A stretch of DNA of 64,000 nucleotides from Squalus acanthias. Its lineage: Eukaryota. Position 1 is the first letter of the stretch; every line of letters begins with the position of its first letter. Location: positions 52,702,001-52,766,000 of the forward strand of contig CM059432.1 in NCBI GenBank assembly GCA_030390025.1. The letters are read 5' to 3'. The notes under the pieces were generated by a model, which saw nothing but the letters and a program-made list of their open reading frames with translations, had not been told where the DNA came from and made no database searches. Made by a program: the position numbers and the translations under genes. Positions 1 through 64,000 of this stretch are shown here, piece after piece.

Positions 1-447
1 CTCTCTTCCCATATCCCTTGAACAGCATTGATTTTATGACCATAGGCTGGAGTAACCCTCGCTCACACCAAGAAGGAGCACAAGTGTTGAGGATGTGAGG
101 AAGGGGGATGCTAACTTGGGGGAATGGGGTTGGTAGTTTCCCCTCCCATTTTATCTCTGCTTTTGTCTCCATCCACACGTGCATTCCAGTAAGAAAGCTT
201 TCAGGATCTGTACCTGATTTAAATTTTTCTCCCCTCCCTAGTCCAGAGACACTGAACTGTCCCACTACCACCCCAGCTGAAATTAGTTAACTTGGGAATC
301 TTTTCGGTCTGGCTCAGTACTACATCTAGCCACCGAGCCACCAGAATTAAAGCAAACTACATTTAGTAAGTGATAAAAGCAATTAAATAGCACATGCAGC
401 CATGTGGTTACTAATTGCTATGCCAAGTAACACAGTTGCAGAAACAT

Positions 448-1142
448 AAATGCAGCTGGGCAAGAATGGCCTGGATTTTGTGGTGAAAATAACAGTGAGG
501 CTATCAGTGCTCACTGTTATTGGAGTAAATCGAACAGCAACTTCCGGCGACCGCACATGGGTAGTTAAATGTGGGAATCAGGAAGTTGCTGTCTGAGTTG
601 CCCTGCTCCTCCAAAAGCTTCACTATAACAGCATCTCATCTAGATAGACATAGAATGGTGTGAAGTTGGGGTACTTGCGTGACATACTAATCACACCAGA
701 AGTAGTTTGGGCTTGTCCATTTTAAGTCTTAATTACTGCCAAACAACACCTCTGGCACTGAAAATTCGCTTTTACAAGTGTGGAGTCTCATTCCTTCAGA
801 TTTTAATTATTCAAAATTTTCTCATATACACACTTTTTCTGTCTTTTATCTCTTTCTCTCTCTTTCTTCCCCTCTTTATTTCACTTCTGTACATGATTTG
901 GCATTGAATTAACTATTCTAATTGGCACTTCCTGGTTCAGACTCCGCGTGTCTCAGTAAGGATTCTTCAATCTGATTTGTTAAGGAGACACAGTTGCTTG
1001 CTTTGTTCACTCAGGTCCCAGATCCCCTGTAGAGGGCACCACACTGTTTTAGATTTCTAATAACCAAGTTCCTGTACAAAAGCCCATAGAGTGTCTGTGG
1101 GCAAGTGTAATGAATAGCTAGAACCGTTTGTTCACTGTCAGT
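448..1142 (+). mobile_element. Non-autonomous TIR DNA transposon (Harbinger-like MITE family), left part
   Basis: Begins GGCCTGGATTTTG, complementary to CAAAATCCGGGCC at about 13551-13564. Internal block CAGATxCCCTGTAGAGGGC...TGTGGGCAA is shared with 13418-13564. Confidence 0.55.
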
Positions 1143-1410
1143 TATATTAGATTGTATTGATCTGATTTTTTTAAAGAATTTTGTTTAAATGTGTAGTTGT
1201 ACATATTGGATTGAAAAATGATTTCTTTTTGGTCTACATCAGTAAATATGTAATAATGAGATCTGCGAGTCCACCTAGGTGTCAACTGTGGAACTATTCC
1301 TAATGTGGATTAGAATATGGAATACTTTTTATGGAGATCAGTACATGCTCGCTCTTTGCCACCATTTCTGAGAAGGTATTTTTTTTTCCTTTTATCAACA
1401 TTTTGATTAG

Positions 1411-1555
1411 ATCCAAAGAAGAGGACTCTTCTAGTGATGAAGACTCAACTAACCTAAATGAACCAACAGCAAGTGATCCAAAACTCTCCGAGAACCTTAA
1501 TCAGGGATATTCCATCATCTACAAGAAGTCTCTGAGATTATCCTCGGAGCAAATT
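1411..1555 (+). CDS. LPIN2: Lipin-2 internal coding exon (SKEEDSSSDEDS...YKKSLRLSSEQI)
   Basis: AG at 1409-1410 and GTAAG at 1556. YKKSLRLSSxQI is the LPIN2-type sequence preceding the C-LIP domain. Upstream exons lie outside the window. Confidence 0.9.
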
Positions 1556-1999
1556 GTAAGCATTTTTTTCCAGAATATGAATTTTCTGTTTTAGTCATTA
1601 TAAATGTACATGGGTGCACGATTACTGTATAATACATTACATTGGTGTTGGAAAATCACAATTATGTTGATCTTTTCCTTTTTGTTAACTGTATGCGGAA
1701 AACCTGACTTCAGAAGGGATTGATTAATTGACTAATTTTGTTCTGAGACATTTCTGCTCTTGTATTGTACTGAGTTGCTGTAATAATTGCTAAAATATGC
1801 TAAAAATTACTGAAATGCACTTTTGTTAATATATGTTTACTTCCTGCAACATAGAACCTATAATCCATGTAAGTATGTAATCTATCAGATTAAATATTCA
1901 GCTTTGTAATAGACCAATAACTGAGCATACAAAGAAGAGAGTTTACTTTCCTGACGCCTTCCTACCAAAGCTCATGTAGTTATGGAGTTGCAAGAGCTC

Positions 2000-2330
2000 C
2001 AGTTTTGGCTCAGTTTGTTTATGCATTGCCCAGTGTTGAACTGAGCAATGCAAACTAGGAAAGCTGCATGTTTGATCCCCAATCTGAGCTGAGATGGCAA
2101 TAGGAGTGCACCAGTTGACCTTGGCATTCTGGACAAGGGAGGAATAAAAAATCAGCCTGGGTTTCCAATCCTGATCCCTATCCAGTCATGCTTGTGGAAA
2201 TGGATGTCAGTCGTGGGCACCTTTGAGCCTCTTGCTGTCAAATATACTGCTGGCACCTGCCATCCAGGCTAACACTTGAAGAATGGTCATTTGGACAGAG
2301 TACTGGAGTGTGGCTGCTGCCTGTGGAACT
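2000..2330 (+). mobile_element. Old degenerate tRNA-derived SINE-like repeat (related copies ~18660-18880, ~48880-49200; minus ~5780-6000, ~60180-60440)
   Basis: tRNA-like TGGCTCAG...GTTTGATCCC head and a shared TGAAGAATxGxxxxTxGG...GGTACCAGA block across copies. Confidence 0.45.
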
Positions 2331-2477
2331 CTTCCCCTCGCCGTAGCTGGTGTCTTCAGGAGCAGAGAAAAGAAACTTGGGAGGGAAGGTTGAACACACA
2401 AAACTGGAGTACGGTATTTATGCAGGAGAATCTTTGGTTTTGTGTTTTAAATTTTCTTGTGTATGTGTATTCCATAG

Positions 2478-2626
2478 GCAAGTCTTAAATTGAAAGAGGG
2501 GCCAAATGATGCAGTATTTAGTATAACGACTCAGTATCAAGGAACCTGTCGCTGTGAAGGAACCATATACCTCTGGAACTGGGATGATAAAGTCGTCATA
2601 TCTGATATCGATGGAACCATAACCAA
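2478..2626 (+). CDS. LPIN2: Lipin-2 exon with HAD catalytic DxDxT motif ([50 protein letters not shown])
   Basis: AG/GT flanks, 149 nt, phase-compatible with neighbouring exons. DIDGT at 2604-2618. Confidence 0.97.
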
Positions 2627-5546
2627 GTAGGTTGTGTATATGGACGTACCTGTATTTTAACAGGAATTATTTTCATTAGATGCATATATGGAATAGTGTG
2701 CATGTAGGATAATAAATTGGTTAAAAAACTTTGTTATATAGAAAGTTATCTGTATGAACCTTGTAATTTAGGAAGACTTTTGCCCTGTTTATGTATGATG
2801 TAGTTTATTCATAATGTAGCGTGCTGCATAATATGATTTAAGAAAAATATATCAAGCTGCCAGTGCAGAATTCTGTCCAATATGTCTTCTCAATAAGCCT
2901 CATGGAGGCTAGAATTTACATGATGCTGTAGCATCCCCTTTTCTTATCAGAATATATGCATGTTTCTTAATTAACTGTTTCCCTAGTAGTAAATTAATTT
3001 CTGTTGGTCTGTTTTAACAGATGCAAATGGTATCGTGCCATTGGCAAACTCAAATTTATTTCCTGCACTTTTTCCTCTTGTTAATATGATTTCTTGATTT
3101 TTTTTGTTGAACTGTATTCTCCATTTTTATAGCCCTATTGCACTTTGTAGTATTCATTATCCCCACCCCTTTGAGTCTCTTATGATCCAGTTTTCCTTTT
3201 GTTCTACTTCATTGTGTCTTTTTCCAGTATCCATACCCTCTGAATCATTCTATAACGACACTGAAGTTTTTAAGTTTCCACTCAACAGCCAGGATTTTCG
3301 AAAGGTCATCTACTTTATAGCTCTGGTTTCTGTTCTCTCTTCTCCATTACTGCCTGTATCTGTTCTGATATTTTTCTGTGTGTACGAGTGCAGTGTTGTT
3401 GAATTTTCCCTCATTCCCCCATCTCTTTTCTTGGTCACTGTGAGGCAGAAAATCCGTGGACCTTTGATCCCATGTAAGTGCTGGGATTGGCCTACTGGAA
3501 CCTCTACTAATGACTCAATAGGAATATCTGGGTCAGGAGGAGATTGCTTAATTTTAATAATCCAGCTGGCTGCCCACACCACTGGATACATCTCTGGTGT
3601 CTGACACACCAGGGGAAATGGAAGAATTAGCATTGACTACCCCCCCCCCCCCCCCCCCCCCCCCCCACCGCAAAGGTTCCAGGCACTCTTGGCAGAAAAC
3701 TGCCTCATTTACCAGGGGAGGTACTGGCCGAGACCACCAGGAGTGCCTTGCATCCACTGACCAGTATTCCTCTGCTCAATCAATGTACTGGCTGGCTGGT
3801 GGATCACCAGCCAAGGCCTAGGAAGCTCCCAGCCTGGGAGTTTTCTCCCCGACCGCACTGCCTCTGATGTGGGTGACTTTGTTTGGAGCGTACTGAGGTT
3901 CTGCCCCAAACAAGATTGTTCCAATACTTGCTGTGGAGGCAAAACCCAACATAACCGGGCCCTGACAACTTTGCAGACCTTGCTGAGTGCGCTGGAAGGC
4001 CCATGAATTTTTGGGGCCCCTATAATCACCCCATCATTCTCCAGGTGAAATCTATACCAGATGTTGCCTGTGACCGCCTGTAACACCTGTTGAGGGATGT
4101 AGAACAGCCTGGTAGTGCCACTTGCTCTCCAATATATTTGCTCTCCCAACAACATGCTCAAAGGGGAACCGTATCCTACCACAGTTTACTGACATACTAA
4201 CCTATGTCAACAAGGTACAAAGTAGCACATCTAAAACAGGAAGAGCCTTCAGGTAATAACATTACTCTCTCTCTGCTATGTTTAATAAAATCTACTTTAA
4301 TGTCAAAACAATATTTTTTTCCCCCCCAAGAAGATGGGAAAGACTTCTGCAGATAAGAGTGCACAGATTAGAATTTCAGTCGGTGAGGTTTAGAATCCTA
4401 CATATACAGGCTTTGCTTTTCTCCTGTAATGTTCAGTGCTGCTGCAGTTTAGATCCCATGACATTTCAGTTTAAATCACATGATTTACTAAATGGTAGCC
4501 TGCTCTCTGCTACTGCTGCCACAGGCTGCTAAGACACCTTCCTGGCAAAAACAATTTTACTTGAAAACTAGTAAAACCAGCCCCTCAAATCATGTATGAA
4601 TTATATAGAATTTTTTTTAATCTTTAATGTTCACTTGTGGATTTTCATAGTCATACACCCAGATATTCCTGCAAGCCATTACCCCAACAGGTCTTGCTCC
4701 ACAATTAGTGGGAAGCTTGCTGTGTGTTTTTAACTAGTTAAACTCCAGCCATACTATTCTGCCAACCTGCATCTAAGGTCTCTGCACTTGTGAAGTAAGT
4801 GGGATGTGTCCACATGAGGAGAGACTGTGCACTCTAACTGGACAAACAGGCACTCTGCAGGTGAGAGTAGATTTCTTAGTAACTTGACTTGCAAACGAAG
4901 AAATCTGCACTCACCAGGTAATGCCTTTCAGACACACTTGTCCCAAGTCCGAGTTTCCTCCTCCTCTATGCACTGGGCATCTGTCAGCATGGTGGAGGGA
5001 TCTGCACAGAGCAGCCTGTGTTGTGCCAGCCACCTTTTTATGTTTGAGTTGTCCCATGCCCCATACAAAACTTCTCATCACAAACTCTCTATCAGGAAAT
5101 TTGACAGAGGCCTGAGGCTGACTCCTCTTCCAGGGTGACAGGTCTGCCCTCCCTCTCTGCAACTGCTTCCCCATTTTCCCCACAAATGCTCATCACAGCT
5201 TGGTCCTGGATCTCACGTGATCCAGAGGAAACCCTTCTGTTAGACTCTTAGGAGTTCATTACATAGAGTAATATAGAAATATATTTCAAAGGATGCATCA
5301 ATTTCTAGGTCGAAATGATATTGATGAACTGCTTACTTGTCATATTTTGTGATTTCTTAACCGTCCAGTGTGTTACTGCTGGGTAACAGCTTGTCTCTTA
5401 CCTCTTATTAATATAAAATTTAATTTTAGTTCCCATTAATGTTATACAGTAATACACTAATCTATTTACCTTAACAGTTTGGTTGTTTTAGATAATTTAT
5501 GAGCGGCAGATAATTTATAGTAACGTATGCATATATTTTCTTATAG

Positions 5547-5633
5547 GTCTGATGCCCTAGGGCAGATCCTTCCTCAGCTGGGCAAGGACTGGACCCACCC
5601 AGGGATCGCCAAACTTTATCATAAGATACATGA
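5547..5633 (+). CDS. LPIN2: Lipin-2 exon with LxxIL motif ([29 protein letters not shown])
   Basis: ttatAG acceptor and GTATG donor, 87 nt. [15 protein letters not shown] is LPIN2-type. Confidence 0.97.
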
Positions 5634-6484
5634 GTATGTGTCTGGCAATTACATCTCAAGAAAAGTAACATTGCTAAGAGGTTGTAAAGAAAGGGTTGAA
5701 TTCAACTCCCCCCTACCCTTGCCAATTTCCTCCCCAAGGTGGTGACTCCATGGCACTGGATGCCCTCAAGTGCCCTGTTCAAATGGCCATTATTCATTTG
5801 AGTCTTGACTGCTTATCCACATTGATCTCGCCTAGCATCCAGAAATGTGTACTTCCAGCAGGGGTGCTGGTCAATGATCGAACGGGAACCCTGGCAGATT
5901 TTACTCTCCTTAAACAAAGCGTGTCTAAACAAATTGTAGCATTGACACTGGGCTGAACCTGAGAGATTTCTAGTCTGTATGATTCTGCTATCCACTGGAT
6001 AAACTAGTTGAGCGATTCAGGGTTATTAAAGATATTTGATGGCTGATGGAGAGTAATAGCCTTCCTGGTCCTGTACATTCCTATGAGCTATGGTGATATC
6101 CATAACAAATACGGAGATCTATCGTATGCCAAATCATGAAGTCTATATTTTTAGGATCTGGGGTGTGGCTGGTTGCTTTAAATTTTGCTTCCTGCAACAG
6201 GTGACTGAGATGAAATGTATGTCACCAGACAATATCCATATCCCTTGGAAGGCATGATATTATTCATGTGCAAATATGTTCTGATTGCAAAACAAGCAGA
6301 AACCACTTAACAGACTGCTTACTTTATCCAGGAAAAAATAAGGTAAAGGGCTTGGCAATGTGCAGATGGATTTGTCTGATAGCTAGTTGAAATTCAGGGA
6401 ACCATCCCATTTATTAATTTTGATTTTGCTCAACTGTGGAAGACTCCTTTTTAGATTTTTTTTTTGTATGCCAGATTGCTTTAA

Positions 6485-6940
6485 AGTGTCAGCTGTGGCT
6501 CAGTTGGTGGCACCCTCGTCACTGAGTCAGAAAGTTATGGGTTCAAGTCCCACTCCAAGGACTTGAGCACAAAAATCTAGGCTGACACTCCAGTGCAGTA
6601 CTGAGGGAGTGCTGCACTGTTGGAGGTGCCGTCTTTTGGATGAGACGTTAAACAGAGTCTGCTCTCTCAGGTGGATCCCATGGCACTATTTCAAAGAAGA
6701 GCAGGAGAGTTATCCCCCGTGTCCTGGCCAATATTTATCCCTCAATCAACATCACTAAAACAGGTTATCTGGTCATTATCACATTGCTGTTTGTGGGAGC
6801 TTGCTGTGTGCAAATTGGCTGCCGCGTTACCTACATTACAACAGTGACTACACTTCAAAAAGTACCTCATTGGCTGTAAAGCGCTTTGGGACGTCCAGGG
6901 GTCATGAAAGGCGCTATATAAATGCAAGTTCTTTCTTTTC
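6485..6940 (+). mobile_element. tRNA-derived SINE with Deu-type core (SacSINE1-like) and L2-like tail
   Basis: A box TGGCTCAGTTGG and B box GGTTCAAGTCC. Core TGTCCTGGCCAATATTTATCCCTCAA...TTGTGGGAGCTTGCTGTG. Tail AAAGGCGCTATATAAATGCAAG. A partial minus-strand copy lies at ~41041-41150. Confidence 0.8.
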
Positions 6941-6949
6941 TTTAAAGAG

Positions 6950-7490
6950 TTTGAGTTGTATCTCAACATGGCAGCCTTAAACCCATAGAGGAAAGTGTGG
7001 CTTGTTCAAGACTAGTTGTTGGAGAAGCAGTCTGACCACATGGGGCATTGGAGGCGTCGAGAGAGGTAGTGGAGTGGTAGAGTTGGGTGTTGTCAGCATA
7101 CGTGTGGAAGATAACCCCATGTCTGTGAATAATGTCTCCATGGGGCAGCAGATGGAAGAGAGGGCTGAGGATAGTTTCTTGAGGAACCCTGGAGGTAACA
7201 GGCGAGAAGAGGAGCCATTTCTGGAGATGCTCTGGCTACGATCAGATAGGTACGAATGAAACCAAGTGGAAGCAGTCCACAGATCTGGACATTGGAAGAA
7301 GATGGCATTGTTGACCATGTCAATGGCTATAAAGAGGACAAGGAAGCATAATGCATAATAGTCGCAGTTACAGGGAATGAGGTTTGTCATTTTGGTTAGA
7401 GCCATTTTGATACTAATTGGAAACCTGATTGGGGAGATTAATACAGGGAGTTGTAGGGAGGCAACAACGTGTTCAAGAGCTTTGGAGAGG
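6950..7490 (-). mobile_element. Degenerate L2-type LINE RT fragment
   Basis: Broken minus-strand frames: WFHSYLSDRSQSISRNG; GLSST...MLTTPNST (YADD region). Confidence 0.65.
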
Positions 7491-8490
7491 AAAGAAAAAT
7501 TGCAAGGACTTGGAGATCAAGGGTTTTTTTTCTTTCAGGAGAGGGATGCCAAAGAAACAAATCTTTACAAATGCATTCACATTTGCAAAAGAAAGCAAGT
7601 CATTGTTCTTGATTTAACTGTGTCTACTCAGAGTTTGCCAAACAAAATATATTTGCATGAGAATTTTTTTAATTATTTGCATATTAAAGCAATGAATCTT
7701 GTCTGTAATGACTCTGTACATTTCTAATCATAAATATATTATGTATATAAATAAAAATGTGGATTTAGTACTAAAATAGATTTTCAGACATATTTCTAAT
7801 TAGATTGGTTCACCAGAAAAAAATCAAAATAATTTGTCATTTTCAATGGTAGTGTTATGAATAGCAGAGTCAAATGATGTACACTGCATAATTACAATCA
7901 TGTTAACATTTTAATTATCTACAATAACTGAGGTGACTTTTTTGCAGTAGTAACAGGATATAGGCAGTGGGTGTGAGATTTCCCCAGATGGAAGTTCTTG
8001 ATTTTCCAACAGGGATGGAAAATAATTGAAGAATAGCTATTGCATAACTCATTATAATCAAATTGGGCATTGTGTACAGGAGCTTGAGAGCAAGCCATCT
8101 GGCCATCCTCTTGACCAGGAGATGGGATGTTTGCAAGGTACTGTTTGCCTCATCCCTGCTTGCCAAAGTTTTTCTGTTTTCTGCCCTTCTCTCCAGAAGA
8201 TGCTAATTTTTGCTGGATATAGATCCACAGGCATTGGCAGCTCCAATAACATAGCCACTCTTCATGTGAGAGCCAAGATAGTTAGAAAAAGCCGAGAACC
8301 CAGTTTATTACAGACATTAGTCGGGAACAAAATATATAAACAGCATCAAATATATAATTATATTAATCAACCCAAATAATAAGTAACCTTTGCTGCACAG
8401 GAATTAATTGAGAAATTAAGATGGCTTAAATGTAACCTAAGGCTATGTGTTAATTATACACACGTTTACTGTTCTCTGCTGTTTGCTTAA

Positions 8491-8772
<282 letters not shown>

Positions 8773-10045
8773 TAGTGTTGGGGGATTGTTCAGGTGGTGT
8801 CTGACATACCCAGAAACCCATCACCATGTTTGAGGCTCCAAACCAAGCTACCGAAAAGACTGCACCTGTAGAGTTTTTGTCCAATATTGAATGCTCTCCA
8901 TAGAGACATACCCCACCTCCCAAGTCCAGAAAGCTTAGGTGTTGGTTGATGACTTAGGACCCCAGTTGTGTGCAGGGTATCACTGAGGTTTAACCAGATC
9001 AAACCACACAACTTAGCAGCACCGAATGCTGGTAGCTTTCTGCTGTTCAGCTAGGACCATTCTACCCACTGGTTTGCAGGGTGGGTAGAGTGGTCTTAGC
9101 TAAATGACAGGCCTACCTCTTCAGATACTCATCGAGAGTAAGACTGGCTGGTCAGACATCAACAGTGTCCTGGAGTACTGAGGAGCTGTGTCTGTTTTTA
9201 GGTATTGGATTACTGAGTCTGCCATAGCGGTTCTGAATTTCTGTTCAGGCTTAATCATCTTGGAGCCACCCTGACCCCAAAGATACCCCAGAGGATAGTC
9301 ACTCGATAGTTTTGCAATATAGTAGACGAGGTTAAGTTCCACTAGCGTGCGACTGTTGGCAAAGCACTTTGTAAGCTAGATATTTCACAACTTTATGCTT
9401 AACATATTATTGCTTAAATTAAAAATTCTTGACACTATAAATATTTACGATTTCAAAACTGACCTGCACATGTTACTCAATATTTAAAGAAACGCATTCC
9501 AAAATGAATGTCAAGTGGTATCTGGGCTGGTAACTACAAAAGTATATAGGTGGTTAACTCTTTAAAACCAGCACTACAAAACTGCATACACAATTGCTAT
9601 ACATCCACAACCTTTTAAAAGTAGAGTTATATTACATATGCATAGAATGCAGTGGCCTTGTATTTCTTTGAGGTAGATTCGAATTAACTTGGCAAAATTT
9701 TAAAATAAAGGAAAAAACTTCAACTGTCTGTCTTGGACAGCTGGAGTTTCGTCCTGCTGAAGGCAGGATTCAAGGCCATAATCATGGCTAAACATTAGGG
9801 GAACTGGTCTTTTTCATAGGTAGGAGCAAAAGACCCGTCTCTTCTGTCTCTGTTTATGCTGCTAGTAATGCCGTAGCAGAAATGAGGCAGGGCTACATTC
9901 AAAGGCTAGGGAAGATTGCTGGTGGAAACTGAACAATGGGAAATAGTTTAGCAACATGTACATATTTCAAAGATGCATTGTTGAATAGTCCACATTTCAG
10001 ATAAAACAATGCATTATGTGGTCATGTATTTGTTTGCCTGACATT

Positions 10046-11862
10046 ACATAAAAACATAAGACATAGGAGCAGGAGTAGGCCATTCGGTCCTTCGAGCCTG
10101 CTCCGCCATTCACTAAGATCATGGCTGATCTTCTATCTCCTCTCCACTTTCCTGAACTATCCCCATATCCCTTGTTTCCCTTAATATTCAAAAATCTATC
10201 GATCTCTGTCTTGAATATCCTCAACGACTGAGCTTGCACAGCACTCTGGAGTAGAGAATTCCAAAGATTCACCACTCTCTGAGTGAAGAATTTTCTCCTC
10301 ATCTCAGTCCTAAATGGCTGACCCCTTATTCTGAGACTGTGACCCCTGGTTCTAGACTCCCCAGCCAGGGGAAATATCCTCCCTGCATCTACCCTGTCAA
10401 GCCCTGTAAGAATTTTGTATGTTTCAATGAGATCACCTCTCATTCTTCTAAACTCCAGAGAGTATAGGGCCAGTCTACTCAATCTCTCCTCATAAGAAAA
10501 TCCCCCCATCCCAGGAACCAGTCTGGTGAACCTTTGTTGCACTCCCTCTATGGCAAGTATATCCTTCCTTAGGTAAGGTGACCAAAACTGTACACAATAC
10601 TCCAGGTGTGGTCTCACCAGGGCCCTATATAATTGCAGTAAGACCCCTTTACTCTTATACTCAAATCCTCTTGTAATAAAGGCCAACATACCATTTGCTT
10701 TCCTAATTGCTTGCTGTACCTGCATGTTAACTTTCAGTGATTTGTATACAAGGACACCCAGGTCCCCCTGGACACCAACAGTTCCCAATCTCTCACCATT
10801 TAAAAAATACTCTGCTTTTCTATTTTTCCTACCCAAGTGGATAACTTCACATTTCTCCACATTATATTCCATTTACCATGTTCTTGCCCACTCACTTAGC
10901 CTGTCTATATCCCCTTGAAGCCTCCTTGCACCTGCTCACAACTTACATTCCCACCCAGCTTTGTATCATCAGCAAACTTGGATATATTACATTTGGTCCC
11001 CTCATTCAAATCTTTGATGTAGATTGTGAATAGCTGAGGCCCAAGCACTGATCCTTGCGGTACCCCACAAGTTACAGCCTGCCAACCCGAAAATGACCCG
11101 TTTATTCCTACTCTCTGTTTTCTGTCCATTAACCAATCCTCAATCCATGCTAGTATATTACCCCCCAATCCCATGAGCCCTATTTTTTTTTTTAATAACC
11201 TCTTGTGTGGCACCTTATCGAATGCCTTCTGAAAATCCAAATACACCACATCCACTGGTTCCCCCTTATCTATTCTGCTAGTTACAACCTCAAAAAAACT
11301 CCAACAGATTCGTCAAACACGATTTCCCTTTCATAAATCCGTGTTGACTGCCCAATCCTATTATTTTCTAAGTGCCCTGTTACCACGTTCTTAATAATAG
11401 ATTCTAGCTTTTTCCCTACTACTGATGTCAGGCTAACTGGTCTGTAGTTCCCTGTTTTCTCTCTCCCTCCTTTCTTAAATAGTGGGTTACATTTGCTACC
11501 TTCCAATCTGCGGGAACCGTTCTAGAATCTGTGGAATTTTGGAAAATGACAACCAATGCATCCACTATCTCTATAGCCAACTCTTTCAAAACCCTAGGAT
11601 GTAGGCCATCAGGTCCAGGGGATTTATCGACTTTCAGTCCCATTAATTTCTCCAGTACTACTTTTTTTTACTAATACTAATTTCTTTTAGTTCCTCATTC
11701 TCGCTGCAGCCTTGGTTCTCCACTATTTCCGGGAAGTTTTTTGCATCCTCTTCCATGCAGACAGACACAAAGTATTTGTTTAATTTCTCTGCCATTTCCT
11801 TATTCCCCATTATAATTTCTCCTGTCTTGGCCTGTAAGGGATCCACATTTACTTTCACTAAT
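10046..11862 (-). mobile_element. 5'-truncated CR1 LINE (ORF2 RT and 3' tail) in an LPIN2 intron
   Basis: Frameshifted ORFs: [43 protein letters not shown]. (ACATAAGA)-type tail at ~10046-10066. Confidence 0.95.
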
Positions 11863-11884
11863 TATTGTACCTGTTTAATTGCAG

Positions 11885-11999
11885 GGAGGTAATCGAGAAG
11901 AAACCAGAAAAATTTAAGATTCAATGTTTAACTGACATCAAAAATCTATTTAGTCTTTACAACCAGCCATTCTACGCTGCTTTTGGGAACCGACCTAAT
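11885..11999 (+). CDS. LPIN2: Lipin-2 exon ([38 protein letters not shown])
   Basis: tgcAG acceptor and GTAAGT donor, 115 nt. Conserved [10 protein letters not shown]. Confidence 0.96.
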
Positions 12000-12225
12000 G
12001 TAAGTAGCCAGCAACACTCTTTCCTACCTTTTTACTCTTTAAAAAAAAATGCAATAAGTGGCACTCAGTCTAAAGTAGTTAAAAAATACAAAATTATTAA
12101 TAAGGTAAAAATATGTATTTTTGTCCTCCGTCTTGGTTTAGCAATTTTAGACTTGAGTACTGTGTACTGACCAGAGTGTGCAAAATTTCAAACCGGCTTT
12201 CTTGTCTTTCAAATTTCTTTTTCAG

Positions 12226-12329
12226 GATGTTTGTGCCTACAAGCAAGTAGGAGTCTCAGACTACAAAATCTTTACAGTAAATCCAAAAGGTGAACTGATA
12301 CAGGAGCAAACCAAGGGCAATAAATCTTC
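12226..12329 (+). CDS. LPIN2: Lipin-2 exon ([35 protein letters not shown])
   Basis: Polypyrimidine tract plus CAG, GTAAGT donor, 104 nt. Conserved [10 protein letters not shown]. Confidence 0.96.
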
Positions 12330-12393
12330 GTAAGTATTCTGATTAATGGAATTCCTGAGACTCTCAAAATAATAAAGACCATCTTTATTCAAA

Positions 12394-12540
12394 TGTGAGA
12401 AGTCGCACAACACCAGGTTATAGTCCAACAGTTTTATTTGAAATCAAATTTTTATTTCAAATAAAACTGTTGGACTATAACCTGGTGTTGTGCGACTTCT
12501 CACATTTGTCCACCCCAGTCCAACACTGGCATCTCCACTT
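12394..12540 (+). mobile_element. Penelope-like (pLTR) fold-back insertion, short copy
   Basis: Inverted arms of ~55 bp plus a ~35-nt tail. TSD CATCTTTATTCAAA at 12380-12393 and 12541-12554. Confidence 0.8.
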
Positions 12541-12973
12541 CATCTTTATTCAAAGCACAGAGGAATTGGAATTAAAAAATGTAATTGTCTGCAACTTGGT
12601 TGTAAATTTTGGAAAAGCAATGTGATGCCAATTTAGAAAAGGTTCATTATGCCTAGAATTATCCAATCTGTAGCAGTAAATAGTAATTGTTACTAACTCT
12701 TGCTAATGAAGCTCTTTTTTTGTAGGGGTGGGTGTGGTGTGTGAACACACTATTTGGTCCTCACAGCCATGATTCCCATGTACGTTCTACACTTCTTTCC
12801 TTGCCTTCTAGCATTCCTTCCCCCCCACCCCCACTCGCCCGCATTTTAAAATAATTTTAAATTCTTATGAGCTAAATATACTGAAACACCACAGCTCCCA
12901 GGAGGTACATTTCTAAAATATTTTTTCCATGACGCGTGCTGCTTTCTTCTGTTTGCTGCTATAATCACACATG

Positions 12974-13404
12974 ATGCGGAGATGCCGGTGTTGGACTGGG
13001 GTGGACAAAATTGAGAGGTCGCACAACACCAGGTTATAGTCCAACAGTTTTATTTGAAATCACAAGCTTTCGGAGCTATCGATTGCCCCTTCCTCAGGTG
13101 AAGTAAATAGATACAGAATCGCCAAAGCATATATAGATAGAGAACAAAGCATGTGTACCTTACAATTGCAGACAACTAAATTAAATCATCCTGACTATCT
13201 GCCGAGGTGTGATAAAGTTTAATTTAATGATTTAATTTAGTTGTCTGCAATTGTAAGGTACACATGCTTTGTTCTCTATCTATATATGCTTTGGCGATTC
13301 TGTATCTATTTACTTCACCTGAGGAAGGGGCAATCGATAGCTCCGAAAGCTTGTGATTTCAAATAAAACTGTTGGACTATAACCTGGTGTTGTGCGACCT
13401 CTCA
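12974..13404 (-). mobile_element. Penelope-like (pLTR) fold-back insertion with 180-bp inverted repeat and hammerhead cores
   Basis: Arms 13010-13189 and 13227-13406. TSD ATAATCACACATG at 12961-12973 and 13405-13417. CTGAGGA...GAAA core in each arm. Confidence 0.85.
13315..13356 (+). ncRNA. Minimal type-I hammerhead ribozyme motif (Penelope-associated)
   Basis: tcac-CTGAGGA-a-ggggc..gctcc-GAAA-gc-TT-gtga. Mirror copy on the minus strand at 13060-13101. Confidence 0.65.
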
Positions 13405-13417
13405 ATAATCACACATG

Positions 13418-13564
13418 CCACAGATGCCCTGTAGAGGGCGCCGCACTGGATCAAAAGCTAGATTAGAGCAAGTCTGCTCTAAAGCTCAAAAAACTTTGTG
13501 GGCAACTGTCGGCGAGGTGAACGGCAAGCATCATTCCTTCACCGCTGACCGCAAAATCCGGGCC
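13418..13564 (+). mobile_element. Right end of the MITE family seen at 448-1142
   Basis: Shared internal block and terminal GCAAAATCCGGGCC. Confidence 0.55.
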
Positions 13565-15514
13565 ATCACCTCACTTACCATAAGCAATGCCACAACAGAT
13601 CCATTTAAAACAACATATTCTCTGATTCCCTTGAAAAAATTCACAGGAAATCAATTGGAAATATACTGAAGGTCCTTCTATAATCTGTACTACTTGTAAG
13701 CGTAACTGACACAAATTATGTATTTTTGTCCAATTGTTTTGTCATTGGCTGACCCTTTTAAATCCAGTCACTTTACATAAGTTTTTTTTTTTAAATAAAA
13801 GAACTGCTTTTCTGATCCATACATGTATTGCATAGTTGGTTCAAACTCTAGAAGTGAAGGAAGGAACCAAGCTAACTTTGAACAAAAACAATTTGTCTCC
13901 ACTCATCCATGGCTCACACTGCCAATATCAACTCTCTCTCTGCTCCTCTGTGCCATCTATCTAAGTCTACTTCTCCATTTTACGTTTATTTCAAAGTGCA
14001 ACCCTTGCCACTGTCCCATCCAACACTCCCAATGCCATTCCTCAATACCTGCTACCCTACCCTTGCCCCCTACAACTTCAGATACCTACTGCTGCTCTCC
14101 AAACTATTCACTTCCCACAAATTCCCATTAACCTAATACCCATTACCTAACTATCCAAAATTTTCACTCCTCCTTCAGCTGCCTTCTTTCTACTACTCGC
14201 TTCCCACTCTTCTCAACTCATTACATCCCATATTCCACTACCTTTCCTTTGGGGTGTCCTGAGGTTGCAAAAGGCACTATATAAAAGCAAGTTATTTCTA
14301 TCTTTCTTTACTATGTCATCCTGATAACACATTACTCCAATCTTCCAAATACTAGCCACAGTATATCCTACCCTCTCTGCTACTAACCTCTCCACTACTT
14401 AGTATTGTACTCTAACTGCCTTTATTTCCCCCTAGAATTCTGAATATGGTCACCCCCAAATTATTCCTTTACACTTTTTTTAAGACTTCTTCCTGCAATC
14501 TTTTTTCCAAAGGTCTGTTCCCCACAATCTTTTCCACTTCCCGCTAAAATTTCTTTTTTCATGTTTTTTTTCAGGCATCAGGCCAAATTCTAAGTATCCT
14601 TATCTGCACACCAACCTCCTCACTACTGTTCCTCCAATGCTCACTATCCATTACTTTCTCCACCCCTGAATACCTCGCTGAACCTCGCTCCCCTTTTATG
14701 ACTACCTCCCAAATCCTCAATACTTTCCCAATACTCACTTTTGCAACCCATTTAATTGCACCCACACCCCTCCCAAGTCCTTACAAGCCCAAATAATCCC
14801 CCACAAATCACATCCACTCTGACCAATACCACAACAATCCACTTCCTTATAAAGAATTGTAATCTCTCATTCCCTATGAGTAATGCCACAGAAATATATG
14901 TATATGCACAATCCTGTCCATCACATGTTAACACTTCAAATGTCTTACACACTTTCTAATGTAAATAGCTGTCACATTTGGGGAAATCAGTTCAAAGAAA
15001 TAAAGGTGCTACTTGGAATATACAGAAAAATTCCCCAGCAAAAAAAAAATCAGAGCTACTATGTCTCCAGCCTCTTAATTGGCCTGTATATGAATTCATT
15101 TAGTGTTTACTTAACATCTGTAAGACTCTGTAGTCTTAAGAGGGCGCACGTCTACACTTTAGCAGCAAAATAAAACATTGTATTATAAGCTATAACATTT
15201 CTATACCTATAAAACAGTGCATCCTCTAACACCCTGTGAGCAGCACCACAGAAATGTCACATACTGGCGAAATACTGAATGTACTCCTGATAAATACATA
15301 GCGCATTTATCAAGTAATGTTTGGCTTCATTCAGAATTTATATATCATGGAATTGAGCAAGAACTGTTTACATTGTTGTGCTTGATCAGTTAAGTGTTTA
15401 TCCAGATTTCACAATGTACTGTATTTAGAAATACGCATTAGATAAACTGTGGGATGAAGGTTCAAGCATGTGATCGACACACTGCATTTTGACCTCATCT
15501 GTGCTGTGATTGAG

Positions 15515-16010
15515 GGGGACTGGGGAGTGCTAACAAGGCAAGGGAATACACAATAAATGACAGGATACTGAGAAGTGTAGAGGAACAGAGGGACCTTGGA
15601 GTGCATGTCCACAGATCCTTGAAGGTAGCAGAACAGGTAGATAAGGTGGTTAAGAAGGCATACGGGATACTTTCCTTTATTAGCCGAAGTGTAGAATATA
15701 AGAGCAGCGAGGTTATGCTAGAATTGTATCAAACACTAGTTAGGCTACAGCTAGAGTACTGCATACAGTTCTGGTCAGCACATTACAGGAAAGATGTGAT
15801 TGCACTAGAGAGGGTACAGAGGAGATTTGCGAAGTTGTTGCCAGGACTGGAGAACTTTAGCTATGAGGAAAGATTGGATAGGCTGAGGTTGTTTTCTTTG
15901 GAAAAGAGGAGGCTGAGGGGAGATTTAATTGAGGTGTATAAAATTAATAGGGGCCGAGAGAGAGTGAATAGGAAGGACCTATTTCCCAGAGCAGAGGGGT
16001 CAATAACCAA
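15515..16010 (+). mobile_element. CR1 LINE ORF2 fragment
   Basis: LYQTLVRLQLEYCIQFWS...LERVQRRF...RLRGDLIEVYKI. Confidence 0.9.
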
Positions 16011-16440
16011 ATAGTCTGGAGGGTCTCTGCCTCAGCTTGCATATGAATAAGCACTTGGGTAAGGTAAAGAAGTGAAGCTCCAGCCTCTTCCCGGAGGAGA
16101 GGAATGAGAGAAAATTGGGGACGGTAATGGGGTAAAGGAAAGGTACATCAACAACTTGAAGTAAGTCCCATATGAAAAAGACAAGCACTTTGTTTTTCAT
16201 TCAAGGTTTATAGTTGATGCTTTTTCTTCAGTTGACCAATAACTGAATTACTATTTATCTCCATTATCTACAACATGATTCTCATCCATGGGACACTTTT
16301 TTTTTATTTTGCTTTCCAATTCCAACGGCATTTATGGAGCTGGTAATAGATGTATTTTTATCAAGTTTTCTACAGAAACATTTAGCTGCTTATTCAAGAA
16401 GTACTAGCTCCCCTCTAATTTGTCTTTTTCCAATCTTTAG

Positions 16441-16585
16441 GTACATTAGGCTGAGTGAACTTGTTGAACATGTCTTCCCTTTGCTCAGTCAAGAACAGTG
16501 TTCAGCTTTCGTTTATCCAGAATACAGCCACTTCAACTACTGGCGAGACTTACTGCCGAGTATCAGTATGGAAGAATTGAAATAG
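16441..16585 (+). CDS. LPIN2: Lipin-2 terminal coding exon ([47 protein letters not shown])
   Basis: ctttAG acceptor at 16439-16440. [13 protein letters not shown] and FxYWRD lipin C-terminus. TAG stop. Confidence 0.95.
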
Positions 16586-18239
16586 GTTTTGCTAGTGGTT
16601 GAACTCTGTCAAAGATATTCCCAGTACTGTTTATACCTTTTATTTAAAAAGAGTCTGATTCAGGTACAAATTAATGAAAATAATCATTTGTTTATTTTAT
16701 GTACTAATTCTATTGTTGTAGAAGCATGACGTTTACACAAGTTGACAGTTACTACCAGCAGAATTTTCTCAGGAATATAGCCTAGTGTTCATTGTACCTA
16801 TAGGTTGCACCAGAAGGAAACTCAATGATTTTGATCATGAACTGTGTCTTTACATGAGAACATTGCACATAATGTTAACCCTCTGCACTCATCCTTACAG
16901 TTGCTACTTCTAGTAACTTTTTAACACAAACAAAATAGCTTGGCTTGGATTTAAAGGGTTAACTCCATGTATTACAAGAGTAACAGTCTTTTTTAATACC
17001 ATGAAAATGGGCCCAGAACCTGTTGAATATAATGGAGCCCAGAACTACTTAAAGTCCAGTCACATTCTGTAGCAATGACCCGATTCATATCACGCTATTC
17101 GGTGCTGCTTCACCTGTGGTGGAAATAAATGCCAATCTAGAATTTGTTTTCAATTGTAAAAGAATGTATCAATCAATGGCACTTTCATCCTATAAATCGG
17201 ATATATGGTAGCAGATCACTCAGTATGGGGGGGGAAAAAATCCTGCTTGTAACCTGACATTTATTGCAGACTGTTGACTATTGTGTAGTCGGGCCAATCA
17301 AAACATTTTTGTTGTATTTAATGACCTGTTGCCATTTTTTTTGTCGATTCTCTCATGAATGCCTTCAATTGGTAAAATTTAGTACAGTGTTGATCAGCCC
17401 TGTTACAAGAGTTACATGAAGGGTTTTACATTAGGGCATTGCACATTACTACAGCAAGTTCATTCTTTCTATGAAAGATGTAGATTAGTGTGTTATAAGA
17501 ACACAGAATTATGAAGAAAGATAATTACTTATACATTCTTTAAAGTACTTAAAATGGATGTAATATACTGGTGAATGGGAAATAACAGAAATAATCATGA
17601 TTTCTTATTCCAACTGTTCTTTAATCACTTTAAACTATTTGTGCTGGAAGTATTTTCAAAAGGAGAGAAATTGTGAACTTACATATTATTTTAATCACCC
17701 ATACAAGGCATTATATAGGACGTTTGATTCAACATCCTACAAGTTCTATGGAGCCTTTTTATAAGAACAAGTTTTAAATCTCAATAAGGGCTTGCAGAAT
17801 GTTCTCAAACTCCTATACACATTTTTGATAAGGGTAGTAAATTAAATGCATTTTCTTTTCTCAGTATAGCTGTTTTAACTGTTTAAGAAATTATATGCTC
17901 AGTGACCTTTTTATGTTGATGATCATTTGGTATTGTTTTGTTTCTGACCATGGATATGATTTGCCCACCAATTATCAAGAGAAGGTCTAATGTATTGTGA
18001 TTTGATGACTTATTGTTTGTGTGGTCATTTAGGATAACCACAGCAGTTGCTTTGTCCAGCTTGGATTGCAGTGATTGTAAGAAGTATCAGTAAACGTATC
18101 CGTATTATATGCCAGATTGTGAACCAATCATACCCTGTATTTAACACAATCTTCAATATAATGTTTGGGTTTGTACGTATGTATGTGTGCACGCACATAC
18201 TATATTCTTGCTATGAGACATTTCATCATAGAACCATGG

Positions 18240-18249
18240 AATAAATAAA
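18240..18249 (+). terminator. Probable LPIN2 polyadenylation signal (overlapping AATAAA x2); implies a ~1.7-kb 3'UTR
   Basis: AATAAATAAA followed about 25-50 nt later by a GT/T-rich tract. It ends an AT-rich, repeat-free stretch after the stop codon. A weaker candidate lies at 17124-17129. Confidence 0.55.
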
Positions 18250-19699
18250 GATGACATCCGAAAGCTTCATTGGTCATATTTTGTGTAGTTTGGCGTGTTA
18301 CTCAGTTACCAGAAGACGATCATCAAACTATATGTGTCGATAAATTATTTCATAGTGAATTGAAACTACAAAGGGTGTTATTACTCTAAGATGCTGTGTC
18401 TATATTAGTGGGAGGATGTTGGTCACACCTTTAATTTTCTACATTGTGTGTATTTTGTTTTTGTCATGCCATGATCGGCACGAAGTAAGACTCCCACAGA
18501 AAGGGAAAATTGGAGGGTCAGTTACTTGCTGCTCTTCTCCACTCTTAGCTGCTGTACACTGGTTGCATTGGCAGAGGCCTGAGAATAGATCTGTAGCCTA
18601 TCTTATCAGCTGGTGAGAAATCAAGGATGAGTACCATACAGACAAGGTACCAGCTGACCTTAGCTAGAGCAGCAGTGTGAACTGTATAGTGTCCGAGTTA
18701 TGGGCAGGGGGAGGAAGAGAAAATAAGCAATGTTCCAGTATCTGTGTACACGTATGGATATCGGGTGAAGACGGGATCTGGTTTGGTTGTGATGCCAGTA
18801 CAGTCAAATGTCTGCTAACACTTTGTTGATAATCACGCATGAAGAATTATTGCTTGGGCAGGGTACCAGAGCACTGGCAGTCAGTTAGCAAAATTGAAAA
18901 GAAAGATTAGTGGGGGAGGGGAGTAGAAAGAGAGAAGGAACCCCAATATCATAGATGCAAGATTCAGAATCCCTGAAGTCAACTCCTATTTGCCAAAACA
19001 CACCACCAGCTGAGTAATTTTATCAACTCATATAGCACAAGTAGACTGGGTACTGTGCAAACTGGATCAATCAAAATGCAGTGATGTAAGAGTACTACTG
19101 ATTCTGAGCCTCCCATGCACTCCTGATAATAACAAAGGACACCAATGACCAGTTTAATAATGTTCCCTGTCATTTTTTTTTCCGTGCGTGGCCCCTTTAA
19201 CTGGCTGCGCGGCCCATTCAAATTTTCGCACATGCGCGGTTATTTCCGTAGACAGGCCGGTGAGCGGTCTGCACGGGACCTCCAGACCGTTGTGTGCAAA
19301 TGTAGACGTCTAAAGTTGCATGTTGCGGCCTCTCCACTATTGCAGGCAACTCTGATGTGCCAGGCATTGTAAATGAGGTGACCTCCCCATGATAACACAA
19401 ACTTCAGTAGCTCTTAACCTTTATGCTGGGATTAAAGGTCCCTTGGCTTTTTATGTACAAGGACCTAAATTCTTTGGGCTTAACTATGAGCTTCTCTCTG
19501 ACACAACTTTGACAAACCTTTACAAGTTGCCTCTATCCACCCTTCCATTCAGAAAATGAAGTTTACATGTGTGCACTTGATGATTGTTTTTGATGAGCAA
19601 CAATATAAACTAACAGTGTGACCAATTGGTTAGTGGAAAAAAAAATAGCCTCTTTTTGCAGGCTCATTCTTGCTTTTTCAGTGTTCATCTTCCTCACAC

Positions 19700-20255
19700 T
19701 AGAATCACAGAATCGTAGAATAGTACAGCACAGAAGTATGCCATTCGGCCCATCAAGTCTGCGCCGGGTCTTTCGAAGAGCAACCAGTTCGTCCCACTCA
19801 CCCGCTCGTTCCCCATATCCCTGCAATTTTTTCTCTTTCAAGTATTTATCCAATTCCCTTTTGAATTTGTATCCACCACCCTATCAGGCAGTGCATTCCA
19901 AATCCTAACCACTCGTTGCTTCAAGATTTTCCTCATGCCGCCTCTGGTTCTTTTGCCAATCATCTTTAAATCTGTGCCCTCTGGTTATTGACCCTTCAGC
20001 CATTGGAAACCGTTTCTCTTTATTTACTCTATCCAAACCCTTCATGATTTTAAATACCTCTATCAAATCTCCTCTTAGCCTTCTCTGCTCCAAGCAGGAC
20101 AACCCCAGGTTCTCCAGTCTATCCATGTAACTGTATTCCCTCATCCCTGGAACCATTCTCGTAAATCTCTTCTGTACTGCCTTCATGTCCTTCCTAAAGT
20201 GTGGTGCCCAGAATTGGACACAATACTCCAGCTGGGGCTGAACTAGTGTTTCATA
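19700..20255 (-). mobile_element. CR1 LINE 3' fragment
   Basis: LVQPQLEYCVQFWAPHFRKD...RLRGDLIEVFKI, plus (AGAATCAC)-type tail. Confidence 0.9.
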
Positions 20256-20984
20256 ATGGTTGTTATCCTCACGAGTCATTAGTCCCTGTCCCCACAGAGT
20301 CTACCTACTCAGCCCTATCCCTGCTGCTGGCACTGCTCGCTCACTCCACACATTGGGTTGTAAATCTAATTCTGTGATTAATATGTCTCTGGAACTTTTT
20401 AAGCAAAATATTGCTGTGGGGGCAGCAACCCCCACAAGAAAATCTATGTCCCAGAAATAAGATGCCCCATCAGTTACCTCAGTTCCTTGAGTGCAAGAAT
20501 TCTGATTTGACTGGATACTGTATGGAGAAGTGGAAGTCTGTGGAACAGACAGGGAGTGTGCGACTGAGCAATCTAACTGGGAACAATGGAGAACTCTGGT
20601 CCCTGTAGAAATGGATCTGCTGTAGCAAATGGAAACATTCACAGTGGTATAATCGAGGGCTTTCTTCCAAGATTGAAGGAGATACTAATGTTGCAGTGTT
20701 TGGTGTCCATGCCGCACCCAGATATTTGGCAGGACAGGAGAATGTCAGTTCAGACTAAGCACTAAGGAAGATCATCCCAATCTTTTGTTTCATGTTGCAA
20801 AACCTTGCGACTTAATGCCTAAAAGGGGAAAGTTTAAACACTTTGGTGGTCCATTATCTTGAAGGATGGCTGAAAGTCCCACCATTCAGATGAGTAAGCT
20901 CCATGTATGCCTTCCCTCACTCAAGTCATAACTATGGTTTTCAAAACTCTGACCATGATGTGGTACCAGTTAGTGTTGAATAGT

Positions 20985-23570
20985 TTTTTTTTATTTGTTC
21001 ATGGGATGTGGGTGTCGCTGGCAAAGCCAACATTTATTGCCCATCCCTAGTTGCCCTTGAGAAGATGGTGATGAGTTGCCACCATGAACCACTGCAGTCT
21101 GTGTGGTGAAGGTACTCCCACAGTGCTGTTAGGGAAGGAGTTCCAGGATTTTGACTCACCGATGAAGGAATGCCAATATATTTCCAATTTGGGATGGTGT
21201 GTGACTTGCAGGTGATGGTGTTCCCATACTGCCCTTGTCCTTCTAGGTGGTAGAGGTCGTGGGTTTGGGAAGTACTGTTGAAGGAGCCATGGCAAGTTGC
21301 TGCAGTGCATCTTGTAGATGGTACACACTGCAGCCACGGTATGCCAGTGGTGAAGGGAGTGAATGTTTAAGGTGGTGGATGGGATGCCGATCAAGCGGGC
21401 TGCTTTGTCCTGGATGGTGTTGAGCTTTTTGAGTTGTTGGAGCTGCACTCATCCAGGCAAGTGGAGAGTATTCCATCACACTCCTGACTTGTGCCTTGTA
21501 GATGGTGGAAAGGCTTTGGGGAGTCAGGAGGTGAGACACTCGCCGCAGAATACCCAGCCTCTGACCTGCTCTTGTTGCCACAGTATTTATGTGGCTGGTC
21601 CAGTTAAGCTTCAGGTAAATGGTGACCCCCCCCCCAAGATGTTGATGGTGGGGGAATTTGGTGATGGTAATGCAGTTGAATGTTATGGGGTGGTGGTTAG
21701 ACTTTCTCTTGTTGGAGATTGTCATTGCCTGGCACTTGTGTGGCGTGAATGTTACTTGCCACATATCAGCCCAAGCTTGAGTGTTATCCAGGTCTCGCTG
21801 CATGCAGGCATTGACTGCTTCATTATCTGGGGAGTTGCGAATGGAACTGAACACTGCAATCATCAGCGAACATCCCCACTTCTTCCCTTATGATGGAGGG
21901 AAGGTCACACAGAATCACACACAGAATCCCCACAGTGCAGATAGAGGCCATTTCGGCCCATCGAGCCTGCACCGACACATATCCCACCCTATCCCCGTAA
22001 CCCCACGTATTTAATCCCCCTAACACTAAGGGTCAATTTATCATAGCCAAATCAACCTAACCCACACATCTTTGGACTGTGGGAGGAAACCAGAGCACCC
22101 GGAGGAAACCCACGCAGACACGGGGAGAATGTGCAAACTCCACACAGATAGTCATCCGAGGCCGGATTCGAACCCGGGTCCCTGGCGCTGTGAGGTAAGA
22201 GTGCTAACCACTATGCCACCGTGTTGCCCTTGATGAAGCAGCTGAAGAATGTTGGGCCTAGGACACTGCCCTGAGCAACTCCTGCAGCGATGTCCTGGGG
22301 CTGAGATGATTGACTTCCAACAACCACAACCATCTTCCTTTGTGCTAGATATGACTCCAGCCAGTGGAGAGTTTTTCCCAGATTCCCATTGACTTCAGTT
22401 TTACTAGGGCTCCTTGATGCCACATTCCGCCAAATGCTGCCTTGATGTCAAGGGCAGTCACACTCACCTCACCTCTGGAATTCAGCTCCTTTGTCCATGT
22501 TTGGACCAAGGCTGTAATGAGGTTGGGAGCCGAGTGGTCCTGACGGAACCCAAACTGAGTATCAGTGAGCAGGTTACTGGTGAGTAAGTGCCATTTGATA
22601 ACACTGTCGATGACACCTTCCTTCACTTTGCTGATGATTGACAGTAGACTGATGGGGTGGTAATTGGCTGGATTGGATTTGTCCTGCATTTTGTGGACAG
22701 GACATACCTGGGCAGTTTTCCATTGTTGGGTAGATGCCAGTGTTGTAGCCGTACTAGTTCTGGAGCACAAGTCTTCAGCACAACAGCCAGGATGTTGGCG
22801 GGACCCGTAGCCTTTGCTGTATCCAGTGCGCTCAGCTGTTTCTTGATATGTGGAGTGAATCGAATTGGCTGAAGACTGGCTTCTGTGATGGTGGGGACGT
22901 CAGGAGGAGGCTGATATGCATCATCCACTCGGCACTTCTGGCTGAAGATGGTTGCAACCGCTTCTGCCTTGTCTTTTGCATTCACGTGCTGGGCTCTGCC
23001 ATTATTGAGGATGGGGATATTCATGGAGCCTCCTCCTCCCATTAGTTGTTTAATTGTCCATCATCATTCACGACTGGTTGTGGCAGGACTGCAGAGCTTT
23101 GATCTGATCTGTTGATTGTATGATCGCTTAGCTCTGTCTCTAGCATGCTGCTTTTGCTGTTTAGCATGCATGTAGTCCTGTGTTGCAGCTTCCCCAGGTT
23201 GGCACCTTATTTTTAGGTATGCCTGGTGCTGCTCCTGGCAGGCTCTTCTGCACTCATTGAACCAAGGTTGATCCCCTGGCTTGATGGTAATGGTAGAGAG
23301 GGATATGCCGGGCCATGAGGTTACAGATTGTGGTGGAGTACAATTCTGCTGCTGGCCCATAGCGCCTCATGGATGCCCAGTTTTAAGCTGCTAGATCTGT
23401 TCTGAATCTATCCCATTTAGCATGGTGGTAATGCCACACAACACGATGGAGGGTGTCCTCAGTGTGAAGACGGTTCTTCGCCTCCATAATGTGTGCGCGG
23501 TGGTCACTGCTACCCATGCTGTCATGGACGGATGTATCTGCGACAGGTAGATTGGTGAGGACGAGGTTAA
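20985..23570 (-). mobile_element. Degenerate CR1/L2-group LINE (distinct family) interrupted by an HE1 SINE
   Basis: Broken frames NPANYHPISLLSIISKV, QFGFRQDHS, ALDIKAAF, QGSVLGP, MFADD, YKAQVRSVMEY. A-rich 3' end at ~20985. Confidence 0.85.
21907..22229 (-). mobile_element. HE1-type V-SINE (tRNA head, V domain, CR1-derived tail)
   Basis: Minus strand GGTGGCATAGTGGTTAGCAC...GGTTCGAATCC...TGTGTGGAGTTTGCACATTCTCCCCGTGTCTGCGTGGGTTTCCTCCGGGTGCTC. A near-identical 3' part lies at 28138-28308. Confidence 0.85.
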
Positions 23571-24320
23571 TCGTAGGAATTTACAGCACGGAAGGAGGCC
23601 ATTTTGGCCCATTGTGTCCGCGCCGGCCGACAGAGCGCTATCCAGCCTAATCCCACTTTCCAGCTCTTGGTCCCTAGCCCTGTAGGTTACAGCACTTCAA
23701 GTGCACATCCAAGCACTTTTTAAATGTGATGAGCGTTTCTGCCTCTGCCACCCTTTCAGGCAATGAGTTCCAGACCCCCACCACCCTCTGGGTGAAGAAA
23801 TTTCCCCTCAAATCTCCTCTAAACCTCCTACCAATTACTTTAAATCTATGCCCCCTGGTTGTTGACCCCTCTGATAAGGGAAATATGTCCTTCCTATCCA
23901 CTCTATCTAGGCCCCTCATAATTTTATACACCTCAATAAGGTCTCCCTCCCCTCAGCCTCCTCTGTTCCAAAGAAAACAAACCCAGCCTATCCAATCTTT
24001 CCTTGTAGCTAAAATTCTCCAGTCCAGGCAATATCCTCGTAAATCTCCTCTGTACCCTCTCTAGTGCAATCACATCTTTCCTGTAATGTGGTAACCAGAA
24101 CTGCACGCAGTATTCTAGCTGCGGCCTAACTAGTGTTTTATACAGTTCAAGCATAACCTCCCTGCTCTTGCCTTTATTAACGGAGGCATAGAATACAAGT
24201 ATTCCGTATGCATTCTTAACCACCTTATCTACTTGGCCTGCTACCTTCAGGGATCTGTACCCTGCACTCCAAGGTCCCTTTGCTCCTCTACATTTCTCAG
24301 TGTCCTACCATTTAATGTGT
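23571..24320 (-). mobile_element. CR1 LINE 3' fragment
   Basis: LYKTLVRPQLEYCVQFW; FFTQRVVGVWNSLP. Confidence 0.9.
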
Positions 24321-27300
24321 ATTCAATTTAATTCTATGTCAAGTAGGTTTTTCCCTCGTGTTGGTTCTCTCGCTTTTCAGACATTTTCCAACACTGACGT
24401 TCCTCATATTAATGAGCAGAAAAATATGACCAAAAATTGTGAATGTTGTAAAATTTTATCTGCCACAAGAGTTAAATTTTATTAGAATCATGCACTGAAT
24501 GACCTACCCAGCAGCACTACTTTGTTCAACTGACATTTTTTGTACTGGTTTGTCATTTGCATCGAAACATTATTCAAGACCATGAGATCTGCATTTGCAG
24601 TTACAATTGTATTGATACAAACTGTAATGATTCAATTATTTTATTAATGTCAATGAAATACAGCATATATAAGGTAAGCAGGAATTCAGTAACATGAGAA
24701 CAATACAAATAATGGTTATGTGTGTGTATACAACATAAATTTTAGGTTTGACCACTTGTCTCTCATTGCTGAATAGGTATTTACCTGATTAATAACCCAG
24801 GTAAGATTTCTCATTCGAGATTATGTTGAAGTGGCTCAGTAATCTATCCTTAATGGTCACAAAGATACTTTCCTTGGGTTCATCTCTGAGGAGACCAGAC
24901 CAGAGTCTTTTGATATAAGACAGTCATCAAAAATAAATTCAGCTTCACTAAGTACAATTATTTTCATGTACATATATATTCTAAGATTGGTGGTGGGATT
25001 CAAAATACTATTAAATACTTTTGTGGACATTTATTCAGTTAAAAAGAATGTATAACTTTTTATATTTTTACTTTATAAAATCTGCATTATTGATTGCCAA
25101 TGCACAATTGACTCAATACTACATAGGTTTATATATATATATATATTAAAGTTAATAAAATTTGATGTGTTCCTTAAATAGTAAGAATTTCACTATAGGT
25201 TTGCTCATAGGGCTACACGTTATTTGTTGTAGCTTTCCATGGGCCTAGTGTTTCATCACTGCTAAAACTGTGAATTGGATTTTTCCATTATGATTACAGG
25301 TATACAAGACTCAAAACCAATCTGTTAAAACAAAAGAATCGGTGTTCCAATTCGCTTAAAGTCAAACATTCATAGTTTACAGTGTTATCTCGTATTCAAA
25401 TGATCCATCCTCATTCCATTCAAGATTAAACAAAAAACAAAAACACTTCCGATTGTTGGAAATCTGAAACAAGATGCTGGTCAGTCAGCATCTGTGGAGA
25501 GAACAGATGAGTTGACGTTTCAGTTGTAGCCCCGACGAGAGTCTGCACCTGAACGTTTAATTCAATGGTTCTCTCCTTTAAAAAAGAGCCCTCTTTGAAT
25601 TTGGTATGATGGTTAGTCTTGAGATGCGAGAAGGAAGTAGAGAAGCTGCAGAAGTAAATAAAGAACTAAACAAAAAAAAATTCTAACGTCACCCTTGTCT
25701 GAAATGAGAATGTCTTTTTATTTGTAGTTATCTAACAACAGTGTAGATGAGCATATCATCATCCACTTCAACTGCAGGGAAATAGTAGCATTGAGCTATA
25801 ATAAATATTTATTGTCCTGATTCAAAAAATGACATTTGAAATGGTACTAATTTTTTTTGTTAACTTGAGATCTTCCCTGACGACTTGTAGTGAGACACTG
25901 ACTGACTTAGTTTTTTTTTGTAACCAATTTTCTTAAAGTAGGTTAAGCTAGATATCTAATTTATTTGAGTGTGGGAGAGGGATGGAATCTGTTTCAGGTC
26001 GTTGATCTATGTTCACTTTCTCTTTACAGAACCTCTGTAATCCCATGAGTTGCATCATTATTGTAAATTGCTAACAAAAAACATCATAAAACAATATGTA
26101 GTAGTACTTGTACATTCATTTAAAAGTATTTCACTTGAGGGTGGTTGTGGAATACAGAAAATAAACCCATGATGACCCAAAATCCAGAATGGGTTGTGGT
26201 GTGATCAGTTAATCATGGATTATTTTCCATCTTTCACAATCTCCCACCATAGATTTGGTTTATTTCACAAAAGCATTGCAAAATTCATTTTACTAACTCC
26301 ACTTTTTTTAAAATCAAAAACAGAAAAATTGGTTTTTTTCCACAAGACTATGGTAGCCCTACCTGTTGTTGTATTCAACATATGCTATTTAGTGGTTCAC
26401 CGGGGCCACTTCCACGTTGTATACATTTTATACTTGATATTTTCTACATCTGTGCTTTTAAAAGAATAACAATATTGGATGGGAAACAAATCCCCCCCCC
26501 CCCCCACCCCCAACCCCCCTGTGCTTGCTGCATTAACTTTTTGGCAAAATGTATAAATTCTATTGCTCTCTCACAGCTGTGCTCTGTGGCCCACACAGTA
26601 TTATGTAATGATGTCAGTAAGAGGCCATGAGGGAAGATTTTCACTGTGATATGTATCACAAAATTGTAAATAATATTCGTGATTTTTGTGGTGTTGATAT
26701 TGTTGCATACAGTGCACAGAGGAAATTGACCCAGCTCGACTGGCTTATTGCAAGTAGAACAGACTAAAGTGGCTGCTTACACTCTGATGCAGTTTTATTT
26801 ATTTTTTAATTGCTGCCCTTCTGATTTATTTAATGCCAAGAAAGCTCCTACTTATAAAATCCTTATTGGTGGATCAGTGGTATTGTAGAACAAATACCAG
26901 AATGAACATCACAATTTAGATTACAATTCAAGCGCAGGCTTTCCTAAAAGGATGAGTGTGTAACATGGCTAATCTTTACAGAACACATTTCCCATTAGTG
27001 ATTCAAATGGGGACACATTTTGAATTTTGTGCACAGTGATGAATGTGAAAATAAGTCCTGTTTGCTAAATTAAGACCAGACATTTGCCCATCATATGACT
27101 GAAATTACGAAAAGAACCATCCAGATTAATAATTTAAAAAAAAACTGTTGCCACTTCTGTTGGTCATGATCATGCATGTAGTTTGCCTCAACTTTATTAA
27201 AATTATGGTATTACACATTAACCTTTCTTCAACTGACAGTGAGATTGTCTTCCTGTATACCACTGAAATGTACTGCACTGACAATCTATTGGTAAACTGT

Positions 27301-27689
27301 CAAAAAATAAGTGGAAAAGCAATATTTAAACATTTATAACTAACCGATAAAGTTTTACTTTAAAGTGTTTCCAGTGATAGGAGTTAATAGGACTTCATGG
27401 CCACACTCGCTACAGAAAGATTAATTTCATTCCTCTTATCAAATATGTCTCTTTAATAGAACAATATAATTAGACCCAAAACACTAATATCCTGCCACAT
27501 TGAAGCTTATCCATAATTCTAACTTGGTGGAATTTGTCTTTCACAAAGTTAAATTGATTTGGTATTTTATAAAATAGAAGTGTTTTCTTTGACAGTGAAT
27601 GCCAGAAATTCAGGAAAATCTACATCCCCTTCACATCCTCCAAATCAGTGTATTTTAAACTCCTATCTACCCAACTTTCTTCTAATTGG

Positions 27690-28021
27690 CTAGCTCTGAG
27701 AGGATGTTTCATACAGCAGAGTCCCACTGAAAGTTGAGTACATCTCATCTGTGTCGACCAGTTTACCATCGATCACTATGACACTCACTTCATCTTCAAC
27801 TTTCAGGTTCAGGATCAGATTGAAGGTCCCAACTCCTCCACAAGTCTGCCTTCCCAAAAAGGGTCTTTGAGATTCCAGCAGTTCTATTCGATAGCCAGAA
27901 GTGTCCATCTGCATGACACTTTGATTAGAGACAGAGAGGATAGCTTCAATATGCTCATTCCTCTGAGGAGCAAGGACCGCAGTGATGAGATACTGTCCCT
28001 CAAAAGGAGCTGTAAATATAC
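27690..28021 (-). CDS. EMILIN2: EMILIN-2 terminal exon, C-terminal part of the C1q domain (GIFTAPFEGQYLITAVLAPQRNEHIEAILSVSNQS...DEMYSTFSGTLLYETSSQS*)
   Basis: Acceptor tttattccAG on the minus strand. FTAPxxGxYLIT, EAxLSVSN, TCGGxG and DEMYSTFSG match EMILIN2. Adjacent to LPIN2, as in other vertebrates. Confidence 0.93.
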
Positions 28022-28137
28022 CTGGAATAAAGCCAACAAAGAAAGGTAATTATAGAGGACAATCCATGATCAGGAACTGGTTCATATTGCAAGAGTCCAC
28101 ATTTTTTTAAGAATTCATGGTATTAAAATAGTGCACC

Positions 28138-28308
28138 CACAGAATCACAGAATCCCCACAGTGCAGATAGAGGCCATTTCGGCCCATCGAGCCTGCACCG
28201 ACACATATCCCACCCTATCCCCGTAACCCCACGTATTTAAACCCCCTAACACTAAGGGTCAATTTATCATAGCCAAATCAACCTAACCCGCATATCTTTG
28301 GACTGTGG
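28138..28308 (-). mobile_element. 5'-truncated HE1-type SINE
   Basis: Almost identical to 21918-22082. Confidence 0.8.
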
Positions 28309-28352
28309 CAAAACTTGTTAAAACGGAAGTGATTGGTTGGGATAAACACAAT

Positions 28353-29034
28353 GGGGTACATCTTGACTTTGTGCAATAGTGTAAAATGGCAAGTCACAGG
28401 GTTGGCCTTAAGGGTGGGCGACTGACCCAGGATGCCGTAGTCAAGAGGATCTGACATTAACGGCGTCGACCTCTGCGAAGAACTTGGCTATCTCAAGTCT
28501 GCTTCCAATGGACTTTAGAGCAAGTTTCAAGAGCACGTTCCCAAACACATACTCAAGATCCTGTTACCCATGTCGTATTGGTGGCGATCAGCAAAGGGAG
28601 CTGTTCGAAGTTGAAACTCAAAAACATATTTGCGATCGGCCATGGGAGACGACAGGCTATCTTCACTGGCCATCCTGTCTATCGAGAATGATGTGGCTCA
28701 AAATATCTTGGTGAACTAAGTTTTTTATTTGTTACTGTTATTTATTAGTGTAGTGTTTAATGTTTAGTTATTTGTCACTTAACTATGTTATTTTTATGAC
28801 TTATTGTTTATTATTTAAATTATAAAAAAACTTTTGAAATTACAGGTTTATTTCTGAAACTTCCCTAATACTGAAAAAGGGCGCCAAAATACAAGTTCGT
28901 CCAGGGCACCGTTTCCCTAAGGCTGGCCCTGACGAGTCAGCAGCCCTCCACAGATATTGTCTGACCTAAGTCTTTCCAGCATTTTCTGTTTTTATATCTG
29001 TTTTACACTATCTCACAAAGTCAAGATCTACCCC
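28353..29034. mobile_element. Harbinger-like MITE with ~34-bp TIRs and AAT TSD, containing nested insertions
   Basis: GGGGTACATCTTGACTTTGTGCAATAGTGTAAAA ... TTTTACACTATCTCACAAAGTCAAGATCTACCCC. AAT at 28350-28352 and 29035-29037. Confidence 0.75.
28397..28931 (+). mobile_element. Internally deleted hAT transposon with dimerisation-domain remnant
   Basis: TIRs CAGGGTTGGCCTTA / TAAGGCTGGCCCTG. Degenerate 8-bp TSD GCAAGTCA/ACGAGTCA. Encodes KTYLRSAMGDDRLSSLAILSIENDVAQNI at ~28621-28707. Confidence 0.75.
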
Positions 29035-29274
29035 AATGTATCCTCCATCTAAATGATATACTGTGGTTTTGTTGGTGCATTATTACATTGTGAACTGATT
29101 TTGTATTTTTTCAATACATTGGTCATTGCACTGTAATATCCATTACTTTGCTCGCCACCCAAACGCAGTTTTCGCCCAGTTCCACAGGTGCTGTCACTCT
29201 TCATGTGTTTGCACAACAAGGCCCAATTTATACCCTTGTAAGTCTTATCACTCGGGGACATGATTTGTTGTGGT

Positions 29275-29785
29275 TACATAAGATTACATAGGATATACGG
29301 CACAGAAACAGGCCATTCGGCCCAACCAGTCCATGCCGGCATTTATGCTTCACTCGAGCCTCCTCCCATCTTTCCTCATCTAACTCTATCGGCATAACCC
29401 TCTATTCCCTTCTCCCTCATATGTTTGTCCAGCCTCCCCTTAAATGCATCTATACTATTCGCTTCAACCACTCCTTGTGGTAGCGAGTTCCACATTCTCA
29501 CCACACTCTGGGTAAAGAAGTTTCTTCTGAATTCCCTATTGGATTTCTTGGTGACTATCTTATATTGATGGCCTCTAGTTATGCTCTTCCCCACAAGTGA
29601 AAACATTCTCTCTCTATCCATTCTATCCAAACCTTACATAATTTTAAAGACCTCTATTAGGTCACCCCTCAACCTTTTTTCAAGAGAGAAGAGACCCAGC
29701 CTGTTCATCCTTTCCTCGCATTTCTGGTATCATCCTTGTAAATCTTCTCTGCACCCTCTCCAGTGCCTCTATATTCTTTTTATAA
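29275..29785 (-). mobile_element. CR1 LINE 3' fragment
   Basis: TRGHQYKI...RRNFFTQSVVRMWNSLPQGVVEANSIDAFKGRLDK, plus tail. Confidence 0.85.
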
Positions 29786-30422
29786 TATGTCACAGCAAGT
29801 GATAACTATGGTGAATTTCTACATTTACCATGTGAAGCTGAAGTGCTACAATTTTGTATTTTAAAAAAAAACCACAGGCAGTGAAAATACTGATTTCTGA
29901 GTGTTTCTGGGCAATAGCAAATCACTTGCCCTACTTATCAGGGCACCTGTGGTTAGTAAGCCATTGCTCAAAACCCCTGTAGTTCAAAGATTATTTTCAC
30001 GATTCGAGTATGTTGCTGCCTCCGATACGAAATCTCTCCATCAGTTTTTCCTTGCAGTTCTATGAAATCTTTCGAGCTGTTGAGACAGTGGATTATCCTC
30101 TTCGGATGTGAGGTGAAGCAACCTTCAGAAAAAGTGTCCGAAAACTCTTCAAAGTGTTGAGACGAACAAGTGAAATGAATTCGAGCACGTTTTGTCTCGA
30201 ACCTTGTTTGCAGAGTTCGGAAGTGTGTGGAGAACAAAAATGGGGCATTTTGCTGAGGTTGTGGCTTCGGGACAATGCAAGAAAGTCCTGCAAAACATCT
30301 GACCCATGCTAGTCCTCCGAAAATGACTGATACCACAGTGTGCAAAGTGGAAAATGGCCTGTCGCAGCACTTAGTGACTACAAGGACACAAACACAAAAA
30401 AAAATCTGTATAGAATTGTTAC

Positions 30423-30554
30423 CTGTATTTGTATTGTAGTGGTGTCCATCATTAACTAAAACTTTATTGAATCTGATTATCCCTGCATTACCAACGAAAG
30501 GTTTTTCGGTCAGACCCACAGAAAAGGAAACGTACTTTCGAACAGTTGTACTAT
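30423..30554 (-). CDS. EMILIN2: EMILIN-2 exon, N-terminal part of the C1q domain ([45 protein letters not shown])
   Basis: ccttttcAG acceptor and GTAAC donor, 132 nt, phase 1-1. VSFSxGLTxKPF and FNKVLVNDG motifs. Confidence 0.93.
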
Positions 30555-30570
30555 CTGAAAAGGAACAGAG

Positions 30571-30825
30571 AACGTTAACTCTGCTTCTCTCTCCACAGAT
30601 GCTGCCTGACCTGCTGAGTATTTCCAGCATTTTCTGTTTTTATTTTATGAACATTGAGTATATTCAAGACAGAGATTGATAGATTTTTGAATATTAAGGG
30701 AATCAAGGGATATGGGGATGGTTCAGGAAAGTGGAGGTGAGGTAGAAGATCAGCCGTGATCTTATTGAATGGTGGAGCAGGCTCGAGGGGCCAAATGGCC
30801 CATTCCTATTTCTTATGTTCTTATG
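30571..30825 (+). mobile_element. Penelope 3'-end fragment (30571-30646) followed by a CR1 3' end
   Basis: AACGTTAACTCTG...CCACAGATGCTGCCTGACCTGCTGAGTATTTCC as at 32608-32662. CR1 tail TTCTTATGTTCTTATG. Confidence 0.75.
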
Positions 30826-31602
30826 AACAAATGGCTCTTTGCCGCTGTGTTTTCCACTTCTTCGTGTAAATGTGCTGGAGCCCACAACACAAGCAACTAG
30901 ACTGTTACAGAAGCAGCAAGTGGAAGATGTCTTATAACCCAATGATGCTTTTATACCACATCGCTGAAAAGTCATTTCTGCGTCACAGTGATGCATAACT
31001 CCAGTCAAGGCCTGACCTTGACTCTAGATCAGAGTGGAGTTGGAGCATCTTTCCAGTGCAGTGTAAGATTTATAAAGCCTCTGGACACTTAATAAACTTA
31101 TATGGAGTTTATTTGAAGCTATTAAGAACGCGGACTCTTCTACCTGCACTCTCAGTACATTTAGGCACGTGGATACTTGTTTAGTTTACATTGCAGGACC
31201 CCAGTGTCTATGAGCTGGATCTCTACATTTACACTGCTGAAACTGTCAATCAAAGCCCAGTGGACAAATTATAGAGCTATGAAAAACTGGGTCTATGATT
31301 CTGCTGCAGGAACCCAGTTTTAGCAATGCTAATACGGAGAGCTGGTGCAGACTCGATGCTCTCTCATGATCTGAACTAAGGAAGCACCTTAACTGCAACC
31401 CTAATATGACATTAAAGTCAAATGCATTTAAAAGTAACAGTAAATAAGTCAGAGACAGTAATGGAGAAATAAATCATCACCAATGAGCTTCTCAGTGAAC
31501 ACGTAGTATAAAATATTGAAGATGAATATGTTTTCGGGTAAATCTCTGACCTTGAAGACCAAAAGTTGTATAATTAATTAAGTGTCTATGACTGAGGCAT
31601 AC

Positions 31603-31638
31603 CTGCGATTCCTGGAGCTCCAAAAGTCATGGACTGCC
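31603..31638 (-). CDS. EMILIN2: EMILIN-2 36-nt microexon (GQSMTFGAPGIA)
   Basis: Strong polypyrimidine tract plus cacAG, CAG|GTATG donor. Phase 1-1, no stop, lies between the collagen-like and C1q exons. Confidence 0.75.
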
Positions 31639-32195
31639 CTGTGTGGGGGGAGGGGAGAGAAAAAATAATTATTTTAAATGTTTGTGTTTACATAGTTGCC
31701 CTTTTTGCAAAATAGCCAGTAACATACTGAAGTGATAGTGGAATTGATGTGCAATGTAGTTACAAGGACCCAGATAATCCATGGGTCGACGATTCCAGCA
31801 ATTCTGCCCACTGGGAACCTTCGGTGTTGACCCCAACAGACTTTCCAGGGTCAGTGGGGAGGCTCCCTGTTTTGCACTCTGAAGTCAGATGCCTGTACTT
31901 CTATGGGTGCCCGGTGTGGGGTGGGATGTCATGCTGCATCCCCCCAGAAAGAGTTTTAAAGTACCTCCAGCAGCCCACTTGTCCATTAATAGACAGAAAA
32001 TCATGAGCTTTGCACCCACAATTTCTCGGTATGTTCTGCCTGTGAGCACCACTCCCTGTTGGAAGTGTGCAATTGGCCCTTATGACAACAGCATTGGTGT
32101 GAAGCTTTGTACTAACACTATTCTTATAATGTAACTGCACCCTTAATGTTTGTTCAGAACACCCTAGTGACTTGTAAACTAGCTGGTAAATATCA

Positions 32196-32713
32196 CTTTA
32201 ATTCTCTGTTCCACTCCTATTCTGACCTCGCCGTCCTCAGCCTCTTGCACTGTTCCAACAAAGCTCAATGTAAGCTCGAGGAACAGCACCTCATCTTCCG
32301 ATTAGGCACTTTACAGCCTTCTGGACTCAACATCGAGTTCAACAATTTCAGATCATAACCTCTGCCCCTATTTTTTCAGATGGCAGCCATTCCCATTTAC
32401 ACCTCTTCTAGACTCATCTTTACTTGTCCCATTACCATCTCCTTTTGCCTCGCACCATCATCCCTTTAGTCTTTTAATCTCTCCTGCCTTCCATCCTATC
32501 ACAGACCTTCCCTTCTGTTCTTTCCTCCCCTCCCCCTCCCCAGCACTTGTGTAAACTCTGTGACATCTCTAACTTTTTCCAGTTCTGACGAAAGGTCACG
32601 GATCTGAAACGTTAACTCTGTTTCTCTCTCCACAGATGCTGCCTGACCTGCTGAGTATTTCCACCTTTTTCTGTTTTTATTTCAGATTTCCAGCATCCGC
32701 AGTATTTTGCTTT
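32196..32713 (+). mobile_element. 5'-truncated Penelope-like element (GIY-YIG C-terminus and 3' region with hammerhead)
   Basis: KLEEQHLIFRLGTLQPSGLNIEFNNFR. TSD TGGTAAATATCA at 32184-32195 and 32714-32725. Confidence 0.88.
32581..32617 (+). ncRNA. Minimal hammerhead ribozyme motif
   Basis: agtt-CTGACGA-aaggtc acg gatct-GAAA-cg-TT-aact. Confidence 0.65.
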
Positions 32714-33362
32714 TGGTAAATATCAGAGCCTGAATCAGCAGAATCTTAAATTGTACTGGCTATTGATCCAAAGAATATCCACAGGTGTGCTGTACCTTTA
32801 TCACTTTTTAAAATCTCATTTATAATGGCTTCAAGCACTGTGGTGTTTAATTTCCTTCAGACCAATGTAAACAGTCTTTTAAATTAAATCTTGCCACCAC
32901 CTGTTTGACTGGATGTTTCCATTCTAAAACTATTACTTGGTTATTTCCCTTCCTTATTTATCGGATTTCAGTTAGTTTTAGTTCCGCTTTACAAATTCTA
33001 AATTTACTAAATTACAATGGAATAAATGTTCATCTTCAATGCTCCCTGACAGTAGCTTCATGTACCAGACCAGGATTTTCTATGGACAGAATAATGTGGG
33101 GTTGCACATCCAAATTCCAAATTTGCTCTTCTGCCATGTGAGGCTCTGGCTGGGAATGCGGAAAACAAATATTTACCTTCCCAATATGTGTTCAGCAAGA
33201 TAAACAATTTATATATTATTGAAAGTGAATCTACGTAATTAAAAAAAAAAAGCTGATTAGAGGACTCCAGTGCTAGTTCTCCAACCAGACAACAAATATC
33301 AGCCTCAGCATTTACTCAGACTCACTAACACACATTCAGTAAATTTTGCTAGTTCTTAGCCC

Positions 33363-33381
33363 GGCCACTAGGGGGAGCACT
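33363..33381 (+). promoter_or_regulatory. Candidate CTCF-binding site
   Basis: GGCCACTAGGGGGAGCACT closely fits the CTCF core CCASYAGRKGGCRS and lies in apparently non-repetitive sequence. Confidence 0.5.
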
Positions 33382-34849
33382 TTAGCACAAAGAAGCAGTT
33401 CACCTCGTGGACAAGAAAGATGAGCAATACCAACCCTTTCCAGTAAAGCTGACATCCTGTCCAAAAATTACAGAGCAGCACTGAACACAGCTGTGAAGTC
33501 TACAACTCAGGTCATTGTGCTTTCAAAACTGTGGGGATGAATATCAGCAGGACCATGAGGGAGAGAAGATGAAGGCCATGACCACCACTTGTCAGTATTT
33601 TAACCTAACCTCTATGAAAAGTGTTGAATTACAACACCTCAACTATCAAGAAAATTCTAAGTTCTAGGCTGAAGGAGGAAGCATAACAGTGAGGCACAGC
33701 AGTTGGATTCAAAGGAGAAATCTAGATATTTTTAATCAGGAAACATTAACAAGTGCAGAATTCAAATAGATGATAGAGTACATCTATTTTAAGATCATAT
33801 AGCATTCAACAAGAAAAGGCCATTCAGCCTTCAAGCAAGCTCTTTGCACAGCCCTATCACAAACTCTATTCTACCTCACCCAATTCATCTCCCAGCATCA
33901 ACACTCCTTCCATCTCAAAGCTAATGAAACAAACTTCCAAAATAGAGGGGTAATTTTACAAACTCCTGCTCCAGGTATAGATCCTTCCCCATCGAGTGTA
34001 CAGCTCAGGAACTTGTGCTTGCTCTCTGCACAATTTTCCACCCATTGATTTTTTTTGTTGTTGCAGGGAGCATGCACCTGAATACCTGATGCGCAATCCC
34101 AGGCACGGAGCTCCCCACTGGGAGCACGATTTTGTAAAATTATCCCATATTTATCGATACCAATGTTTCCACTGTTCAACCCCAGCCTGCTGCAATCTAG
34201 AGGTAACATTAGACCATCTTTACCATTCCCCCCCCCCCACCCCCCAATCCTCTTAGAGATAGGACTGTGCACAAAATATATTCCACAAGGGATATTTGAA
34301 TCTCTTGTGAACTGATCCTATTTTTTTTTAAGTATTTGCACCACCAGTAATTTGCCATGTCTCACTGTTTCTGTGTATTATTTCACTGGTAAATAAATGA
34401 GACTATTAGTTTCAGCCTGAATGTAAAGGTCTGATTGTGTAACATTTGCCACCTATTTGGAATAGGCAGGAGAACTTGGGCACATCCTATGTGGTTTCTG
34501 ATACAATATATCATAGTTAAGGAGTAATTACTAGTCCCATGGTCTGCTAAACCAATGCAAAAAAGGTGCAGAGTTCGGTTCATAGAATCAGTCTGTTTAT
34601 GGAAACTGCCTTTTTGCCTTGAACATAATTTAAATCCCAAAACATTTCCTATCAACCTTCTTTTCTCCAATAAAAACTAGTTTGGCTCTGTAAGTCTATC
34701 CTCATAACATTTGAGTCATAACTTTCATCACTCTTCTCTGCTGCATTAATGTTATTTTGAAGGAAAGATGCCGAAAACTGTAAATAATATTCCAAAAGTA
34801 GCCTCATCATAGATCTATACAAATAATTTATTTTAACTTAGATTAAATG

Positions 34850-35345
34850 CCCAGAGATGTATCCGAGTATTTCAGCCCATCTGCCGCTAAAACTGACATT
34901 CATGACTTTGCTACCTCCAGACTATTATTCAAATGCCCTCCTGGCTGGCTTCCCATTTTCCACAAACTTCAGCTCATCCAAAACTCTGCTCCCCATATCC
35001 CATTGCACATCAAGTCCCCTTTTCTATCGACCCTGTGCTCACTGACCTTCATTGGCTCCTGGGCCCCCAGAGCCTCAAATTTAAAATTCCCATCCTTATG
35101 TTTAAGTCCTGTCCTCCCGCCACTCCCTATCTCTGTGATATTCTCCAGCTTTACAAACCCCTTTCCCCAGTCTTGGTTTCTGGCTGTGAAGTTTTCATTT
35201 TACAATTCCCAACAGCCTATCATAAAACTGGACCCTATATTTCAATGCTATGGCCAGAGTGACTTGTATGTATTCTATATTTTGTGATCTCGCAAGTGAA
35301 CCAGGCCCTAGGTTAGAAGGCACTACATAAATGCAGTTCTTTCTT
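34850..35345 (+). mobile_element. Degenerate L2 LINE 3' fragment
   Basis: HKLQLIQNSA...PVLTDLHWL...FKI, and an AAGGCACTACATAAATGCAG tail. Confidence 0.65.
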
Positions 35346-37447
35346 TTCTTTTTCTTTATAGATTCTAAACACTACAAATAAATCACCAGTCTTGTGTTTG
35401 TAACAAAGCAAATGCTGAACTTCAGCAGAAATTACTGGAAAAATACATTTCCTTCACAGTTAATGGTAATGATTATTAGATCTTGAGGAGTTTTAAGGCA
35501 AAGAAGGTAAATACCATCATTCTGAGCCATATCGCTTTACCATGTCTGCCTGTACTTGCAGCATTGCTCGTGTTTATGCTGTAAGCAGAGGCTGGGCTGC
35601 CAGTGGCACAAGTGGAAGCGAGGAACTTTGGTAGTGCTTGTTACCTCTGACAGCAAATGCAATGGTGCTTTTATATTACATACTTGCTGCCAGAGCCAGT
35701 CAGACATACTGCGCGTGATTGAATGATTTTGTGTCTGCAAGAGTCCAGGTGAGTCTGTGTACACAAGTGTGTACGAGAGGAAGTGTGTACGAGAGGAAGC
35801 CTGCGTGTGAGTGAGAATGACTATCTGCCTGTGTGAAAATTAGTCAATGTGAATAAATACGATTTAACTCTGGACCAGTTTTCAGTGGGTGGGCAGCAGT
35901 GTGAATTAGAAACTCTCTCCCATGCTCGAGAAATGAGGCCCAGTGTATTTTAACTCCTGGGCCTCATTTAAATTCTGCTGGACGACTTCCCATTTGTTCT
36001 GGGCAAGAAGTCGGCGGTACGCGGCGGAAAATTGCATGGCCCAGTGACAGTGGTGGGATCAGCTCACGCAGTCATCCTGTAAGGGTCTCGCGATCAGGGG
36101 GCAGCAGGCAAGTCCACGTCAAGGGAGGCCTCAGCTTTCACTGTGAGGCTCAGTGGAGCAATCCTCCTCCTGGCCACACAAGAGAAGTAAAAAAAAATGT
36201 AAACACTTAACTTTTTGGGTCTCTTCCTGTCCCGATCCACTACACCGCTGGGTTGGCCTAGTGGGAAACTCACTGCTGTTTCCCACTCAGGCCAACGCAG
36301 TAAAGTTCCAGTCGGGTCCTGATAACATCCCTACTTTGGGTGGGTGTCCTTGCTACCTGCTCAGGAAAACTGGTCCATTGCTACCGGTCAACTCCAGGGG
36401 GCTCTCACGTGGGCAAGTTACCTGGGCAATTTTCACTACCCATTCACCTGGTTTCCACCAGGCGGGCAGGGCTAAAGTTGCTCCCACAATATAATTGGGT
36501 ATATAATGGCCCAAAGACAGATTTAAGGTAACCTACAGAGATCACGGTCTTTTAATGCATTTGCAGATTTAAATTATTATGAGACATAGACTGGGCTATG
36601 TGGGTTGGAGGATCAGTCAAAAGATTACAGTGAGAATTAAAGCAATGAAACTTTCATATATAGAGAATCACCTTCTACCCAGATATTGAGTACATGTTGT
36701 TTTTAACTGTACTGCATATTCCACATTGGGCAAGTTTTTCCACTGACTCATAGTCAATGGGCAGCAAATTTAGATGACATCACCATGACAAGTCAGGTGC
36801 GATGCAATGAATTCTGGCATGTCTGTTGCAGCAAGCCAAGTTCCATGTGAAGCTTCTTTTGATGTGTTAATAGATGAATTGTAATAGTAAATATTTTATG
36901 GTCTCAATTATGTTTGACAAATATTTGTTGTAAATATAGGTTTACATTGTGTAAGGAAGATAGAAGCTGGAGGAGGCCATTCAGCCCCTCGACCCTGTTC
37001 TGCCATTCAATTAGATTACGGCTGATCTGTATCTCAACTCCATCTACCCACCTTGGTTCTGTAACCCTCAATACCTTTGCCTAACAAAAATCTAACAATC
37101 TCAGTTTTGAAATTTTCAATTGACCTAGCCTCAACAGCTTTTTGGTGGAGATTTCCATGACCTTTTGTGTGAAGAAGTGTTTTCTGACATCACGCCTGAA
37201 CGACCTAGCTCTAATTTTAAGGTGTGCCCCCCGCCCTTGTTCTGGACACTCCCACCAGTGGAAATCATTCCCCTCTATCTACCCTGTCAAATCCTTTAAT
37301 CATCTTAAACACCTGAATTAGATCACCCCTTAATCCTCTATACTTAAGGGAATACAAACCTCGTCTATGCAACCTTCCTCATAATTTAACCGTTTTAGCC
37401 CCAGTATCATTCTGATGAATCTGCACTGCACCCTCTCCAAGGTCAAT

Positions 37448-38441
37448 GGGGCCAGAAATTCGGCTGTTGTCGGGTTAGTACACGCTGTGTACTCACCTGT
37501 AAGGCCACCTGAAGTGCCGGTTTCCTGCATGCACTGCGCATGCGCGGGAAACCGGAACTTCCGTTCCCCTGAAGGGAGGGGTTCAGAAGTCGAACGCGTG
37601 CGCGGGAGAGGCTGCGCGCACGCAGCGAACTTCGTTTTTTTTTTCAGGTTTCTCCGGGAAGGTAAGTATGAAGAAGCTGCACTTTTAAAAAGGAGGCGCA
37701 AGGCCTGTTTTTAACAAGGTAAGTGGTTAATGAATTACAATTTAAAAAAAATTTCAACAGGTTTATCTTTTTTAGATACTTTAAAGAAAGGTATTTTAAG
37801 CACCGTTAAAAAGTATAATTTTTTTTTAAATTAAAATTTTTGTTTAAAGTAGTTAATTTATTTAAAAAAAATTTCAACAGGTTTATCTTTTTTAGATACT
37901 TTAAAGAAAGGTATTTTAAGCACCGTTAAAAAGTATAATTTTTTTTTAAATTAAAATTTTTGTTTAAAGTAGTTAATTTATTTAAAAAAAATTTCAACAG
38001 GTTTATCTTTTTTAGATACTTTAAAGAAAGGTATTTTAAGCACCGTTAAAAAGTATAATTTTTTTTTAAATTAAAATTTTTGTTTAAAGTAGTTAATTTA
38101 TTTAACTTATAGTTATTTTAAAAATGTGATTTAAAAAAAAATGTATTTGAAGTTTAAGTGTGGTTTTGGGGCCGATCTCTATTTATAGATTTGACAGGTC
38201 TTCCTGTCAAATCTATGAATGAAAATGCCCTGTTAGGATTGGCTCTCCATGGCCCACGTGATCCCAGGGGACGCTTCGAACTAACTGCACCCCTGGGATA
38301 CACAAGCACTGCGCGCCGGAAGCTGGAGGAGGCCCAGGACCCAAAGTCCTCGTGGGCCCAAAGCACAACTGCAGGCGCGGTAGGCAAGTACGCGCGCGAT
38401 GCTTGCACCCGCAGGAAGCCTGAAAGCTGAATTTCTGGCCC
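37448..38441. mobile_element. Harbinger-like non-autonomous TIR element inserted in CR1
   Basis: TIRs GGGCCAGAAATTCGGCT / AGCTGAATTTCTGGCCC, AAT duplicated at both ends. CpG-rich subtermini with internal palindromes. Confidence 0.8.
37741..38105. repeat. Three perfect tandem copies of a 120-bp AT-rich unit
   Basis: Units at 37741, 37861 and 37981 are letter-identical. Confidence 0.95.
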
Positions 38442-38904
38442 AATATATCCTTCCTGAGGTGTGGTGCCCAGTACTGAACGCAGTACTCCAGATGGGGTCT
38501 AACCAGAGCTCTGTACAGCTGTAACATAACTTCCACCCCTTTGTATTCCAGCCCTCTCCAGATAAAGGCCAACATTCCATTAGCCTTTTTAATTATTTTT
38601 TGTACCTGTCCACTAGCTTTTAGTGATTTCTCTACTTGGACCCCTAAATCTCACTGCTCATCCACAGTTCCGAGCTCCTCACCATTCAGAAAATACTCTG
38701 ATCCAAAGTTCCCTTTAAGCTCCAGGGGGTCCCGCGCAGCCAGTGAGCTGGCTTTTAAATTGAAAAGCCCCATTAAGGGGCCCATATTACTCTTAGCCAC
38801 TCTCTTTATCTTAATTTATTTGTAAAAACCTTCAGTGTTGTCCTTGATATCCCTCACAAGCTGTTTCCATTATTCCCTTTTAACAGCTCTTATCACTTTC
38901 TTGG

Positions 38905-40671
38905 GAACAGATCTTGGCTCGGAAGATCAGGAAGTAGAATCAGTATGGGTGGAGATGAGAAATAACAAGGGGCAGAAAACACTGCTGGGAGTAGTTTATA
39001 GGCCCCCAAACAGTAGCTATACTGTTGGACAGAGTATTAATCAACAAATAATCGGAGCGTGTAACAAAGGTAATAAAATAATTGTGGGGGACTTTAATCT
39101 TCATATAGACTGGGCAAATCAAATTGGCAAAGATAGTTTGGAGGATGAGTTCATGGGATGCATTCAAGACAGTTTCCTAGAACAATACATCGTGGAACCA
39201 ACCAGGGAACAGGCAATTTTAGATCTTGCAATGTGTAATGAGACAGGGTTAATTAGTAATCGCATAGTAATGGATCCTCAGGGAAGAGTGATCATAATAA
39301 GATAAAATTCCACATTGAGTTTGAGAGTGAAATACTTCAGTCAGAAACTAGAGTCTTAAACTTAAATAAAGCCAATTACATAGGTATGAGGGGCGAGTTA
39401 CCTAAGATAGATTGGGAAATTAGATTAAAAGGTATGACGGTAGATAAGCAGTGGCAAACATTTAAAGAAATATTCCAAAATTCTCAACGAATATATATTC
39501 CACTGAGAAATAAAAACTCCACGGGAAAAGTGATCCATCTGTGGCTAACGAAAGAAGTTAAGGATAGTATTAGATTAAAAGACGAGGCTTATAATCTTGC
39601 GAAGAATAGTAGTAAGCCTGAGGATTGGGAGAGCTTTAGAAACCAGCAAAGGATGACCAAAAAAATTGATAAAAAGGGAGAAAATAGAATGAGAGTAAAC
39701 TAGCAAGAAATATAAAAACAGACTGTAAGAGCTTCTACAAGCATATAAAAAGGAAGAGATTAGCAAAAGTAAGTGTTGGTCCCCTAGAGGCTGAGGCAGG
39801 TGAAATTATAATGGGGAATAAGGGAATGGCTGAGAATTTAAACAAATATTTTGTATCTGTCTTCACAGCAGATGACACAAAATGCATATCAAAAATAATG
39901 GGGAGCTAAGGAGCTAATAAGAGTGAGGAACTTAAAGTAATTATCAGGAGAGAAAAAGTTGAGAAACTAATTGGACTAAAAGCCGACAAATCCCCTGGAC
40001 CTGATGGCATACATCCTAGGGTTCTAAATGAGGTGGCTGCAGAGATAGTGGATGCATTGGTTGTGATCTTCCAAAATTCCCTAAATTCTAGAACGGTCCC
40101 AGCGGATTGAAAGGTAGCAAATGTAACCCCGCTATTCAAGAAAGGAGGGAGAGAGAAAACTAGACATCAGTCATTGGGAAAATGCTGGAATCCATTATTA
40201 AGGAAGTGGTAACAGAGCACTTTAGAAAATCATAATATGATTAGGCAGAGTCAACATGGTTTTATGAAAGGGAAATTGTGTTTAACAAATTTATGAGAGT
40301 TTTTTGAGGATGTAACTCACAGGATAGATAAAGGGGAAACCAGTGGATGTAGTATATTTGGATTTCCAAAAGGCATTCGATAAGGTGCCACATAAAAAGT
40401 TGCTACACCAGATAAGGGCTCATGGGGTTGGGGGTAATATATTAGTATGGATAGAGGATTGGTTAACAGATAGAAAAGAGAGAGTAGGGATAAACTGGTC
40501 ATTTTCCGGTTGGCAGGCTATAACTAGTGGGGTGCTGCAAGGATCAGTGCTTGGGCCTCAATTATTTACAATCTATATTAATGACTTAGCTGAAGGGACC
40601 GAGTGCAAAGTATCCAAGTTTGCTGACAATACAAAGCTAAGTGGGAAAGTAAGCTGTGAGGAGGACACAAA
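38905..40671 (+). mobile_element. CR1 LINE ORF2 fragment (EN and RT), truncated at a Harbinger insertion
   Basis: ESVWVEMRN...[39 protein letters not shown]. Ends at GAGGACACAAA. Confidence 0.93.
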
Positions 40672-41040
40672 GGGCTGGATTTTACTCACGGAGACGAGTT
40701 GGGGGCGGGACTGCTGCCTCCGGGTTCTAGTCCCGCCCCCAGCGATGTCTGACGCACAGACGCTATTTTCCCCTGATTGGCCTTGTTAAGCCCGCCCTGC
40801 AGGCTTGCTGGCCAATTAAGGGAAAGCCGGTGTCAGATGACATCAGTTGATGACGCTTCATCTGCCGGTTTTCTTAAAGACACATGAACCATAAATTTTT
40901 GACAGATGAGGTGCTGTCAAACACTGACAATCACTATACAAAGGTGAGCCCTTGCACCCAGGCTGTCCAATGACTCTCTCCTTAGGATGAAACAGATGGC
41001 AGCTGCAGGTGAGTGTACAGAAGCGATCTGTCACTTCTCC
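40672..41040 (+). mobile_element. Harbinger left-end fragment
   Basis: Begins GGGCTGGATTTT. Reverse-complement homology to 63370-63647. Confidence 0.75.
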
Positions 41041-41893
41041 ACCAGTACTGCACTGAAGAGTCAGTCTAGATTTTGTACTTAAGTCTCTGGAGTGGGGCTT
41101 GATCCCAGGACCTCTTAACTCAGAGGCAAGTACTACCACTGAGCCAAGGTTGACATCATTGCAACATAAATTATAGATAAGAAAGGCCTTCGGCTCTTCC
41201 CAGTTCAATGAGACAGAAAACCATGTAATTCCCTATCACTTTTATGGGTTTTCTTATAATTCCACCATGGGAGAGCCTTGTGTAATGTATGTTACAAATG
41301 TTACTACTGAGTTAATGAGTTAAATGCACAAGACAACAAAGCTAGCACATTTAAATTAGATTTCAGATGGGGCATTTGAACCAGCATGCTGGAGACAATG
41401 AAAGATAGTTTGACATTCCATTGATCATTCACACTAAGTGCTGTTGCAACAACTCTGTTCAGTCAAACTCAGCAGAGGTCAGTGTTAAGTCAGGTTGGTG
41501 GATTCTGCTCGGGGGTGGGGGAAGAGACTCTGTTTAACTAAAAGTTGACATTAGAGTCAGGCTTTAAAAAGAAACAGAGAGTGTTATGAAAGCTAATGGT
41601 GGGCTGGGAGAAGAATGGAATACAGAATACAGAAAAGAGGACTTAGCAAATTAGCTTTAGGTCAAGTGGAAACCCACTGCAGTGGGATAGCATAGAGTGC
41701 ACATCATTTTTACATTATTATGACAGAGTCTGAAATCACAAAACGTGACAACCCCATCAAAACATTTAACCATTTCTCAAACAATTCCAGAATTTTTGCC
41801 TTCACTATCAGGAAAGTCCATTCTGCATGTTCGGTTATGGATAGTTTATGTTGTGCAGAACCACTTCAAAAAGTGATGTGTGTGTATGTGTCA

Positions 41894-42338
41894 GAACATA
41901 AGAACATAAGAAATAGGAGCAGGAGTAGGCCATTCAGCCCCTCGAGTTTGCTCCGCCATTCAATAAGATCATGGCTGATCTGATCTTGGCCTCAACTCCA
42001 CTTTCCTGCCTGTTCCCCATAACCCTTGACTCCCCTGTAGCTCAAATATCTATCTATCTCAGCCTTGAATATATTCACTGACTCAGCCAACACAGCTCTC
42101 TGGGGTAGAGAATTCCAAAGATTCACGACCCTCTGAGAGAAGAAATTCCTCCTCATCTCCGTCTTAAATGGGCGACCCCTTATCTGAAACTATGCCCCCT
42201 AGTTCTAGATTCCCCTACGAGGGAAACATCCTCTCAGCATCTACCCTGTCAAGCCCCCTCAGAATCTTATATGTTTCAATAAGATCACCTCTCATTCTTC
42301 TAAACTCCAATGAGTATAGGCCCAACCTGCTCAACCTG
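41894..42338 (-). mobile_element. CR1 3' end (probably the same copy as 46153-48120)
   Basis: RLSRLGLYSLEFRRMRGDLIETYKIL, and an (AGAACATA)n tail. Confidence 0.88.
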
Positions 42339-42570
42339 GTAAGGATGGCTACCTCTCTGGAAAGGATGGCTACGGTAGAGGAGAGGATGGCTACGGCCAT
42401 GGAGGAAATAAGTCACCAGAGTCTGGAAAACATGGTGAATGTTCAGAATAGACTGACATCTCTGGAGGAGCGATGGGCAGCTATTGAGCAGAGAACCCAG
42501 AGCTTCATGGAAGTCCTTTTGAGTAGGACTGCCAGTGCAGAGACGGGTCCTCATGGCCCCCGTGATGTGC

Positions 42571-43788
42571 TCTTCTCTCTCTCTCTTAGGCAGTCCCTCG
42601 GAACCGAGGATGACTTGCTTCCACGCTAAAAATTAGTTCTCAGGTGACTGATGAGTCCAATGCGGGACCTACAGTCTGTGTCACAGGTGGGGCAGACGGT
42701 GGTTGAAGGGGCGGCTGGGTGGGGTGCTTGGGTTGACGTGCGCTCCTTCCGCTGTTTGCGCTTGGCTTCCGCTTGCTCCCAGCGAAGAGACTCGAGGTGT
42801 TCGGCGCCTTCCCGGATGCTTCTCCTCCACTTTGTACGGTCTTGGGCCAGGGATTCCCAGGTGGCGGTGGGGATGTTGCACTTTTTCAAGGAGGCTTTGA
42901 GGGTGTCCTTGAAGCGTTTCCTCTGCTTACCTGGGGTTCTCTTGCGTGTCGGAGCTCTGAGTAGAGCTTGTTTTGGGAGTCTCGTATCGGGCATGCAGAC
43001 GATGTGGCCCGTCCATCGGAGCTGATCGAGCGTGGTCAAAGCTTCGATGCTGGGGATGTTGGCCTGAGCGAGAACACTGACATTGGTGCGCCTATCCTGC
43101 CAATGGATTTGCAGGATCTTGCGGAGGCAGCGTTGGTGGTACCTCTCCAGTGCTTTGAGGTGCCTGTTGTACATGGTCCATGTCTCTGAAGCATACAGGA
43201 GGGCGGGTATCACTACTGCTCTGTAGACCATTAGCTTGGTGATGGGTTTGAGGTCCTGGTCTTCAAACACTCTCTTCCTCAGGCGACCGAAGGCTACACT
43301 GGCACACTGAAGGCGGTGTTGGACTTCGTCATCGAAGTCTGCCCTTGTTGGCAGTAGGCTCCCGAGGTATGGAAAGTGGTCCACGTTGTCCAAGGCCTCG
43401 TTGTGGATTTTGATAATTGGGGAGCAGTACTGTGTGGTGGGGCAGGTTGGTAGAGGACCTTTGTCTTATCGATGTTTAGTGTAAGGCCCATGCTCTCGTG
43501 CGCTTCGGTTAAGGTGTTGACGATGGTTTGGAATTCGACCTCCAAGTGTGCGCAGACGCAAGCGTCGTCTGCATACTGTAATTCGATGACAGAAGATGGG
43601 ACGACCTTGGATCTGGACTGGAGGCGACGGAGGTTGAACAGTTTGCCGTTTGTTCTGTAGATTAGTTCCACTCCAGCGGGGAGCTTACTGAGGGTGAGAT
43701 GGAGCATTGCAGCCAGGAAGATCGAGAAGAGCGTTGGTGCAATGATACAGCCTTGCTTGACCCCAGTCCGTACGTGAATTGGGTCTCC
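42571..43788 (-). mobile_element. 5'-truncated RTE-clade LINE nested in Harbinger
   Basis: GVKQGCIIAPTLF, QYADD, YLGS, C-terminal CPTC...HLRT. (GA)n tail. TSD TGATGTGC at 42563-42570 and 43789-43796. Confidence 0.9.
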
Positions 43789-44433
43789 TGATGTGCAGCA
43801 AGGTGCTGTCAAGCCACTTGCTTGCACTGAAGCGGGGCTGACCCATGAGAGGGATGTTGATGGCAGACAAGAAGGAAGTGGGGGCTCCTCTCCAAGCGCT
43901 CACACTCCCATACCACTGAGTCACCCTTGGTCAGAGCCACACCAGAGTCCTCAACCAACTGAGATGGGCATCTCAGCCCCTGCACAGACGCAGGAGGAGC
44001 AGACTGTTGCTGAGCCCTCACAGGCTCGCAAACCCAGAGGAAGCCTGCCAAAGGTGTCGAAGCAGGAGCAGCATGAAAGTGAGCAAGGTGCCTCCACATC
44101 TGCTGAAGCCACAGGGGAAGCACCACGTAGAAGCACGTGTAAGAGGAACATAAAGCACAATTAGTCACAAGGCTAGTCACTTGGTGTTCTGTTCTGTGCT
44201 GTTGTATATAATTTTTGACATTGTCATCCTTTTGTGAATGGATTAAACAGAAGTGATGGCAAACAGTTGAAGTTCTGGCCTATGTGATCTCGGAACTGGA
44301 AATTCCACGTTGAGGGCTCAGGGCGACTTGCATTTGTAATGATGGTGCTCAGAGTGATAGGAACCCACAGGTTCTTGCCCATTGTCTATGGTGTGATAAG
44401 AAGGTGCCAGCCACATGTGTTTGATTCGTCTAC

Positions 44434-45627
44434 CTAAGCGAATCTGACAAATATTAGTGCATCCCTTGCATCCTGGGCAGCAATGTGCTCGTGTGCTGCT
44501 GCAGCTGGCTCATGCGCCTCCGCAAGGTCTTCGTCCTCCTCCTCCTCCTCTTCCTCCTCCTCCTCCTCATCTGAGGAGGCTATGCGCTGAGCCACTTGTT
44601 CCTCAGGCAGCTGCAAGCCACGATGCTGTGCGATGTTGTGTAGTGCACAGCAGACCACCACGATTCTGGAGACCCTGGCTACTGAATACTGTAGGGCTCC
44701 ACCTGATCTGTCAAGGCATCTGAATCGCATCTTCAGCAAGCTGGCATTGTAGCGCTCCTCAGCTTCGTTCGATGGCCTCCTCAACGACGTCATCAGCCAC
44801 ATCTTCAGGGGATAGCCCTTGTCTCCAAGTAGCCACCCGGAAAGTTGGTTTGGCGGATTGAAGAGCGGAGGCACACTAGACTGCCGCAGGATGAACGAAT
44901 CATGGCAACTGCCAGGGTACGTTGCGCAAACATGCAAAATGTCCTTCCTGTGGTTACACACCAGCTGCACGTTGAGGGAGTGGAAGCCCGTGCAGTTGAC
45001 AAAAACAGCTGGGTTGTGATAGGGAGCCCTAAGGGCCACATGTGTGCACTCTACGGCGCCCTGCACCCTTGGCAAGCCTGCCATATTTGCAAAGCCAACC
45101 GCACGCATGGTTACACTTGCTTGATCCATCGAGAAGTGTATGTAATTGTGCGCCTTGGCAAAGAGGGCATCGGTTACCTGCGTGATGCAAGTGTGTGCGG
45201 CCGACTGGGAGATGCCACTGATGTCTGCTGATGATCCCTGGAAGGGCCCTGAAGCAAAAAAATTGAGGGCGGTGGTGACTTTGACAGCCACTGGTAAGGG
45301 GTGTCCACCCGCTCCTCTGGGCTCCAGGTGTTGGTGCAGCATTGCGCAGATGTCACCGACTACCTCTCGCGAAAGTCTCAGCCTCCTTTGGCACTGCTGC
45401 TCAGTCATGTTGAGGAAGCTCATCCTCGGCCTGTAAACCCTGTGTTGGGGGTATCTCCTGCGGCGACATGCAGCCCTGCGCTGACTCCTTCTGCCCTGTG
45501 CACCATCAGGTGGGTGAGCAGGAGGTTGGCGCTCCTGCTGTTGGTGCTGCTGTTGTTCCTGGTTCTGCTGCGGCTGCTCTTCCTCCGAATCTGAAGACCA
45601 GGGTGAAAGGAAATAAATGGTTCCCAT
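44434..45627 (-). pseudogene. Harbinger (HARBI1-like) DDE transposase ORF, 397 aa, catalytically damaged
   Basis: [71 protein letters not shown]. Confidence 0.85.
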
Positions 45628-46152
45628 GCTGCTGGTAGATATCTCTGTTGAAGAAGCGCTCAGTCAATGTGGGGAGAGGGTTTTCCCAGGAGGTCACAAT
45701 GGAGATGGATCTCAGCTTCACCACTTCCAAGATCAGTAAACCTGCAAAAAGTTTTCCAAGACCTGAAAAATGAAAGTTCTGCCATCTGCAACTGATCCTT
45801 GTTGAGAGCTCCGTTTTTATGCTGGAGCTGCAGCTGTCAAGAAGGCAACCACTTGTGAACCCGACACAATTAGCTGGCGTGGTTGGGGAACGGCATGGAA
45901 CATGCAGAAAAAGTGGTAAAATGTAAAACGGCTGTCAAAATGGCATTATCCAGGCAGTTAACAAGCAGTTAACTGCCTTAAGTGCCTATCCCGCTGCTTG
46001 GTGGCAGGACCGAACGGGAGTCTGGAAGCCTGCCTTTGGCAAAGTTGCGTAGAGGCGGGTTGACAGCGGGATCGGAACACACCGTCATGTTTTGCTATTT
46101 TCCCACCTGACTCGCCTGCAAACCCGCCCCGAGCACCGGCAAAATCGCGGCC

Positions 46153-48120
46153 TTTGTGTCCTCTTCACAACTTGCTTTCCCACCTATCTTTGTATCATCC
46201 ACAAGTACACTCGCTTCCTTCATCCAAGTCATTAATATAGATTGTAAATAGTTGAAGCCCCAGCACTGATCCCTGTGGCACCCCTGCTAGTTATAGTTTG
46301 CCAACCTAAAAATGACCCATTTATCCCAACTCTCTGTTTTCTGTTAGTTAGCCAATCCTCTATCCATGCTAATATATTACCCCCAACACCGTGAACTCTT
46401 ATCTTGTGCAGTAACCTTTTATGTGGCACCTTATTGAATGCCTTTTGGAAATCCAAATACACTACATCTACTGTTCCCCTTGATCCACCCTGCTCGTTAC
46501 ATCCTCTAAGAACTCTAATAAATTTCTCAAACACGATTTCCCTTTCATAAAACCATGTTGACTCTGCTTGATTGTATTATGATTTTCTAAACGTCCTGCT
46601 ACTACTTCCTTAATAATGTACTCCAGCATTTTCCCAATGATAGATGTTAGGCTAACCAGCCTATAGTTTCCTGCTTTCTGTCTCCCTCCTTTCTTGAATA
46701 GGGCCATTACATTTGCAGTTTTCCAATCTGCTGGGACCTTTCCAGAATCTAGAGAATTTTGGAAGATCACAACCAATGCATCCACTATCTCTGCAGCCAC
46801 CTCTTTTAAGACCCTAGGATACAGGCCATCAAGTCCAAGGGACTTGTCAGCCTTTAGTCCCATTAGTTTGCCTCGTACATTTTCTCTAGTGATAGTGATT
46901 GTTTTAAGTTCCTCCCTACCTTTTGCCCCTTGATTATCTACTATTATTGGGATACTTTAATGTCTTCTACTGTGAAGACAGATATAAAATATTTGTTCAA
47001 AGTCTCTGCCATTTCCTTGTTTCCCATTATTAATTCCCCAGTCTCATCCTCTAAGGGACCAACGGTTACTTTAGCTACTCTGTTCCTTTTTATATACTTG
47101 TAGAAGCTCTTACTGTTTGTTTTTACATTTCTTGCTAGTTTACTCTCATAATCTATTTTCTCCCTCTTTATAATTTTTTTAGTCATCCTTTGCTGGTTTC
47201 TAAAAAATTCCCAATCTTCTGGCCTACCACTAATCTTCGCAACATTGTATGCCTTTTCTTTCAATTTGATACCATCCTTAACTTCCTTAGTTAGCCACGG
47301 ATGGTTCATCCTTCTCATAGAGTCTTTCTTTCTTACTGAATAAACCTTTGCTGAGAGTTATGAAATAGCTCCTTAAATGTCTGCCACTGCTTATCTACCG
47401 TCTTACCATTTAATCTATTTTCCCAGTCCACTTTAGCCAACTCTGTCTTCATACCTTTGTAATTGCTTTTATTTAAGTTGCAGACACTAGTTTCAGACCC
47501 AAGTTTCTCACCCTCAAACTGAATGTGAAATTCTATCATGTTATGATCACTCTTCCCTGGAGGATCCTTTACTATGAGATCATTAATTAACCCTGTCTCA
47601 TTACACATTACCAGATCTAAAATAGCCTGTTCCTGGTCGGTTCCACAAATTATTGTTCTATGAAACCATCCCGAATACACTCTATGAACTCATCCTCAAG
47701 GCTACCTTGCCTTGTCCAATCGATATGAAGATTAAAATCGCCCATGATTATTGCAGTAGCTTTCTTACAAGCCCCCATGATTTCTTGATTTATACTTTGT
47801 CCTACAGTGTAGCTACTGTTAGGGGGCCTATAGATTACTCCCACCAGTGACTTCTTTCCCTTTCTATTTCTTATCTCCACCCAAACTGATTCTACATCTT
47901 GATCTTCCAAGCCAAGATCATTTCTCACTACTGTACTGATCTGATCCTTTATTAACAGAGTTATCCCACCAACTTTTCCTTTCTGCCTATCCTTCTGAAA
48001 TGTCAAATACCCCTGAATATTCAGTTCCCAGCCTTGGTCACCTTGCAACCACGTCTCTGTAATGGCTATCAGATCATACCCATTTATTTCTATTTGTGCC
48101 GTCAATTCATCTATCTTGTT
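46153..48120 (-). mobile_element. CR1 LINE ORF2 fragment (EN and RT), truncated at a Harbinger insertion
   Basis: [47 protein letters not shown]. Ends at GAGGACACAAA on the minus strand. Confidence 0.93.
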
Positions 48121-48579
48121 CCCAGCACTAGTGGAATTTGTTCATTTATATTGTGGAATGGGTTTCAGAGCATCAGCAGAAACACAAAAACAGCTCTTGA
48201 TTAAAAGTGAAGATCACTACTTTAAGTTTCTGGTTACAACCATTTCCAGATGTTGTGGGAAGGTCAGTAGCCACTGGTGCAGTATCTTTGGTTAAGCCTT
48301 TCTTGAATTGACACTCTGCACCATTAGAGTCACTAGCATCGTCTGATTTCTGTATGACTCTGAAGTCAGGACTGCTCCCAGTGTCAGTTCTGTACTATAA
48401 AGGCACAAAATTTAAAGAGTTCAACTGTTCAGCAAACAGTTTATTTTGTTCAAAACTTTAAGAATAGCAGCATATCTTACAGTGAACTAGTATGGCAATG
48501 AAGAAAGATTATCCTTCAAAATTACAACACTGTAATGTGTTGAGAGCATATTGAAGTATATTATAATAACTTTACTCAC

Positions 48580-48780
48580 CAGATACTCCAGTGCCTCCAT
48601 TCAGAGATGGTGTACTTTGTTGTTCTTTTGTTCCATGAGGACTATTAACATCTGATGTATCCATTGATCCCGGTGGACCTGCATAACCTACCTCCTTAAA
48701 GACACCATGGCGTGTTCCTGTGAGGGTTGGCAGTCTTGGTAGTTTGGGTGGTCCTGGAGGTCCTGCTTGGCCTCTTTCGA
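48580..48780 (-). CDS. EMILIN2: EMILIN-2 collagen-like exon (ERGQAGPPGPPKLPRLPTLTGTRHGVFKEVGYAGPPGSMDTS...GTGVS)
   Basis: ttttaattAG acceptor and GTGAGT donor, 201 nt, phase 1-1. ExGQAGPP and GxAGxPG resemble the EMILIN2 interrupted collagen segment. The large coiled-coil exon is not in the window. Confidence 0.85.
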
Positions 48781-51072
48781 CTAATTAAAAGAATCAGAAT
48801 CTCCAGTCATTTCAGATTGTGGTAAAATGATGACTTTCACTGCTTGCATTAGAAATATGTTTACTTCCCCACTGGGAAAATTCACTGCATAATGTGAAAA
48901 TGAGCCATACAGATTGGAAGGTTCCAGGTTCAATCCCTGGTCTGTTCCGAATCAGCTGATCTCATCCAGGGCTGAAAAGTGCATGTGTGTGGATGTTAGA
49001 TGACAACAGATTGGCTATGATGACCTTTACAGTCAAATAGTCTGTTGAAAAATCAGGAATGGGATTAGCTATGATGTCCCCCATGGCCAAAGAGCTTGCT
49101 CTCAGAGTCTCCGAGTTTCATAAGTGAAGAATTGCTACTCGTGAGGTACCAGACAGCAGCCAACACAAATAGATTGTACAACAGCATGAATCAGTACCAT
49201 CAGGAGAAAAAGAAGAGACTAATGGAAGGAAAATAACATTAAAAAATGGCTTTGGCTTCACAAAGAGGGACTTTATCTGAAACTGTAACATTCACACATC
49301 TAGAATAGGTTGCTTTAAATCAATCAGTCCCATACATTGAGAACCTGCAGCTTAGTTCATTAAGAATTATACTATTAAGCTCAATTGACTAAAACAGTTT
49401 AGTACTCAATAAATCCCACTGAGGATAGTAATCCCACCAGAAGAAATTTGATGGTGGGAATTTCCTATGCGTTGGCTAATTCCCAACAAAATATCATATT
49501 TCACACAAATTCAGCACATCTTATCAGCAGGCTAGGAAGTGAAAGGAACATGCAACACTTACAATGAAGTGATTCACTACAATGACTAAAACACTCCAAA
49601 GTACTTCATTTAACATTTGTTCCATGATTTTATCTAATGCCGTGAGTGAATCTTGGATAATAAGTTGATATAGCCTGCCTTCCAACAGAACCAAATGGCA
49701 GCATGTACTCGCAATTGCACTCAATTATATTTGTTGCTGTTGTCACTGCTGCCTCCAGAGGAGCAGGTAAATATTACCCTGGGAGGTGGTCATTGTACCT
49801 CTGCCTCAATTAAATTCCAGCACTGCCATTGAAGTTGTGGCTGCTGTTGATGCCACAACTCCAGCCCTATTTTATGGAATTGCGTATGAATTCCAGAGTT
49901 CTTGGCTGGATGAGCAGGTGAAGCGTCTTATTAGCGGGGAAGATTTAGATTCCTGACCCTCGAGGATATACGTACACCTCGCACTAACTAATTCACAAGC
50001 AGCGCTAAAGAAGTACTGCATTAGAAGCTGCAGTGAATTAGACAGTTACATAATTTGAGAAGGAGGCCATAATGGTGAGCCACCTGGGAAGTACAACTGA
50101 GAGAAAATGGTGAGGGAGGATGATGTTTGCTATCTCAGGAGACTCAATACAACATCATATAAGATTCCAAGCGTGGGAAAGTCATCAACTCCAAACTATT
50201 AGATACAATGGGGGAGGGGGCAACCAAAAAACAATTGGGAGTAATTTAGTGCCTAGCCTAGGGTCAAAAACTAATAAACATAGTTGTTGGATCAAGCTGG
50301 TCATAATCCAGCCTATATCAACAACCACAGCTGCATTACCAAATGTATTGTTATCTCCCAGTGAGTAAATTACTCCAAGGAAACCATATACTTAATACTG
50401 TAGTTAGGTTTAGAAGCCAGCTAGCTGTGCAAAGCTCCTGGAGCCAGAATCTGCAGACAGACTTTGCCCTTTTACCTCAATTTAACACAGATTTCCACAC
50501 TGGCTTCTTCTTCAGATGCAGTAGTCTTACTATGAATAGAGATTTCCTAATGAACAACCAAAAACTGGCTAGAATATTAAATCTTCAAATAACACTGCTG
50601 GTGCGAGCTAATATTCAGGTTAAGTGTTGCCAGATGGACTTTCTAAACTCTAAAAAGAAAAGTTCAAGTGTAATTTGGGGATTAGTTAAGAAAAATGTTA
50701 AGACTATTTAGACAATTGGTTTTTAATGATTAGTTGTTTATATTCCAACAATATAAATAGTCCTGAATGCTACATTTAACCAAGTTCCATTATTTTACTT
50801 GTTACAATGAGAAATTCCTGAATCATTATACTGGCAGTCAGAAAGTGCATTGCACCCAAAATTATGATGAAATTCTACATCCCAAATCTATCTCAAATTC
50901 AACGACATCCAGCTCGAAGTTTCACAACAGAATCAATTCAGAGGCAATGGAGAACAAATGATCAGTTCATCTACCCAGCTCTGCCAGATGAGAAAAAATA
51001 ATTTGTCAATTTGTTCTGATAGTGTACAGTGTATGAACATCTAATATGATGTGGACATGCACATTGTATACA

Positions 51073-52855
51073 ACAACAGAAAACGCTGGAAAAACTCAGC
51101 AGGCCAGGTAACATCCGTGGAGAGAGAAACAGAGTTAACGTTTCAGGTCGAAACCCTTCGTCAGAACTGAGAAAAGAGCAGGAAATAGAACAGATAAAAA
51201 TGCAAGGGGGAGGCTGGGGGGAGGAATAACTATGGTAAGTAGAGACATTAAGAGATGCTCAAGGCAAGACGAGATGGTAATGGGACAGGTTAAGAAACAA
51301 AAGGTGAAGTGTGAAATGCTGGCAGAATGAGAGACAGCTGCCGTAGGGGGAGAGAGAGAGAAAAAAAGGAAAAAGGCACGAACCAAAAGGGGGGATAAAA
51401 TGTGTATATATGTGGTAGGGGCCGGGGTTATGGTCTGAAATTGTTGAACTCGATATTGAGTCCAGAAGGCTGTAAAGTGCCTAAACGAAAGATGAGGTGC
51501 TGTTCCTCGAGCTTACGCTGAGCTTCCGTGGAACAATGCACGAGGCCGAGGACGGTGAGGTCTGAGTGGGCGTGGAGAGGTGAATTAAAATGACAAGCGA
51601 CCGGAAGCTCGGGGTCACCCTTACGGACTGAACGGAGGTGTTCCGCAAAGCGGTCACCCAATCTGCGTTTGGTCTCCCCAATGTAGAGGAGACCACATCG
51701 TGAGCAGCGAATACAGTATACTAGATTGCAAGAAGTACAAGTAAATCGCTGTTTCACCTGGAAGGGGTGTTTGGGGCCGTGGGAAGGGGGGATGTATAAG
51801 GGCAGGTGTTGCATCTCCTGCGCTTGCACGGGAAGGTGCCGGGCGAGGGGGAAGGGGTGTTGCGGGTGATAGAGGAGTGGACTAGGGTGTCTCGGAGGGA
51901 GCGGTCCCTACGGAATGCTGAAAGGGGAGGTGAGGGGAAGATACGTTTGGTGGTGGGATCACGTTGGAGGTGGCGGAAATGGCGGAGGATGATCCATTGA
52001 ATGTGGAGGCTGGTGGGGTGAAAGGTGAGGACAAGGGGAACTCTATCGTGGTTCCGGGAGGGCAGAAGTGCGGGAGATAGAACGGACACGGTCGAGGGCC
52101 GTGTCGACCACGGTAGAGGGGAATCCTCGGTTGAGGAAAAAGGAAGACATGTCGGAAGCACTGGTATGGAAGGTGGCATCGTCGGAGCAGATGCGGTGGA
52201 GACGGAGAAACTGGAAGAAGGGAATAGAGTCCTTACAGGAGGCGGGGTGGGAGGAAGTGTAGTCCAGGTAGCTGTGGGAGTCAGTGGGCTTGTAGTGAAT
52301 GTTGGTCAATAACCTATCCCCAGAGATGGAGACGGAGAAGTCGAGGAAGGGAAGGGAAGAGTCGGAGATGGACCATGTGAAGGTGAGGGAAGGGTGGAAA
52401 TTGGAGGCAAAGTGAATTAAATTATCTAGTTCAGGGCGAGAGCAGGAAACGGCACCGATACAGTCGTCAATGTACCGGAAAAAGAGGTGAGGGAGGGGAC
52501 CCAAGTAGGACTGGAACAAAGAGTGTTCCACATATCCCACGAAAAGGCAGGCATAGCTAGGACCCATGCGGGTACCCATAGCAACACCTTTGATTTGGAG
52601 GAAATGAGTGGAGTCAAAGGAGAAGTTGTTCAATGTGAGAACAAGTTCAGCCAGGCGGAGGAGGGTGGCGGTGGATGGGGACTGGTTGGGCCTCTGTTCA
52701 AGGAAGAAGCGGAGCGCCCTCAGGCCATCCTGGTGGGGGATGGAGGTGTAGAGGGATTGTACGTCCATGGTGAAAAGGAGGCGGTTGGGGCCAGGAAACT
52801 GGAAACTGTTAAAGTGGCAGAGGGCGTCAGAGGAATCGCGGATGTAGGTGGGAAG
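51073..52855 (-). mobile_element. 5'-truncated Penelope-like retroelement (RT and GIY-YIG endonuclease), frameshifted
   Basis: TMDVQSLYTSIPH, GVAMGTRMGPSYA, FRYIDD, NLVYCIRCSRCGLLYIGETKRRLGDRFAEH. TSD ATTGTATACA at 51063-51072 and 52856-52865. Confidence 0.93.
51133..51168 (-). ncRNA. Minimal hammerhead ribozyme motif in the Penelope 3' region
   Basis: Minus strand agtt-CTGACGA-agggtttcgacct-GAAA-cg-TT-aact. Confidence 0.65.
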
Positions 52856-53280
52856 ATTGTATACATTGTATACATGGCCAATATCTGGCACACACATATA
52901 TAGTGTACAGTGCAGGCTGACCCAAGGTGATCTACACATGCATGTAGTGTACAGTGTCTACACATGTAATGTCTGATGTAGATGTACATAATGTACAGTG
53001 TACGTATGACCAATATCTAACAAACATCGGTGTAGTATACAGCATATGCATATCCATTGTGATTTAGACCTGCACACTGTACACATGGTCAATGCTTGAC
53101 ATACACATGTCCATAGTATGCAGTATATGTCTGTCATAAGCATACATGTAGTGTACAGTGTATGCACAGTGTGACATATACATGCACTGTATCTGATGTA
53201 CATGTGCACATGGTGCAGCCTGATAAATGTACACATGCAAATTCTGATCTATGTACCTATCTAGTACGCACGTGTACAAA
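52856..53280. repeat. Alternating purine-pyrimidine low-complexity tract (TACA/TGTA/CATG-rich)
   Basis: Visible compositional repeat. It continues on the other side of the Penelope insertion (~51020-51072). Confidence 0.65.
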
Positions 53281-53399
53281 TGTTTTTACTGCGCCTGTGA
53301 ATTGCTCCTTTTGCCCACGTTCACACCCCATCTACTGAGAACAGCCCAGCTCCGCATAAGCCACAGGTGAATTCAAGTACTAAACTCAGACTCAAATAC

Positions 53400-53715
53400 T
53401 GAAACAAAACAGATAATGCTGAAAACATGCAGAAGGTCAGTCAGCATCTGTCGAAAGAAGAGAAAATTAACGTTTTGGGCGCGGACCCCTCTTCAAAACT
53501 GAAAAATAAGAGGCAGACAGGCATATTATTATTTTCCCCCTTGCCTTTTTCTGATTGTATTCCAATATGGTTCTCAACCTCTTATTTTTCAGAAGGGTCG
53601 ACACCTGAAATGCTAACTTGTCCAATCTCTCCACAGATCCTGATTTACCTGTTGTGTGTTTCCTACATTTTTCTGTTTCTGTTTCAGATTTTCAGCATCT
53701 GCAGTACTTTGGATT
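53400..53715. mobile_element. Old inverted pair of Penelope 3' ends
   Basis: CAGCATCTG...AACGTTT on the left and CCTGAAATGCTAAC...CTCCACAGAT...CAGCATCTGCAG on the right. Similar remnant at ~25450-25575. Confidence 0.55.
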
Positions 53716-54580
53716 TTACATGGCAATATTGAAGCTGCTGATCTGACAGTTTTGATATGAACCTTCCTTGTATGGCAATGTAAATACTGGCCTAGAGATT
53801 CAAACATCATGAACCCAGTATTAATATCTTATCAGCTGCTGCAAATTAGGAGTGGCTTGTCATAACATATGTATGTCATACAACAGAGGTCTGTGATTTG
53901 TAGTGTTTTCAGTTAACATCCCCTTTCTCTGCAGTAAAGACAGCTGTGGCTCAGATCTTATTAAAAGAACAGCTGAACTAGACTTCTAATAAGAAGTATA
54001 ACTAGGGATTCTGAGATAATTGCGATCAGATGCTTGTCAGCAACAACTTGCCCTAGGGTGATGGTATCACAAGTAAGATACAGGCACATTTCAAAAAACG
54101 CAAAGCACTGCTGTCAATATTGGAGTTGAATATTATCCGAACAACTGTAGCCTTAACCAGATTGATTGAGGGACCAGCGTCGACAGCGGGGGAGGAGGAG
54201 CCTTTCTTTCTTTCTCTCTCCCACAGAGCGGTCGGCAGCGGGGAAGGAGGAGCGGACCTGGTTGGAGCGGCAGAGGCCTGAGGTGAGTCAATAAACTCAC
54301 CTACGTGGCCTTTTTCCCCAGCGGGGTAAGAGCTTCGCGGGCTTTTTCAAAGGCAGGGGGCGGGGCCAAATCATTGGTACCCGTATATAGGTGGAGCGGT
54401 TGCTAAACCCGAGACACTACACTAGTAGTGACTCCCACCCTCCCACCTCCTCTAACCTTTAGGGGTAGAGGGAATTTAAAAGGTAGGTTCGATTTTATAT
54501 TTTGTTTTCAGGGACTTAACTCCTGGACCTAAGATAAATAAGTTTAAATTTTAGTAATAAAGTAACATAAGGGTTAAGTC

Positions 54581-55525
54581 ATGACAGGAAGTCTCGGACC
54601 CGTTTCATGCTCCTCCTGTGCCATGTGGGAAACCAGGGACACTTCCAGTGTCCCTGACAACTACGTGTGCGGGAAGTGTGTCCAGCTGCAGCTCCTGACA
54701 GCCCGCATGGCAGTGCTGGAGCTGCGGGTGGACTCACTCTGGAGCATGCACGATGCCGAGAACTCGGTGAATCGCTCATTTAGTGAGTTGTCCACACCGC
54801 AGGTAAAGGCTAGGACAGACAGTGTATGGGTGACCAAGAAGCAGGGCAATATCAGGAAGGTAGTGCAGGAGTCTCCTGTGGTCATCTCCCTCCAAAACAG
54901 GTATGCCACTTTGGATACTGTTGGGGGAGATGGCCTACCAGGGGAAGGCACCAGCAGCCAGGTTCATGGCACCATGGCTGGCTCTGCTGCACAGCAGGGC
55001 GGGAAAAAGAGTGGTAGGGCTATAGTGATAGGGGACTCAATTGTAAGGGGAATAGACAGGAGTTTCTGTGGCCGCAACCGAGATTCCAGGATGGTATGTT
55101 GCCTCCCTGGTGCAAGGGTCAAGGATGTCTCGGAGCGGCTGCAGAACATTCTGAAGAGGGAGGGTGAACAGCCAGCTGTCGTGGTGCATGTAGGTACCAA
55201 CGATATAGGTAAAAAGCGGGAAGAGGTCCTACAAGCAGAATTTAGGGAGCTAGGAGCTAAATTAAAAAGTAGGACCTCTAAGGTAGTAATCTCTGGATTG
55301 CTACCAGGGCCACGAGCTAATCAGAATAGAGAGAACAGGATAGTGAGATTGAATACGTGGCTTGAGCAGTGGTGCAGGAGGGAGGGATTCAAATTCCTGA
55401 GGCATTGGAACCAGTTCTGGGGCAAGTGGGACCTGTACAAAAGGGACGGTCTGCACTTGGGCAGGACTGGAACCGATGTCCTCGGGGTAATATTTGCTAA
55501 AGCAGTTCGGGAGGATTTAAACTAA
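54581..55525 (+). CDS. CR1 ORF1p: N-terminal CxxC-CxxC zinc finger, coiled coil, SGNH/GDSL esterase domain
   Basis: CSSC...CGKC; IVIGDSIVRG; VHVGTNDI; DGLHL. Confidence 0.92.
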   Translation: MTGSLGPVSCSSCAMWETRDTSSVPDNYVCGKCVQLQLLTARMAVLELRVDSLWSMHDAENSVNRSFSELSTPQVKARTDSVWVTKKQGNIRKVVQESPVVISLQNRYATLDTVGGDGLPGEGTSSQVHGTMAGSAAQQGGKKSGRAIVIGDSIVRGIDRSFCGRNRDSRMVCCLPGARVKDVSERLQNILKREGEQPAVVVHVGTNDIGKKREEVLQAEFRELGAKLKSRTSKVVISGLLPGPRANQNRENRIVRLNTWLEQWCRREGFKFLRHWNQFWGKWDLYKRDGLHLGRTGTDVLGVIFAKAVREDLN

Positions 55526-55572
55526 TATGGCAGGGGAAGGGGAACCTATGCAGCGAAACAGGGGGAAGTAAT

Positions 55573-58509
55573 ATGCAGTCAGAAACAAATGTTAGAAGGG
55601 TGAGAAACAATAGGGGAAGGCCGAGTAAACAAAGGCAAGAAACACAAAGGGCCATACTAAATCATAAGTCTAAAAGGACAAAGGATGTTAATAAAATAAG
55701 CCTAAAGGCTCTGTGTCTTAATGCAAGGAGTATCCGTAATAAGGTGGATGAATTGACTGTGCAAATAGATGTTAACGGATACGATGTGATTGGGATTACA
55801 GAGACGTGGCTCCAGAACAATCAAGGCTGGGAACTGAACATCCAGGGGTATTCACCATTCAGAAAGGATAGAATAAAAGGAAAAGGGGGTGGGGTAGCAT
55901 TGCTGGTTAAAGAGGAGATTAATGCAATAGCTAGGAAGGACATCAGCTTGGAGGATGTGGAATCAATATGGGTTGAGCTGCAGAACACCAAAGGGCAGAA
56001 AACGTTAGTGGGAGTTGTGTACAGACCTCCAAACAGCAGTGGTGAGGTGAGGGAGGGTATGAAACAGGAAATCAGAGGTGCGTGCAAAAAAGGCACGGCA
56101 GTTATCATGGGTGACTTTAATATGCATATAGATTGGGCTACTCAAACTGGAAGCAATACGGTGGAGGAGGATTTCCTGGAGTGTTTAAGGGATGGTTTCC
56201 TAAACCAATATGTTGAGGAACCAACTCGAGGGGAGGCCATCCTGGACTGGGTGTTGTGTAATGAGGAAGGACTAATCAGCAATCTTGTGGTACGAGGCCC
56301 CCTGGGGAAGAGTGACCATAGTATGGTGGAGTTCTACATTAGGATGGAGAAGGAAACAGTTAAGTCAGAGACCATGGTCCAGAACTTAAATAAGGGCAAC
56401 TTTGATGGTATGAGGCGTGAATTGGCGAGGTTAAATTGGCAAGCGATATTTAAGGGGCTATCAGTGGAAGGGCAATGGCAGACATTTAGAGATCGCATGG
56501 ATGAACTACAACAATTGTACATCCCGGTCTGGCGTAAAAATAAAAAAGGGAAGGTGGCTCAACCATGGCTAACAAGGGAAATCAGGGATAGTATTAAAAC
56601 CAAGGAAGTTGCATACAAATTGGCCAGAAGTAGCAGCAAACCCGGGGACTGGGAGAACTTCAAAACTCAGCAAAGGAGGACGAAGGGTTTGATTAGGGCA
56701 GGGAAAATAAAATATGAAAGGAAGCTTGCAGAGAACATTAAAATGGACTGCAAAAGCTTCTATAAATATGTAAAAAGAAAGAGGTTAGTAAAAACAAACG
56801 TAGGTCCCCTGCAGTCGGAAACAGGGCAAGTCGTAATGGGGAACAAGGAAATGGCAGATCAATTGAACAAGTACTTTGGTTCGGTGTTTACTGTGGAGGA
56901 CACACACAACCTGCCGGAAATAAAAGGGGTCAGAGGATCTGGTAAGAGGGAGGAGCTGAGGGAAATCCTTATTAGTCGGGAAAAGGTATTGGGGAAATTG
57001 ATGGGACTGAAGGCTGAAAAATCCCCGGGGCCTGATGGTCTGCATCCCAGAGTACTTAAGGAGGTGGCCTTGGAAATAGTGGATGCATTGACGATCATTT
57101 TCCAACATTCCTTAGACTCTGGATCAGTTCCGATGGAGTGGAGGGTGGCCAATGTAACCCCTCTTTTTAAAAAAGGAGGGAGGGAGAAAGCAGGGAATTA
57201 TAGACCGGTCAGCCTGACATCGGTCGTGGGTAAAATGATGGAAGCAATTATTAAAGATGTCATAACAGACCATTTGGAAAGTGGCGACATGATAGGTCCC
57301 AGTCAGCATGGATTTGTGAAAGGGAAATCATGCTTGACAAATCTTCTGGAATTTTTTGAGGATGTTTCCAATAGGGTGGACAGGGGGGAACCAGTAGATG
57401 TGGTGTATTTGGACTTTCAGAAGGCCTTCGACAAGGTCCCACACAAGAGATTGGTGAGCAAAGTTAAAGCACATGGGATTGGGGGTAATGTGTTGACGTG
57501 GATTGAGAACTGGTTGGCACACAGGAAACAAAGAATAGGAGTAAATGGGTACTTTTCAGAATGGCAGGCAGTGACCAGCGGGGTACCGCAGGGTTCGGTG
57601 CTGGGACCCCAGCTGTTTACATTATATATTAATGATTTGGACGAAGGGATTAAATGTAATATCTCCAAATTTGCGGATGACACTAAATTGGGAGGCAGTG
57701 TGAACGATGAGGAGGATGCTAGGAGGCTACAGAGTGACTTGGACAGGTTGGGTGAATGGGCAAATGTATGGCAGATGAAGTACAATGTGGATAAATGTGA
57801 GGTTATCCACTTTGGTGGTAAAAATAGAGAGGCGGACTATTACCTGAATGGTGGCAGATTAGGGAAAGGGGAGGTGCAACGAGACCTGGGCGTCATGGTA
57901 CATCAGTCACTGAAGGTGGGAATGCAAGTGCAGGAGGCAGTCAAGAAAGCAAACGGAATGATGGCCTTCATAGCAAGGGGATTTGAGTACAGGAGTAGGG
58001 AGGTGATGCTGCAGTTGTACAGGGCCTTGGTGAGGCCACACCTGGAGTATTGTGCGCAGTTTTGGTCTCCTAACTTAAGGAAGGACATTCTTGCTATTGA
58101 GGGAGTGCAGCGAAGGTTCACTAGATTGATTCCTGGGATGGCCGGACTGACATATCAAGAAAGATTGGGTCAACTGAACTTGTATCCTCTGGAGTTCAGA
58201 AGAATGAGGGGGGATCTTATAGAGACATTTAAAATCCTGACTGGTTTAGACAAATTAGATGCGGGCAGAATGTTCCCAATGTTAGGGAAAACTAGAACCA
58301 GGGGTCACAGTCTAAGGATTAAGGGGAAGCCATTTAAGACTGAGCTGAGGAGGAACTTCTTCACCCAGAGAGTGGTGAATCTATGGAATTCTCTTCCACA
58401 GAAGGTTGTTGAGGCCAGTTCGCTAAATATATTCAAAAGGGAGTTAGATATAACACTCACAACTAGGGGGATCAAGGGGTATGGCGAGAAAGCAGGAATG
58501 GGGTACTGA
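55573..58509 (+). CDS. CR1 ORF2p: APE endonuclease and reverse transcriptase, 978 aa
   Basis: [45 protein letters not shown]. The frame is open from 55501. Confidence 0.95.
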   Translation: MQSETNVRRVRNNRGRPSKQRQETQRAILNHKSKRTKDVNKISLKALCLNARSIRNKVDELTVQIDVNGYDVIGITETWLQNNQGWELNIQGYSPFRKDRIKGKGGGVALLVKEEINAIARKDISLEDVESIWVELQNTKGQKTLVGVVYRPPNSSGEVREGMKQEIRGACKKGTAVIMGDFNMHIDWATQTGSNTVEEDFLECLRDGFLNQYVEEPTRGEAILDWVLCNEEGLISNLVVRGPLGKSDHSMVEFYIRMEKETVKSETMVQNLNKGNFDGMRRELARLNWQAIFKGLSVEGQWQTFRDRMDELQQLYIPVWRKNKKGKVAQPWLTREIRDSIKTKEVAYKLARSSSKPGDWENFKTQQRRTKGLIRAGKIKYERKLAENIKMDCKSFYKYVKRKRLVKTNVGPLQSETGQVVMGNKEMADQLNKYFGSVFTVEDTHNLPEIKGVRGSGKREELREILISREKVLGKLMGLKAEKSPGPDGLHPRVLKEVALEIVDALTIIFQHSLDSGSVPMEWRVANVTPLFKKGGREKAGNYRPVSLTSVVGKMMEAIIKDVITDHLESGDMIGPSQHGFVKGKSCLTNLLEFFEDVSNRVDRGEPVDVVYLDFQKAFDKVPHKRLVSKVKAHGIGGNVLTWIENWLAHRKQRIGVNGYFSEWQAVTSGVPQGSVLGPQLFTLYINDLDEGIKCNISKFADDTKLGGSVNDEEDARRLQSDLDRLGEWANVWQMKYNVDKCEVIHFGGKNREADYYLNGGRLGKGEVQRDLGVMVHQSLKVGMQVQEAVKKANGMMAFIARGFEYRSREVMLQLYRALVRPHLEYCAQFWSPNLRKDILAIEGVQRRFTRLIPGMAGLTYQERLGQLNLYPLEFRRMRGDLIETFKILTGLDKLDAGRMFPMLGKTRTRGHSLRIKGKPFKTELRRNFFTQRVVNLWNSLPQKVVEASSLNIFKRELDITLTTRGIKGYGEKAGMGY

Positions 58510-59207
58510 GGTAGCATGTTCAGCCATGAACGCATTGAATGGCGGTGCAGGCTCGAAGGACCGAATGGTCTACTCCTGTACCTATTTTCTATGTTTCTAT
58601 GTTTCTATGAAAGGAACTCTTATGTATTTGCTAATAAAATTGATACAATATTTTTTGGATTTTCATGATTTATCCCTTTTCTTTTTCCCTCTTTTTCCCT
58701 CCCTCTCAGTGAGATGGGACACAAATCACTCCTTAAAGCATGTGATTGGGGGAAGCAGTGTACTCATGGTGGATGAGATAATTATATTAATGGCTAAATG
58801 TAGCCTTTGCATCATGGGGTGTTCCACCTCGTAGCCTAACAAGATCTGGAAAAAAAAACATGCTCCACGTGATTCAAGAGACAAGCACCTTTGAGACTCT
58901 AAACCACAACCATCTGGATGGGAAGCTGTCATTCTACTGTCTAGGCTACAAAAGGGTCAAGATTTATTCATTTCAGCAGATGTTTGGATGATGTAATTAA
59001 TGAATCCCATGCACTGCAATCCCATTGATTTTATATCTCACCACTCCCAACGTTCCCACTTTGCCTAGTTTTACGACAGCACCTGCTATCAATTTCCTTC
59101 TAGATTTTTGCACTGATGCATTGTTCTGACCTTATGAGTATATTTTGTCACAAGATGATTACATTGATACTCATTGCCCTGTATTTTTAAGTTTATTTAA
59201 AAATGGT

Positions 59208-59475
59208 ACAAGAACCAGAGGCGACATGAGGAAAAACTTTTTTACGCAACGAGTGGTTAGGATTTGGAATGCACTGTCTGATAGGGTGGTGGATACAGAT
59301 TCAATAGTAGCCTTCAAAAGGAAATTGGATAAATACCTGAAGGAGAAAAACTTGCAGGGATATGGGGAAAGAGCGGGGGAGTGGGACGAACTGGATTGCT
59401 CTTCGAAAGAGCTGGTGCAGACTCGATGGGCCCAATGGCCTCCTTCTGTGCTGTACTATTCTATAATTCTATGAT
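59208..59475 (+). mobile_element. CR1 LINE 3' end
   Basis: RKNFFTQRVVRIWNAL...FKRKLDKYL, plus an ATTCTAT tail. Confidence 0.85.
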
Positions 59476-60666
59476 GCTGCCATATTTGGTACTTCAAGGG
59501 TGAAGCTAGCACCAAAAAAAAATATTGAGCTGCCAGGCGTCAGCATAATCTGCTGACCCTGTTTACAAAAGAAACTACATCCTCACAGGCGTTAACTGAG
59601 TTCAGGATGAAGCAGAATGGATTGCCTGGTTATAGAGTGATTTATGACTGTTTGTTAACTGGTGCAATTTATATGATAGCAGTTAAGTTAAAATTCTGCA
59701 AGCAAACAACAACAATTTTCAGTAGGTGATAAATTTCACTTATTTGTGACAATAAACTACCAACCACCAGAAAAATATTTTTCTTACTGACTTTTGTGTC
59801 AATTTGACTATATATTGTCACAACCATTCAAACCATGTGTAACAAGCATACTGTGATAATTATTACCTAGTAGTCATGTTTCTGGACTACGCCAGGCACA
59901 AAAACATCTCGATACCAACAGTGACTGAGTACCATCATTTCTGTTTTTGAAAGTAAGAACCAAAGTAGCTTTCAAACAAATAAAAAAGGACAAAGGGGTA
60001 AGGAATTCCTGTTTAGCGAACAGATGGGCTGTTTTATACATTCACAACTGTAGTGCAATTTAATTTTTATCTACAATCAGTAATATAATGATGTTTTAGC
60101 AACTTCAAAGATGGAATCTCCTCCCAGATTTTTCCTCCAATTTCCTCCTCTTCTCTCCTGAAGACAAAGACTCACCATGGATGCCAGCTTTCCTTCAGAA
60201 GCTAACAAGTGAGTGTCCTCAGAATATTCCACTGTGGGAGGCACCAAGGCTGACTACAATCCTGTGCTCAGCTGACATCCAAACTCACGCTGTTTCCAGC
60301 AGGTGTCATTGGACAGTGATCAAAGACAAGAACCCTAATTAATATACCCTCGCTCAGAGCACTGGGGAAACTTGGAGTGTCCCCTGTCATAGAGTGATTT
60401 CATTCAACGCAGACCAAGGACTGAGCCAGAGATCTTACAGATTTGTATGTCTCAGGTCTCAGGAGTGAGCCTGGTCAACAGGTGCTGGTAGGCTCTTCAG
60501 TTACTGAAGGGTGTGAGGGAGTGCAGAGGGGCAACACAATGAAGTCCATTTCTGTCCTCCCTCAACATCCGTACACATGCAATTTCAGCAGGGGTCACTA
60601 CATGAAAATTAAGAATAGGAACTCTGGCCAATTTTAGGAAGCCAAAACTTGCTCAATTGAATGATG

Positions 60667-60907
60667 CGGAGATGGCGGTGTTGGACTGGGGTGGACAAAA
60701 GTGAGAAGTCGTACAACACCAGGTTATAGTCCAACAGTTTTATTTGAAATCACAAGCTTTCGGAGCTGCTGGTCCTTCGTTCTCTGTCTATATATGCTTT
60801 GCTGAATTGTATTCCTTCACTTCACCTGATGAAGGAGCAGCAGCTCCGAAAGCTTGTGATTTCAAATAAAACTGTTGGACTATAACCTGGTGTTGTACGA
60901 CTTCTCA
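60667..60907 (-). mobile_element. Penelope-like (pLTR) fold-back insertion with hammerhead core (60822-60859, +)
   Basis: Inverted arms ~60701-60771 and ~60838-60908. TSD CAATTGAATGATG at 60654-60666 and 60908-60920. tcac-CTGATGA-aggagc..gctcc-GAAA-gc-TT-gtga. Confidence 0.85.
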
Positions 60908-61439
60908 CAATTGAATGATGGTTGAGTGTCTGAATTCTTAAACAAGGAAATTACAAGGTTCCAAGAATGCCAAGCTACAGAACAGATCCAAAACTATAGA
61001 AACATAGGCTACCAGTAAATTGGATGAAAAGTTTAGATGAGAAGACTATTAAGGAGGGGACTTAGAAAAAGTTCAAAAAAACTAAAACCTAAACAGAAAA
61101 TTATGGATGTTACAGATCCCAAAGAGGGTTTGGAAGCATTAACAGGTTTTGAGAGGACTGAATGTGAAAAACAGACTTTGAAGCTTTCACTAAACAAAGC
61201 GGCCTAGATATTCCGCTTGAGGAACGCTGGCTCTCGGGTGTAACTTGAGCACAAAGTTCTTCGGAAGCCATAAGTGACAAAGGAAGTAGAGTATAATGCG
61301 TAAACCCATATATGGGCAGGTGTATTGTATCACTATTACTACAATATTTGCTCTACTACACCAGTAGAGGTCAGAAGGTTAGGGTGGGACCTAGGCTGAA
61401 TCCATGGCTGCCAATGGCAGGAAGTTGGGAGGGAGGATG

Positions 61440-62470
61440 CACAAGAGGCCAAAGTTAGAGTCTGGAGGTAGTTGTAGGGCTGGAGGAGATTACAGAGATA
61501 GGAAAGAATGAGGCTATGGAGGGATTTAAAGACAAGATCAATAATTTTAAGTTTGAGGCTTTGGGGGCCCGGGAACCAAAGTGGGCCAGCAAGGACGAGG
61601 TGATGGGCAAATGAGCCTTGGTGGGGGATAGGATACAGGCAGCAGAGGTTTGGGCAAATTGGAGCGTATGGAGCATTGTTTATGGGAGGCTAACAAGGAC
61701 AGTGTTAGAGCAATCAAGTCTGGTGTTGAACAAGGCATGTATGAGGGTTTCAGCAGCAAATGGGCTGAGGTCGGGGTAGAGGTGGGCATTGTTACAGAAG
61801 TAGAGTAGGTGGTATTTGTGATGGAAAGGATATGGGATCAGAAACCTATCTTGGAAGACTGCAGACTGTCTGATTCAGCCTAGAATAGTGACAGGGAAGG
61901 GGATGGAGTCAGTGGAACTGAATTTGTGGGAAAGACTAAAGATGATGGCTTTGATCTTTCCAATGCTTAGCTGGAAGAAGTTACTACTCACCCAATAATG
62001 CATGTCAGACAAGCAGACTGACAGCAGAGAGCCAGTGGAGGGTTTGGAGGAGAGGCAGAGCTGGTTGTCATCAGCAAACATGAGAAACCAGACCCCAAGA
62101 TGCAGCAGGTTGATGAAGAGGAGGAGGGGACAAAGACTGGAAGACTGCAGATGGTGCGTGGGTGGGAAGTGAAGCCATTGCTAGAGATGCTTTGACTACA
62201 ATTGGGTAGGTAAGACTGGAACCAAGTGAGGGGAATCACACTGAGCTGGACAATGGAGGAGAGGCACTGGAAGAGGATGATGTGGTCGATCGTGTTGAAG
62301 GCTGCAGAGAGGGTGAGGTGGAATAATACACTAGAGTCACAGAGAATGTCATTCATAATTCTGAGTATAGCCGTTCGGTGCTGTGGGAGGGGCAGAAGCC
62401 AGATGGAAGGGATTCAAACATATAGTTATGGAAGAGGAGAGCATGAAGGTGGTAGGCAACATGTTCAACC
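61440..62470 (-). mobile_element. Degenerate L2 LINE RT fragment
   Basis: LSAAFNTIDHIIL, WFQSYL, MFADDNQL, WVSSNFFQL. Confidence 0.75.
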
Positions 62471-62803
62471 ACCTCGAGCAGAAAATTCTTTGAGAGCCAT
62501 GCCACCTGCCCACCGGAACTCCCCCTCAACTTCCAGGATTTCCCACTGGAAGAGACAGGGGAAGTATAATACATCAACCAACGCAATCAGTGACCACACC
62601 GCAATAGTATGCAAATGATGGAAATATGTATTTTCTGTCAACTGCTCCATAGCAACACTGGGCATAGGGGACACCTGATTGTAGAAAGGGCCATAAAGCC
62701 TATGCAGTTGATTATAGGCTGATCGATTGCACAGGCTGTGCCAATCCTTTTCTACATCTTAAAAAAAAACTTCCATTAGCAAAGAGTTCACCGGGCAGAC
62801 TAA

Positions 62804-63647
62804 GGGGGGAATTTTGTCAGCCCTGGGGAGGCGGGTATGGAGGCGGGACTGCCGGGAAAATGGCAGAAACTGGGAGTGGGTACCAACCCCGCTCCCAATA
62901 CACCTCCGTGCCATCTTCCCAGGAGATGGGTCCCCAACTCGAGCAGGGACCCGTTTCCTCGAGGCGGGAAGGGGATTACAGCTACTTCAATGCCTATTAA
63001 CAGGTAGTTAACAGGCAGTTAAGAGGCTTATCCCCATTTTACCCACACAAGTGCGGGCTTCCCAAAGGCTGAGAACCTTGCCTGGGTCAGCGAGGTGAGC
63101 AGTGGGTCTGCGGGGGTGAGAGGGGTCGAAAAGTGCGCTGTGGAGGTGAGTGATGGGTGCAAGTGTGGAGAGGTAAGTATGAGAGGTGAGTGCAAAATGT
63201 TAGAAAAAGTTTACTTACCCTTGTTTTTTTCTGCAGGCTTCAACCCTTGGGGATCCGGAGGTGCCTCATCTCAACGGCAGGGATGACAGAATGGCTGCTG
63301 CATTCTCTGATGCAGGAGCCATCTGATTTCTGCTAAGGAGAGAGGTTTGGTAAGTCTTCAGTCCAAGGACTCACCTTTGAACAGAGATTGTCAGTGTTTG
63401 ATGGCTTCTCAAAGCTGTCAAACGATGACAATTCATCTGTCAAAAATTTTTGACAGATGAAACGTCATACGCTGATGTCTTCTGTCACCGGCTTTCCCTT
63501 AGTTGGCCGGCTAAGCCTGCAGGGCGGGCTGAACAAGGTCAATCAAGGGAAAATAGCGTGGGTTGGCCGATGTCGTTGGGGGCGGGACTGAAACCCGACA
63601 AGCAGCAGTCCCGCCCCCAACGCGTCCCCATTGATAAAATCCATCCC
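62804..63647 (-). mobile_element. Non-autonomous Harbinger derivative with TAA TSD
   Basis: TAA at 62801-62803 and 63648-63650. Imperfect TIRs GGGGGGAATTTT / AAAATCCATCCC. Ends are homologous to 46060-46152 and 40672-41030. Confidence 0.8.
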
Positions 63648-64000
63648 TAAGTGTTACAGGGCTCAGATGCCTGCCACATACTAATCTCAGTCACCTCTTG
63701 GCAGGCTTAAAATGGTAGGCCAGGGAACCTGCCTAAAAAATGAAAATGACCCGACCCTAGAAAATCATAGAGGGAGGATGTCAGGGGCATGTTCTTTTGG
63801 CGGTGGGACTCCCAGCCTTCCGAATATACGCCAGAATTCCACAATAACAGGAAATCAGGGCAGCTTACTGACAGAAGTAACTAGAAATCACTGAAAAGGA
63901 TTGGACAAAAGCTTCCTGAAGACTGTAGTTTATTGAAAAATGAAAGTATTTTTTTTTTTAAATGATCAAGGAATCAAATTATACAAACACGAAATACACC

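Follow-up and report, generated by a model that had tools for sequence, protein, structure and literature searches.

How the second open reading frame of a LINE comes to be translated has been described as an open question (PMC3894237), and the intact CR1-type element found within the 64,000-nucleotide stretch of Squalus acanthias DNA analyzed here (referred to as the window) poses it anew: by which route would ribosomes reach an ORF2 that lies in the -1 frame relative to ORF1 and overlaps it by 25 nt, stop codon included? The initial annotation had pointed to programmed -1 ribosomal frameshifting, and, judging from the related elements compared below, this is very likely how the intact CR1-type LINE makes its ORF2 product.

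Element anatomy and the ORF1/ORF2 junction

The features to which the text refers are the following:

54581..55525, + strand: ORF1, 314 aa; N-terminal Cys cluster, coiled-coil-like helix, disordered linker and SGNH/GDSL esterase, with a Leu-Asn-stop C-terminus
55516..55522, + strand: slippery heptamer T_TTA_AAC, in phase with ORF1 and kept in relatives
55523..55525, + strand: ORF1 stop TAA, immediately 3' of the heptamer
55530..55536, + strand: conserved G-[A/C]-A-GGGG motif, the G-run starting at 55533; candidate structure-free stimulator
55527..55571, + strand: mini-ORF of 14 codons in the +1 frame; possible reinitiation relay, not conserved
55573..55575, + strand: first in-frame ORF2 AUG, with A at -3; its position varies among relatives
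55522..58509, + strand: ORF2 from the point of the -1 shift onward, 995 codons and a stop codon; basic linker of ~60 codons, APE endonuclease and reverse transcriptase
58510..58609, + strand: short 3' UTR without poly(A), with a terminal 8-nt microsatellite (3.6 copies at 58582-58609)

ORF1, which starts with the ATG at 54581 and whose 3' end reads GAG GAT TTA AAC TAA, encodes an SGNH esterase (Pfam PF13472, 3e-13) that matches the ORF1 esterase of PDB entry 4c1b at 8e-42; its predicted structure shows a helix at residues 31-71, low pLDDT over 72-142 and a final helix that stops at 312. The APE endonuclease and reverse transcriptase of ORF2 (PF03372, PF14529 and PF00078), together with a microsatellite 3' end devoid of poly(A), the 8-nt unit of which we take to be CR1-typical, are those of a canonical CR1 LINE. 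The SGNH esterase located behind a Cys cluster and a long helix further places the element among the esterase-CR1s, as these are defined in PMC4120745 and PMC13343379. No protease domain was detected in the element by Pfam, and a search for a target-site duplication found none; the other CR1 pieces of the 64-kb window are 5'-truncated and lack an ORF1/ORF2 junction.

Re-examination of the junction bore out its initial description: the TTTAAAC heptamer sits in X_XXY_YYZ phase directly before the ORF1 stop, and the -1 frame is open from 55501 to 58509, following a TAA at 55498-55500, with the first in-frame ATG at 55573. What had been missed is that two out-of-frame AUGs (55527 and 55548) precede the latter. 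The mini-ORF begins 1 base past the ORF1 stop and finishes 1 base before AUG 55573 (i.e., TAA-T-ATG occurs twice). Taking the window by itself, chance could account for the site (the 9-mer TTTAAACTA has 2 copies vs 0.94 expected, and 21/100 shuffles reach 2); the evidence comes from relatives.

Conservation of the slippery heptamer

The CR1-type set consisted of the window and 20 further loci (21 junctions), with three L2-type elements serving as controls, and the loci were retrieved through internal esterase motifs rather than through the junction itself, with the caveat that one of the profiles used in searching included the terminal Leu-Asn. Among 63 metagenome loci, 26 that end short of the ORF1 stop, eight with a broken ORF1 end, five that look bacterial and one with an unrelated tail were left out before the junctions were counted; five of the eight broken ones still carry the heptamer, or a near form of it, out of phase.

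A strict in-phase X_XXY_YYZ heptamer lies inside the last three ORF1 codons in 19 of the 21 CR1-type junctions (T_TTA_AAC in 17, T_TTT_TTA in L032 and L040), the exceptions being L002, which has G_TTA_AAC, and L050, which has a broken form. Such heptamers occupy 46 of 12,898 codon positions of ORF bodies (0.36%), corresponding to ~1% for the last three positions, and none of the three L2-type controls has one, two of these (L046 and L048) showing an overlapping ATG-TGA instead. The ORF1 stop adjoins the heptamer in most relatives and comes 1-2 codons further on in L032, L040 and L045. Heptamer, phase and open -1 frame, the loss of which in related CR1s would have spoken against the initial proposal, are kept between groups of CR1-type elements that are only 28-58% identical in ORF2, and a tree of 10 rows (the window and loci only) consists of five long separate branches or clades. 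In 13 junctions, with 596 codons between them, the -1 frame is free of stops from the heptamer to the endonuclease, vs 55 stops in an equal length just upstream, an absence that is partly due to selection, because these 13 are the junctions reaching the endonuclease motif in frame; the frame closes early in L007, L009, L024, L037 and L050, which are read as decayed copies. Two marks of a frameshift signal, a heptamer in 0-frame phase and a conserved downstream ORF open in the -1 frame, are present, and an in-phase slippery heptamer at the ORF1 end, with ORF2 in the -1 frame, is conserved.

No ORF2 AUG, on the other hand, is conserved across the CR1-type relatives, which is what the proposal had required: a Met before the endonuclease is missing in 7/13 junctions and differs in position among the others. 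An in-frame ATG does occur two bases past the stop in L008, L010 and L016, and its codon reads GTG, TCG or TGG in close relatives of L008.

Traces of the heptamer can also be sought in proteins, where 95 complete ORF1 C-termini were available among 150 representatives (protein only, and without correction for kinship). Asn is the last residue in 64 of the 95, the residue before it being Leu in 47, Gly in 11, Lys in two, Ser in two and Glu in two, and 31 tails end otherwise; among the Asn-terminal proteins lacking Leu, Gly or Lys is found in 13/17 vs a background of 15%. The most shifty heptamers include U_UUA_AAC, G_GGA_AAC and A_AAA_AAC, and a G_UU(A)-type slippery site is listed for equine arteritis virus, both according to PMC5009743. 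The Leu-Asn, Gly-Asn and Lys-Asn ends of distant ORF1 proteins are what these known heptamers predict, and at any one locus a protein-level requirement for Leu-Asn would by itself produce T_TTA_AAC in only 0.6-5.8% of cases. Searches of viral contigs, plasmids, prokaryote genomes (seven loci, all lacking a usable LINE junction) and G001 did not supply the DNA of any junction, and the Gly-Asn and Lys-Asn classes are therefore represented by proteins only. When read in the -1 frame, T_TTA_AAC and T_TTT_TTA give Phe-Lys and Phe-Phe, respectively, and in a separate ORF2-seeded search one of these pairs was found within the first 20 residues of 9/51 long-leader proteins, with ~4% expected. Looking among longer proteins for natural fusions of ORF1 and ORF2, which is a weak test with 8,000 candidates scored, gave four matches, none of them a CR1 fusion by annotation. 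Protein P0325 joins an esterase end, an endonuclease and a reverse transcriptase in one frame; both it and P0032 are single records, might be indel copies and, for this reason, were not counted as support for fusion.

The downstream region and the proposed mechanism

While the frameshift reading itself gains support from conservation, the only stimulator initially put forward for it, a hairpin or quadruplex in the G-rich tract downstream, is not supported for this element. The z-scores, which run from -0.14 to +0.76 over four downstream sub-windows, point to no stable hairpin in the tract and to no hairpin or pseudoknot 5-9 nt downstream, and three G3+ tracts, not four, lie within 45 nt. Four conserved G-tracts were likewise not seen over 13 junctions (1-3 G3+ and 2-5 G2+ tracts within 45 nt), Rfam returned no match for the window, and no long-range pairing partner was found at the homologous place in 9 loci. 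Hairpins beginning 7-11 nt downstream are predicted in L032, L034 and L035 (z of -4.4, -3.2 and -2.75), and L040 has neither hairpin nor G-run; because predicted 3' structure is confined to those three relatives, the signal in the window is not a classical structure-stimulated one.

What does recur is a G-run at +11, i.e., after a 10 nt spacer, in 10 of 18 junctions, with four lineages represented; two further junctions have it at +10 and +8. A short fixed-spacer G-run, rather than a hairpin or quadruplex, is the conserved downstream feature in this element's group, and its spacing falls within the fixed 9-15 nt of linear motifs in protein-stimulated frameshifting; it is a candidate stimulator, as are the hairpins. 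A parallel is the PRRSV nsp2 -2/-1 frameshift, for which PMC4937337 describes a C-rich motif bound by nsp1-beta and PCBP, with a 10-nt spacer and a working range of 9-11 nt: both motifs are linear, unstructured and equally spaced, whereas that of CR1 is G-rich, and the comparison is an analogy only.

The sequences show how the junction is built, how far it is conserved and that relatives share no AUG, along with the G-run and the predicted hairpins; the shift itself, the fusion protein and the part played by the stimulators are inferred. Most ribosomes would terminate at UAA, releasing ORF1p. The remaining minority would pause when UUA occupies the P site and AAC the A site, re-pair one base further back on UUU AAA, and go on to translate the basic linker, the endonuclease and the reverse transcriptase, which predicts an ORF1p-ORF2p fusion of ~1,309 aa (esterase-endonuclease-RT). 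The signal would fix the ORF1p:ORF2p ratio, as the Gag:Gag-Pol ratio is fixed, and the pause would probably be promoted by a local hairpin in some lineages and by the unstructured G-run 10 nt downstream in this element's group, perhaps via a bound protein. A wider scenario, which we put forward as speculative and rather doubtful, is that esterase-CR1 LINEs across animals make their RT as a Gag-Pol-like fusion, and that vertebrate-type lineages switch it on with a structure-free G-run. This run would recruit a protein, either a host factor that binds G-tracts or the ORF1p of the element itself, and would have replaced the RNA hairpin of other lineages.

Most vertebrates have CR1 as their dominant group of retrotransposons (PMC13343379). 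A conserved -1 signal would offer a precise, testable answer on ORF2 translation for this clade. If true, CR1 ORF2p would have to be seen as a fusion with ORF1p, tying a membrane-binding esterase to the reverse transcriptase and endonuclease; the annotation and engineering of active CR1 elements would change, and an ancient frameshift cassette of cellular genomes would be added, maybe with a new kind of stimulator. Should the G-run recruit a protein, a transposon would possess a frameshift that is trans-activated and open to control by the host.

Alternative explanations and comparable systems

The alternative that survives best, though still improbable, is termination-reinitiation, in which ribosomes would restart at a nearby AUG (here AUG 55573, reached by way of the TAA-T-ATG units) or else at some non-AUG codon, so that ORF2p is made on its own, like that of L1 and SART1. 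There are precedents for it (PMC3894237 and PMC5009743), AUG 55573 is usable, the TAA-T-ATG units stand in tandem, and both the adjoining stop of most relatives and the ATGs of L008, L010 and L016 would suit it; nor is an AUG-less ORF2 alone proof of frameshifting, because L1 makes ORF2 without an AUG (PMC5009743). It runs, however, against the Met-less junctions and the replaced ATG codon in the relatives of L008, and leaves unexplained why X_XXY_YYZ is conserved in phase, why one shifty heptamer gives way to another and why some heptamers lie 1-2 codons before the stop; moreover, the L2-type controls with an overlapping ATG-TGA do without a heptamer.

Even less probable is that the motif is kept for some task outside translation, whether in the RNA or in the DNA (packaging, polymerase slippage or splicing that yields an ORF2 mRNA), with ORF2 being made from another transcript. 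G-runs can act in splicing and the function of the present one is unproven, while T_TTT_TTA holds a T6 run, but strict codon phase with ORF1 and an open -1 frame belong to the level of translation, polymerase slippage needs a longer tract than T3A3C, contigs of two possibly-RNA runs (their RNA status is a guess) span the junction without gaps, and GT..AG is present at none of the 15 joints listed (of 31) in such contigs. The already disfavoured notion that the heptamer is a mere by-product of the esterase needing a C-terminal Leu-Asn, or of the ORF2 N-terminus needing Phe-Lys-Leu, can be considered highly implausible: Leu313 and Asn314 are invariant in a 29-sequence alignment (its rows hand-picked), yet codon choice is fixed far beyond codon usage, other lineages replace Leu by Gly or Lys, and by Phe-Leu, the two residues lie past the last predicted helix at low confidence, the solved L2 esterase (4c1b) aligns only to position 309, and upstream of the heptamer a stop usually ends the -1 frame within 3-19 codons, a stretch that contains no Met.

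Programmed frameshifting, being the preferred reading, invites comparison with known systems, although no report of it for CR1 was found in the literature covered. Retroviral gag-pol and coronavirus/arterivirus ORF1a/1b likewise have in-phase heptamers of the shiftiest kind at the end of a structural ORF and the enzyme ORF in the -1 frame (PMC5009743), and share a 3' hairpin with some CR1 lineages; CR1, in turn, belongs to the non-LTR elements, its ORF1 encodes an esterase and Pfam detected no protease domain, and this particular element lacks a predicted pseudoknot or hairpin. The Dictyostelium LINEs TRE5-A and TRE3-A are also APE-type non-LTR elements, and a -1 frameshift is stated in a review to be needed for their ORF2 (PMC5911963), yet they are amoebal, target tRNA genes and have a different ORF1, and no heptamer, stimulator or assay was found described there, whereas the CR1 signal spans many animal lineages. 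L1, SART1 and L2-type (ZfL2-1-like) elements resemble CR1 in having a bicistronic LINE RNA and low ORF2 output, but make ORF2 by reinitiation or stop-start coupling, with no fusion product, the L2-type ones even having the esterase ORF1 in common (4c1b).

The CR1 element and its reading frames

The window carries, on its + strand, an intact two-ORF LINE whose ORF1 closes with T_TTA_AAC_TAA (the in-phase slippery heptamer occupying 55516-55522), and both this ending and the open -1 frame proposed in the initial annotation were borne out in the window sequence:

54581-55525, + strand: ORF1, 314 aa
55501-58509, + strand: open ORF2 frame, -1 relative to ORF1

ORF1 encodes an SGNH/GDSL esterase (Pfam), whose best solved-structure relative is the LINE ORF1 esterase 4c1b and whose nearest named proteins come from sharks and rays (identity up to 74%), making a cartilaginous fish the likely host, ORF2 encodes an APE endonuclease and RT (Pfam), and the 3' end is a microsatellite with an 8-nt unit; this is the canonical esterase CR1 anatomy, from which the class was assigned. 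The family is present in sequencing runs of several organisms. Direct repeats of 23 nt, two in number, 91% alike and separated by 52 nt, lie in the presumed 5' UTR (54179-54253), and more copies at this place occur in sequencing runs. Older, 5'-truncated CR1 ORF2 copies (10046-11861, 38928-40672, 46152-48138 and smaller pieces; 50-74% identity) are also found in the window, none of which reaches the ORF1/ORF2 junction. As a lone slippery site is not beyond chance, the case for frameshifting depends on the relatives of the element.

Conservation of the heptamer and of the -1 frame

Internal esterase motifs, used to scan metagenomes, picked out 63 loci. Of these, 40 were left out (26 are cut off ahead of the ORF1 stop, the ORF1 end is broken in 8, 5 seem to be bacterial and 1 carries a tail of unrelated sequence), and the window plus the remaining 23 loci made up the junction table, comprising 21 CR1-type junctions and three grouped by an esterase motif like that of the L2-type 4c1b (L021, L046, L048). 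T_TTA_AAC stands immediately 5' of the stop in 16 of the 21 CR1-type junctions; it lies two codons earlier in L045, T_TTT_TTA lies one codon earlier in L032 and L040, the L002 heptamer reads G_TTA_AAC, and that of L050 is broken. The conservation of heptamer and phase that the initial annotation set as a test holds for most CR1-type junctions. Strict in-phase heptamers occupy 46 of 12,898 ORF-body positions, and the heptamer is absent from all three L2-type junctions, two of which show an overlapping ATG-TGA; in these (L046:4185-4192, L048:739-746) the ATG at the ORF1 end overlaps tandem TGAC repeats, an arrangement that suggests stop-start coupling instead of frameshifting.

Between-group ORF2 identity is 28-58%, and the ten longest rows form five well separated branches or clades in the tree (the L008-L016 group being, we presume, bird-like); as these lineages share ancestry, the counts show conservation under selection, not independent origins. 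Overall, the signal is genuine and conserved over deep divergence, and its most likely role is to program a -1 shift; the predicted product is a fusion of 314 + 995 = 1,309 aa.

In the 13 junctions where the -1 frame runs through to the endonuclease motif (a choice that partly accounts for the zero), the 596 codons of that frame 3' of the heptamer include 0 stops, against 55 over an equal length directly 5' of it and 51 and 109 in the other two frames. This frame closes early in L007, L009, L024, L037 and L050, which we read as decay, and three further loci end too soon to be counted. No Met precedes the endonuclease in 7 of the 13, the others having one at linker codon 3, 18, 21 or 27. The -1 frame is open and an ORF2 ATG is not conserved, both being points that the initial annotation had set for testing. 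The differences seen in public runs between the heptamer and AUG 55573 (55539 and 55551) are both at -1-frame third positions, and at the loose end of a related family five consecutive -1-frame residues are, by eye, kept via synonymous changes (in both cases among the 40 of 335 differences listed); these small numbers fit coding 5' of the first AUG.

Termination-reinitiation is possible at the window element, where TAA-T-ATG opens a 14-codon +1 mini-ORF ending one base short of AUG 55573, which carries A at -3; this relay is not conserved among the relatives, and the heptamer pattern is beyond the reach of reinitiation as an explanation.

Protein-level traces and the source of the heptamer

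A Leu-Asn C-terminus is found in 49 of 82 ORF1 homologs, the remainder often being partial or fused predictions. Among 150 cluster representatives (related to one another, and retrieved with a profile containing the terminal Leu-Asn), 95 had a tail that our rule scored as complete; Asn is the last residue in 64, and stands after Leu in 47, Gly in 11, Lys in 2, Ser in 2 and Glu in 2, with Gly or Lys in 13 of the 17 non-Leu tails vs a 15% background. U_UUA_AAC, G_GGA_AAC and A_AAA_AAC encode Leu, Gly and Lys, respectively, before the Asn (the Gly and Lys classes are known from protein alone), and these heptamers rank among the most shifty in the available part of a review (PMC5009743). In 21 tails hand-picked from the 31 without terminal Asn, Lys-Asn at the same internal position (7/21) and Phe-Leu or Phe-Phe nearby (5/21) are suggestive only. 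In an ORF2-seeded search, independent of ORF1, 9 of 51 long-leader proteins had Phe-Lys/Phe-Phe among their 20 N-terminal residues (~4% expected).

Codon fixation and the switching between heptamers speak against protein constraint as the source of the heptamer: a Leu-Asn requirement alone gives T_TTA_AAC a probability of 0.006-0.058 per locus, and the structure model places Leu-Asn, at low confidence, beyond the last helix. No sign of splicing as a route to ORF2 emerged: in two possibly-RNA runs contigs cross the junction gap-free, and no GT..AG occurs among the 15 of 31 joints listed.

One 1,104-aa predicted protein (P0325, from a single record) has the esterase end, endonuclease and RT in one frame; either the fusion is natural or an indel has joined the frames in this copy. 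LINE proteins under prokaryote names (P0008, Pseudomonas; P0287, archaeal MAG; L066, gammaproteobacterial MAG) are likely contamination by host DNA.

Possible downstream stimulator, literature and neighbouring elements

The hairpin suggested downstream of the window heptamer was not supported by folding, nor was a quadruplex, none being conserved across junctions. Significant hairpins start 7-11 nt past the heptamer in L032 (z -4.4), L034 (z -3.2) and L035 (z -2.75); that of L045 is weaker (z -1.3), none is predicted 3' of the L040 heptamer, and a comparison of 9 loci showed no pairing partner that returns at the homologous position. A run of four to six Gs starts at +11 in 10 of 18 junctions (four lineages, window included), at +10 in L008 and at +8 in L002. 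We prefer to see this run as a candidate protein-bound linear stimulator, since its 10-nt spacer equals that of the C-rich protein-bound stimulator of PRRSV (PMC4937337, in the part available) and the review, as excerpted, associates 3' stimulators at a distance of 12-15 nt with trans-acting factors (PMC5009743). Alternatively, the shift may be weak and unstimulated, with the adjacent stop helping, or the run may reflect protein constraint on the linker. Under a Gln/Lys-Gly requirement alone, these codons would arise in four lineage representatives with a chance of ~3e-4 (our product), and the +8 G is kept in 12 of 13 junctions, the encoded residue being variable.

As a mechanism class, -1 frameshifting is already known. 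According to the excerpts available, Dictyostelium TRE5-A and TRE3-A need it (PMC5911963), +1 shifting or reinitiation has been suggested for Paramecium elements (PMC5405496), and ORF2 initiation is an open question for which reinitiation and IRES use are discussed (PMC3894237). A -1 shift in animal CR1 LINEs, with a possible linear G-run stimulator, appears undescribed, and the full-text literature searched yielded no paper describing a frameshifting signal for CR1 (print beyond it may differ); the accessible text of a 2026 vertebrate CR1 survey (PMC13343379) mentions neither overlap, translation, slippage nor start codon. Seven esterase-ORF1 CR1-like loci from environmental assemblies (L002, L004, L006, L032, L034, L035, L040) are far from shark and ray proteins and, were their hosts invertebrates, would extend the vertebrate-only range given for esterase CR1s in the portion available of PMC4120745.

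Two further frames lie in the window:

52046-52957, minus strand: frame of 304 codons; YIDD motif, weak RT match (PF00078, 1.6e-5)
44437-45663, minus strand: frame of 409 codons; DDE_Tnp_4 domain (2.6e-24)

The first, just upstream of the CR1, we take by its look to be a Penelope-type fragment; the second, presumably a Harbinger-type transposase piece, is adjoined by an RT fragment (43297-43899).
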